NCBI GenBank assembly: GCA_016906335.1
Contig: JADEYG010000015.1
Location: forward strand, 620,001-684,000
Direction: 5' to 3'
Length of the DNA: 64,000 nt
Source of the DNA: Novakomyces olei
Taxonomy: Eukaryota
Every line of letters starts with the position of its first letter. Position 1 is the stretch's first letter. Shown in pieces: positions 1 through 64,000 of this stretch. The notes under the pieces were generated by a model. The model was not told the origin of the DNA. It was given only the letters and a program-made list of their open reading frames with translations, and searched no databases. Position numbers and translations under genes: made by a program.

Positions 1-66
1 CGGATCGGGTGCAGTGAACTTTGCACAAGTGTATCTTCGTCAGCAGAGAAGCTTTTACTGCTGTCA

Positions 67-107
<41 letters not shown>

Positions 108-2258
108 TATTTTGCTGTAAATATTCATATTGATGTTGTTGTCAGGGTTAGCGTTATTGTTGGTATTCGCATTTCTTGCATTTCTCTTTTCATTTGCAAA
201 TAACCGGTTCAGTGGGCCATTTAAAACGTGATCAAGTACGCCTTCCGCGTCCTTGTTACTCTGAAACGATATTGTTGAAGCAGTATCACTGTTGATTGTG
301 GCAGTCGCTGCACTATGATGGTGCTGCTGATGGTGATGTGGGTGGTGAAAGTGAAGGGTATCGGCTCCCTTTTCTTCCGACCAGCAAAACCTCCAAGTGG
401 GTGATTTCTTTAACACCAACTGCTGCCTGCCATCACATCGAAACTGCATGCAAAAAGCCAGTAAAATTTGCTTCACCACCAAGGGGCTTGATGCAGTATT
501 AATCACACGCACAATACGATTTAGTGTCATTGTAAAAGCAGCCACATCAGAGGCCATAAAGGCCTCCATTAGAATTTTTAGTAGGGTATAAGTGACCAGC
601 GAGAGGCCAGAAAATTCCGCTGTATCACAGTGCAACCGGCCGCACAATTCTACGACGATCCGTTCCTTGTCTGCTAATCCTTCACTGTCGACAAAATGTC
701 TCTGTGACCATTGTAACATTCCCTGAATCACATTGAAATCCTCTTCCTTGGCTAGAGCAGAGAACATTGTGTTTTCCAAGTCAGTGCAGGGTATATTCAG
801 CATTGGCAAAATTTCTGTAAAAGTTGAGAGCAAATCAAAGGCTCGCAAGCGAACAGCGGGGCTCGCGGTCCTAGTGTTTTGGAAGCATTTTGAAGCGAAA
901 GCTACGCATTTGTCCAGCTCTTGCTTGGGCATGGCCATGAAATCCTGAGACTCGTAGTACTCGAGCACAAAGATAAGTATATCATCAGTACAAAACTGGC
1001 TAATTGAGCGGAACAGTGAAGCCAGAGCTGCTTCGTCTTGAACAGAAGAATTGTTGGATCCTTCTGTATGAGAAGCTGATTGGTAAAGTTGTTGAACGCA
1101 CGATCTTATCGACTGAGCCAATTCCTCTCCGCTTTTACGATCAGCCTCCACCGTTTCATCAAAACTGGAAGCAATTTCTTGCAAAAGCGAAAGTGACACA
1201 AGGAACTCAGTTAGCAAAAGACTGGCGGATTTATACAAACTTTCCAATATAAAGCAAATATCCTTATTTACAGCGGCATTTCGTAGCCGTAGAGCGTTTC
1301 GAATAGTAGTTAGGCAAAAAACTTTAGTCAGACCCATTGGAGTCGCCCACGAAGTGTCGAGTAAAAGATTCCCAAGTACAGAAATGGCCCCACGCGTATC
1401 CAGGATTCGTGCGCCCTTAATCTCCAAAATATTCCTTATCGACAGTAGTGTCAGAGTGGCCACGTGGCTATTTAAAAAGTTTTTCATTAGCAGCAAGGCC
1501 TCCTCTTTGAACTGTGACGTGCCAATCATGGCACTACACAAAACCTCCACAATGGGTCCACAAGCATCGGAGGGAATAACTCCGAACCGCAAAACTGCAT
1601 CAAAAATAGCTATACACCCCAGAATATCCTGTGCCGACGTAGTTTTACGCGCTACTCCTGCCAGATCCAAAAGAATCAATGAAACGTGTGGTTGAGCCAG
1701 CAGGTGAAATTGAAACTTGAAGATACTTGCTAATAGAGTATACATCCTCTGTAATTCGGATTCTGACCGTAGTGCAAAAGCAGCCGCCATCCAATCCCTT
1801 AGTACTTGAAGAATATTATCTTCAAAGGGCATTATATCCCGGCCTCCGTTACACAAAGCCTCCAAGGCAGAGATTCGGGAGCTTATGCACTCTTGTGCGT
1901 TCGGCCGGCGAACAAGGTCCTGAAAGAACATGTACCTGTCAATTGGAGCATACTCACGCTGCTCCGTGGCTAGTGCGGCTGCCATAAAATCGTAGCATTG
2001 AGATATTACACTCAAAGTTACTCGTGCAGAATTATTGAGCAGTTCGCGTACTCCCGTCCAGGCTGCCACTACCTCCGTTGCAGACAATTCACTGACATGG
2101 GAGCTTAGGGTTTTCAAGGCCGCTACACGGTCCTGCGACCTGGTCGCCTTGTTTACAGCTTTGATCGCTTGTCGAACACTTTTTGCGACGGCATCGTCGC
2201 CCGCGCTGCTAGTCCCACCTTTTTTGAGGCCAAGGGCCTCGAATAGCGATTTGTTCAT
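1..2258 (-). CDS. TSC2: Tuberin/TSC2-like protein, N-terminal part (runs off window start)
   Basis: Minus frame from ATG 2258 (MNKSLFEALGLKKGG...RVAALKTL...VVAAWTGVRELL...DRYMFFQDL) resembles the tuberin N-terminal helical domain. The same frame is open at both ends checked and is absent from the ORF track, consistent with no stop inside the window. The (ATT)n at ~66-107 is in frame as poly-Asn. The GAP domain lies outside the window. Confidence 0.65.
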
Positions 2259-3162
2259 TGCTGCGCTTAATTGACGCGCCGCCGTCTCATTTCGGATTCT
2301 TCTGCTTTTTATTACTCGGCGCTTTTGATTTGGGCATCGCCGCTCGCGTTTTTTCAATTTTTGCAATTAAGCGAAATTGCCTATCTCTATATAGATAAGC
2401 ACACGTGAGTGACTAGACTGATTTTCTGTGTGCTTTGCAGAAAAGTACGTAATAATGTGTACGTTACTATCGATAATTTACGTAATAAACTACATTCAAT
2501 CTCCGTTTACAATGATACGAAAACTCGAGCCCATTTATTTCCACGACTCGTTCCCCTCAGACTCGGCCGAAGACGTAGAGTATTACATAAAGAACCGAAA
2601 CGTGTGGGTGATAAGAAGAATTTTTGCTCCGAGTGTGGATCTGTAGTAGTCTAGAGCACTTTAAAGATCTAAAGTGAAGGAGTTCAAGTAATGGCACAAG
2701 CCAAAGGTAACCTTACGACGCTCCTGCTAAATTATAGGAGGTAAGGTTACATACTGCTCTAAATTCCATCAGTAACCTTTTCGCAATCCCATATTTTTCC
2801 CTAAATTACTATTTAATGGGTCAGCCAATGCCGGGCTTGAAATAATATTATTTGGAATAAAAAATGCAAATGCAAATTCAAATTCAAATAAACAAAACAA
2901 AATAAAATTAAATTAAATTAACTGCGGCACGTTTCATAGAACGATGACCGCTATATATATCCCGAGCGTATAGCCGCCAAAGAGTAAATGTTTATTTTTT
3001 AATAAAAGTTCAGGTGTGCTTTGTGTACCAATATTTATAAATATTATAAATATTATAAAGTTTTTTTTTAAGACTTTTAATATACGAAGATCTATCCAAA
3101 ATACAGGTTATATTTGACATTGCATAACCAATCCACGCACAGCAAAAAAAGTGTGAACTGCA

Positions 3163-6100
3163 ATGGATCCGGAACAGCAGCTGGCGCAGTTGTTAGGCTC
3201 CAGCCTGGATCCAGCACAGGCAAAATCAGGTATGAACTTTAAAAATTCAGTGCTCGAACCTGTCCCTGTTCTTTTGGGTTAAAGCTAACATTTACGCGTT
3301 GTTGTAGCTGAGACACACTTGAAAGCAGCCGAAGTTCAGCCCGGTTTTGCTGTAGCACTGCTTGGATTGATCCGCAATCCTCAACACAGTAATGCAGTAC
3401 GGCTTGCAGGGGCGCTTTTCTTCAAAAACTTTTTGAAACGTAACTGGGCGGTACGTACCTCGTGCATTTTTCTTTTTACACCATAGTCTGATGTAGATGT
3501 TGGACTACCACTCCTGCTCTTCATCAGCTCTTGTCCGATTTTCATATAATCGCTAATATAGGTTTAGGATGAAGAAGGGCACCACCGGCTCAATGATTCA
3601 GATGTCACCACTATTAAATCCAATATCGTAGCTCTTATGATTGAGAGCCCACCGAGTATTCAAACTCAGCTAGGCGAGGCTGTAAACGTGATTGCTGACA
3701 CGGATTTCCCGCACGATTGGACGAATTTGCTCGATGTACGTATTTTTGCTTGGGGTCGATTCATTATGAAACCGATCAAGTCTATTTTATATTCTATACC
3801 ATTCCCTCTTTTATTGTCGCTTCTTTTTTGCTAACGACCAAGGACTTGATTGCTCAACTCGATCACAATGACATGCGTAAAGTTGTGGGATCGCTGCAGA
3901 CGGCGCACTCAATTTTCAGACGGTGGCGGCCGCTTTTCCGAACGGACGAGCTCTTCAAAGAAATAAAGTTCGTTCTCGACAAATTTACAGGACCGTTTCT
4001 GGATATCTTTACGGTATTTGCAAAATACAATAAATGAAACAAATGGCTAATGTATAGTTTACAAATTCCGAGATTCAAAGACTCTCTGGGGATAAAGATG
4101 CTTTGCTGCTGGCAGCGCAAGCGTTTTTGACAGAGTGCAAATTGTTTTACGATTTCAATTGTCAAGATATCCCTGAATTTTTTGAGGATAATTTGAGCGC
4201 CTTTATGTCTGTATTTCATTTTTACCTTACTTATTCCAATCCCCTACTGGAGTCTGATGATCCAGAAGTCCCCGGGCTCCTGGAAAAGATAAAGACTAGC
4301 ATTTGTGAAATTATCCAATTGTACGCACAAAGGTACGAGGATATATTCACACCGCTACCAGAATTTCTCAACACGGTCTGGCAGCTTTTAACGTCAACCG
4401 GTTCAGAACAGAAATATGATGATCTTGTCAGCAAGGCCATGGCCTTTCTGTCTACAGTTATTAAAATACCCAGTCATGCTCAAGCATTGAATAGCGAGGA
4501 TGCTTTACGTCAATTTGTGGAGCGAGTGGTCATCCCGAATATGAGACTGCGTGAATCAGATATTGAAATGTTCGAGGACGAGCCAATTGAATTTATTCGT
4601 CGGGATCTGGAAGGCTCTGATAGCGATACGCGCAGAAGATCTGCGTCTGACCTTGTGTCGGGTCTTATGGATGCTTTTGAAGCCAATGTCAGCAGTGTCA
4701 TGATGGGCTACATCAATCTATTTCTTCAGCAATACTCACAAAATCCTTCGGAAAATTTTCTGTCAAAGGATATTGCCTACTACCTGCTGTCCTCCGTTGC
4801 GATTAGAACACAAAGCAGCAAACGTGGCGTGTCATCTACCAATGTTATGTTTGACATTGTCAGTTTTTTTAATGCAAATGTTGCTGGAGATCTTTCTCAA
4901 AGCGCTGTGCATCCAATCATTCGGACTGATGCCATTAAATACGTTTATTCTTTTCGAAATCAGCTCACTCTCGACCAGATTCGAAGTGTGCTGCCTATTA
5001 TTGTTAATAGCATTTCCTATCCTGATTATGTTGTCTACACTTATGCAACAATTGCCATCGAGAAATTGCTTACTATCGAGCGCGACTCCAAGCTCGTTTT
5101 TGATTCGGAGTCTGTTGCTCCGCTGGCACCCTTGATATTCAGTGGCGTATTTGGGAAATTAGAGAAAGCTACAAACACGCAAAGGCTAGCTGAAAACGAT
5201 TACCTTATGCGATGTATTGTCCGGACTCTAGTCACTATGAAAGAAACTTCACGAGCATCTGTTGATCTATTGTCTCGGCAACTCGCAATGATTCTCAGTG
5301 AAGTTAGCAAAAATCCTTTTAACCCTCGATTCAATCACTATCTCTTTGAGGCTATCGGTGCTTCCGTTAGGTAATTTTGATTTATTTATATGTACATATA
5401 CATCATATACAAATATATATCGATTTTTAATTTTTTTTTTCGTTTGATTGGGCTATTTTCGTTTGTTCTTTCTTCTAATATCCAGATTTTCGGGACCCAC
5501 TGAGCTCTCCAAATACGAAACCATGCTATTCCCCGTGTTTCAAAGCATTCTACAAAACGAGGTTACGGAATTCATACCGTACGTATTTCAGATATTAGCG
5601 AAAATGGTTGAGAGTTCGCAAGGGAGCCCTCTATCGCCGTTCTTACAGGGGCTTGTTATGCCTTGCTTGGCACCAGCTTTATGGGAGTCCAAGGGCAATG
5701 TTCCCCCTGTAGCTCGATTTTTACAAGCAATTATAATGAAGGATTCAGAAACGGTTGGGAAAGACAGTTCAACAATCGTTGCCGTCCTTGGCGTTTTTCA
5801 AAAATTGATATCATCAAAAGCGTTTGATATTTATGGATTTGATATTTTAGAAACTGTATTTTTGGCATTGCCGGGGTAATTATTAAAGTTTTGTCTGTTT
5901 ATTAGTATTTCAATTCGTCTGCAATTTTATCTATGCTTCATATGAGCTTTGCATATTTCCTGCACAACATATTTTACTAACATGCGTAGAAAAATCCAAC
6001 CGGATCATATTAAGCATATCTCTACTTTGCTTCTAACTCGTTTACAAACGGCGAGGACTGAACGATTTTTGATGCGTTATGTTGCGCTTTTGCATTTCCT

Positions 6101-6789
6101 ATCTTGTCTTTCGGATAAGGGATATGGGCCCGAGTTTGTAGTACAATTTATTGATGGTGTTCAGCCGGGGTAAGAAAAAAATTAGCCACAATTTATATAA
6201 TTGTCTAACATTTTTATAGGCTGATGTCTCAAATTTATTCTGTGTTTATACTGCCGAATACGCAAAAGCTCCAAAGCAGAATCGAAAAGAAGTTCGCGAT
6301 TGTGGGAATGACTGAAATGCTATTGCTGTTTGAAAGCACACAATCCTACAGCCAGCTTCAGTAAGTGAATAAAGAATGAAGATATGAAAACAATCGCATA
6401 TCTTTTATGAAAACAGAAACAATTACAATTTAAAAATAAAAAGCATCAAACTTAAAGCAGTAAAAATGCTAACAACTAGTTTTCCAACGCTTGTGGCTCT
6501 TTTGAAACTCTTGGAACTTCCAACAGAAATACATCAGGACAATTCAAATCAGCTGGAAGATTTCGAGGCCTCAGAGGACGTGACATTCCAGGCAAGCTAC
6601 TCTCGGCTGAGTACATTAACTTCGGACCGCTTAGATCCGTGCCCACAAATCGAGGATAGTCGTGAGTACTTCATCTCGAGACTCAATGCTGCTCATCAGC
6701 AAATGCTTCCGCCCGTGTTTACAAATTCAGTCCATCAATTGCCTCAGGATGCAAAGTACGCTCTGGATAATTACAAGATAAAAGTTTGA
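3163..6789 (+). CDS. CSE1: Importin-alpha export receptor Cse1/CAS (multi-exon)
   Basis: ATG 3163 (MDPEQQLAQLL); LFFKNFLKRNW, DFPHDW, CQDIPEFFEDNL, FEDEPIEFIRRDLEGSDSDTRRR, FIPYVFQIL; several short GT-AG introns with CTAAC/CTAAT branch sites; stop at 6789. Confidence 0.93.
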
Positions 6790-7184
6790 CCAGTCTCTGT
6801 CAAAGATGTCTGAGCAACATGGCAAAACTATGCCAAAATGAGACTGTTATACTATAAAAATGGAGAATGAAAATTTGTTGTAGTCACCACTGTATCGATA
6901 TTAAAAATGGGCTTGTAAAAAGTATAGAAATTATTCTTATGTAAATCCCTTACAGAGCCTTTACTGAAATAGAAACGGCCGTAATTCTAAAGGAATGAGT
7001 GGTCGCTGAAAAGTACTCTAAAAAGTTATTGAATAATATAGTTTTAAATTCATACAATTTAGTGTACAATGATTAATTAGTACCTCATCAACATCTTTCA
7101 TAATTTTAGCCATATTCATCCTTGCAAATCCTCATATAAAACATCCTTCTCCCTAAAATGCAAATTTCCGTCTAAATGATACGT

Positions 7185-9638
7185 TCAAGCCTGCTTGAGA
7201 ACTTGGGATCCCAGTGCCCAATTTGTGCTGCTTTTGAGATACCGCATTAAATGCATAAGACTCACTGGAGTAATGCCCTGGATTCTTCGGGCCTGGGCCA
7301 GAGTCTCTGGACGTACTGTATCCAAGATTTGTCGCTGTTCAATAGTTAAAAAGTCTAATAGACAGAAATCGATATCCCCCGGAATATGCATTAATTCTTC
7401 CTTGCACAGCAAAGCTCGGGCTTGAGCGTCTTGCTTTTCCACATAGAATTCGTATTTAGCTGAGAACTGTTAGCGATAGTAGATAAAAAATTAATTAATT
7501 AATTAATTAATTAAAATAAAATAAAATAACTCACCCTCAGTCTGTAACCGCTCACACATTATCCTCGAAAGTTGTGATAATTGTGGTATATGCTGCAAAA
7601 ACAATTCAATACTATTTTTATCATTTCTCAGCAGTTCCCATGCCCTATTTGAATTAGTACTGTATTCAAGCAGGAACTATATCGAACAATATATTATTTA
7701 TGTATTATCATAATTTTTTTATTATCATAATTTGTTTCCTTTAATTTTTCCCTCCAAGTTTTTTCCTTTATTTTATATTATTTATGTTTCACTTACGACC
7801 GCCAAACTCCATCATCGGCTAGGGTAAAGCCAGCCCGGATCCACGCGTGTGGAGTACGAATATCCGCCTTTAGGGCACTTTTGCCCGATTCTAGAGCCGC
7901 CATTGTACGCATGTGCATAGCAGCGCGTTCTTCACCCACAACTCCAACTGCGATGCCCAAGTCAGTGAGCCTTACATCAGCATTGTCCGGCCTTAAACTT
8001 AGGCGGTACTCGCTCCTAGATGTAAACATTCGGTAGGGCTCCTTCACGCCCTTTAGTACTAGATCGTCAATCAGCACGCCAATGTAAGCCTGATCTCGTC
8101 GCACAGTAATTGCCGCCTTATTTAAAGCTTTCAGCCCGGCATTCATACCGGCAACAATACCCTGAGCAGCGGCTTCCTCGTACCCTGTTGTGCCATTAAT
8201 CTGCCCAGCCAGCCAAAGGTTGGCAATGCGTCTTGTTTCCAATGTGCTCTGCATCTCTCGTGGGTCGATAAAATCGTACTCTACCCCATAGCCAGGCTGC
8301 AGCATTACACAGTTTTCCAGGCCCCGTATCGACTGGAGCATGGCAAGTTGCACATCTGCTGGCAGCGTTACACTGATCCCGTTCGGGTACCAGACAGGCG
8401 TGTCCAGCCCTTCTGGTTCCAGCCAGACATTGTGGTGCTGTTTTAATGGGAATTTAATTACTTTAGACTCGATCGAGGGACAGTAGCGTGGGCCGTTTAC
8501 CGTCTCCCGAATATGAATTGATCGTGATAGATTTGCACTCACAATTGCGTGAGTTTGGGCGTTAGTGCGGGTCAGGTAGCAGTGCAGCTGTTCATCAATC
8601 GCCACACGGCTGTTCATGTAGCTAAAGGGCCGAGGAGGGTCATCGTTCTCCTGCCGCGTCATGCAACTGAAGTCTATACTCCTACCGTCAATTCGTGGTG
8701 GAGTTCCCGTCTTCAATCGGCCCAGTGTAAATCCGTGCAAACGGAACGAGTTGCTTAGAGCGTGAGCAGCCGCCTCGCCAATACGGCCTCCGCTCGTAAC
8801 TTCCAGTCCAATGTGCAGTTCGCCACCCAAAAAGGTCCCCGTTGTAATTACAACCTGGTCTGTAGCGATCCGTCTGCCGCCCTCTAGAACGAGCCCACAG
8901 GCGCGTGGCCCTGAGTCGCTAGAACACGTTTCCAGATCGTGAACTGACGCCTCGATAACTCGCAAGTTCGGAATACTGCTGATTTCTTGCTGCATAAACT
9001 TTCGGTAGAGCGATCGGTCCATCTGCGCTCGAGGGCCCCATACTGCAGGGCCTTTTGAGGCATTGAGCACTTTGAACGAAATTCCAGCTTTATCGCAAAC
9101 ACGCGCACAGAGCCCGTCGAGCGCATCTATTTCGCGAATTAATATGCCTTTGCCTACTCCCCCGAACGATGGGTTGCACGACCTTGTATTAGTTTGAAAT
9201 ACATAAAAGAATCTCAAAGGCAAAGAAAATAAACGACTCGTTCTTCGAATTGGCTGATGATTTTATTTTTTAAAATTTATTTTTTTAATTCCTTCATTTG
9301 AAAAAAAGATTTGACGAGCCCAAGTTGGTTTTACTAATAAACTTGACGCAATCAAAAAGCTGTGTCAAAGAGTCGGTAATAAAGAAAACTCAATAGAAAT
9401 AATTAAAATTGGTCAAGTCAAATTACATTGTTCCAATCGACTCAAACTTTGGTGTCACAAGTATCGTACTCGCACCAACTCGCGCAGCAGCTGCTGCTGC
9501 TTCAACGCCCGCATGGCCTCCACCGATAACTGTTACTTGAGCAGTAAAATCTGCAACAGACGATGCTTTCCGTACGGCAAAAATTTGTGTGCGCAAGTTT
9601 GCGCTGCGGCCCCAGCGACGTAGAATCGTGCAAAGCAT
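7185..9638 (-). CDS. MTO1: Mitochondrial tRNA modification enzyme Mto1 (GidA/MnmG family)
   Basis: [15 protein letters not shown] motif, [60 protein letters not shown]-terminal [16 protein letters not shown]; multiple introns. Confidence 0.95.
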
Positions 9639-10459
9639 CAAGCTCAGCGGCCGCGAAGCAGCAAATTACAATTTATTCCTACAAATATTTATCCATTAAT
9701 TTGTGTTTTTATAAAAATAAATATATTTAAATTAATTAATTAATAAATATATAAATATATAAATTAATAAATAAACTAAAATAAAATAAAATAATTAATT
9801 AATTAAAATATATGATACAGCGAATGGATAAATGAACGCAACATTATAATTTACGGCTGTTACTTGGAAATTGTATGGCAGAATAGGCGGACTAATGGCC
9901 ATACTGATCAAATGCCAGATTACTTTGGATTTGGGGTACAGATGATCGACATACCAATGGCCTCCAATATAAAGTGGGCCGGCGACTTGTTCTATTAGTG
10001 GAATGTATTTACTATATCTCTTTTACAAGTATTATATCATACTTCGAACAACTTCGATACATTACTTGAAAAACAGTGTCCTCAAGTAATAGGTTCGGGA
10101 AAATTCGGAATTCGGCACACGACAGCGCAAAGGCTGGACTCTAGGTATTCTCAATTTGATTCTACGCAAGGCTCCTTCAGTAGACGAGGCAAAGCGGCAA
10201 TTACAAATACTCAGAATGGCCGTTACAATTTTACAGTGGCGTCTATTGTTGAACGCAAAATGATATTCTATCTCGTATTTTCAAAAAAATTCTGGATCGT
10301 TTTACACGTATAGACTCGCTATGAACAAGGACTAAAGCAGTAACTGCATGTATGCAGGGTTAGTAGTACTTTTACTATATTATAATAAATTATATATAAA
10401 TTATATATATTTATATACATATCCACAAATATATCCCATCCACAACACTTTTCAGAGCA

Positions 10460-11075
10460 ATGAAGTTTTTCGAGGCCGTTTACACGTTTGACTACCCGTG
10501 GCAACAGGTATCGGCCGCTCACTGGCGCAAATATCCAAACGAGTCATCTGCTCATGTTATTGCCGTCGACACATTACGACGGGAAGTTGACTCTAAAGGC
10601 ATTTTACGTACCGAGCGTTTGATCACGTGCCGGCAAAGCGCACCAGGATGGATTGTAAAATTACTCGGAGGAATGGACGACAGCTATGTGCGTGAAGTGT
10701 CTACCGTAAACCCCAAGACAAACGAGCTGACGTAAGCTTCTACCGATTACCTTTTGCCTTTTAATCTGCACTTTTATTTTGAGCGGCAAACTAATTTACA
10801 GTCTGTTCTCGACAAACCTCACATTCAGCGGATTCCTGCAGGTCGACGAAACAGTGCAGTACCGGCCACACCATGCGAATGCAGACCAGACGGAGTTTGT
10901 GCAGGATGCTCAGATTGTAGCAAAAGCGTGTTTCAAGCGTCTTGCTAATAAAATCGAAGACTGGACTGTCGAACGGTTTGGCCAGAATGCTGTAAACGGA
11001 CGTCTTGGTATGGAGAGTGTACTCGCGCGTATTTCTACTAGTATCTTTCGCGAACAGCAGCCGCAACAGCAGTAG
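10460..11075 (+). CDS. UPS2: PRELI/MSF1-family mitochondrial lipid transfer protein (Ups2-like)
   Basis: MKFFEAVYTFDYPWQQVSAAHWRKYPNE...HVIAVDTLRR; ...VERFGQNAVNGRLGMESVL; one intron ~10732-10801. Confidence 0.85.
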
Positions 11076-12512
11076 AATAAGAGGGAAGTCGCTATACAAT
11101 GACGAATTTTAGAAGAGTATTGACGATGGTTTACTCTCAAAAAGTGGGGTTTAAAAGTCTCTTGAGCAGATTCAGAAAGCACATGGAACGCCTAATATTG
11201 ATCCAAGAGCAATGAAATGAAATGGTTTTTCAGTAGAATTTGGGAGCTGCTTGTGCTCCACTATTACGCGGCCCTGCTGTTCAAGAACTTCAACTATACA
11301 TGCACCACTATACAGACTTAAGCCAATTTAAAGACGGAAAAAAGTGTGTTGTTTGCTGGTTATACGGATTCTCGGTTGTTGTTTTTTCGGTGTTTGGATT
11401 TTCAGTGTTTGAACGGTCAGCGTCTGGTTGAACGCTGCTGGTGAACCCAGCAATGATTTCAAGGCAAACCTGGAAGGTGTTTGCCTTTGTATATTTACTA
11501 TCAAAAAGTTTTGGCAATGTTTTTTCAAAAATTGTTTTGTTTTACACTAATGCAATTATAATGTAATATTTATTCTAGCGACTAGCCTTACACCTCGTTT
11601 TAATATCACAATGTGCTGTAGTACCCAAATTTAATGTCCAAGCGACGCGCTTTATAGACTGTCATTCATCGCGGCAAATCAGCAAATAGGGAGTGCGTGA
11701 ACAAAGGTTTAAGAACCGGTCAGCTCAATAAATGTTCAGTTTTGGCCATTTGAGTTGCGCTCGCATCTTTTGCACAGTTGCGGTTCCCGTGCCAGAGGGT
11801 GTAATGTATAATTATAATAGAGCCGATACCTTTACCGCAAACAGTTACGTTATAAACTATATGATCCTGTCTTTAGTTTGTCTTTGCCTAATCGCAGCTA
11901 AACCAATTGACATGTTTGTGCAAAAGATGATAGTCGCTCCAACACAATGTCGGATTCTAAAAACTGACTTTTCCTCATTTAACAGACTTTATTTTCGATT
12001 TAGCACGAGATAATAATATATTCATATGAATAAATAATAAATAAATTAATTAATTAATTAATATTTTAGGCAAATAACGATATAATGAAAAACGCAAAGT
12101 AATGAAGTGGACAAGCCCGAATATCTCCAAGCGTACGTGTACACGCGTACATGTCTGTCTGTGTATCGAGGTTGTGTTTAGAGTCGCGGCAATGATAAGA
12201 AAGCGCGCTTAAGATTGCGAGGCTTTTGCAGTCCAAAAGAAGTTAAGGAGTCAATCAAGGTAAAGCGGAGTACAGGGCTCAGTATTACTCTTGAAGTCTG
12301 CAGAGCAGTGCTTATTTTCCAGCGTACAGGTAAATCCGAGCATAACGGGGTCAAAGAGCACACGTCGCTTTAGGAACAAAATCTTGTACTGCAAATGCAG
12401 CGAACCTGTCTCGGACGGGCATTCGCGTTATTTACTCTGACAATCGATCAGTCACCCGTAAATCAATGATCTGGAAGAACCAGCCAGCCAACCTCGTTTG
12501 CCACTGTGCGCT

Positions 12513-14201
12513 ATGAATTCTTTGGCCCTTGTATCTTCCGGCATCGACTATGCATTTAGACGGCCGAGGCATCGGCCCGTGGCTCAGCCGTCAGAGGAAA
12601 AATTGCCGCACAGCACTGACGTAAAAGGTCTAGACTCTAGCGAAAAAGGCACAGAGTCGTCAACGTTAGTAGGACGGATACTGCAGGCAATTTTGGCACT
12701 GTTCCAAACGGAAAACCAGTGCTTTACTTTGAGATCCGTGCTTTTTGGCATATTAAAACTTGTGTTTTTCCCAATATATTTGCTTTTGAAGAGGCAAGAG
12801 GCTCCATTGGCTCTGGGGAAACGAGACGGGCACCCTTCTCCAGTCCACGAGGGACCAGTGCAGAATGCCGGACCAGTTTCTAGCTCATCGGATTCAGGAG
12901 CAGACGTGGGTCCGTCAAGATCAAGCGTCCAGTCTAGTGTGGCACACGACTCTGCTACATCCTCAGACTTTTTGCCTTCTCTACCATCGAGCCTAGACCT
13001 AATAACTTTGCCTGGCGAGGGAGTACGGGATGAATCGGGCAAGTTTGCTGTACAAAATGACCAAAAAGAACTTGTAGCAGATTCTTCAAATCTACAGTCA
13101 AATCTACACGAGAACCAGGAATCGAGGCACCACCTTACCCGTAGTCGCTCTGCGGCTATTCGGTCCTTTTCAGATGAAAAGAATGAGAATATTATTGAAA
13201 ATGTGAATAATGGCAACGACAATGGCAATGAAGATACTAGCGGCGACAATGAGGAGCCTCAAGTGATTATCCTGCCTCCACCCCCACCTCGCCCTCCACC
13301 TCCTCCTCGTCCGGCTGCCCGGCACCGCCGTGATTCAAGTACGTCTTCGACTCTTTCAAGTACGAGCTCTGAGCAGTCACAAGAAGAGGCACTGGCCGAT
13401 TCTCTGGTCACTCGTGCCTCTGAGGATAGTCTAATGCCCTCCGCAATGACTCAAGGCCATCCACATCGAACTCTGAGGCTTCAGCTTTACGAGTCAGAGT
13501 CCCTGAAACAAGCTATGGCTCATCCGTCAGAGGCATTAAGGTCACCCAAACCTCCTCCAGCAGGAAACGGAGTAGCAGCAGCTCACAAGACGAGACTCGT
13601 GGCATCGAAACTGAGACCCGCTCAAATTCATCGGCCACTGATCCCGAAACTTGGCCGGTCAAATCGTAAAACATTAGTGCTGGATCTTGATGAGACGTTG
13701 ATCCACTCGCTTGCTCGTGGAGGCCGGATGTCGGGAGGGCATATGGTGGAAGTTAAACTAAGCTTGAACTACGCTATCTTGTACTACGTCTACAAAAGAC
13801 CACACTGTGATTTCTTCCTGCGAATGGTGGCAAAATGGTACAATGTCGTCATTTTTACCGCCTCTGTTCAGGAATACGCTGACCCCATTCTGGACTGGCT
13901 CGAGCAGGATCGCAAAATATTTAAAGCACGGTTTTACCGGCAGCACTGTACACTTGTGGACGATGCTTTTGTAAAAGATTTGTCAGTTGTTTCTCCCGAC
14001 TTGTCACAGGTTATTATACTCGACAACTCGCCTCTCAGTTACGCTCTGAATGAGGACAATGCTATTCCCATTGAAGGCTGGATCAGTGACCCGTCTGATA
14101 ACGATCTACTCTACCTTTTATCCTTCTTACAGTCACTCTGCCACGTAAAAGACGTGCGCACTGTCCTGGGCCTAAGACTTGGAGTGCATGATGTTCGGTA
14201 G
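12513..14201 (+). CDS. NEM1: Nem1/CTDNEP1-like HAD phosphatase
   Basis: MNSL start, N-terminal hydrophobic segment, low-complexity middle, C-terminal KTLVLDLDETLIHS, YYVYKRPHCDFFL, IEGWISDPSDNDLL. Confidence 0.88.
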   Translation: MNSLALVSSGIDYAFRRPRHRPVAQPSEEKLPHSTDVKGLDSSEKGTESSTLVGRILQAILALFQTENQCFTLRSVLFGILKLVFFPIYLLLKRQEAPLALGKRDGHPSPVHEGPVQNAGPVSSSSDSGADVGPSRSSVQSSVAHDSATSSDFLPSLPSSLDLITLPGEGVRDESGKFAVQNDQKELVADSSNLQSNLHENQESRHHLTRSRSAAIRSFSDEKNENIIENVNNGNDNGNEDTSGDNEEPQVIILPPPPPRPPPPPRPAARHRRDSSTSSTLSSTSSEQSQEEALADSLVTRASEDSLMPSAMTQGHPHRTLRLQLYESESLKQAMAHPSEALRSPKPPPAGNGVAAAHKTRLVASKLRPAQIHRPLIPKLGRSNRKTLVLDLDETLIHSLARGGRMSGGHMVEVKLSLNYAILYYVYKRPHCDFFLRMVAKWYNVVIFTASVQEYADPILDWLEQDRKIFKARFYRQHCTLVDDAFVKDLSVVSPDLSQVIILDNSPLSYALNEDNAIPIEGWISDPSDNDLLYLLSFLQSLCHVKDVRTVLGLRLGVHDVR

Positions 14202-14462
14202 CTTTGCGGCTCAGCAGTTCCGCGTCTAAGCTCAATCCATCACCTTATTAGAAGCCTCCAGAGATCGATAGATTATGCTGAGCAATTTTGCCTCACGATC
14301 AGCTTCAGCTCTATTATGGACCAATTTGTTATTGGTAATATTAAAGGCTACAATATCAAAAATACAAGGCAATTTACATTATGGTTGGGAGTTAGATTTT
14401 GAATTTGAAAACCGTCTTTAATTACTAAATTAATCGCCGCCCAAACGATGTGAACAACTGCG

Positions 14463-14890
14463 CTCTCCAATATGTATACCAAAGTATACAATAATTGCCA
14501 TCCCAACTCCCAATTTAATGAATGCCTTCGCAATCAAAAGCAAATCCCAACAAAGGTGCTCAACAAACGCCACCAGCGCAGAGCCTTTTTCGTGAAAAGA
14601 GTAATTATTACCCTCTCCAACATGTATACCAAAGTATACAATTACTACCATCCCCACTCCCAATTTAATGAATGCCTTCGCAATCAAAAGTAAATACCAA
14701 CAAAGATGCTCAACAAACGCTATCAGCGTAGAGCCTTTTTCAAGTGAAGTAATAACTACCCTCTCCAAAATGTATACCAACGTATACAATAATTGCCATC
14801 CCCACTCCCAATTTAATGAATGCCTTCGCAATCAACAAAAGTAAATACCAACAAACCTGCTCGCACATCAGCGCAAGACCTTCTTCACGT
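14463..14890. repeat. Tandem repeat, ~3 copies of a ~150 bp unit
   Basis: Unit CTCTCCAAnATGTATACCAAAGTATACAAT...AATGCCTTCGCAATCAA...CAGCGCAGAGCCTT starts at 14463, 14613 and 14761 (periods 150 and 148). Confidence 0.95.
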
Positions 14891-16144
14891 GAGAGGTGGT
14901 AAAGAGATGTTTTAACACCTCTCATGTGAAGAAGGCTCTGCTCTGATTACATAGAACAGAACCTTCCGGACATTGATTTCCTTATCAATGTCCTCGCAAG
15001 CTATACTAGCAGCAAGCTGTCAAGCAAAATGCTAAAAAGTAAAAGTCATGTAAATGCGAAGTCAAAATCATCATGGACGAGATCTGTACACATCTTACAT
15101 CTTGAAGCCAAGATTACGAAGAGGTCGTAGCGGCTAATCTTCCCTCTTTCGAATAGTCTCGATCTCTCAATCCCTACTGTTGTGGTCCTACCCGATTACC
15201 AACATACATTGAACCAGCGGGTCATACAAGCAAACACTAAAGGAAACCCTCAAAACAATCACACAAGCAATTTGGAATCAAGCGCTGTGAATATGACAGT
15301 GGAAAATAAATCTCGGAATACATAGGCCACGGGAAAATTGCATCAAAACTTTGAATGCCAACCCGAAAGGCAAACCTGGATGAGCGTTGCCAGACAATAT
15401 AAAATGAAGCTGGGATGCGAAAGCCAGAGGACGTATAGCTGAAAATACAAACAGATCACACGCAGAGCGATACTGCTGGGAGAATATTAAATGATGTGCC
15501 AAGCAAAAAGGACTGGAAGTATTGTAACACCGAGGAAAAGTGCACAAGGTACGCGGTCAAATCTGAGCCAAACGTGGCAAGTAGAGCCCGAAACGTGTAG
15601 CGTCGTAGAACGTGAAGGTCACCAGCATTCTTAGGAAAATAATACGTAGCCATAGCAAATGCAATATATCGAGGCCTGGCAGTTGCGTAAACGGAATACA
15701 AATGTCGAATATACAGTTGCAAACGTCGCTAAAAAGACGTCGCCATCTGGTCCGCAAGTGAAAACCAAAGACAAAGTGTACGATACAGAGTATAAGAGTT
15801 TCGAACGTGGCGACAAAACTGTGGCGTCATACTGAAAAAGTTTCCAAAACCAAGCAAACGAAAAGACCAAACGGGCGCTGGAGATTAAAGTCCTCCGATG
15901 TGGATGCTGGACCAAGGCGGCGTATCGATTACGTCTTATACCTTATTAGCAAATGAAGGAGGGGAGCACCAAAGACGCTTCACCGGTCTCCGGGCCCAAA
16001 CTGACAATAGTAGAAGCCTATCCTCGTACGATATCACGTAAAAACCAAAAACCGGTCCGATACTTTCGAACACGGCCAACCCACCGTCTTATGCCATCTT
16101 TCTATGTCCAAATACAAAGGACGTAAGGATCCGTTGCACTCCAC

Positions 16145-16246
16145 TATATATACATATATATTCGAGGAGGCGGATGAAAATTATTCGGAGGGGGCTTGCA
16201 CATATTTATACCTTTTATTGGGAAAACCCTGATTTAGAAAACCCTA
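16145..16246. promoter_or_regulatory. TATA-like tract plus two telobox/Tbf1-like AAAACCCT sites
   Basis: TATATATACATATATA at ~16145-16160; AAAACCCTG at 16223-16231; AAAACCCTA at 16238-16246. Confidence 0.4.
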
Positions 16247-16333
16247 GTGAATTCAAGTTATACAACAGCATTATGAAGCAAGGTTCTAAACAAAAACTGA
16301 TTTGAAAACCTCTTTCGTCAAATTTGAGAAATT

Positions 16334-17077
16334 ATGAACGCGCAAGTGGCCGAAGTGTCGGGCGATATGTCCTCATCACAGGATCAGGTACTTTGATAGT
16401 CTCAAACACGAAATCTGACAGTTTTCAGGAGATTCTTGCGATGAAAAACCGAGTAGCAGAGATGGAAGCAGAGGCCGCAAAATTAAGAGAGTTGCAAGAC
16501 ACGCTTAGCCGCGAAACTGCAGGCTTGGAGGAGGACAGAGAGGAAATTGATGCTCGATCCGTGTTTGTGGGGAACGTTGATTATGGAGCCACACCGGAAG
16601 AATTGCAGAGTCATTTTGCGGGATGTGGAGCCATTAACCGAATCACGATTGTATGCGATCGGTTTGGACAGCCTAAAGGGTATGAGCTGTAAATTTGTCA
16701 TCGCGTGTTGGCCTCTCTGATTTGTTTTTCCAGCTTCTTTATGTGTTTAGCGTTGATATACGTTTTCTTTTAGATATTTTTCTGTCCACGTTATATTATG
16801 TGTCCATTTGCACAGCTCTTCTGACTGCTCTAGGTTTGCTTATGTCGAATTCGCGGAACCAAACCAGGTTGCCGCTGCCTTGGTCATGAATGAAACTACC
16901 TTCCGGGATCGCCAGCTCAAAGTGACGCCCAAGCGTACCAACATCCCTGGCATGTCGTCGCGTAGCCGTGGTCGGGGTCGTGGAGGCTATCGCGGAGGAT
17001 ACCGCGGCTATCGCGGTGGCGGATTTCGAGGGAGCCGTGGAGGATACCGTGGACGCGGTCGCGGAGCACCTTACTAG
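16334..17077 (+). CDS. PAB2: Nuclear poly(A)-binding protein (PABPN1/Pab2/Sgn1 family)
   Basis: Coiled coil [22 protein letters not shown] ([16 protein letters not shown]...PKG|FAYVEF), [12 protein letters not shown] tail ending RGAPY; two introns. Confidence 0.9.
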
Positions 17078-18571
17078 TATGAGAGTACTAGAGATATATA
17101 ATCTGTGCAACCAGGCTCTAAGGGTATCTCGTGTCTGAACATCGAGACGCACAAAAAGAGGCCGAGGCTTTTGTGCAAAAGTTTCAAAACAATTGAGAGA
17201 ACAAAGAAGAAGATGAGAATTCCTTAAGAAAAGAAAAAGAAACACGATTATCCCAATAGAGCCAATTGTAATTACGCAAGAAAATCCTGGAGAATAATTT
17301 AGAGAATAAAAGTCAAGAATAAAAAGTTACTAAGTCTGCGGATGGCAATATGTGCAGCCATCTGGTTTGTGTTGGTTCCTCTTATTCATCTGTTTTTTCT
17401 ATTTGTATGTATATATATTTTTTTTTTGGCAATTTTTATTTGTTTATTATACCTTTGGGCTTTTGTACTCACTGAGCGATGAAATGAGTATGGCATGTAT
17501 TTAATGAGGAGTTTTATTGCCGTAAGTATTGGCTGGAAGTCTGCGATAGAAAAATACGTAATAAGAACACCAGGCTGCGAGTGTATGGATATTGCTGCAT
17601 CTGCATTGCCGAAGATTATGGTCCTCAGTATCACAATCATATTAAAAAAGCATTTTTATTATGGATGTACATATTGTACAGGAATACATTTTGTATGGAC
17701 AAATCTTGGTCTATTTGCACAAAAGGTCAGGCCAGGTTGAAAGCTAGATGTGCCAGTATGACTAAGCGCATTCCGTTGAGAATGAAAAGAATTTGATTGT
17801 TCAATTTTGCATGCAAACATTTGATCATCTGAATTTGCGATAATATAATAGGACCAAATGTTTTACCTACATTCTATAACGAGAACAGTAGTACATTTCA
17901 AGCAGTACACAGTAGCACAAACTCAAACTAACTGCGGTCGGCTGTGTGGCCCAATCCACTGTATCGAGCTATGAAATGGTATCTATTATATCCATTGCAC
18001 TAGTTTCATAGCAGTAATTCTCATTGCAAGTAATCTTAACCAAAATGACGGTCCTTTGGCTATGTGTGCCATCGATCGAGTTGGGCAACGCACTAATCAA
18101 GATATACGGTCCGTGTGTCGACTTGGAATTATTTCATGCTAATTGCTGTGTAGACAATAAAACAAACAGCTTTATTTAATTTTACAGCCCCAGTGAACAT
18201 TGAATCTTTTCGTAGACAGGCCGTCTTTATCCGTCGACGCCCAAAGTACTGGACATTTTACATGTGCGAGTAATCTTTTAATAGCAGTGCTGAAACAGAC
18301 CTACATTGGTGCATGCTCGCACCATCCTCGTGTACCAGTAATTCAAGCAGGTTTACCCTTCGTAATGTCATTTTCATACATCTCATAATATGAGGGCATA
18401 CGCACATACAAGTGTATGGGCACATCTTCACTATACTATACAATCAATTCATTGCACCAAAAATCAGTCGTATTTTTCACTGCTTTTGTTTTTTATGTAT
18501 GTATAATTATATCTAAAATTGTGATCTGGTCCCGCAGCACTTTGCAGAGTCTTACTTTTCCCGGTGTTGCG

Positions 18572-19948
18572 ATGGCTTCCGCGTCAAATGGACAGTAAGT
18601 CTTTTATGCGTCGAGACAAGGGCTCCAGATTTCTGCAGCCGTTTGCCTTTGCTCAACTAGTTGGCACGACTAATCATACTTTACAGGACACGGAAGATCC
18701 GGGTCACCATAATAGCGGCTGACGGGCTATACAAGCGCGATCTGCTCCGTACGTTCAACGACTTGATATTATGAGCAGCTTCATTCTCATCGAGTCTTTG
18801 TTGTGTGGACTGACTAACACACAATTAGGACTTCCCGATCCGTTTGCTGTACTCACAGTCGACGGCGAGCAGACGCGCACTACTACCGTAATCAAAAAGA
18901 CTCTTAATCCGTACTGGAATGAAGCCTTTGATGTGTACGTCTCTTTTTTCCAAGGCATTTTGTTCCTCCTCCCAAGTCGATGCCATTGGCTTGCTTTTGG
19001 TCGGGTTTTGCTCTAATTCGTCCCATGGTCTCTTACTTTTGTCCCTCCATCAAATCTGTAGTTTGCTCTACATTTATTTCTAACAATATTTCCATCTCTC
19101 TGTGGTTGGCTACTAACCTCGTCGTAGAACCGTCAAAGAAGCAAGCATTATTGCCGTACAAGTGTTTGATCAGCGGAAATTCAAAAAGAAGGATCAAGGA
19201 TTTCTCGGTGTGATCAACGTCCGTGTCGGCGATGCCCTTGACCTTACCGTCGGGGGCGATGGTATTCCCGCATTTGTTTTCACTTTTTTCATTGTTTGGC
19301 TTTCATCTACTCTTGCTTTGACGTGCCGCCACTGATTTCTTGTTGCACCAATACTTGGTTTATATTACAACTTGTTACATTGTACCTTATTCCCAAGTGT
19401 TGAAACGCTTTACTGGCACCAGTCTTGCGTGCTTGACCTTGGCCAGTTGCTCAGCAATCACTCGCTCTTGCCAAGTTTTGGTTTAGAGCAATTTATTTAC
19501 AAATTCAAAACCAATTTATTTACAAATTCAATTCCAACCAATTCAATTTCCCTTTGTTTTTCTGGCCTTCTACTTTTTTTCCTTTTGTTGTTTTGCCTTT
19601 CCCTATCTTTCTAACCATCCAGAAATGCTCACTCGTGACCTGAAGAAATCGAGCGACAACATGGTGGTTCATGGAAAACTCATTCTCAACCTGTCGACGG
19701 CTATCAATACACCTGTGCGTACAGGTCCTGCGCAGTCTACAGAGAATCTGGCGGACGGGGTCAACCGTATAACGGGTGATATTGGCTCCATCGGTATCCG
19801 TGACCGGTCGCATGCCAGTTCAGCGTCCTTGAATGCCGATGCCGGCATTAATGGCAGTGGCAGTAATAGCAACAATATAAACAGCGCAGCACCAGTACAA
19901 GGTGGACCTTCAGCTAACGGCGTCGGCGGCACACAGGCGTCTGGAGCC

Positions 19949-19989
<41 letters not shown>

Positions 19990-21790
19990 CTACTCCTCTT
20001 CTGCCTCCTCGCATGCACTGTCCTCCTTTGAGGACCAGTACGGCCGGCTGCCTCCTGGGTGGGAGAGGCGTACAGACAATCTGGGCAGAACGTACTACGT
20101 AGACCATAATACCCGCTCGACTACATGGACGCGGCCGAGTGCAATGCACTCTGACGCTGATAGACAGAACCAGACTGAGCTGGAGCGTATGAGGCACAAC
20201 CAGAGGACTCTGCCAGAGGACAGGACGAGCAATAATGTATCTCCTCTGCCTCCTCAGCAGCAGCAGCAGCAGCAGCAGCAATCTGCCTCACAGCCAACAG
20301 GGATGTCTGTCCTATCCTCGTCCGCAACCACAGCAGGAACAGGTGAACTGCCGGCTGGATGGGAGCAGAGGACGACGCCGGAAGGCCGTGTCTATTTCGT
20401 AGACCACAATACACGCACGACTACCTGGGTCGACCCTCGCCGGCAGCAGTACATCCGGATGTACGGCCAAGGCGGCCCTGGAAGCACCACTATCCAACAG
20501 CAGCCAGTATCGCAGCTGGGCCCTCTGCCCTCCGGATGGGAGATGCGCCTGACAAACACGGCACGAGTGTACTTTGTGGACCACAATACAAAGACCACAA
20601 CGTGGGACGATCCCCGACTGCCGTCTTCACTGGACCAGAATGTTCCACAGTACAAGCGCGACTTTAGACGTAAACTGATCTACTTTCGCTCACAGCCGGC
20701 ACTGCGGCCGCAGCCTGGTCAGTGCAATATTAAAGTCAGGCGGAGCCATATCTTTGAGGACTCTTACGCTGAGCTCATGCGGCAAACTCCACAGGACCTG
20801 AAAAAGAAGTTTATGATTAAATTCGACGGTGAAGACGGATTGGATTACGGAGGACTCTCGCGCGAGTTTTTCTTTTTGCTCTCGCACGAGATGTTCAACC
20901 CGTTTTACTGCCTTTTCGAGTACTCTGCAGTAGACAATTACACTCTGCAAATTAACCCGCACAGTGAGGTTAACCCTGAGCATCTCAACTACTTCAAGTT
21001 TATCGGCAGAGTCGTGGGACTGGCCATCTTCCACCGCCGCTTCCTCGATGCCTTTTTCGTTGTGTCCCTGTACAAATTGATGCTCAACAAAAAGGTCACC
21101 CTGGCCGATATGGAGTCGATCGACGCCGAGTTCTACCGCAGCCTTGTATGGATCCTGAAGAACGATATCGACGGAGTGCTGGATCTTACTTTTTCCACCG
21201 AGGACAATAGGTTTGGTGAAATAACAACCGTCGATTTGAAGCCCAATGGACGTAACATCGAGGTCACAGACAGCAACAAGCAGGAGTATGTCGACCTCGT
21301 CACTGAATGGCGGGTCTACAAGCGTATTGAAAGCCAGTTTAAATCTTTCCACGAGGGCTTCAATGAAATGATCCCACAGGAGCTGATCAATGTCTTTGAC
21401 GAACGGGAACTGGAGCTCCTGATTGGCGGTATTGCGGAAATGGACGTGGACGACTGGAAAAAGCATACTGATTATCGGACGTACACAGAAAACGATCAGA
21501 TTATTCAATGGTTCTGGGAACTTGTTCGTGAATGGGACAATGAAAAGAAATCAAGGCTACTGCAATTCACCACGGGAACCTCTAGAATCCCGGTTAACGG
21601 GTTCAAGGACTTGCAGGGCAGCGATGGTCCCCGCCGGTTTACTATTGAAAAATCAGGAGAAATCACACAGCTGCCCAAGGCACATACATGTTTCAACCGG
21701 CTCGATTTGCCCCCTTACACTTCCAAAGAACAGCTCGATAGTCGTTTAAGTTTTGCATGTGAGGAAACGGTTGGATTTGGGAATGAATAG
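18572..21790 (+). CDS. RSP5: NEDD4-family HECT E3 ubiquitin ligase (C2-3xWW-HECT)
   Basis: C2 domain split over small exons ([21 protein letters not shown]), three WW domains (LPPGWE, LPAGWE, LPSGWE), HECT ending [16 protein letters not shown]; internal (GA)n and poly-Q tracts. Confidence 0.97.
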
Positions 21791-22485
21791 AACCTGGTCG
21801 CCAGTTAATTATTGTTTTATTGTTATTTTTATTTATTTTTCAGGTCAGTTTGATTTTTTTACCGTCTACCTTTTTCCGTTTATTTTTTTTTTTCCAATTA
21901 TTGAAGGAGGGTATTTCTACGAGTCAGTCTCGCGATTTAGTATGGCCTTTATTAATTCATTAATTAATTTATCACGTTTCTGTTATATCATGCCAGCACA
22001 AATTGATACATAAATCAAGATTTCCAAGGTCTATATAACTAGTTCATTCTTTTATCGTTACTACGACAGTGGCTGCACGCTTGTTTGCTTTCCTCTCTGC
22101 CTTTTGACCACATTTTTCCGTTCTCCTCCACCCACACACTTGCGATTCTTATGATGTTGATTATTATTTTATCTTGCTGCGCGACCCAAAGAGACTAGTC
22201 TTATTTAATTTACAAAATTAATGATTTGCCGATTCGCTCACTCAATTAATCTTTTGAGTCTATTGTGGAGCTCAATCAAACTAGGCGCTGATAGTCCATT
22301 TTTCTAGTAAAGTTGGATGGCAAAAACAGGCTAATACTCCATTGATCTGTAATTCCAGGCCTTTTACATTGTTTTATTTAGTCTTACTCTGGCGTAATTA
22401 TTATATTTATTATTATTTGTATAGAGAACAGGCAATACCAACAATCAACTTTTTTGCAATGTATTCTAACGTGAAAGCAAATTTT

Positions 22486-24787
22486 TCACCTTGATTTCTG
22501 CAGTCTGGCTTGATGAGCCCCTCTCCAGGCACTCCATTCTTCAAGAAGCCTATCGCGGTGAGGAATTGCGGTCAGTGTATCCTTGACATAAACACCTCTA
22601 AATATATCGAGATCAAGCAGCGCATTTACCAGGCCACTGGCATATAGACCGGCTACCGCAAGCCTCCAGACAAGAGCAAATGCGATTCCAGCCGCAATAC
22701 CCGCTACAACTTGTATCGTTGTATGATACGCCAAAACGACACGAGCCACGGAGACGCCTATAGTCAAGCCGAGAGCACAGGCAAAATAAACGAGCCCAGT
22801 TCCTGTTTGGAAAATGGAAAAAAGTCTTTGTGACTTTAATTGCGCTTGGACCGAATGAGCATCAGAGAGTTCCATCACGAAATACGCCAGGAAAAAGCCC
22901 ATAAACTGGGCGTGACTACTAGGCATTCCATAGCCATGACCTTGAAGTTGTGCGGGCCTTTCCGCCTTTATGAACCGTTTAAGAGCAAAATTAAACAGCT
23001 CACAGGCTACTTGCCCCGCGGCCATTAGCACGATCCTCATCTCTCGAGTCCATAGCGCTAACGTGCCATAAGCAATAAACAGGGCTTGAGGCACCATAGA
23101 TAAGAGAGCCATGACGTAAGCCAAGGTTGATGACGGGTCATACAAGACTTCAAATAAGGCTAAATGTTAGAACTGAATTGAGCCATATAAATTAGTCCAT
23201 AGATCAATTGCCATTTTTATTTTCATTTTCATTTCTTATTTTTACTTTTATTTTTTACTTTTTAAGTTTCAGTTTCAGGCTGTGCATCTTTCTGTGTATT
23301 ATTATTAAAACTTACAAAGTGGAACAAGGTTCTCCGTAGACCTTTTCTGCATCAGTTTCGGTGACGTTTGGAAGTTTAGATCTAAACAATTAGGGGAATC
23401 TTTCGTGCCAGCATATGTCTCTGCATTTAGCTGCTCTCCTTCCTTTTCACTACCAGTTCCATTCTGAGCTCGCCCATTATGCAAAACAGTCGTTCCTTCG
23501 ACTTTTCCGGTGAAAGTGTCCCGCTTTTCGCAAATATATTCCCGCACTATTCGTTCAAACGTACTCTTCCCAACGTCCATATGTTCTCCAGGCACGGTAA
23601 GTCGATGCAGCCTTCCGCCCATATCCAGTTCTTTTAATCCAAGCCAGTCCTCCTGGTAGAGAGGGTGCTCTTGCATTGGAACCATTTCCCCTTGCGCGTC
23701 TTCGTCATCAAACCAAGCTGATCCAGCTGGGCGTACAACTGTATCATTCTCAAACCTAATCAGCACAAGACTCTGCAAGGAGGCCAAATTCAATCTATAT
23801 TTGCGATTTTTCTCCTCATGTTCATTATTGATATCAGCCAGAAATTGCGAGTGTTCCAGGTAAGCGGCCATTTCACTAGTTTTACGGAAATACTGAGCCT
23901 GTATTAGATGAGATTGGATCCAAGGACGCCAAACTCCAGCTCGTATTAGCGCTCTAGCACGACGGCACCAAAACGATGCTTGATCATCACACTGAGGCAG
24001 ATCGTTTACTCCAAAATGCTGAGACCCCCAAGTTATGAGTGAGCGAACAGGCGGGTCGTTGCACCTTTCCACGTACGCACTAACAGTAAGCATTGCAAAT
24101 AAGAGGGCGAGTCAAAGATAACAGAATAAAACAGGGAAAAAAAGAGCAGTGAAGAAAAAAGGACAAGGAGAGAACGCAGTTATCCCTAAATACGATCAAC
24201 TATTCCTAAACACATCCATTATCCCTGATTGTGGCCCCATTCCTCTATAATACAGACTTTAAGGAGCCGTACGATGAAAGGCTCAAACGAGCGACGAGGG
24301 CAAAAAAGAAACGAGAATTAAATCAGAGACTCTTGAACAAAAACTGATTGAAAATTAGAGTAGACGGCGTAGAAGGTAGCAATCGGATTGAATCGATTAA
24401 GACCAAAACCAGGGACAGACAAGATCATCGAGAGCCAACGGCAATCTGCAATTCTTACCGTAAAAACTGGCCACCCTGACTGAACCCGATCGCATGGAAT
24501 CCGTTCTGCAGATTGGGGTCAGACTTCAACTGGGTACAGACTCCCTCCAATTGGGCATTCACTGAGCCCCAGAACCCAGCACGTTCATCGTCCTGGGCGT
24601 CGGCGTAGAGCGAACGAGTATAGCCGCCTGTAATATTGGCAATCTCAGATGCACGCTGTACCATTCCTTCTGAATCGTAAGTGTCACCTAACCCGTGCCA
24701 CAAAACGACGGCTGGTGCTTGAAAGCAGAGCGCGGTAGCGCGCACGCTGAGCAACACGAGCCAGAGCCATTTTTCCGCGTTAACCAT
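22486..24787 (-). CDS. pdf1: Palmitoyl-protein thioesterase - dolichyl pyrophosphate phosphatase fusion (pdf1-like)
   Basis: Exons 24787-24459, 24079-23316, 23159-22486. Signal peptide; PPT1 motifs VLWHGLGD, GFSQGG, ENDTVV, GEHM. Intron 23315-23160 (GTAAGT...TTCTAACATTTAG) joins in frame to DOLPP1 (SLFEVLYDP, KRFIKAERP, GMPSSH, RVVLAYH). Confidence 0.88.
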
Positions 24788-25209
24788 GGATGATCATACT
24801 TTGGTCACTGTTCACAACACTGTTCATATTTGGCAACTTTGTATATCGTCAACTGGAGAATATGGCGATTAAATAATAAAGTTGGAACTAAGTTTGTTTT
24901 AATCGTCAGTGTTACTATGGGAATTGATTAAATATGAACGACAGCCAATGTAATAGAGTTGGCCACCGTTAGTACAGTTAATATGGGGAATAATAGTTTT
25001 AGAATTGTGCAAAGTTACGGATTAGAGTTTGTATTATAGTCGGTTGGAGTTACTATGGGTAAGTTGAAGTATTGATTAAATATTGACCAAATGTGTATAT
25101 ATAGATAGAGCTGTACAGCTGCGAACGCATACTGAAACTCAAAAATTATATACTTGTGAAGAGAATGATACTGTTAATAAAGATTGTTGAGAAATGGACT
25201 CTATATAAC

Positions 25210-25463
25210 TGTTGAATATAGTAAGTAGGTTGGAACTTGTTCTTATGGTAGATTAAATGAATTAGAAATTCTCGATTGCTTTAGCTGAATCTCCCGAAGG
25301 GTATGAGGGTTCGCTTGAGCTGTATATATATAACTATGTATTTTTGAGTGAGGTCCTGTAAAGCTAAAGTCAAACAACTGACATTCTTGGTAGAATTGTC
25401 TTAGCCGGTCAGTGAGTCTGCGAGTGTATTATTATAAGGGAATAGTGGATTCATATTTCAACA
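25210..25463. mobile_element. Solo LTR, 254 bp
   Basis: Starts TGTTGAA, ends TTCAACA, flanked by 5-bp direct repeat ATAAC (25205-25209 and 25464-25468). Confidence 0.8.
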
Positions 25464-25781
25464 ATAACTTATATTTAACTCTATTTGAAATAATTACGGT
25501 CTCCTTACATTCTATATTCCGTCTTTACCAGATCTATATTTATATTTAATATATTGAATATTATATGTACTTTGAGCTTTGTGGACCTTTCTCGTTTTTT
25601 CTACAATCAGATAGTCAGTATCAACCATTCAAACTTTAAAATAACTTGATATTAAAAGATAAAAAGCTCGCTTGAACAGTACGTTATCGCGAACGATAAA
25701 AATAATTTTTATCAGACACATTAATAATATGATGAAAGTGCCGTAATACTCCAAAAAGCATTAGTGCATTTCACAGTGCCA

Positions 25782-27955
25782 ATGCCTCCAGTTCCAAATT
25801 GTACGTCGCGACGTCGCTTTTGTTTCCTCAGAATTCTGTCTTCATCAGCCTCTGTCTCCAACTTTTGTCTTTGAACATTTATCTTTCAACATCTCTCTTT
25901 TAATTTCACTTTTCCCTTGTTGATTCGCACGGGTCCACTAACGCACTAGCGCTCTCAAATGTACGGCACATCGTCCTCGTGCTGTCCGGCAAAGGCGGCG
26001 TCGGCAAGTCCAGTGTGACAATGCAGCTGGCGCTTACACTGGCACGCGAGTCACACAGAGGCCGGCCGCTAAGAATCGGAGTTCTGGACATAGACTTGAC
26101 GGGGCCTTCGGCTCCGCGAATGTTTGGCCTCGATGACGAGGCCACTGTTTCGCGTGTCCGGCAGTCGAGTGCCGGCTGGATCCCCGTTTACGTGGATGGC
26201 GAGACGGCAATTGGCGTAATGTCTATCGGATTCCTTCTTGATTCCCGTGGCGATGCTGTTGTATGGAGAGGACCCAAGAAGACTGCCATGATCCGCCAGT
26301 TTTTGACCGACGTTGTGTGGGGCAATTTGGATTACTTGCTCATAGACACTCCGCCGGGGACGAGTGATGAGCATATTAGCGTTATCGAGACTCTGCTCTC
26401 GTACGAATTGCCGCCCTCTCGCTCTGGAACCAGTCTCGTTTCCGGAGCAGTGCTGGTAACGACACCCCAGCAAGTCGCTGTCCTCGACGTCCGGAAAGAA
26501 CTCGACTTTTGCCGTAAAGTCGACGTGCCCGTTATCGGGATCGTAGAAAACATGTCTGGCTACATTTGCCCTTTTTGTGCTGACTGTACAAACATCTTTA
26601 GCAGTGGAGGCGGTGAAGCAATGGCTCAAGAGTACAATGTGCCCTTCCTTGGCCGAGTGCCGATTGATCCAAAATTGGTGGAGTTGATTGAAGCCAAGGG
26701 AGAGGGTGGGGATAAGAGTCTGCACCTGCCGGACAGGTACAAGACGTTACAAATTGCTCCGATTTTTACAGGAATTACTACAGCAATCCGCACGTTTTTA
26801 CGCGATACTGACCCAAAACTGGTGGAAATTAAGGCATTCGAGGGCCACACTGACCGTGTCTGGCAGGCGGTTCAGCACCCGACACTGCCGCTGCTTGCCA
26901 CTGCCTCTTCAGACAAGACTGTACGCGTCTGGAACACAAAGACTGGGCAGCTGATTGCAATTTTAGAGTCCCAGCATAAAAGATCCGTTCGGTCTGTTGC
27001 CTGGCGGCCGAACCTTAACCAGAATAGCTCAACGACTACCCTGGCAACTGCCTCGTTTGATGGGACGGTAGCAATCTGGGAAAATGTTGAAAACGATTTT
27101 GAGCGAGCAGCAGAGCGGTTCGAGTGTATGGCTACTCTAGAAGGCCATGAAAACGAGGTTAAATCTGTGGCCTGGTCGCCCAGCGGATCATTGCTGGCAA
27201 CCTGTTCAAGAGACAAGTCCGTGTGGATCTGGGAGGTCTCTGGAGAAGACGAGGAGTACGACTGCCTGGCCGTCTTGCAGGAACATACACAGGACGTTAA
27301 ATGCGTTTGCTGGCACCCGCAAGAGGAGCTTTTAGCCAGTTGTTCGTACGATGACACTGTACGGCTCTGGCGGGACGATGGAGAAGACTGGACGAGTGTA
27401 GCTATTCTGCAAGGCCACAATTCAACTGTATGGAGCGTTGATTTTGGTCCGGATGAGACAAAAGAGTCTGTAAACACGTCTCCTACAAATGCTGCTAGAT
27501 TGGCCTCCGTTTCCGATGATGGCACATTACGGATATGGAGACGGCAAAAGGGCAAAGGCGGGCCCATAGCCGATGCCATTCCGAGTGTAATAAGACCCGA
27601 TTTGACAGAGGAATGGGAAGAGGAAGCAGTTCTACAGGTTAATAGCCCTCTGTACTCTGTCGCCTGGTCGAAACGGACGGGCCGTATTGTCTGTGCCGGT
27701 AGCGAGGGGATTTTATATGTATACGAAGAGAATACATCTGAAAATGAAAAGGAAGAAGTAGATTTACAAAACAAGAGTACAATTCACAGCGAAAAAGATG
27801 CTTTCGTTTCTACCTGGACACTTGTCGCCCAACTGCCTCGAGCACACGGAGTGTTTGAAGTGAATGGCGTCTCTTGGGGAATTGACGCCAACAAAAACGA
27901 GACTTTATACTCTGCCGGCGACGACGGTGTCGCCCGTGCTTGGAGAATAGAGTAG
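25782..27955 (+). CDS. CFD1-CIA1: Cfd1 (NUBP2 P-loop NTPase) - Cia1 (WD40) fusion, cytosolic Fe-S assembly
   Basis: Exon 1 25782-25800, intron 25801-25949 (GTACGT...ACTAACGCACTAG). [36 protein letters not shown]; then without a stop [46 protein letters not shown]. Confidence 0.93.
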
Positions 27956-28171
27956 AAAAATGTAGAGTTATTACGGTTGCATTAAATTAAATCTTGTTTC
28001 ATGTTTGCATGTGGCCGTTACTTATCATAATAAATGATAAAGTGTCTTAACTCAAACAATAGCTTAATGCTTATCTATTACAAATTTCATTAACGCATGA
28101 ATTTAATTGAAACAAACAAATAGATAAATAAATGAATTAAATTAGTCAACAAGTCCTGCAAACGCCGTGCT

Positions 28172-29941
28172 TTACCGCTCCTTCTTCAACTTTTTATCAG
28201 ATCCATCACGCAAATCATCAGTCGCTTTCCGTTTATCTGATTCTTCAACTTCACTTGAAGCTTCCTTTTGCCCGCTAATAATTCGTTCAGGCGTGGCTGA
28301 AAGTGAAGCTGATCGCTGATGCAAATTGCCATGCTTTTCACCCACTGACTGTGACATTTGCCTGTCAGCATCCAGTTTGTCCGTCAAGGCTTTTACTTGC
28401 AACATTTGCACAATCGAATCTTGCAACTGCTCCAATTTTTTACAATTTCTGACGGTCGGCATAAACAGTTTGGGTGCTATTCCTAGCTCCTGTAGGGCTG
28501 CCTGCACTTTGTTTGCTAGCGATGCCTTCACTGGTGGGATTTTCTGGCTCCGAATATAAGCAACTGCGGGCAGTTTATCATGCCACGAGACTCCGTACAT
28601 GTGCTCTTCACGGGGGGACATTTTTCTTAATTTTTTATTCATTTCTGCCTGAACTTGTTGATCTGCCAGTGCTTGCTGTGTCGCTGTGTCCCTTCGTTTT
28701 CGTGCTTTATCCGCCTGTTGCATACCCAGAGCCATGGCCGATAAATTCTGACTGCTATTTAAATGAGCAGTTGATTCTGGTTTTGAGCCTGATTCAATAT
28801 GGCTTCCCGCTTCTTCCAGGACACGGAGGAGTTCTCTCCGCTCTTGCTGAAGCCGTATTTCGTGGGATTCAATACGACGCGCTTCCAGTATCAGATTCTC
28901 TTCCTCTTTAATTTCCTCAGGAGATCTTCGTGAAAGTCGCTCTATCATCGCCTTTCGCTGGAGCTCTCTGTCTTTATCAAACATCATTTGGTTGAACAAT
29001 GTCTCTTGTGCATTGCTCATCCCCTGCGGGTTACGAGCCAAAAGCAGCTTCCGGCAGACCGTATAATACCGGTCCTTAATGTCCTCCAGTGACCGATTAT
29101 TCGCATATTCGTAGCGATCGTGTACAATGATAAACCGGAGATCAAATTCACGGCAAAGGGAAAAGAGGTAGTCTGTCTCCTCCTGGCTCCAGTCGTCATC
29201 TGTTCTTAGTAAAATTCTAATAAATAATGTAGAACAGGCAAAAGAAGAAAATAATAGTCGAATCAAACGGTAATGTTCAAAGTTGTAAGAAATAACATGA
29301 TGGTGAATATGCATAAACGAAACAGACAAATCGCGTCTTTGAGCCCAATCGGCGCTAAACCAGTTTGACCAAACCAATGCACTCTGCAAGATACAAAGAG
29401 GCAAAGTAAGAAACTATTATGAACGGATTCAATGCGGGGGTCAAGCGTATACGCAAGAACAAAAATATAGAATATAATAAAAAACAATAACTACATCAAA
29501 CAAAAATCCTGACAGGGCGATACCTTTCAAATACTCTTCATACTCGTGATCCGTGTAAGTATAAACGTCAGGCTCAACATTAAACTTTTCAAATTTGTAT
29601 GGCTCATCCGCCTCTGCCTTTAACCGCCAATGACCGAGTACCAGATCGTCATTACGGGCTCGATTCTTAAACTCATGCCATATCCTGTCATCAGCAGAGC
29701 TTTAAGCGCCACCTTACCATTGCTTAGCTTTCTGTCGCAACTTTGGCTTTTCCTTTATGCGATTCTGTAATACAACTAGTGGTGGTGAGTTCTCTCCAAG
29801 CAGCGAGTACAGCTCTCGAGCCAGACCGTCCAGCTTTGGCGGAGCGCCCTGTGAAGAGCGCGGCCGACGAGCAGAGGCCGGCTGCTTTGATCGGTCCAAG
29901 CCATCGAGCTCGAGGACGTCTCTAATGTCAGACGAAGACAT
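28172..29941 (-). CDS. SWC4: SWR1/NuA4 subunit Swc4/Eaf2 (DMAP1)
   Basis: MSSSDIRDVLEL, GLARELYSLLGE, F.N.ARNDDLVLGHW, YKFEKFN, SANT-like WSQEETDYLFSLCREFDLRFIIVHDRY; two introns. Confidence 0.92.
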
Positions 29942-29987
29942 TATGGCTTTAGTACAATATTATTTGAGTGGAAATATATGATTAAAC

Positions 29988-30147
<160 letters not shown>

Positions 30148-30193
30148 CAAATCCTAAGTTGACCTCTTGCGAGAGTGTAAACAATCAGCGACA

Positions 30194-30989
30194 ATGGCAG
30201 AACAGCCGCAGCCGCAGATGTTTGCGCCAATGCCGGAAATAAATTTACCCTTTGACGATCTCAAAGAGCGAATGGACGCGTTTTCTATACAATTTAAGAA
30301 TTTCTGCGGCCAAAGGCGTGATGAGGTTAATTCATCTCGAGAAAAGTATGCTTTAGCTTTAGCTTCCGATCGCGACGAGCAATCGCTGCTGCAACGGCAA
30401 TTGCTACTGTTTCGTGAACGCGAACAGGAAGCGGCAGAAGCGATGCGTAAAGAGCACACTGAACGGGACGACGCGGAACTCGCAATGCGTGAGTTTAACG
30501 AAAAAAAAGCACAGATGGAGTCGCGTCGCGAAGAGTCGCGTCAGCAGATTGCTCGAGTGCAAGAGCGCATCGCAGCACTTCGTCAAGGTTCGAAAAGAGC
30601 AACTTGAATTTTGACTAATTTTATTGCAGAACGAGAACAGGAACTTGCAAGGATCCGAGGCCAGTTGGAGAAAAATGGACCAGAAATTAAGTTTTGGCAG
30701 GATCATTTGGCCATGACTATCCGTCCGTGTGACGTGGATGCTATTAAATTTGTGTTTTCAAACATCGATGATCGGGACAATGACCGCGAATTTAGTATTA
30801 CTATTGACATTTCCAGTGTCGATTACAAAGGTAAACACAATCGTGCTCTTTACGAACTAACGAACAGTAACGTGCTGTGAACCGCCGCTTCCAGTTATGA
30901 CCGACCTGTTGGCGCAATTGAATCGTACACGGTCTTTTTTTCGATTTCTCATATTGGTGCGCAAAGCGTTTCGCGATAGTGTTAAGTAG
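30194..30989 (+). CDS. SPC25: Kinetochore Ndc80-complex subunit Spc25
   Basis: PEINLPFDDLKERMDAF, coiled coil, NGPEIKFWQDHLAM, IKFVFSNIDDRD..REF, LNRTRSFFRFLILVRKAF; introns at 30588-30629 and ~30831-30868. Confidence 0.85.
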
Positions 30990-31159
30990 GAGTTGGGAAC
31001 GTTTGAATTTGCTTTCTAGTACTCGGAAAACATTTGATTTTAATCCTTCAACGTATTGAATCTGTATTATTATTTCTTTAAAATTACAGTAATGTTTGAA
31101 GCCCGACATTAGCTTTTGCCAGGCAAACACATTTATCTAGTTTATGTACATTGTTCAGC

Positions 31160-34100
31160 TCATACATCTATATCACGCAGCTGGAGGACAGAATCAACGA
31201 TAAATCCGTCCACGCCGTAAGCATCTTGTAACTGCCGACTTGACTCGTCAAGGTTGCCTTCACCATGTGTTACAAGGATAAGACCTGCTTTTTTGATTGT
31301 ACGCATAAGCGCTGGAATACGGATCTGTTTGTCAGAAACAATAATTAAAACGGAAAAAAGGGAAAACAAAAAGGAACAATGGTTCGTAGACTGTCATACC
31401 TGAGACACAGCAGACGTGATTATGCCAATCAGATTATTTGTCCTCGCAAAGGATACTGCATGACGGACCGACATACACCGTTCACTCGCCTGATCAGTGA
31501 GCAGACGAAGCGCATGTGCACTGGCAACATCAGCGTCGTTCACATAGTTAGAAGGCTCGCCCAGCCGTGTTGGAATTCCCAGTTTTCTTGCCAAAAATAC
31601 AGCATCTGGATGGTTAGAGTAACTAGTTCAATAAAAGAAAGTAGACAGAAAAAACAATAGAAAAATAGAAAATAGAAAACTAAACAATAGAAATAAAATA
31701 AATACATAAAATATACATAAGACCAAATGTAATAGAAACAGAAACAATTGAAATTATTAACGTACAATTAGGCTGTTTCCAATTCAGAGCAAGACAAACG
31801 TCTGGGTTACAGGATGAAAAGAAAACGCTGCGAGCATTCGAGTGGTTATGTGAGTAGGCAAAGACGTCCGCCAAAATACTATCAACCAGTACGTTAATAT
31901 CGAGTGTTGAAGTTATTCCCAAGAGCCTTTGCTCTGCCGGAACAGGAACCACAATCTGAGCGTGAACGTGAATGCTCTCCGGTAGCAATTCAAGCAACTG
32001 TGCCAAAGAACAATAAGTCTGTGTGACGAGACTCTGTGATCTTCCCGGTAAAGTTTCCTTGCTTATGCGATCCAATCTTTCCTGTTGTGACTCGCTGGCA
32101 CAAATAATACAAAACTGTTTAAAAGTTACATCACTAACTGCCAAATCCAAATGATCAGTGGGCAGCCACCATGCAGGGTAAACAACGGGCACATTGTCCT
32201 TTGTTATTTGAACAACAGCCCTAATGTAACTGCCGCTCAGTGAAGAGGCAGTAACAAAGCTCTCACTGAATTGTGAGGACGTGTTTGCGTTACCATTATT
32301 ATTATTATTATTGATGTTGTTGTTAGCATTGTTATCGCCAGACGCGGTTTGAAACGAATGAGGCATGGAAAGAGGCATACTTGGTAAAGCAGCATTTGAC
32401 GTCATAGGCGGCTGTTTGACCGTACGAGTAGAAATCCAATAAGTATCAATTTTGCTCCCATACTCTGTATTTTGCAGGCCATGAAAAGGAGTTATAATCT
32501 TGTACTCGAAAGTTAATTCCCCAGTAACTTCCACTAGAGGGTCAAACAGGGAACACACAAAAGTGCCCTGATGATTAGAGGCAAACCATCCAGTAGGCAC
32601 TGCTCCTCTGGCGACTAGCCGTGACCCGAATATAGGAAACACTTCAAACTCTATAGAAAAAAGTGATAAATCGTCAACCTGAAAGGTGACTGTTTGGCCT
32701 TCGTCAGGCAGCGGAAAAATAACGTTCTGTGGAAGAATGCTCGCCAGAGTCTCGCCCGTTTTGCTCGGGTACCGGGAAATAACAGACAGTTTGCTCGACT
32801 CGAAAATTTTAATGCTCTGTGAAGCAAAATCAACCTGAGCCTGTGTTCGTTTGAAACAGTCTGGCTTCAGTGTCAATTGAACAAAGGTTTTTCGGTCCAA
32901 GAAATTGTGGCCATAACTGCGTACGGGGATAATGGGTGGTGGCAGGAGAAGATCAGGGATGATTTCGCCGTCAGTATTGGCGCCTAGCTGTGCAGCACTA
33001 GGCATGAACTCTCTACGCTCTGGGTCCTTGGGGTCAAGGTTGGAGTCTAACCCATCGGGACTAGTACTAGCTTTACTAGCATTAGTATTAACTGCCGGCT
33101 CTTCAGACAGTCCAATTCCCGCGGTGGGACTAGCGTTCAAGAGCAGATTGAGACAGGTCGGGTGGCCCTCCCAGGCGGCATGATAAGCAGGAGAATGCCC
33201 ATCTTCATCGACAGCATCGAGCTTGCATCCATGCTCAATCAGCTCTCGTAACACTTCGACTTTTCCCTCAGCAGCAGCGAAAAACACGGGGGTCCAAAGG
33301 TTGAAGGAGTCGTATTCCTCCAACGAGGCTCCGTACTCTAAAAGTAGGGTTATAAACCCTAAGTATCCAGCACGGGCCACTATATGTTGCGGGAATAGGC
33401 CCTCCGTGTTTCGTACAATTTTAGCACCCGACTGCAACAACAATTGTGTTGCCTGCAAATTGCCACGCTGACACGCCATACCGAGTGGAACGTAATCCGC
33501 CTCATTGCGTGGATTCACATCAGCCCCGTGCAAAAGTAAAAGCTGTACGCATGCAGTTAGTCCGTATAGTATAGCATAGTGGAGCGGCCGGTACAGATTT
33601 TGGTCTAGTGAATTCACATCTGCTCCATGGGCAAGTAAGATCTCGGCGCATTTAGTATCACAGGTTTGCAGGCAAGCGTAGTGCAAAGCTGAACGGCCAT
33701 ACGCATCTTCCTGCTCTACGGGGCTGAGACTGGCAAAGAACTCGACAAGTTCTGGTCTCTGAGCAATAGTGGCCTCGTGCAACATTGTACGGCCAGATAT
33801 ATCATCGCGAAAAGAAAGATCAATTTTTAATTCAGTGGCCATTTCACGTACACAGACAGCGGGAACCCGTTTAATGGCATACAAAAGGCCTCGCGAAAGG
33901 ATGACACTGCTCTTGAGGCTTGAGGCGTCGTCACGTAAAAGTAGCCTCCTTACGTCGTCCAGACGGCCACTAGAAATAGCATTAAACACCTGTGTCTCTA
34001 ATTCGTCAATCGCATTCCGCGGCTGAGAGACAATGTTCTTGTAAAGACGGACATCTTCGCCGTTCGCCCACGCTTCGAGCTGCAAAATGGCGGAAGTAGT

Positions 34101-34720
34101 AGTGTCGACAAGAAGCGACAGGGTATCACGATTGAAGCAGGCTCGTACCTCGACCTGGCGAGATAGGTACAGTTCTTTCATGTGACTCTTGCTCCGTTTG
34201 TCCCATTTTTTAAGTGCTTTGTAAAAGCCGGTAGCATTGAGCTCAACAAATTGCTGTAGCTTATTCAAGTCTTTCTCAAATTGCTCATAGGCTTCACGGA
34301 TAACGACAAGAGAGGGTAAAATGCGCGCTTTTGCGGGGTCTTCAATACTTTGCTGGAAAAGGCGTCTTTGCTCTTCCAATATGTTGAGGCGTGTCCGCAG
34401 CTCGGTTTCTCGCAATTCATAAAACTCGTTTACCTTATCAAGCTCGCGTTCCAGCTTGAAGAAAAAGGTTGCTCTATTGTCTTTGAGCGCGTCTCCTCTG
34501 GCCGGGTCATCTAGGGCATTTATGATCTTTTTGAGTGCCTTGTAGTTGATATAAAAGGGAGCAAATTCGGGCAATTGCTGCCGTGCGAGGTTTTTACCAA
34601 ACTTCCTATCAAATGTTAGTGTACCGTGAAGATTTCAGATTTATTTATTTTATTTCATTCCAAAATTCTTTTTCAATCCAGCCTTCCACAGTGTTCGGCC
34701 GGAAAAAAGTGGCCGTACAT
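31160..34720 (-). CDS. PHO81: SPX-ankyrin-GDPD-like CDK inhibitor Pho81/Nuc-2
   Basis: MKFGK start with the ATG split by intron 34718-34606; SPX (INYKALKK, FFFKLERELDKVN, LNATGFYKALKKWDK); ankyrin repeats; IPDLLLPPPIIPVRSYGHNFLD; LNWKQPN. Confidence 0.9.
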
Positions 34721-35153
34721 GGCAAGGGAAGCTGCGACTCCCCTGGGATTGCTCCTTCACGTTCTCTTTGAGCAAGGTCACATGCACAATAACCAAAAGG
34801 CAGTGGCACAAGAGAGAAAAATGGGTAATATTAACAACAAAATTTCCAGATAGGTTCGGCCAGACCACCGAGCGCACTAGTCAGATTCCACTAGTACAAT
34901 ATCCTGTTGAAATTCCAGTGAAAATCAGCCTTGCATGTCGTCCGCCTTGGAGTAAATAGTACAACAGTACTTTGCATTTTTATTATTTTTGAATATTCCT
35001 TACTCTGGCGTTATTCTGCATACGCCATTATCCACTCTAACGCTCAAACTATGGTGTTGCGCCGCACGTGAAACATTTACTGGCTATTATTGGACTTTAG
35101 TCGCCCTATTATCGTACCTAAACCTTACTTATAGTGTGTATCGCTAAATAAAA

Positions 35154-35310
35154 ATGAAGTACCAATATTGCGAGACGATCTTAGACTATTTATTACATTA
35201 GGATCACGAATTTTGTAAGTCCTCCTCAAGTCTAACCCTGGCTAACCCTAACATAGATAGATTCATGGACGTTCGCCATGGTTTCTGGGTCTCGTCCCTA
35301 CGGCAAATAA
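35154..35310 (+). CDS. Candidate spliced 23-aa microprotein MKITNFIDSWTFAMVSGSRPYGK
   Basis: AAAATG context; exons 35154-35158, 35202-35214, 35257-35310; intron 2 is canonical (GTAAGT...GCTAAC...TAG, 42 nt); intron 1 is weaker (GTACCA...TAG, 43 nt). Confidence 0.4.
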
Positions 35311-35576
35311 TGTATACATACATTTCTCCAAGGTACTGGCGCCTTTTTGTACAAATTTAATCTAAACAATTTGATTCAATTTAATTTATGCGTAAACTAT
35401 TCAAAGGCACAACGGCCTATACTATTTATCTCTACCTCGCATATCTCTGGACGCGCCTTATCTTCCATCTCCAAGTTTCGTGACAAACCTGGTTCGATAT
35501 TACAATATATAGAGTACGTTAGTCTGTACATTGACTGATGACAATTATATAGCCTTACACAATACCGCGCGTCCAC

Positions 35577-38078
35577 ATGGATAAAGAACTGGACGCCCAT
35601 CGTGTCTGGCTAGATGGCTGCTGGGACTTTTTTGTAATACTTTAAGCTCTTCAATTCTAACTTTGATAGCATCATGGTACTCGAAACCGCAAGTCTAAAC
35701 TACTAACGGGCAAGGCCATGCTGGAGCGATTAGACAAGCCAAACTTATGGCGCCAATTCTCGTGGTCGGATGCCATTCCGACGAAGACATCGAGCGTAAT
35801 AAAGGCCCAACTGTCATGAAACAGCCAGAGAGGTATTTGCTTTATTAGACGTTCGTTCTCTAAGTCTAAAGACTCGCTGCAATTGCCGCTTGCCGCTGGG
35901 TGGACGAAGTAGTCCCTAATGCCCCGTACGTCACGCAGGTAGAATGGATGGATCGGTATCATTGCATGTACGTCGTACACGGTGACGATGTTACTACCGA
36001 CGCTGCGGGCAACGATACTTATGCTCAATTGAAAAAGTTGCACAGGTATATTGACGCGTTTAATACGTGTACGCTTTGCATTCATATACAGGCTACGGTG
36101 TCCCTTGTCGTCATCTACTTTACAGTTTTCGACTTGCTTTTGCTAGTTTGCAGTTTACTGTCCTCTATACGCTATTATTTCCTAGTATCGAGCGAACAAA
36201 CGAATTGATCTCGAACAAAATATCATGCTTTTCGTGTTTAATTGCCACATACTTACTTTTGTGATCTAACATACAGGTACAAAGAATGCAAGCGTACTAT
36301 TGGGATTTCAACAACCGATTTAGTAGGCCGAATGCTGGTGGGAACGAAGGAGCACCATATATCGCCCTTATCAAATTTTGTAACGCGACAGAGCACTGTA
36401 TCGGTATTTGAAGATTATGCAAAGGCGAGTGATGCAGTCGCGCCTTGGGCAACCCTGTTTCGCATTGATCCTCTCAGCGATTCTCCTCCACAAGTCTTAG
36501 TGGAAGGCGTGCATCCTTCAGAGAGTTGTGTTCCGATATTTGTATCAGGAGCATGGGATCTGTTCTCTCCAACCCATATTGATTTCTTACGTCGTGTCCA
36601 TGAAGCTCATACAAATGCGTTTGTTGTTGTGGGCATAGAAGATGATCGGGTATGTTTGTCAAATTCCCTAATTTTGTCAAGTACATTTGATTTTATCATC
36701 AAATTTATCATAAATAAATGAATTTCAGTCTTCCAAGTTCTATCTTTATTAATTTTTTCCGGCTGCCTATTGTCTCTTTGCGAATGCTGGGCTTTACTTG
36801 CCATTTGTTTATATTTCGTTCTTACTTTTTTGCATTCAGTTTGAATATCAATTTGATTATACTTTCATCTGTTTTGTATTATCATTCTTGATAATTCTTT
36901 ATTCGGTTTCGGTGAAGTCAGTCTTATGTTATCCTCTTGACATTGTCTCCTTGAAACTCTTTTCTTGTTTATTTACCTCATCATCTAATCCGTAGACAGT
37001 CAATGGCCATGAAGGCTTCAATTTCCCTATAATGAACCTTTACGAACGTACGCTCTGCCTTCTACAATGTCGTTATGTGTCTGCTGTTGTTATGGGAGTC
37101 CCGCGTAAGTTGGATCCGGCTATTCTTGCCTCATTACCCAAAGATTTCCGTCCGCGTTATATTTACCGACCGGGCGTTGACACGGCAATTGCCACTGGCT
37201 CAGTTGCTGAACAAGACTTGCGGTTCAATGACGTCGATAATGTCCGTACAATAAATGATCTGCAGTTCAATACGAGCAGCAGCCTTATTGTTCAGCGAAT
37301 AATGGACCGTCGAACGGAGTACGAGTTGCGACAGGCAAGAAAGACGGCTAAAGCTGATCACGAACAGAGACTAAAAGCCGAGGCGGCTAAAGAAATCCCT
37401 ATTAGCAATGCAGCACTGGCATCAGCGGATAGTAGAGGCCGACTGATTGTTATTGAGGGCCTCGATCGCAGTGGAAAATCGTCCCAGGCCGCCCGATTAC
37501 AGGAAGCGTTAACGGTAAAAGGTACCCAAGTCAAATCTTACAAGTTTCCTGATCGCGGAACAATTATGGGTAAAATGATCAATGAGTATTTGCAAATGAA
37601 GGCAGAGATGGAAGATCATGCAGTTCATTTGCTGTTTGCGGCCAACAGATGGGAACGAGTGGGCGATATTTTACGAGATTTGCAAGGGGGTACCACAGTG
37701 ATTGTGGACAGGTTTTTCTATTCTGGTATTTGCTTTTCTGCGGCAAAGCAGCTTTTAAACGGCCAGCCGGCACTCGACTGGGACTGGTGCAAAGCACCAG
37801 ACAAGGGCTTACCCATCCCTGATGTTATCTTGTTCCTCAATGTTTCTCCACAAGTTCAGCGGGAAAGAGGAGGGTATGGACAGGAAAGGTACGAAACACA
37901 GAGCCTGCAGGAGAGGGTACGCACAAACTTTGGGAAAGCTCAGTCAGACTTTGAAAAGCGTGGCGGGTTATGGTGCGAAATTGATGCTAATCAGTCAATG
38001 GATGCTGTTACTGGCCAAGTTGAAAGGGCGGTAACCTTGTTGTTCGAAGAGGACCCTGGACCACTGACGAGATTTTGA
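35577..38078 (+). CDS. ECT1-CDC8: Ethanolamine-phosphate cytidylyltransferase (Ect1) - thymidylate kinase (Cdc8/Tmp1) fusion
   Basis: Exons 35577-35633, 35670-35676, 35715-35832, 35872-36045, 36277-36649, 36996-38078. Ect1: WLDGCWDFFHHGH, NKGPTVM, VVHGDD, KRTIGISTTDLVGRM, GAWDLF, PIMNLYER. In the same last exon, dTMP kinase: RGRLIVIEGLDRSGKS, KFPDR, HLLFAANRWE, VDRFFYSG, GYGQERYE. Confidence 0.9.
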
Positions 38079-38756
38079 TCTGATCTGTAGATAGCAGGTA
38101 TAGTATTTGTATTGTTATCAGAGAATAACAAGCGCTTTTTTGTGTCTCTTTCAGACGTATTCAGAAATTAATAGTTTGTTAATATTTATTTATTTAGTTT
38201 TTTCTTTCTTTTTTTCCTTCTTCCATTTCTTATTTCGTTTTTTTTTTTTTTTTTTTTTTTTGATTAAGTACGTGTATTACATACGGCCACCACCGACACT
38301 CTTATAGAATTTGACCAGAATAGTAACATATAAATATTGCCATCCGATTAAATGCAAAACAACAGGTATGCAAAAATGTTTAATACGAGTTTGCTGTTAT
38401 CGGGGACATATTCTCAAAAAGAAAATACATTAAAATACATAATACTACAATAAAATAAACGTCGAATTTGCAAATGATGGATGCACTGCTTGAACTTGCT
38501 TTTGAAACTTTTGCCAAAGAAATGCACCAGTGAATCTGAACTCTTTTTCTTTCATTTCCATTTTATTTTCATTACCCTCCAATTCCCTCCCTCCATTCTG
38601 TCCTTCGCAAAGGATATTATTTGCTCATATTATTAGCATTATTGCCATAATTATTAAAAACAGTTGATTGTGCAATTCTTCCTCTTTCCCTGTCTCTGTC
38701 ATGCATGTTACCCAATCTTCTTTTGAATCTTCTTTTCCAATTTTCTTATTAACTCC

Positions 38757-40129
38757 CTACTCTTGTTCATTATCCCTGTCTGTCTCGTCAATACCCAGCG
38801 TCGAATGCCGCAAGCTCGATTGTGAAGGCTGTTGAGCATGGCCGGCCGATCTTCGATTGCCTCCATTCCCGTTGCCAAAATTACTACTGTTATTGTTTCC
38901 GTTAGAGGCCGATGTGATCATCTCGAGACTCGACATGCTAGACGGTCTCCGTGCATGGTGCTTTGGAGGAATAGCTGGAGGAGGTACAAACCCGTCTTGA
39001 TCAGGGACAGGAGAAGCTGTATTAGCAGTTGATTCTGGAGAATGAGGGTGGTTTCTTCCAGTTCCTACTCCTGCTGCTCCGCCTTGAGCTGCTCCAGCTC
39101 CAAAATTTCTAGCTCCAGCTCCGTGTCGACCAGGGTCCATGCCCCATCCACGATACCCTCCGTTACCTGACTCGTTGGCTGTACCTGTAAAAGCAGGACC
39201 TGATCCGGAATTAGAACCAGTAATCGTGTTGTTTGGCCTGGCTCCTCGCAAAGCTCCTGCCCCAACTGCTCCTGCCCCAACTGCTCCCGCTCCAGCAGTA
39301 GCAGCGTCAAACCCAGATCCATTGGCTCCATTAGCAGCTGCAGAGCCAGTATTAGCTCCATTAGATCCGCCTCTAGTAACACCGGCAGTGTTTCCGTCCG
39401 GGTGAGGATTGTCAAAGTTAGGGTTGAACCCGTACTCCTCCGCCTCTTTTCTCCGTAGATCCAAGGCTGCCTGGTGGCTCTTGTGCCTCCGCCATAGGAA
39501 CCATATCAGCCCAAGGATTAAGAGGACCCCAACGACGGGAATAACGACGGCTACGGCTATTAGCCCTCCGCCGTGAAGGCCGCTGCGATGGTGGCTGATG
39601 GATCCTGAGCTTGGATCGGTAGATGAGGCTCCAGGCCGATCAGAGTCGACCGTGGGAGAGGAAGATGCTAATCTTGTTGATCGCTGAGATAAAGTTGATG
39701 ACGGCGAGGAGGAAGAAGCGGGAGGAGCGAGGGAGGTGAGCGTAGATACTACAGGCGAAGAAGAGGCACTCTGAGTTTCCACAGAGGTTACTGTGACGAT
39801 TATAGGACCATCGCTAGCCGAGCTTGTTAGTGTCGATTCTATAGCAGAAGTCGAGGGCTCAGGCGGGATGGTTGTCGTTATAACAACCGATGACGACGAC
39901 GATGACGAGGCAACGGGGGTCGTCGGGATTGGGACGCTCGATGAGGTGAGTGTAAAACTGGCAGTAGTGAGCCCCGTCGTGGGTACAACAGCAGCTGTTT
40001 GTCAGTATTTAAATTAAAAAGAATTTTTGATCAATAAGACAAGTCAAGTGAAGCGTCTCTTGCATAAGCAAGATAACGGCCGGCCGGCTTGCTGCTGTTT
40101 GGGGACAGGCACTTACTACTGTTTGACAT
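38757..40129 (-). CDS. Ser/Thr-rich single-pass membrane protein (Mid2/Wsc-like topology)
   Basis: Exon 1 ATGTCAAACAGTA|GTAAGT at 40129, acceptor TACTGACAAACAG at ~39995; long S/T-rich region, TM GGLIAVAVVIPVVGVLLILGLIWFLW followed by RRHK, Gly/Asn-rich tail. Confidence 0.75.
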
Positions 40130-40956
40130 GTTTTTTGCGCAATAGCAAAACTGTTACAGGAGCCGAATTATTGCCAGTTCCCTGTTCAATCGATCAATGC
40201 TTTGCGCCAAGAATAGAGTTTCAGTTTGAAAATTGGCTGAAATACGGCACTTGAGCAGATGCAAAGAGCTGCAGTTGCTCAGACTGACAGCGATTTCTCA
40301 ATATCTCGGTCGGCGACTATTGAGTGGCCCTTCTCTATAGCGGAGGCTTTTGTATATCGCGAGACGAACAGCCGTCCAAAGCTCAGCCGAAAGACTCAGC
40401 ACGGCACTGCTCGGAACCTGAGACCAGCCAGGCAAGATCCAGATCAAAGGCTGCCGAGAAAACTCGGCTGCTTGAAAAAAAAGACTAGAGAGAAATTCAG
40501 TAGCGCGAACAAACGAAAAGATCAGTAAAGGGCCGACCGGCCCAATGACGACGGCAACGTGGCACAGTCCTTATACAAAGCCGACGCGTCCAGACGCGGT
40601 ACGCGCGCGAGTTCTGGCGCCCTTGATTGCTTCTTTTTGTATTGTTTCTTTGTCTGCGCTCTGCAGCGCTGACCTCGTGTGAGTGAGTAAATTGTGTATA
40701 ACTCGTCCTCCACATACATTATTACGGCAAACTTCTATATTTAGGCGACTAGTCAGTCCTCAGAGTTGACAAGTCAATTGCCAATGTTTCGGGTTTCTTA
40801 TACGTGCCTTATTCGTCGTTACTTGATCAATCGCCTCTTTGGGACAAACAGGGCTGAACCATTGGACAGTTTCGTATAACTTTACTTTTTCCAGTTTGTT
40901 TATTTTTTTTTTGTTTACATCTTTACAGTATTGCTAAGATATATTATCGGTAATTC

Positions 40957-40990
<34 letters not shown>

Positions 40991-41556
40991 GTCATTTTAT
41001 TTTTTTTTCTGACAAAGCCAACCCACGAACTGGCCGAATCCTCAGACTGTCGTCCCACTGAAGCGCTGCTTTTTATCGTAAAGTCCATAAACGTGCGCGA
41101 CACAGTGCTTCTTCACATGGCCACAGGTTCAATTCTTACGACTACACAATAAACTAAAGAACTCATCATAAACTCTGCAAACAAATTCAATTCCAACAGT
41201 ACGACAGATGTTTCTAATGCACAACAGTATACGAGTTCGAGCAGCAAACACAAACCTAAGCAAAAATATGTCGACGAAATATGGACGGAAAAAGACACGG
41301 AGAAATAATAGTTAGATCAATAAATAGTAAATAAATAAATAAAAAAAAGACTTGGTCTTTATGCCGCTCGTCATGCATTCTCAATCACACATTTTCCACT
41401 CCCATTCACTCACATGCTACCTGCCACGATCATCCTCACAAGTTTTACGTAATCCTCAATCGTTTTTGACTACATTTCTATTTAAAAAGTCAAGAGACTG
41501 TTTTATTTCCTTTCAACCACAAAAAAACCGTACGCCTCCCGCCTTGTATCACACGC

Positions 41557-43752
41557 TCAGCTGACATTACGATTCTCTCTCATTTCCCATGCTGGCCTTA
41601 GAGACTGAAGGGGCTCATTACCAAGACGGTGCCTTGCCGGTTTATCAGGCACTAAATCCAACCGCATCAGACTCTGGCTGTTTGTTATTCCAAGCCCTGA
41701 AACAAAGCCCGACGCTTTGGCAATGGACCCCACATTAGACCCATTGTAATTCGACCCTGTGTCTGAAGCGTTAGGCGACGTGGCCACGCTGCTGCCACTC
41801 ACGTTACGAAACTTTTGTGGGGGCGCAAAGTCGAGAGACGTAAATGTGGAGGACTTGCGAAGTGCGTGCGGAGTTGGCAGCTGCCTTACATCTCCGCCCA
41901 GAATGGGACTCAATGGCGCATTTGCCAGTCGTGCATTTATATTGCTAGAACTCTCTGACCCCTGTACCCCTCTCTTGCGATGCTGTGACGGGGCAGCGTA
42001 GTCCACTTCCGACCCGAGTCCGCCGAGTTTACTGGGCGGAGGCAAATTTTCCAGAGGTCTCAAGGGCGCTGGAGGCGACCTTGGAGACTCGTAGGTCGGC
42101 TGCGCACTCAGAGGCATATTTCTAGGCCCATTCATGCGAGCGGAAAAGTTCGGCCCTCCAGTTTTTATACGCAGATTATTCGGAACTGATTGTGGCAGCC
42201 TTGGTGGAGGTGTCATTACTTGACGGTTAGGCAGGTTCCATTCTTGTGCATTTTGTGTGCCTGCTTGCGACTGGAAATACTCTTGGTAAACGCTTCGGAT
42301 CCGGATTGCTCTTTCCTCATCTGTTTCATCGATTCCGTCTTTTCCGGGAGCGTAATGGCCATCGTACTGCCAGCTATTCGCGTCGGCTGTGTTGCCCAAA
42401 GGTGGAGACTTTTCGTTCATATACCTGACTGCATCATAATCCTCGAGCCCTTGGTTATAATAGGCTGCTGAATTGTGCTTAGCGTAAGCTTGAGCATAGC
42501 CTTCGTCTTGGCGAGTGTATTGGTGATTGTAATTCTCATTGTAATTCTCGTTGTAGTTTTCATTGTAGTTTTCATTGCAGTTTTCATTGTAGCTTTCATC
42601 GGTGTAGTGCTGATCATAGTCATAGCCAGGATCACTTACACCTTCAGCATTTATACGGCCATCGCTCTCCAAACGGCCATTCGCTACCGCTTCTATTCCC
42701 GCCTTGCTATGTCTCGGTGTTGGCTGAACAGAACCCAGAGATTCGGCGATGTACACTGAAGAAGCTGGTCGAGAAGGCTCTGCTGCCTCATCTTTGTCTT
42801 TGCCTTGATGAGCATCGCCGTCAGTAAATGGATCTTTAAGAGGAGCTTCGCTATGAATATCTCTATCAGCCAATTCCTTGGGCACAGGAAGATCCTTTTG
42901 CAAGGGTCTTCCATTAGGGACCGCGTCCCTTTGGACTCCCAATTGCTCTTTATGGGTCTCTTCAAGACCCGAATTGCTTGCCGCCTGGTCCACCATATCC
43001 TCCCGTCCTTCGTCGTCATTATTCGTAACGACTCGGGAAAGTTTTGATTGAGAACGGGACTCGTGCATCGCGGGAGGCGCCAGCAGATTGGTGCTTGAAG
43101 ATGAAGTGTACAGCGACTGAGCTCTTGCTGATAGGGCAGAGTCCTGTGTACTGCTGCGGCGGCCACTGTTAAAACTGGTGGGCGAGCCTGAGCGCATAGC
43201 AAACTCGTCTGCTCCACGAGCCAAAAAGTAAGGCGAAGCAGCACCACCGTCATAAACATTGCGTGAAAGAGCGTTCAAAGAATCTCGAGAAATGGTCTTT
43301 TCATTGGGGGGAACAAACGGCAATTCTACACCATCAATAGCATCATCATCGTCAGCAGGAACCGCAGACTGACGTGGTCCGTCAGCAAATTTGGTCTCGC
43401 CAGGCGGAAAAGTTGCAGAAGCGGTAGAGCGTGAAATACGTGGTTCAGACTCTGCATTCGGTGACAGATTTGAGGCCCTACTGCCTACGAAAAAGCCGCT
43501 GACACGAGACGAAAACGAAGGTTTGGCCGGTTGAACGCTGGCAGTACCTCCGGAAGCCGATGGGTACTGAATGCCATAGTCCAGGCCATCTTCTAAATCG
43601 GCTTTAGCTTCACGCCGAAGACGCCGCTGACTGCGTCGATGCAGGTATAACAGCACAACAAAGGCCACAGCTATTGGGATACATGCTCCAAGGACAATCG
43701 GAAGAGTTTCGTTGTCAGAAGGCCGCTCGTCATGGTCTTTATGTTCGGGCAT
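41557..43752 (-). CDS. Skg6/Tos2-like single-pass membrane protein
   Basis: 731-aa ORF; N-terminal TM (LPIVLGACIPIAVAFVVLLYLHRR); C-terminal islands RIRSVYQEYF, LENLPPPSKL, LPTPHALR; NENY repeats at ~42530-42595. Confidence 0.65.
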   Translation of the reverse strand: MPEHKDHDERPSDNETLPIVLGACIPIAVAFVVLLYLHRRSQRRLRREAKADLEDGLDYGIQYPSASGGTASVQPAKPSFSSRVSGFFVGSRASNLSPNAESEPRISRSTASATFPPGETKFADGPRQSAVPADDDDAIDGVELPFVPPNEKTISRDSLNALSRNVYDGGAASPYFLARGADEFAMRSGSPTSFNSGRRSSTQDSALSARAQSLYTSSSSTNLLAPPAMHESRSQSKLSRVVTNNDDEGREDMVDQAASNSGLEETHKEQLGVQRDAVPNGRPLQKDLPVPKELADRDIHSEAPLKDPFTDGDAHQGKDKDEAAEPSRPASSVYIAESLGSVQPTPRHSKAGIEAVANGRLESDGRINAEGVSDPGYDYDQHYTDESYNENCNENYNENYNENYNENYNHQYTRQDEGYAQAYAKHNSAAYYNQGLEDYDAVRYMNEKSPPLGNTADANSWQYDGHYAPGKDGIDETDEERAIRIRSVYQEYFQSQAGTQNAQEWNLPNRQVMTPPPRLPQSVPNNLRIKTGGPNFSARMNGPRNMPLSAQPTYESPRSPPAPLRPLENLPPPSKLGGLGSEVDYAAPSQHRKRGVQGSESSSNINARLANAPLSPILGGDVRQLPTPHALRKSSTFTSLDFAPPQKFRNVSGSSVATSPNASDTGSNYNGSNVGSIAKASGFVSGLGITNSQSLMRLDLVPDKPARHRLGNEPLQSLRPAWEMRENRNVS

Positions 43753-44584
43753 GAGGCCTGCCCGCGTTGAGCAACGTTTTAGGGGTCGAAGAAAAGAGCG
43801 AGTTCAATTGCTGATTTAGTCAGCAATTGCAAATTAAAAGAATGGACAGTTGTCGAGTCAAAGCTGGCATGTACAAGTCAAACAGACCGTCTAGTCATGA
43901 AAGACGGGTGTAAATCAGGCAGGAAAAAAGACTGCAACAGTTCCCGCCACCAGTCTGACGTGACTAGGCTTAGTTTTCAAGCAATTGCCTCGGAACCCGA
44001 GTTTCTGAGGATCTGTTTTGATACCCTTCGATGTCTCCTAGCTCGAGCCAAATAATACGAGTTTCAAACCCAAAAACACGTGCAGAAAATAGAAAAAGTC
44101 GTCAAGACAATAAAAGAGCGTATGTTTAAAGAAAGAAAAGAGACTTTATGCCTCTACAATGCCAATACACGAAAGCAACGCCGTTCCAAAACCCGTGGAA
44201 TAGACGCGGGTTTGGCGGGTACGCGCAGACTGAAAAATAAATAAATAAGTAAATAGTGTGTTTTTATCCTCGAATATTTATTTTGGCATTATTATTTACT
44301 TTTCTCTATACTTTCTGACTCGTTAAATACTTGATTGCTCGCTTACTTGTACGCGAAACACTTATTGGGTTTCTGGGTGTAAGTCTCGTCGAGATATAAT
44401 TAAAATGATATAAACAACAATATGGAAATAATTATATATTATTGTTATGCAAATGATATGTACATTTTATATAGGGGAACTGACTACTATGGCAATCCTA
44501 AATGAATCTAAATACTAAATGAATCTGTATGATGATAGTCGAGTACTTTTGGCCGCATGTAGCATCTTGCTGGATTGCTTAAAG

Positions 44585-44941
44585 CTATCTCTTGACTGGC
44601 TCAATACGAATCGTAATTTCGGCTGCTGGAGGCTTTTTCCGCTTTTTCAGCACGGAAACAAATGGATTCTCATCTTCATCTTCAATAGCCTCCTGATTCT
44701 CAGCCTCGCCCACTTGAACAGACTGTACAAATCGATCTCCGTTGCTAGTATCAGTAAGGCGGCGTCGTATCACCTCGGCTAGGGACACAGCGCGCACAGA
44801 ATACTGTCCTGATCCCATAATGGCCACTGCCTGTCCTCCTGAAGGAGCTAAAAGATGGGAAACTGCCTTTTCCGCCGCATTGTTGACGCGCACACTGGGG
44901 CCCATGCGGAGGACCAGCTGATCCAGCTTCTGTGTCGCCAT
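44585..44941 (-). CDS. Alba-fold protein, possibly an RNase P/MRP subunit (Pop6/Rpp25-like)
   Basis: 118 aa; VAIMGSGQYSVRAVSLAEVIRRRL and C-terminal PAAEITIRI resemble the Alba pattern. Confidence 0.5.
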   Translation of the reverse strand: MATQKLDQLVLRMGPSVRVNNAAEKAVSHLLAPSGGQAVAIMGSGQYSVRAVSLAEVIRRRLTDTSNGDRFVQSVQVGEAENQEAIEDEDENPFVSVLKKRKKPPAAEITIRIEPVKR

Positions 44942-45810
44942 TCTCCTGAAGCCTTAACGATCATTGGACCATGGCTGCTTGACTGTACTCCAGGAAGACT
45001 GTAATTTGACCCATATGTATACACAGACAATAAGAATAATAAATAATATAGGATGTGACACGAAAATAATATACACTCAAACTAGCAAACACAAAGGGTA
45101 TATTATCCACGATAAATATATGGGCTACGAAATGACCTAATAAACGCGACTCGTTTTGTCGAGTTCACACTATGTCCATTCTACGAGCAATCTCTAGCAT
45201 TAAGTGGTAGTCTAGTGGTCTTTAGAAAAAGACGCTTTAAGTGCGTAATGAGCATACGTGTCGTATGGGCCGTATATTATTCGGAAATGTATATAAAGGC
45301 CAGCCTTGACGCAGCATTGCCCTGCTCTCCTGCAGGGTAAAGCGCAAAGATTAATTAATTAATTAATTAATTGATCAATTAATCAATAGCAGTCATTAGT
45401 AATTTTTTAATTAAATAATCAGTTTCTCTGAATGATGCAAGTAATGAATGACTAATAGCTGCTCACTCACTTTTCATTATATTTCTATTTGCCAGGGTTT
45501 TCCACGCCTACTTGAAACGCAAAATAAAGACCGCTGACTGGCGTGCATATACAGTTTTCCCTGCTTTTGCATTCACCACAGGCCGTTTTCCCGCGTGTGT
45601 AGGCACTGACACGCGTGAGTGCTATATACTTTTGCGTATACCCGTTCCCTTTTGCTTTCTCTGTCGAGGCCAAGTGTCCACGGACTGTATTCCGTGCACG
45701 GACACATCCGAAGCCGTGTACCGTGGAACAAGAACGTGTCTCGTCAAGCATACTATAGAGTATTATAGTCTTTGTGTTTGCTCCGGGACGAGTCTTTAGA
45801 GGGACGCCTG

Positions 45811-48800
45811 ATGGAGGCAATTCTCGATTTTGACCGGGAGCTGGACCTTGGTCTACTGGACCGAGTTGTGCAAACATTCTATTCTGGAAAGGGTACCGAG
45901 CAGGCGCAGGCGCAGGCTGTCCTCACACAGTTTCAGGAGCACCCGGACGCGTGGACACGGGTAGACTCTATTCTCGAACGATCTGCCGATTACCAGACTA
46001 AATGTAGCCCATCTTTATACCTTTGCGAATACTAACTTTGCAGACCTGGCTCTTTCTATTCTCGACAAGTTAATCCAGACACGATGGAAGATCTTGCCAG
46101 CAGAGCAGCGTCAAGGTATGGATTCGTGTTTTGTGTTTTTTGTTCTGGCGTTGATTTATCTGTGTGTTGAGCTGTTCTTTTTTTTTTTTTTTTTTCTCTT
46201 TGGGTCTGCATCATGTAATAACCTCAAGGAATCCGCAATTTTATTGTTGCCGTCATCATTCAGTCGTCCTCAGATGAGGCGTCCCTCACGCGGCAAAAGT
46301 CTTATCTAAACAAATTGAATCTGACGCTTGTACAAATTCTCAAGCAGGACTGGCCTCAAAATTGGCCCAATTTTATACCGGAAATTGTGAGCTCGAGCAA
46401 GGTGAACCTCAATTTGTGCGAAAACAATATGGTTATTCTTCGACTCTTGAGTGAAGAAATTTTTGATTACTCTGCCGAGCAAATGACCCAGAACAAAACC
46501 AAAAACTTAAAAAACCAAATGTGTGGTGAGTTTTCCGAAGTCTTCCAACTCTGTTACGAAGTCTTGCAAAAGGCTCAGAAACCGAGCCTTGTGAAGGCGA
46601 CATTGGACACATTGCTGCGTTTTCTCAACTGGATTCCCCTCGGATACATATTCGAGACTGATATCATTGAAACCTTGCGCGACCGTTTCCTTAAAGTCCC
46701 GGAGTTTCGAAATACTACGCTAAACTGCTTGACCGAAATCGCCGGGCTTCAGGTTCCTGAACAGTACGATCACAAATTTGTGACTCTGATAAATCTTGTC
46801 ATACAAAGCGTACAATCGATAATGCCTCTGTCTGTTGATATAAAAGACGCTTATGAAAACGCTACGGGACCGGATCAAGATTTTATACAAGATCTCTCTC
46901 TCTTCTTAACCGCGTTTTTGGGCACTCATCTAAAGTTGATTGAGACTCCTGAGCACAAGGATGTGAATTTAATGGCACACTTTTATTTAATAAAAATTTC
47001 CCAGGTGGAAGAGAGAGAAATTTTCAAGATTTGCCTGGAATACTGGTCGAAACTTGTAGCTGAGTTGTACGAAGAGATCCAGCGTCTCCCTATTACCGAT
47101 ATGAACCCTATGATGTCCTTGAGCTTGGGCTCTACACTAGCAAATGGTGGTGCAGCAAACCCGACAATGCTAGCAAATATTCCCCTGCGTAAGCACATTT
47201 ATAGCGAAGTTTTATCCAATTTGCGTCTCGTAATGATCGAGCGAATGGTAAAGCCTGAAGAGGTCTTGGTTGTCGAGAATGAAGAAGGTGAGATTGTTCG
47301 TGAATTTGTGAAGGAGAGCGATACAATCACTCTTTACAAGAGTATGCGTGAAGTACTGGTGTACTTGACGCATCTAGATGTCGTTGATACGGAGAATATA
47401 ATGACGGAGAAGCTAAGCCGTCAAATAGACGGAAGTGAGTGGTCTTGGGCAAACTGTAATACTCTTTGCTGGGCCATTGGATCCACTTCGGGCGCCATGA
47501 ATGAAGAGACTGAGAAGCGCTTTCTAGTAACAGTGATCAAAGATCTTTTGGGTCTGACAGAGATGAAACGTGGCAAGGACAACAAGGCAGTAGTGGCCTC
47601 AAACATTATGTACATTGTGGGCCAGTACCCTCGTTTCCTTAAAGCACACTGGAAGTTTCTAAAAACTGTGGTGAATAAACTATTTGAGTTTATGCACGAG
47701 CTGCACGAGGGTGTGCAGGACATGGCATGCGATACATTTATTAAAATTGCACAAAAATGTCGGAGGCATTTCGTCTGCCAGCAAAGCGGTGAATCCGAAC
47801 CATTTATCAATGAAATTATTAGAAACCTGGACAAGACCACGGCTGATCTGTCCCCGCAGCAAGTTCACACATTTTACGAGGCCTGTGGGTATATGGTGTC
47901 AGCCCAACCGCAAAAGCAGATACAGGAGCGACTTATTGCAGACCTAATGGCTCTGCCTAATTCCGTCTGGGACAACATTATTCAGGCTGCTGGTCAGAAT
48001 GTAGATGTGCTGAGCGACTCAGATACTATTAAGCTTATTGGAAATATCTTGAAAACAAACGTGGCTGCTTGCAGCTCAATTGGAGCCTATTTCTATCCGC
48101 AAATTGGAAAAATATACATGGACCTCTTGGGCCTTTATAAGGCAGTGAGTGGAATAATTTCTGATACAGTGGCCGCGGATGGAATGGTAGCTACGAAGAC
48201 ACCGAGGGTTCGTGGACTGCGAACAATTAAGAAGGAGGTTTTGCACTTGGTGGAAACATACGTGACTAAAGCTGAAGACTTGGAGCTTGTTGCAAACGCT
48301 CTAGTGCCGCCGCTCTTGGAGGCAGTACTAACGGATTACCAGCAAAACGTACCCGAAGCTCGAGATGCAGAAGTGCTAAACGTGATGGCCGTGATTGTAT
48401 CCCGTTTGCACGTGCATATTACCGACAAGATTCCGATTATTCTTCAATCAACGTTTGAATGCACCCTGTTGATGATCAGTAAAGACTTTTCCGAATTCCC
48501 AGAGCACCGTGTCGCCTTTTTCAAGCTCTTACGTGCCATTAATTTGAGCTGTTTTCCCGCACTGATGCCATTGCCGGCTCCGCAATTCAAGCTGGTAATG
48601 GACAGCATTGTATGGTCGTTCAAGCATATCGGGAGAGACATTCAAGAAACTGGGCTGAACATTCTTCTGGAAATGATCAACAATTTTTCAAATACAGATG
48701 CGGCCACTGCGAGTGCCTTTTACCAGACTTATATGCTCAGTTTGCTGCAGGATATCTTTTTCGTGCTCACGGATAGTGATCACAAGGCAGGATTTAAACT

Positions 48801-49212
48801 TCAGAGCCATATATTAGCGAGACTGTTCTACATTGTTGAGTCGGGCCAGGTGCAGGCGCCCTTATACAATCCCGTGCAAACGAATGGAAAATATGTGAGC
48901 AATGCAGAATTCCTGCGTGGCTTTGTAGCGGATCTATTGCACAACGCTTTCCGGCATTTGAGCGCGGCCCAGATTGATGCTTTTGTCGACGGATTATTTG
49001 CTTATAATCAGGATTTGGTGAAATTCAAGCTCCATCTTCGTGACTTTTTGATACAGCTGAAGGAGTTTGCTGGTGAGGACAATGCAGAATTATACCAGGA
49101 GGAAAAAGAAGCCGAGATTGCGGAGCAGCAGCGATTGGAGCGTGAAAAGGCAATGAATGTTCCAGGGATGATAAAACCTTCCGAAATTCAAGTGGAGGAG
49201 GAAGAGCTATGA
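45811..49212 (+). CDS. CRM1: Exportin-1
   Basis: MEAILDFDRELD, QFQEHPDAW, LCENNMVILRLLSEEIFD, MVKPEEVLVVENEEGEIVRE, YIVGQYPRFLKAHWKFLKTVVNKLFEFMHE; two 5' introns. Confidence 0.97.
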
Positions 49213-49575
49213 CTTGACGATAAAGAGGCTGCCGCTAAGGCATCTGTGCTAGATCTACCTCCTCGGCATCTGCTAGTGGAACCTACGGATGAATGGGCTG
49301 AAGGATGGTGGTGTTGACGATTTCAAAAATCAAGACATTACATATGATTTATATATTTACGCAAAATAACCCCAAACTAGTCGATCAACGTGTCTTTTTG
49401 TGACAAGGGGCGGGTAAAACGTGCTCTTTGCAGTTTGTTTACTGGTAGAGGTTTTAATATTAAAAATTGTGTATGAGACTTGGTCCATTAATAAAGCAAA
49501 CAGAGCAAGTCGAAATTGTGGACATTTCTTTGCTTTCCGCATCAGCGCTTGACTCTCCAATTTAAGCGTCAACGC

Positions 49576-50662
49576 TTATTTCCTGGTGTGGGCAGCCGGG
49601 CGGATATACTTTCTGATAGCGTCTCTGACATAGACGGGCGCCTTGTCAGGCCCAGGAACGCTGCCTTTGACGAGAATGACCCCGAGATCTGTATCGACCT
49701 GCAAGACGCGTAGACTGTGAACAGTGACAAATTTACCGCCCATCCTTCCAGCCATCTGTAGTGTTAGCATTCGTCTCGGCAGCAGTCATTGTGGAGCAAG
49801 ATTGTAGCGGTATAATAAAGCGCGCCCAAGTCTAGCCAGTTTTAATAATTCCTACTAGTAGTTCCTACTAGTGATTCTCACTAGTAATTCCTACTAGTAA
49901 ATCTCACTAGTAATTCCTACTAGTAATTCCTCTAGTAATTCCTCTAGTAATTCCTACCTTTTTCCCGGGCAAAACTCTTCCCGGAGTCTGATTCTGGCCG
50001 GTAGACCCAGCGGATCTGTGTGACAGCGAGTGGCCATGCGAGGCCGGAAGGCCCTTGAACCCGTGCCTCTTCATCACTCCAGCGAACCCTTTCCCCGTAC
50101 TTTTGGCCTGCACGTCAATGTACTCGCCCTCCTTGAACCAGTCGCTCGGGATCACTGTGCCCGAGGGCAAAAGGCCCTCTGGTCCACTGACCTGGAACTC
50201 GTGGATGAACCGCTTCGGCGCTACATTGCCGTGGGTAAAGTGGCCAAGCAGAGGCCAATTAATCTGGTCCGGCCGCCTCAGTCCTGCGCCAATTTGGACG
50301 GCATAGTACTTGTCACCACTCCTCCGGCTCTTGCTCTGGACTACTTGCACTCGATCAAACTCGAGCACTGTGGCCGCGTGCAGTACTCCCTCTTCGTCAT
50401 AGATACCCGTCATTCCGCGCTTAATAAGAATCGCACCTGAACGATGTGGCAACTGCCTCCGCCCGTGCGCCACCACGTGCGCTGACTCGAGTAGTGTGCG
50501 TTGGCGTACTTGCACCTGCTTTTTGGCTGGCAATAGAGGAATCCCACTAAACCGGTCGAGTGCCGTTTGTGCCGCTTGTGCCGAGCGGGCCGAGCGGGTA
50601 CAGCCCGCAGTAAAGTGCCGTTTGGCTGACGCGCAAACGCGGAACGCGCGGATGCGTATCAT
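49576..50662 (-). CDS. MRPL9: Mitochondrial ribosomal protein uL3m
   Basis: Arg-rich presequence, [49 protein letters not shown]; intron 49957-49756. Confidence 0.93.
49845..49957. repeat. 12-13 bp intronic minisatellite (ACTAGTAATTCCT), ~8-9 copies
   Basis: Directly visible at the 5' end of the MRPL9 intron. Confidence 0.9.
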
Positions 50663-50715
50663 TGCAGAAAATTGCCGCTCGCCTGTACGTCTCTGCCTGA
50701 AAATAAGTGCAATTT

Positions 50716-53700
50716 TGTTGGAATATGTTGAAATACATCTAAATATGGGCCAAACCTAATTATTATTTATGCAACTTATACACACTATTGCTTATGAAGC
50801 CTATACTCACATACAATTATTTATATAGGTTGTAGCTAGAATTAGTAAATTTAACACAAAAGTTCAACAGGTTATGAGCCTGGATCGTTAGCCTTCAGAG
50901 CCAACAAAAATTTTTTGCTATCCAAAAAGCACTATCGTTTAATTAATTCTGTTCTCCCTTATCACCTGACAATCCTGTCATAATGGAAACAGACGCACCA
51001 CTGAATATGCCTGCTCAGCCTCAAGGAAATAGCAGCTACTCTGCTCAAACAGCCCCTACGAAAATCTCTTTTCAGAAGCTCCGAGGCTCTGAAAACTACG
51101 ATATATGGGCGCAGAACATGAAGGCCCATCTCAATGGGCTTGGCTTGTTTGGTTACGTCTCTGGCCGAATTAAGGAGCCAGAGAAGAAAGTCAAGGAAGT
51201 GAAGGACGAAAAGACGGCCGAGATCGAGGACGACACGGCGTCTATCCTCTCCGACGACGATTACGAGGATGTAAGCGATGAGCTAGCCACCTGGAAGCGC
51301 AACTGCTCCCTAGCTCTAAGCTACATCTTGAGTAATATATCTGTTGAAATCAACAGACGTGTGAAAAGACTTACAAGTCCCAAGGAAGTTTGGAGACTTT
51401 TGAAAAGGGAATATGCGCAGGCAGGTTTCTCCTACGTCGGTACTTGCTACCAAAATTTCTTCAGCCTGAGACTCCCCAGTGAACAGGCTAGAACTCCAGA
51501 GGAGTACTGCCGTAAGTTCGTCGACCGCCTAGAAACCTTTGAGTCTGCAGGGGAAAAGGTCGGAAGATATACACAAATTTATACTTTCCTTACTGGTATA
51601 GAAATGGAGTATAGTCAGTTTGTCCAAATACAAAAAGACACCTACGACGTAAAGAACCCACTAGACCTTGACGTGATAATAGAACGCTTTCTAAATCACA
51701 GTCGTGGCCGGGTTGCAGACTCCGAATTGGCATTAGTCGCCAAAGGAGCCAACTACAAGAAAAGGGACCAGTGCAGTTTCTGCAACAAGACTGGACATCT
51801 CTCGGAAAATTGTTGGAAAAGGTTCCCCGAAAAGAGACCAGGAGTTACAAAAAGGGGGCCGAAGGAGGCGACCAAGACGTTTGTTGCCTCTGCGCAAGTT
51901 TCTTCTTTTACGGCAGTGCCAAATACAACGGCATGGATTGTGGACTCAGGTGCTACACAGCACATGTGTAACAGTCCAGCTTGGATTACGAACCTTAAGC
52001 CCACGAACAATCAGTGGGTGGAGACGGGGTCAGGCAAGACTCCGGCCCTAGGAGTTGGCAACGTCACACTCAATGTGCGCAAGCCAAGTGGTGTGGTAAC
52101 GCAACTCACATTTGGCAACGTACTTTATGTGCCAGCTCTGCCCATCAATCTTCTCTCCATGACAATACTTGTCGAGCGAGGTCTGAACTTTGAGATACGC
52201 TCTGAAGGGCCTTTGGTCAGACACGCAGGAGAAGATGAGGTACTTACGAAACTAATCAGTTATAAGGGCCACTGGATGTTGGATTGTATTGGTCAACCGA
52301 CAAGCAAAAACCAGTCCAAAGACGAAGCAACAGCCCTTATCGTAGCCACAGAGAATGTCTGGCACAAGCGTTATGGTCACGCTTCGGCCAAAACAATCTC
52401 TCAGACGGCAAACCATGTTATAGGCATGGACATTGCCCCGGCATTAGAGCCGGAGGGTGCATGTACAGTCTGCGAACTCTCCAAGTCGCACAGGACAGTA
52501 CATCGCCAGACACTGGAGCGAGCTACCGAGAAGCTCGACCGAGTCTACATGGACTTAATGGGTCCAATGAGCCAAATATCCAGAGACGGATACCGCTACG
52601 TAATCATCTTGACCGATGAAGTCAGTCGTTTTCGCTGGATCATACCTTTGACCTCGAAAACAGCTAGCTCAGTTCTTTCGGCAATAAAGCTCTGGACTGA
52701 ATTCATCAAGAATTACTTCAAGGCAATGCCAAAGTCCATTCGCACAGACGGCGGTCTTGAATTTACCTCTGCTCAACCCTGGCTTACATCACTGGGAGTT
52801 AAAATTGAAAACACCGTGCCATATACGCCTGAGCAAAATGGAATGGCAGAGCGTAGCAACGGGCTAATAAGTGAAAAGGCCAGGGCACTCAGCATCGGAG
52901 GATGTTTGAAGGAAGACATGTGGTATGCAGCTATGGAGACAGCTACATATCTCCTCAACGTACAATTCACCAAAACGCTGAACATGACACCTCATGAAGC
53001 ACTTTATGGGACACTGCCACGAGTGGACCACATTAAAGTGTATGGATGCAGAGTATATGTCCACATCCCACATGAAAAACGTGTCAAAAGCGACAAACTA
53101 GGCAGTCGTGCACAGATTGGCAAGCTGGTTGGTTACGAAAGCCATACCATTTATAAAATCCAGCTGCCAAGCGGCCAAACGACACGGTCAAGTCACGTCA
53201 GGTTCGATGAAAACACCATCGATGACTACACCGGCAACAACATCAGCAGCCCACCAAACTTTCAGGTGCCTGATGAAGAAAATGCTGCCTTGTCCCCACT
53301 CCTGACACCGCTGCCGTTGCAGCAGCCGGAGGGTGAGGACAGTGATAAAGTCACTATCACCGAAGGGCCGCCGACAACGACAGCAGCGGACAGGAGTGAG
53401 GAGGACTCATCAAACAATGAAAAAATCCAACAAGCTAGCAACACTCACGCTGAGCCGGAGCAAGCTAACAACACTCACGCTGAGCCGGAACAGCAACTGA
53501 CAATAATTAGTGAAGCACCTGTGCCGAGCCTGCGTCGGTCAGCACGTCTAAACGAAACGCAGAAGTCTCTACTTACTGTTGCTCATGCAGTTTACATAGA
53601 GCCGCAGACTCTCCGAGAGGCACTCGAGTCCCCACAAGCTCGGGAATGGACCGAAGCTTGCCATGCGGAACTCAAGTCGTTAGACAAAAACGAGACCTGG

Positions 53701-55370
53701 ACGTTAGTGAACAAGTCCGACATTGAAAAGGGCAAGCACGTCTTAAAAGGCAAATGGGTCTTTAAAATAAAGAGAGACACAGAAGGCAATGTGCAAAAAT
53801 ACAAAGCAAGATGGGTTGTAAAAGGTTATTTGCAAAAGGAAGGAATTGATTACCAAGAGACCTTTGCGCCTGTAGTACATACCGCGACGTGGAGAATGGT
53901 ATTGGCCATTGTCGCATTCAAAGATCTGGAATGTGACCAGATGGACTTCGAAACCGCTTTTCTGAACGCACAAGTACAAGAAGAAGTGTACGTCGAACAA
54001 CCTGTCGGCTTCGAAACCGGAAAGGACCAAGTATGCAAGCTTCGCAAAACATTGTATGGACTAAAACAGTCTCCACGCGAGTGGTACAAATGTCTGCGCC
54101 AGATGTTCAGGCAGCTTGGGTTCATTCCCCTTAAATCCGATAACTCAGTATTCGTCCGGGACGAGAATGAAATAATTCTCGCCCATACAGACGATTTGCT
54201 GGTCATCGCAGCTACAGAATCAAAGTTAGCTGACATTAAAAAGGAAATTAAAACGGCTTACGTAGCCAAGGACCTCGGTCCGGCGAACCTTTTCGTCGGA
54301 ATACAAATTGTACGAGACAGAAAGCATAGAAGCATAGAGCTTAAACAAGAACACTATGTCACTAATATGCTTGAACGCTTCGGAATGATGGACTGCAAGG
54401 CCATCGAAACCCCAATGGCCGAGGATAGAGAGGCCATTGGTGGACAGCCCGAGTCAGAGCCGACCAAAGAGATGCAAACGCAGTACCAGCAACTCATAGG
54501 TTCGCTGCTCTTTGCGTCGACTCAGACGCGACCCGACATAGCCTACGCGGTTAACACCCTGGCTCGACATATGCACCGGCCAAGTGAAGAGCACTTGACT
54601 GCTGCCAAAAGAGTCTTGAGATATCTAAAAGGAACAAAAACTTACAGTATCAAGTATAGATTCAGCAAGGACAACATGGACCTAAAGGTCCATACGGACT
54701 CGGACTGGGCAGGCGACCCAGACACCAGACGGTCATGCTCTGGTTTCATACTCTTGGCCGGTGGAGGACCTGTGTCGTGGAGATCAACTCTCCAAACGAC
54801 AGTGGCTCTCTCCTCCACTGAGGCCGAGTATGTTGGCTTGTCGATCAGTGGCCAAGAGGTGCTGTGGGCCCAACAGCTCCTCTTGGAACTGAACTACAAT
54901 GAGGACGACAGATTGCCTATGATTGTCCTGGAGGACAACCAAGGCGCTATCGCCCTCGCCAAGAACCCGCAATTTCACCGAAGGACAAAACACGTAGCCA
55001 TCCGATGGCACTTTGTCCGTGAGCTAACGGAGTCAGAAAGAATAAAAATCAAGTACATACCAACCGCTCGTATGGCAGCTGACGGCCTTACAAAACCGCT
55101 CCGCAAGCTACTGTTTAAAAACTTTACAAAGTTAGTTGGAGTGAGCGAATAAAGTAAGTAACCTTACCACGTGATCCGCGCATACAGGCTTACCGTGCCC
55201 GCCGCCTGGGAGGGTGTGTTGGAATATGTTGAAATACATCTAAATATGGGCCAAACCTAATTATTATTTATGCAACTTATACACACTATTGCTTATGAAG
55301 CCTATACTCACATACAATTATTTATATAGGTTGTAGCTAGAATTAGTAAATTTAACACAAAAGTTCAACA
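50716..55370 (+). mobile_element. Intact Ty1/copia LTR retrotransposon
   Basis: Two 154-bp LTRs that read as identical (50716-50869, 55217-55370; TGTTG...CAACA), 5-bp TSD AATTT (50711-50715, 55371-55375), PBS GGTTATGAGCC at 50870, PPT GGGAGGGTG at 55208-55216. Confidence 0.98.
50983..55152 (+). CDS. Copia gag-pol polyprotein, single ORF (1389 aa)
   Basis: Zn knuckle CSFCNKTGHLSENC, protease WIVDSGA, WHKRYGH...CTVC, integrase DLMG/RTDGG/NGMAER, RT KARWVVKG...LYGLKQS...HTDD, RNase H DSDWAG/EAEY/EDNQ/ADGLTK; PR-IN-RT-RH order. Confidence 0.97.
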   Translation: METDAPLNMPAQPQGNSSYSAQTAPTKISFQKLRGSENYDIWAQNMKAHLNGLGLFGYVSGRIKEPEKKVKEVKDEKTAEIEDDTASILSDDDYEDVSDELATWKRNCSLALSYILSNISVEINRRVKRLTSPKEVWRLLKREYAQAGFSYVGTCYQNFFSLRLPSEQARTPEEYCRKFVDRLETFESAGEKVGRYTQIYTFLTGIEMEYSQFVQIQKDTYDVKNPLDLDVIIERFLNHSRGRVADSELALVAKGANYKKRDQCSFCNKTGHLSENCWKRFPEKRPGVTKRGPKEATKTFVASAQVSSFTAVPNTTAWIVDSGATQHMCNSPAWITNLKPTNNQWVETGSGKTPALGVGNVTLNVRKPSGVVTQLTFGNVLYVPALPINLLSMTILVERGLNFEIRSEGPLVRHAGEDEVLTKLISYKGHWMLDCIGQPTSKNQSKDEATALIVATENVWHKRYGHASAKTISQTANHVIGMDIAPALEPEGACTVCELSKSHRTVHRQTLERATEKLDRVYMDLMGPMSQISRDGYRYVIILTDEVSRFRWIIPLTSKTASSVLSAIKLWTEFIKNYFKAMPKSIRTDGGLEFTSAQPWLTSLGVKIENTVPYTPEQNGMAERSNGLISEKARALSIGGCLKEDMWYAAMETATYLLNVQFTKTLNMTPHEALYGTLPRVDHIKVYGCRVYVHIPHEKRVKSDKLGSRAQIGKLVGYESHTIYKIQLPSGQTTRSSHVRFDENTIDDYTGNNISSPPNFQVPDEENAALSPLLTPLPLQQPEGEDSDKVTITEGPPTTTAADRSEEDSSNNEKIQQASNTHAEPEQANNTHAEPEQQLTIISEAPVPSLRRSARLNETQKSLLTVAHAVYIEPQTLREALESPQAREWTEACHAELKSLDKNETWTLVNKSDIEKGKHVLKGKWVFKIKRDTEGNVQKYKARWVVKGYLQKEGIDYQETFAPVVHTATWRMVLAIVAFKDLECDQMDFETAFLNAQVQEEVYVEQPVGFETGKDQVCKLRKTLYGLKQSPREWYKCLRQMFRQLGFIPLKSDNSVFVRDENEIILAHTDDLLVIAATESKLADIKKEIKTAYVAKDLGPANLFVGIQIVRDRKHRSIELKQEHYVTNMLERFGMMDCKAIETPMAEDREAIGGQPESEPTKEMQTQYQQLIGSLLFASTQTRPDIAYAVNTLARHMHRPSEEHLTAAKRVLRYLKGTKTYSIKYRFSKDNMDLKVHTDSDWAGDPDTRRSCSGFILLAGGGPVSWRSTLQTTVALSSTEAEYVGLSISGQEVLWAQQLLLELNYNEDDRLPMIVLEDNQGAIALAKNPQFHRRTKHVAIRWHFVRELTESERIKIKYIPTARMAADGLTKPLRKLLFKNFTKLVGVSE

Positions 55371-55404
55371 AATTTGTTACTGCTGTAGAATTGATATAGA
55401 ATGA

Positions 55405-55650
55405 AATATTTGTAAAAATATAGTATATAGGCATAAAGCAATATAGAATAAGGTAAAGGAAATATTTAAAGGAAATATTTAAAGGAAATATTTAAAGGAA
55501 ATATTTATAAAATATAGTATATAGGCATAAAGCAATATAGAATAAGGTCAAGAAGGAAATATTTATAAAATATAGTATAGAGGCATAAAACAATATAGAA
55601 TAGATATAGAATGAAATATATTGCAATATAGAATAAAGATATAGAATTAT
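55405..55650. repeat. AT-rich composite minisatellite
   Basis: (AAAGGAAATATTT)x4 interleaved with three copies of AAAATATAGTATA.AGGCATAAA.CAATATAGAATA. Confidence 0.85.
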
Positions 55651-55965
55651 ATGTTGCAAGTGTATTGTAAAAATAAGATTTGTAAAAATAAGATTATTAT
55701 GATAATATGTTGTAGATATAGTATAAAATACAGTACACTTGGACTTGGCATACTTTATTATGTCAATAGATCCATAAATACATTACCCCCGTCCCCACAT
55801 ACGAAGGGACTGAGCCAAGCCGAACTGCTGCTTCTGCTTCAGTCATTTCTCGACGGCAATCATACCTTTCCACTGTGTCTTTGCCCGTTGTCTGAGACTG
55901 ATCCTTCCTTTGCCTGAAATTCACGTCAGCGGCAATTGTTGGTGCAGTGTTTAATCCTGTAAAGT

Positions 55966-57847
55966 ATGGCCGCAACACCACCCATAAGCGAGGATCCGCC
56001 CGCCGTGGCAAAGCAAGACACGGACCCGTCAGTGGCTACTCTGAAGGAGGCCTTTCCTGATATTGATGTATGTCTTGATCTTTAGTTTTTGGTACAATGG
56101 CGGCTATGTGTGATGTTCCGTTATCCTATTTTCTCATACTTGCTCGTTCTTGAACTCCTGCTTTTCTATACTCTCTGCTTTTCTATACTCTCTGCTGTTC
56201 TTGAACTCCTGCTTTTCTATACTCACTGCTTTTCTATACTCACTTGCTCCCTCTTTACGGCGCGTATATGTTACTAACTATCAATCAGACCAAAGTCATC
56301 CGCGCCGTGTTTTCCGCTAGCGCGGGTAACGTTGAGCGCGCATTCAACGCGCTGCTGGGTAAGCCTTGATGATTTAGTATTAATTAAATTGTTTATTTAA
56401 TTAAGTATTTAATTTATTTAATTAATTATTTAATTTATTTAAATATTTATTTGAATTTATTAGTTTATTTATTTATTTGAATTTATTTGAATTTATTTAT
56501 TTATTTATTTATTTGTTTGTTTATTTATTTGTTTGTTTGTTTGTTTCTTTCTTTCTTTCTTTCTATATTTAAATATTTAATATTTATTTAAATCTGTTTA
56601 AATTATAGATTTAAATTAAATATTAAATTCACCAACTAAAATATACCAATTATATACTGACACTGGCAGGCATGTCTGACCCGGACTATACGCCAGAGCC
56701 TCCGCAGCGACCGCCGAGGCCGGCGTCTACTCCGGCGCGTGACCCTCTACCCCAAGCGAATGTGGCAGAGGCAGGCGCAGACCCGGCAAAGACGCAAGAG
56801 CAGCTGGATGAGGAGTACGCGAGGCTGCTGCAGCAGCAGTTTGAAGAAGAATCGCTGCAGGAGCGAAGAAGCTTCCCCCGGGAGCGGTATCAGGGCGCAG
56901 GACGGTACACTGATCCAACACAGGACCCGACACAGGAGCGGTCGTGGTACGACGAAGAGCTGCCCAAGATTCGTGACCAGGTAAGCCGTGGCTTCAACGA
57001 GACAAAGACGCGTGTCTCCTCGTTCGTTACAAGGCTGCGAGCCAGAATAGAGGGCGAAGAGGAGGAAGTGCCGAGTGACGCTTATGACGCTCCACGCGTC
57101 TCTGAAGCGCAGAGGGAGTACCTCCACTCTCGCTGGCAGAACCAGTGGTCTGAGCGCCAATCACAGGACTCGCCTAGGCGGGCGGCCACACGGTCCTCTG
57201 CTGGAGGAGACGCTTTTGATTCTGATCCACGAGTTCTCAGCGACGACTTGTCCAGGCATCTGCAGCTTCAGGACGAGGCTTCAGCCGGAGATTTGGACAC
57301 TGGTCCTCCTCGACCGGCTCGGCCTGCAGTGCCAGCAGGCACAAATGCCTCTGCTCTTGCAGGAGCAGCAGCGAGTTTGGGGGAAAAGAAGAATCAGGAT
57401 GCTGTGGCCAATGCTCGGCTGCGGACAGAGAGGCGGCAGTCGTCCAATCGATGGGAACCTATCTCCATATCCGCCTCGTCTGATCCGGCAGACGATGATC
57501 CGTTTGATCTCGGAGACGATGACGATGACGATGACGATGATGCCTTTCTCAACAGAGGAGCAAAGAGTGCAAGGGAGAGTGTAAGGGAGAGTGCAAAGGA
57601 GAGTAGTGCAAAGGAGAGTAGTGCAAAGGAGAGTAGTGCAAAGGAGAGTAGTACAAAAGAGAGTAGTACAAAATATGATGGTGGAGCAGCCGGGAGTAAG
57701 CAAGCCGATGACGGGGTCAAGGGAAAAGAGTCAAACAAAAGTATTCTGGAGAACGAGAAAAGCGAGCCGTCAAGTACGGCAGATGAAGAGCAGCTCACCT
57801 TGCAAGAACCGATTGCCTTGACGGATAATACGGACAAGAGCAAATAG
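55966..57847 (+). CDS. CUE5: CUE-domain ubiquitin adaptor Cue5-like
   Basis: LKEAFPDID|TKVIRAVFSASAGNVERAFNALLG|MSDP; QEQLDEEYARLL; ELPKIRDQVSRGFNETKTRV; AKESS repeats; two introns. Confidence 0.85.
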
Positions 57848-58467
57848 AGTACGAGGTATTATTAGTCATTCACGCACGGCCATAATTGTTTGTGTAGGAA
57901 ACAAGGGAATATTAATATATATCGAATCGCTTCTTCTTCCATAAGCCTATTCGTACTCGCTGTTATACTTATAGCCTCTAATGTTTGTCTACATCTATTC
58001 TTTTGGTTTTTTTTTTTTTTTTTCCTAAATTTTTTAATTCATAAAATCCGCTACAAGCGCCGCGCATTTCCAATAAATCCAACCAGATTCTAATGGGTCA
58101 TTAAATATTCGTACCATTTAAACCTTGTTTCTACACGTATACGTTTCGCCCGACTTTTGGAATTGGTCTAGTCTTCCATTGTACCCCCTGAGCCTCTCCC
58201 CTTCCGCCGCAAATATAATATAATAACAAAATAGCCGTAGATGAAGATAATCTGAATATAGATATCTGTATAACAAAGTGAATAAAAACAATGAATAGAA
58301 AATGAATAGAAAATGAACAGAAAATGAATATAGAAAATGGCCAAACAAAGCAAGAAAACGGCAAACAATCAACCCCTGGACAATGCCCGACTCGTTAAAT
58401 ATATTTTCAAAGCCAATCAGGCCACATTAATGCACACTAATGCACAATAGTAATGCACGCAGTCCCT

Positions 58468-60678
58468 CTATCTGCACCAGCCCATATTGGGCAGCAGCTC
58501 ATTGTCTCCAAAAGGCGACGTAACAAGTCCATCATCGTCGTCGTCGTCGTTGACGTAATTCCCCTCTGAATTTTCAACCTCGTTCAACGCATCCTCATCG
58601 GCCAAAACCCCACCGGCGCCGTGGAGCAAAGCGCTCATTCCGAAATGGCCAATCAGAGCCCTTATTCCGGCATCGTAGACACTGCCTCCGGCTACATCAG
58701 ACGTGACAGTCTCCATTGCCGCATTTGAGCTGGCGAGACTGGACACTGTGTCCCTGCGACTGCGAGTAAACGCTTCGCCATAGCTCCGATCGGACTCGTG
58801 GAAGGACTGGTCCAGCATTAGCGACCCGGCTTCTCCATGGGTCATGACGTCGGCAATAGTCGGCAGAGTGGTGGGTAGCAGCGGCCGTGTCTCCCGGCAA
58901 GACAGGGACCTTTGCCGGGTCTCTGCACCACCCAAAGCCTCGGCCCGATCTTGGCCCGGCAGCTCTCCCGTACGCCGGGCCTCGGGCTTTATAATACTCT
59001 GAACAGCCGTATTGTAGCTGCGGCAGGCAGTACATTTATGGCCCAAGAAATGATGAGCAACCTCACTTCGAGCCTGGCAATCATTGCAGAGGACACAGGC
59101 AGTCCATGTATCATACGGACTCGGCATTGCCTGCCTGGCAATCTCTAAATCAAGCAGTCTGAACGTATATTCCATGTTGCCCAGGGTCTTGAAGCAAGTA
59201 GGGCAGCGGTAATTGGTCATCACGTACTCGTGATAACAGCCCTGGTGGATCGAGTGCCCACACGGCATAAAGACGACAGTCTCTGTGCTGGTAAAGAGCC
59301 ACTCTCCGCAGATTGGGCAATTACACTCTGTCGATCGCTCAATGCACCGATGGGATCCCTGTAGCGAAATTGCCATACAGACATTGCACGTTTTGCAGTG
59401 GAAATAGTCCTTTCCGAGCCCACGGCCGATCCGACATATTCCACAGTCGTTGCAGTGATAGATGTCCTTGTTGGGCGTATCGTCCCACAGCCTGCATCGA
59501 TCGCAGTAATACGCAGCCATTCGAGAATGGCAAAAGGCACAGTACTGAGCCGCTGGTTGGGCTTTAAGGCAAATCATACACAGCATTTCACTGGTCTCTT
59601 TACGGTTCAGCTGGTGCGGTTCACTACGCCCGTCATTGGCCGATGCAAATTCATCATCGTGGCAGAACCTGCAGGGCGTCCATACACTGCACTGTGAGCA
59701 ACGAAGCTTGCAACTCCTGCGGTAATGCTTGCATCCCAGAATATTAAGGTCTTCGTTGTAAAAGGTCTTTGTTATATCCTGCAGCGTAAGACTCGAGGGC
59801 CCAAGAGGCGCACTCCGGTCCGAGTCGCGGAACGCTTTCACCTGAGAATTGACGTATCTCTCACTCAGTACATTCTGCATTGCCTGTGCCCGCTCCCGCT
59901 CTGATAAATTGCTCTGCCGGATCATGACTAGCCGCCTCCGCATATCCGCCTGCTCCTGTACGCTCACGTCTCTCGACAGGCTGCCAATTGCTTCCCCACG
60001 CAGCAAGACTGGCGTACTAGACTCTGTATTTGTCACAGTACTAGATACTGTATTTGACTCTGCTGCTGCAGATGCAATGCTCGGCCGATGGTGAGACCCT
60101 GTGGCCGGCTCAGTCTGGACCATCCCGTCCAGGCCCCTTGTCTCCTGTGACTGAGAGTCTTGGCTGGAGGATCCTTGGTGGGCTAAAGCAGCCTGCTCCG
60201 AGTCCCCGTCCCTACTAATCGCTAGACTCTTCTCTGAGCCGCAGAGAGAGCTTTGCAAAGACGCTCGGCCCGTCTCCACGAGCAGTGTGGCAGTAGAGCC
60301 CTCTTCCTCATCACTGTCCCCATGCCCCGAGTGTGAGGGAAGCAGTCCCTCTTCAAAGGACGACGCGTGCTGCTGAATACGCTGGGCCACGTCGCGTAAG
60401 AACGGTGGCACTGACAAACTGTCGGACCAGGACGCGTAGAGCTGTGACAGCGATGCTGGAACCAGCCCGGAGATAGATCTCGATCCCGGGAATAAGGAAT
60501 CGCCCTGCCCGCTGCCATCGCCAGTGGGCGATGGCAGGCAAGTCGGACCCGGCTGGCGATGGAAATCTAATGGCTCAGAGAGCCGCTGCTGCTCGTGGCA
60601 GCTCAAACAGGCAGAGCTGCTTCGGTGCTGCGAGTGCCTCAGCAGAGACGAATCGTCGGCCCGTTGGAACTCTGTCAT
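58468..60678 (-). CDS. CHY-zinc finger/RING E3 ligase (Pirh2/RCHY1-like)
   Basis: LGCKHYRRSCKL, CRFCHD, CGICRIG, RING CPIC...CGHSIH..C...CPTC, zinc ribbon CNDC...HFLGHKC..CRSYNT. Confidence 0.9.
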   Translation of the reverse strand: MTEFQRADDSSLLRHSQHRSSSACLSCHEQQRLSEPLDFHRQPGPTCLPSPTGDGSGQGDSLFPGSRSISGLVPASLSQLYASWSDSLSVPPFLRDVAQRIQQHASSFEEGLLPSHSGHGDSDEEEGSTATLLVETGRASLQSSLCGSEKSLAISRDGDSEQAALAHQGSSSQDSQSQETRGLDGMVQTEPATGSHHRPSIASAAAESNTVSSTVTNTESSTPVLLRGEAIGSLSRDVSVQEQADMRRRLVMIRQSNLSERERAQAMQNVLSERYVNSQVKAFRDSDRSAPLGPSSLTLQDITKTFYNEDLNILGCKHYRRSCKLRCSQCSVWTPCRFCHDDEFASANDGRSEPHQLNRKETSEMLCMICLKAQPAAQYCAFCHSRMAAYYCDRCRLWDDTPNKDIYHCNDCGICRIGRGLGKDYFHCKTCNVCMAISLQGSHRCIERSTECNCPICGEWLFTSTETVVFMPCGHSIHQGCYHEYVMTNYRCPTCFKTLGNMEYTFRLLDLEIARQAMPSPYDTWTACVLCNDCQARSEVAHHFLGHKCTACRSYNTAVQSIIKPEARRTGELPGQDRAEALGGAETRQRSLSCRETRPLLPTTLPTIADVMTHGEAGSLMLDQSFHESDRSYGEAFTRSRRDTVSSLASSNAAMETVTSDVAGGSVYDAGIRALIGHFGMSALLHGAGGVLADEDALNEVENSEGNYVNDDDDDDGLVTSPFGDNELLPNMGWCR

Positions 60679-60962
60679 CGGCCGTTGCTGTTCATAAAAG
60701 TTGTCATATAAACAGTCGTCGTTTTTGGCTACGTATACGATCCATATAATATTGGCAAACCGATAGATTGATAGATTCTGTTATTGGGTATAGCTATATT
60801 ATACTATTGTATCATTGTATTATACTATTATACTATTATACTATTATACTATTTATTATATATGGAAGCATGATTAATTCTGTTCCCGAATGTCGGCGTA
60901 AAAAGACCGATAATGCCGACTATCAGATCTATAAAATAACCGCCAGAAATCGCAGGTCGGGA

Positions 60963-62270
60963 ATGGACAATTTCAAAAAGGCACTTGGCCTTGGCCAGAA
61001 AGAAGTCAATCAAGCACCTATCACAGACAGCCCGTTTCCGTTATCGTCGTCCCCATTGGCCTGCTGGACCTGCGAAAGCGGGTGCGAACAGTACCCCGAC
61101 TCTGTGCTGAAGAACGTAGAGCGGAAGCAGCCACTCTACCACTCGACAAAACCGGTACGAGACCCTGTTGTTTTTGTATTTTGGCTCCATTGTTGGTCGG
61201 ACGAGCGTGTAGAGCGATTGTCATTTCTCAATTGTCGATTGTCAATTGTCAATTGTTAAATTGTTTTGTGCTTTACCGTTGACTCTTTTGTATGCGTTTA
61301 CTAACAAGCATTCAAACAGTTTTCCGTGTGGTTTGTCGTTGCTACGGGACAGCAAGACTGGGAACATTCAATCGAAGATGTGAAACACTCTCACGCGCAG
61401 GCAATCAGCACATCGTTACAGAGACCGCACGTCAAAAGATTTCTAGATAAACTGGAGAAAGAGAAGCCCGGCTGCAATCGCACTGTCATTAATAATGCTA
61501 ATATTCCTCCTTCTCGAGGAGCACTTCAGCGTGGCGAAGACTATAGCAAAGCTCATGGGTATTCGCAGTCTCTAGAGTCTGGCACCGATGTCTGGGTTTT
61601 GCCTTTTTGGCTTCGTTTTCAGGGCGTTACTCCCGAAAACGTAGATGCTATGATAGATTTTGTCCTGGACGGCAGTTATAAAAGTCTTCAAACGTCCGTC
61701 GAACTTGAAGGCATGGCAGTGCACCGGCTACCTTTTGATAGTATTGTGTTTATGTGCAGCCACAAGACAAGAGATAAACGGTGCTATATTACGGCTCCGT
61801 ACTTGCAGCGAGCTCTGCATGATTGCCTCGACGCAAAGGGAATTTATCGCGATCAGCCTCATAATATGGGCGAGGCTGGCGGTGTATTCACCGCGTTCAT
61901 AAGTCACATTGGGGTATGTGCAGTGTGAAAAATTAAAATAAAAGGGCAAAATTAAACTTGGAAAGCAAAGAAAACAGAAAAACAAAAAAAAGAGAGAATA
62001 ATTTAATGAATTGAATAAATTTTGGAAATAAAAATTACTAAAGCTCAGGGTCATAAATTTTCGGGAAATGTAATCGTTAATAGGTCGCCCTTCCTTCAAG
62101 CTTCCTCGGATGAAATCGTTGGATGGAACGCGGGACAGGGTGAATCTATTTGGCTCGGACTCGTGCAGCCTATACATATCCCGACAATAGTAGACGAGAC
62201 GATTATAAAGGGGCGGGCTATACCGTCCCTTCTTCGCGGGGGTCGGGCAGGTACCGGGCTATCGTGGTGA
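60963..62270 (+). CDS. APD1: Apd1/Aim32-family thioredoxin-like [2Fe-2S] ferredoxin
   Basis: VVATGQQDWEH, FMCSHKTRDKRC, SHIG|GHKFSGNVIV, IWLGLVQP; two introns. Confidence 0.85.
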
Positions 62271-62730
62271 ATTGGCACTGGTATAGATATTTAGAGTGTG
62301 CACATTAATGTAGTATATAGGTGAGCCAACACGTTCACATACTTGTAGCGAAAAGACTTGGAAATTTGGCGCTTATTGAAATTCTGGAAAACTAATAAGG
62401 ATGCGTATTACATGAGAGAAAATATGCATTGAGAAAATATAGAAGTTGGAATAGCTGCTTCATGTTGAACAAAACGCGTAAATGAAAGATTTCCAATGGA
62501 AATCTTACGTCAGAGTCAACTCTTTTTAGCCTCCGTTAAGTTTCTGCCCAACGATTTGTCTGCAGAGACTAAACTAAGCATTGTGATTTAGGTAGTAGGC
62601 AAAAATCGAAATAAGTTTTGTGCGACATCAATACCTCTCTGTCCCCAAGACGTCCCCAACCCTTTACCATCCACTGTTCTCATTAAACTTTTGATCGATG
62701 GATATTCTAGTACCAAACGTTTCGGCTTAT

Positions 62731-63537
62731 TCACACTTTTTTAAATTTGTACCGAAACTGTTCAAGGGCGGCAATGGATTTCCGACCGTCTATAACTTGC
62801 CGGCACGACTCGCCCACAATAACAAGAGCCAAAGGTACTGTCCATGCTGACAGGGCCAGTATATACTCGACACGCTCATGTCGGACTTTGAGGTGCCCAA
62901 GGCACACAACAGCCATGAGTAAAAGAACCATGGCCAGCAAAATGTTCAAGTAAGGCAAAAACTGGCGAATAGGCCCGGCCCCATAGCTTTTTTCACTCCC
63001 ACGTTCGAGGTAAAATACGACAAACAGATTTATTGTTATATTGCTCAAAGCCAAAAACGAGAGCTTTGCCTGAACTGCGAGAGGTAGTTCTCCGCATATT
63101 GTACGTACGAAAATAGGCCTTAATGCCGCCACAAACAATACAGAAATAATCGCCAATAACCACTTGATCATAATCAGTCGCTTGTTAAATTTCACAGTTC
63201 TACTTACCCTATTGCGGTGGTATTGCCGCTCATTCTGAGCCTTGAGCGTGGCGATTAAAGCTTCCTGCTCTGATTACTAGTAAGCAAGTGGAAGGATACC
63301 AGGATAGATTCGAGCTTTACATCTAAAAAAATTCAAAAATCAAATCAAAAAATAATTCAAAAATAATTCAAAAATAATTCAAAAATAATTCAAAAATAAA
63401 AATAAAAAAAAATTTAAAAAAAATGGAAATAGAAATTAAAAGAAAAGCCTACCATTCTCGTCTAGCAGTGTTTCCTCTGTGGTTTCCGGGCCGCTGGCAG
63501 ATTCGACGTGAGCTCTTGCGCGCAAAAAGCTCCGCAT
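62731..63537 (-). CDS. Small multi-TM fungal protein, function unknown
   Basis: Spliced N-terminus LLDEN|EQEALIATLKAQNERQ, about four hydrophobic segments, C-terminus IAALEQFRYKFKKV; start and exon borders tentative. Confidence 0.6.
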
Positions 63538-64000
63538 CCCAAACCTTTAATCATCAATCAATGTACGTAGTATGTGCGAATATTACATATTATTCGTGCC
63601 GTAAGCTTTTCCAAAGTCGATCATATATAATATTACAAGATTATACAATTATATATTATAGAATTTTATGATAAAATAAAAATAAATTAAAAATAAAAGT
63701 AAATATATATTCTATAGCGATAAACACAGCGATAGTCGCGTATATTATAATAGGCAGTCCTTTAACATCGCAGTCGGTTTTATATGGCAAAAGAAATGTA
63801 CGGCCTCCACGAATGAAAGGCTGGATATCGACACGGGTGGAGGCGCCGTTTGTGAATCACGCATTTGTTGGAGGCTTCAGCTATGACGCTTCGCGAAAGT
63901 GGTACTTTCCGCTGAAATGTAAGCTTCAATGCCGTTTATACGTAAATTGCTATTGTCTCCGCGTCACTCATTGGCTGCCTTTGTACTGTATACTTATCAT

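What the first reader, a model, noticed from the sequence alone, without database searches (positions are those of the whole stretch)
35577..38078. Ect1 - thymidylate kinase fusion: a phospholipid enzyme joined to a dTTP-pathway enzyme
Seen: the last exon (36996-38078) runs without stop, intron or frameshift from the Ect1 C-terminus (...RRTEYELRQARK...KAEAAKE) through a ~14-aa linker (IPISNAALASADS) into a full dTMP kinase starting RGRLIVIEGLDRSGKS. The kinase has no in-frame Met of its own and there is no room for a promoter. Known: in S. cerevisiae and S. pombe these are separate genes, and S. pombe has other fusions of unrelated proteins (pdf1, Hal3-thymidylate synthase, Rsm22-Cox11). I know no description of this pair. 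Inference: either a bifunctional protein linking CDP-ethanolamine synthesis to dTDP supply, or a processed polyprotein.
Basis: partly seen in the sequence, partly recalled or inferred. Interest (0 to 1): 0.85.

Follow-up and report, generated by a model that had tools for sequence, protein, structure and literature searches.

The report
Ect1–thymidylate kinase fused gene
A fungal gene joins, in one reading frame, a complete enzyme of membrane-lipid synthesis to a complete enzyme of DNA-precursor synthesis; the join is real and shared with one distant relative, but nothing shows that the two activities cooperate.

Summary
A six-exon gene (35577-38078, + strand) encodes 603 residues: a full ethanolamine-phosphate cytidylyltransferase (Ect1/Pcyt2 type, residues 1-376), a 13-residue linker, and a full thymidylate kinase (residues 390-603). 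All of the junction lies in the last exon, an open frame of 360 codons. Unfused Ect1 of Protomyces and Neolecta ends where the linker begins. S. pombe Tmp1 starts where the kinase begins. It is not an assembly error: a contig from a run of another study bridges the junction without a difference. One unnamed protein, P0001, has the same junction at 53% identity with a shorter linker. The kinase halves are 59.5% identical, less than between two Schizosaccharomyces species (72%), so the fusion is old and maintained. Among 409 stored proteins only P0001 matches both halves. Six of nine literature searches looked for the pair, and none describes it. Most likely it is a bifunctional chain of two independent modules. 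RNA evidence, a search for a second kinase gene and any test of cleavage were not possible. It is a new domain combination of two ordinary enzymes, of moderate interest.

The parts
35577..35633 (+). Exon 1, start ATG to the residues just before the HxGH motif (57 nt)
   Evidence: Gene model. The translation is collinear with the N-termini of Protomyces and Neolecta Ect1. Donor GTAATA.
35670..35676 (+). Exon 2, a 7-nt micro-exon supplying His-His-Gly of the HHGH motif
   Evidence: It is flanked by introns of 36 and 38 nt, each GT..AG with CTAAC 12-13 nt before the acceptor. Without it the HxGH motif and the frame are lost. The alignment with four Ect1/Pcyt2 proteins is gap-free here.
35715..35832 (+). 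Exon 3, first cytidylyltransferase domain
   Evidence: Weak PF01467 match on this piece alone (E 0.18). tblastn of Neolecta Ect1 residues 16-126 maps to 35714-36097.
35872..36045 (+). Exon 4, first cytidylyltransferase domain
   Evidence: PF01467 CTP_transf_like, E 9.6e-8, 32.7 bits against a cut-off of 21, on this exon alone.
36277..36649 (+). Exon 5, with the RTIGISTT motif, the inter-domain segment and the start of the second cytidylyltransferase domain (SPTH in place of HxGH)
   Evidence: Best named matches are Protomyces lactucae-debilis (45%) and Neolecta irregularis (39%) ethanolamine-phosphate cytidylyltransferases. Alignment. Pfam finds nothing on this piece alone.
36996..38078 (+). 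Exon 6: end of Ect1, linker, whole thymidylate kinase and the TGA stop (38076-38078)
   Evidence: An open frame of 360 codons. It is preceded by a 346-nt intron ending in CTAAT(N6)AG.
37395..37433 (+). Linker, 13 residues (model residues 377-389)
   Evidence: It lies between the end of homology to unfused Ect1 (model residue 376) and the first residue that aligns with S. pombe Tmp1. P0001 lacks 14 columns here. pLDDT is below 50 for ORF residues 132-143.
37434..38075 (+). Thymidylate kinase module (model residues 390-603). The P-loop is at 37458-37481.
   Evidence: PF02223, E 4.8e-40. Human TMPK 1e2d, E 4.9e-49, and yeast 1tmk, E 8.5e-41. 47% identical to S. pombe Tmp1 residues 2-194 of 210. 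Folds with block-mean pLDDT of 58-94, mostly above 80, in the alpha/beta order of a P-loop kinase.
34635..35576 (.). About 940 nt between the start codon and the divergently oriented SPX-ankyrin-GDE1-type gene. Presumed shared promoter region.
   Evidence: The ORF 31680-34634 on the minus strand carries SPX, ankyrin and C2_GDE1 domains. The promoter role is inferred.

Best explanation
This is a genuine, evolutionarily maintained gene fusion. One mRNA of six exons is translated into a 603-residue chain. In it a complete Ect1 (CTP + phosphoethanolamine -> CDP-ethanolamine) is tethered by a short flexible linker to a complete thymidylate kinase (dTMP + ATP -> dTDP). The kinase has lost its own start codon, so it can be made with its P-loop only as part of the longer frame. 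Each module keeps its own catalytic motifs and most likely works on its own. The fusion most likely arose by loss of the stop codon and spacer between two neighbouring genes in an ancestor of this lineage and was kept because both enzymes are needed in growing cells. Shown here: the continuous frame, the completeness of both halves, the conserved junction in a second organism, and the independent read support. Inferred: a single transcript, no cleavage, independent catalysis, and the way it arose.
For: 1. The frame is open for 360 codons across the junction. The six-exon model gives a 603-residue product with canonical GT..AG introns.
2. The Ect1 half is complete. It is 45-46% identical and collinear with Neolecta Ect1 (model 9-370 against 3-358 of 363) and Protomyces Ect1 (model 9-376 against 8-363 of 367), and 41-44% identical to a Candidozyma and a fish enzyme. 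The HHGH and RTIGISTT motifs are present.
3. The kinase half is complete: PF02223 positions 1-182 of 185 and S. pombe Tmp1 residues 2-194 of 210. The P-loop, the FPDR, LLFxANRWE and DRx motifs and the RGxYGxERYE lid align with human TMPK.
4. P0001 is 350 residues from an unnamed assembled run. It covers 95% of the last-exon frame at 53% identity with the same end-to-end junction and a linker 14 columns shorter.
5. The two kinase halves are 59.5% identical, against 72.4% for S. pombe and S. cryophilus Tmp1. The two carriers are therefore far apart, and the fusion survived that divergence without a stop.
6. A 702-nt contig of run X2 (a different study from X1, the possible source) covers 36844-37545 with 0 other letters and 0 gaps.
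7. No in-frame ATG lies between 37302 and the P-loop.
8. In the predicted structure the kinase is well folded and the linker is disordered.
9. GC3 is alike in the parts: 0.44 in exons 1-5, 0.45 in the Ect1 part of exon 6 and 0.48 in the kinase.
Against: 1. There is no RNA evidence, so one transcript is inferred and not seen.
2. No whole genome is held, so I could not ask whether a second, stand-alone thymidylate kinase or Ect1 exists.
3. Only one other carrier is known, it is seen only as its last-exon frame, and its DNA could not be fetched. Selection on the junction therefore rests on two sequences.
4. The conserved Met at model residue 346, 44 residues before the kinase, could start a kinase-only product from an internal transcript.
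5. The second cytidylyltransferase domain has SPTH where relatives have SxGH or HxGH and was not detected by Pfam in pieces.
6. The kinase has DRF where most relatives have DRY.
7. The two pathways share no intermediate, so no selective reason for the fusion is evident.
Confidence: 0.75

Rival explanations
1. Processed polyprotein. The chain is made as one and then cut in the linker into free Ect1 and free thymidylate kinase, as with known fungal tandem proteins.
For: Fungal tandem proteins that are cut after synthesis exist. S. pombe Rsm22-Cox11 and Arg5,6 are cleaved at internal sites by the mitochondrial processing peptidase (passages of PMC8734313). The linker is predicted disordered, hence accessible.
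Against: The documented cases in that paper are mitochondrial and depend on import. Here the cytidylyltransferase fold starts at about residue 9, leaving no room for a presequence, and neither enzyme family is mitochondrial (established knowledge). The linker differs in length and sequence between the two carriers, so there is no conserved cleavage motif.
Confidence: 0.07
2. The fused frame exists, but the kinase is also, or mainly, expressed on its own. An internal promoter in the unusually long intron 5 (346 nt) or in exon 6 would allow translation from Met 346 or from the first Met of exon 6.
For: Introns 4 and 5 are 231 and 346 nt, against 36-39 nt for the other three. An in-frame Met at 37302 is conserved in P0001.
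Against: That Met lies in a helix conserved in all unfused Ect1 proteins, so Ect1 alone explains its conservation. A product starting at the first Met of exon 6 would carry a broken half of a cytidylyltransferase domain. No RNA data bear on it either way.
Confidence: 0.12
3. Artefact: a mis-assembly, or a sequencing error that removed a stop or an intergenic spacer.
For: None was found.
Against: A contig of a second study is identical across the junction. A relative at 53% identity has the same junction.
Confidence: 0.01
4. Functionally coupled enzyme. The tether serves joint regulation or localisation of membrane-lipid and DNA-precursor synthesis, or pyrimidine nucleotide balance.
For: The fusion has been retained over a divergence larger than that within Schizosaccharomyces. 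Other cytidylyltransferase-like domains joined to P-loop kinases are common (clusters with PF01467 plus PF01583 or PF13521).
Against: In those known pairs the two domains act on one pathway (established knowledge). Here they do not. There is no sign of cell-cycle promoter elements: one ACGCGT in the gene, and 16 in the window against 11.1 +/- 3.5 expected. The closest named relatives manage with separate genes.
Confidence: 0.12

Closest known systems
Ethanolamine-phosphate cytidylyltransferase (Ect1 / Pcyt2, EC 2.7.7.14) of Neolecta irregularis (P0290, 363 aa) and Protomyces lactucae-debilis (P0289, 367 aa)
   Same: Residues 1-376 are collinear with them at 45-46% identity. They share the two tandem cytidylyltransferase domains, HHGH, the RTxxISTT motif and the C-terminal charged helix.
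   Different: Those proteins stop after the C-terminal helix. Here the frame runs on into a kinase. The second domain has SPTH instead of SAGH or SPGH.
Thymidylate kinase (Tmp1 / Cdc8 / DTYMK, EC 2.7.4.9): S. pombe P0113, human 1e2d, yeast 1tmk
   Same: Residues 390-603 match over the full length, with the P-loop, the DRx motif, the lid and the thymine-binding residues conserved.
   Different: It has no start codon of its own. Its N-terminus is attached to Ect1. It has DRF instead of DRY, and a 7-residue insertion after the SAAK motif that P0001 shares.
Schizosaccharomyces Hal3-thymidylate synthase fusion
   Same: In an early-diverging ascomycete, a housekeeping enzyme of one pathway is fused to an enzyme of dTMP/dTTP supply. 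A thymidylate synthase domain at the C-terminus of Hal3 in the genus Schizosaccharomyces is mentioned in a table note of PMC9604783.
   Different: Both partners are different: PPCDC with thymidylate synthase there, Ect1 with thymidylate kinase here. There is no homology between the fusions.
Processed mitochondrial tandem proteins (S. pombe Rsm22-Cox11, Arg5,6)
   Same: Two complete, unrelated or sequential proteins are encoded in one frame (PMC8734313 passages).
   Different: Those are imported into mitochondria and cut by the processing peptidase at an internal targeting-like junction. Here there is no presequence and no conserved junction motif.
Bifunctional nucleotidyltransferase plus P-loop kinase enzymes (CoA synthase PPAT-DPCK, NadR, APS kinase fusions)
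   Same: The same two fold classes are joined in one chain. Atlas clusters with PF01467 plus PF01583 or PF13521 were the nearest non-kinase look-alikes (scores about 0.80, leads only).
   Different: In those the two domains catalyse consecutive steps of one pathway (recalled knowledge). Ect1 and thymidylate kinase share no substrate or product.

Membership tests
Thymidylate kinase (Pfam PF02223) | Profile match above the curated cut-off over the whole domain | tested here: met
   137.6 bits against a cut-off of 27, profile positions 1-182 of 185.
Thymidylate kinase (Pfam PF02223) | P-loop GxxxxGK(S/T), the DR(Y/H/F) arginine, the lid arginines, and the thymine-stacking Phe and Arg of the LLFxANRWE segment | tested here: met
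   All align with human TMPK 1e2d in the printed alignment and with S. pombe Tmp1. Tyr of DRY is Phe here. Which residue does what is recalled from the structural literature.
Thymidylate kinase (Pfam PF02223) | dTMP kinase activity | not testable with these tools
   Needs an enzyme assay or cdc8 complementation.
Ethanolamine-phosphate cytidylyltransferase (Ect1/Pcyt2) | Two tandem cytidylyltransferase domains, collinear with known members over the full length | tested here: met
   Model residues 9-376 align with four Ect1/Pcyt2 proteins at 41-46% identity without large gaps. 119 of the 120 listed hits to exon 5 carry PF01467 alone or with PF06574, the remaining rows being the same family.
Ethanolamine-phosphate cytidylyltransferase (Ect1/Pcyt2) | N-terminal HxGH and RTxGVSTT signature motifs | tested here: met
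   HHGH (spanning exon 1, the micro-exon and exon 3) and RTIGISTT (exon 5) are present. PF01467 on exon 4, E 9.6e-8.
Ethanolamine-phosphate cytidylyltransferase (Ect1/Pcyt2) | Second-domain HxGH-type motif | tested here: inconclusive
   SPTH here, against SAGH (Protomyces), SPGH (Neolecta), HPGH (Candidozyma) and HIGH (fish). Pfam found no family on exon 5 alone.
Processed tandem (polyprotein) precursors of fungi | N-terminal targeting presequence | tested here: not met
   The catalytic fold begins at about residue 9, as in unfused cytosolic relatives.
Processed tandem (polyprotein) precursors of fungi | Conserved cleavage site at the junction, and cleavage itself | tested here: inconclusive
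   The linker is not conserved between the two carriers. Cleavage cannot be tested here.
Sequential bifunctional nucleotidyltransferase-kinase enzymes | Both domains act on consecutive steps of one pathway | tested here: not met
   The domain identities place them in the Kennedy pathway and in dTTP synthesis, which share no intermediate (established biochemistry).

The most novel reading that the evidence does not exclude
The fused gene is the only thymidylate kinase of an unannotated, deep-branching ascomycete lineage and is translated as one uncleaved chain. Its retention reflects a real functional coupling: common dosage or cell-cycle control, or co-localisation at the ER and nuclear envelope, of the rate-limiting step of phosphatidylethanolamine synthesis and the essential dTDP-forming step. 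Membrane and DNA precursor supply would then be tied together physically.
Probability: 0.12. Interest if true: 0.6.

Novelty: new variant of a known kind. Interest (0 to 1): 0.4.

Why it matters
Both enzymes are textbook housekeeping proteins, and this combination was not found elsewhere. Among 409 proteins fetched in four large searches only P0001 matches both halves, and none of the six literature searches for the pair describes it. It serves as a shared derived character for placing an unannotated fungal lineage and the organism behind P0001. It also warns that guilt-by-fusion function prediction would wrongly link phospholipid and dTTP metabolism. It is a natural test case of whether an essential kinase tolerates, or profits from, permanent tethering to an unrelated enzyme. 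It does not open a long-standing question.

Tried and rejected
1. Whole-genome search for a second thymidylate kinase or Ect1: no genome is held. Within the 64-kb window there is only this one locus for each (tblastn).
3. RNA evidence: no RNA holder was listed among the 4 runs, so nothing can be said on expression. Run X4 laid nothing and X3 laid only 36758-36977.
4. Scan of metagenome contigs with the two-sequence alignment: 594 pattern matches. Only 3 encode a relative, and all 3 are distant kinase-only matches (28-36% identity, query residues 138-312). No fused locus was found.
5. Representative library: 9518 proteins at E <= 0.001, 150 listed. I scanned 36 of the 150 with Pfam. These were all but four of those of 297 residues or more; P0002, P0206, P0252 and P0277 were left out. 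0 of 36 carry PF01467. P0001 itself is not a representative there, so fused forms can hide inside kinase clusters.
6. Word-indexed searches: 1 of 120 listed and 1 of 20 span both halves, P0001 both times. 0 of 120 listed Ect1 hits carry PF02223.
7. Local blastp of both halves against all 409 stored proteins: 140 match the Ect1 part, 269 match the kinase part, and only P0001 matches both.
8. Atlas look-alikes: scores of 0.79-0.81, which are leads only. No cluster carries PF01467 with PF02223.
9. MluI-box (ACGCGT) enrichment as a sign of G1/S control: 16 in the window against 11.1 +/- 3.5 expected, and one in the gene, inside intron 4. Rejected.
10. Hidden intron at the junction: with a relaxed donor/branch/acceptor pattern there are 60 candidates in exon 6. 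None has the CTAAC/T branch plus spacing of the real introns, and all would delete conserved coding sequence.
11. Literature: nine searches. Six looked for this pair and none describes it. The search for the S. pombe systematic name of ect1, which I recalled, found 0 papers. The search for pdf1 found 0 papers. Supplementary tables of the gene-fusion surveys listed were not seen and could hold the pair.
12. The organism was not identified beyond this: its closest named Ect1 proteins are from Taphrinomycotina at 45-46% identity.

Full report
**Observation**

The window holds, on the + strand, an open frame of 360 codons from 36996 to the TGA at 38076-38078. Pfam places a complete thymidylate kinase domain (PF02223, E 4.8e-40, profile positions 1-182 of 185) at ORF residues 153-339. 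Solved structures agree: human TMPK 1e2d at E 4.9e-49 and yeast 1tmk at E 8.5e-41. The same frame's residues 2-109 match the C-terminal part of human ethanolamine-phosphate cytidylyltransferase 3elb (E 2e-9).

**Gene model**

Using GT..AG borders and homology I built a six-exon model:
- Exons: 35577-35633, 35670-35676, 35715-35832, 35872-36045, 36277-36649 and 36996-38078.
- Size: 1812 nt including the stop, giving 603 residues.
- Introns: 36, 38, 39, 231 and 346 nt. Four of the five have CTAAC or CTAAT 11-13 nt before the acceptor.
- Exon 2 is a 7-nt micro-exon that supplies His-His-Gly of the HHGH motif.

The model is supported by a gap-free alignment of that region with four Ect1/Pcyt2 proteins. 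An independent tblastn of Neolecta Ect1 maps to exons 3-4, 5 and 6 in order.

**Both halves are complete**

Model residues 9-370 align with residues 3-358 of the 363-residue Neolecta Ect1 (45%). Model residues 9-376 align with residues 8-363 of the 367-residue Protomyces Ect1 (46%). A Candidozyma enzyme and a fish Pcyt2 give 44% and 41%. The unfused proteins end a few residues after the point where the linker starts here.

Model residues 386-585 align with residues 2-194 of the 210-residue S. pombe Tmp1 (47%). The fission-yeast protein's first residues sit exactly at the end of the linker. So this is an end-to-end fusion: the whole Ect1, then 13 residues (37395-37433), then the whole kinase minus its start codon.

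The kinase keeps the P-loop, the FPDR, LLFxANRWE and DRx motifs and the lid. DRY is DRF here. Ect1 keeps HHGH and RTIGISTT. Its second domain has SPTH where relatives have SAGH, SPGH, HPGH or HIGH.

**Not an artefact**

Four runs were laid on 35500-38300:
- X1 may be the source of the window. It covers the stretch in one contig without a difference.
- X2 comes from another study at about 4x word depth. It gives eight contigs, all identical to the window. One of them (702 nt) covers 36844-37545 and so bridges the junction.
- X3 covers only 36758-36977.
- X4 laid nothing.

**Conservation**

The last-exon frame was searched against the 5.8-billion-protein collection. There were 1040 hits at E <= 0.001, of which 120 were listed. 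One, P0001 (350 residues, unnamed, on a 3200-nt contig), covers 95% of the query at 53% identity and 371 bits. The next best hit scores 256 bits and is a doubled kinase of Volvox.

P0001 starts at the first Met of the equivalent exon and has the same junction. Its linker is 14 alignment columns shorter. Between the two carriers, the Ect1 part of the last exon is 48.8% identical and the kinase part 59.5%. S. pombe and S. cryophilus Tmp1 are 72.4% identical. The two carriers are therefore more diverged than those two fission yeasts. The fused frame has stayed open with all motifs intact, which argues for maintenance by selection. The argument rests on two sequences only.

**Distribution and novelty**

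No other fused form turned up:
- 0 of 120 kinase hits apart from P0001.
- 0 of 19 further hits to the Ect1 tail.
- 0 of 120 listed Ect1 hits carry PF02223.
- 0 of 36 long representatives carry PF01467.
- In a local blastp of both halves against all 409 stored proteins, only P0001 matches both.
- A scan of metagenome contigs gave three distant kinase-only loci.

The closest named Ect1 proteins are from Taphrinomycotina (Protomyces, Neolecta) and are unfused. The window's own protein is not in the collection. Six of my nine literature searches looked for this pair, and none describes it. I saw only listings for most of these papers, and passages of two. Supplements were closed. An InterPro architecture query could not be run, so prior annotation somewhere is not excluded.

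**How it most likely works**

The structure prediction of the last-exon frame used a six-row alignment and reached a mean pLDDT of 65. It shows:
- a well-folded kinase, with 10-residue block means of 58-94, mostly above 80, from residue 150;
- a long Ect1 C-terminal helix at residues 95-131;
- a stretch with pLDDT below 50 at residues 132-143, which is the linker.

The partial cytidylyltransferase fragment is poorly modelled, as expected for a fragment. This fits two independent modules on a flexible tether.

No in-frame ATG lies between 37302 and the P-loop, so a kinase with an intact P-loop needs upstream coding sequence. I therefore read it as a bifunctional chain (confidence 0.75).

The rivals are:
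- A cleaved polyprotein. The documented fungal precedents are mitochondrial and cut by the processing peptidase. Here there is no presequence and no conserved junction motif. Confidence 0.07.
- Additional kinase expression from an internal start at Met 346. Introns 4 and 5 are unusually long, but that Met is conserved in unfused Ect1 too. Confidence 0.12.
- An artefact. Confidence 0.01.

A true functional coupling is the boldest reading that remains (0.12). The two pathways share no intermediate, I found no cell-cycle box enrichment, and relatives live with separate genes.

**Context**

The gene is flanked upstream by a divergently oriented SPX-ankyrin-GDE1-type gene and downstream by a convergent Ser/Ala/Gly-rich ORF. 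The same window holds a second single-frame fusion, Cfd1 with Cia1. This suggests that fused genes are a habit of this genome, as they are in fission yeast (for Hal3-thymidylate synthase).

**Verdict**

It is a real, conserved and apparently undescribed combination of two ordinary enzymes. It is a new variant of a known kind and of moderate interest.

Noticed in passing
window 25904-27955 (+): One uninterrupted frame of 683 codons joins a Cfd1-type P-loop NTPase to a Cia1/CIAO1-type WD40 propeller. Residues 16-264 match Chaetomium Cfd1 6g2g at E 2e-96, and the CPFC motif is present. Residues 309-615 match 3fm0 at E 9.5e-74 and 2hes at E 6e-69. Both are parts of the cytosolic iron-sulfur assembly pathway. 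The frame has no Met near its start, so a first exon lies upstream. From memory, S. pombe has a gene annotated as a ParA-family ATPase / WD-repeat iron-cluster-assembly fusion; I did not test that. One literature search listed nothing on such a fusion by title or abstract.
   Followed up: partly
window 31680-34634 (-): A 984-codon frame with SPX, ankyrin repeats and a GDE1-type C2 domain (a Gde1-like glycerophosphodiesterase, itself a phospholipid-turnover enzyme). It is transcribed divergently from the Ect1-kinase gene across about 940 nt. A catalytic GDPD domain was not seen in this frame and may lie in a further exon.
   Followed up: no
window 35670-35676 (+): A 7-nt micro-exon between introns of 36 and 38 nt, required for the HxGH motif of Ect1. 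Gene finders would easily miss it.
   Followed up: yes
window 50947-55152 (+): A 1401-codon open frame of a copia-type LTR retrotransposon (gag, integrase, RVT_2), apparently intact.
   Followed up: no
window 23305-24111 (-): A palmitoyl-protein thioesterase frame (PF02089, E 1.8e-56, profile positions 89-254 only). I did not check whether it is fused to a dolichyl-pyrophosphate phosphatase, as I recall for S. pombe pdf1.
   Followed up: no
window 38230-38262: A run of about 30 T in the 3' flank of the gene. Contigs of run X1 break near 38134-38171 and reads seem cut at 38172-38300.
   Followed up: no
P0002 (Volvox carteri protein, 546 aa): The best non-fused hit carries two thymidylate kinase domains in tandem (two matched stretches).
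   Followed up: no
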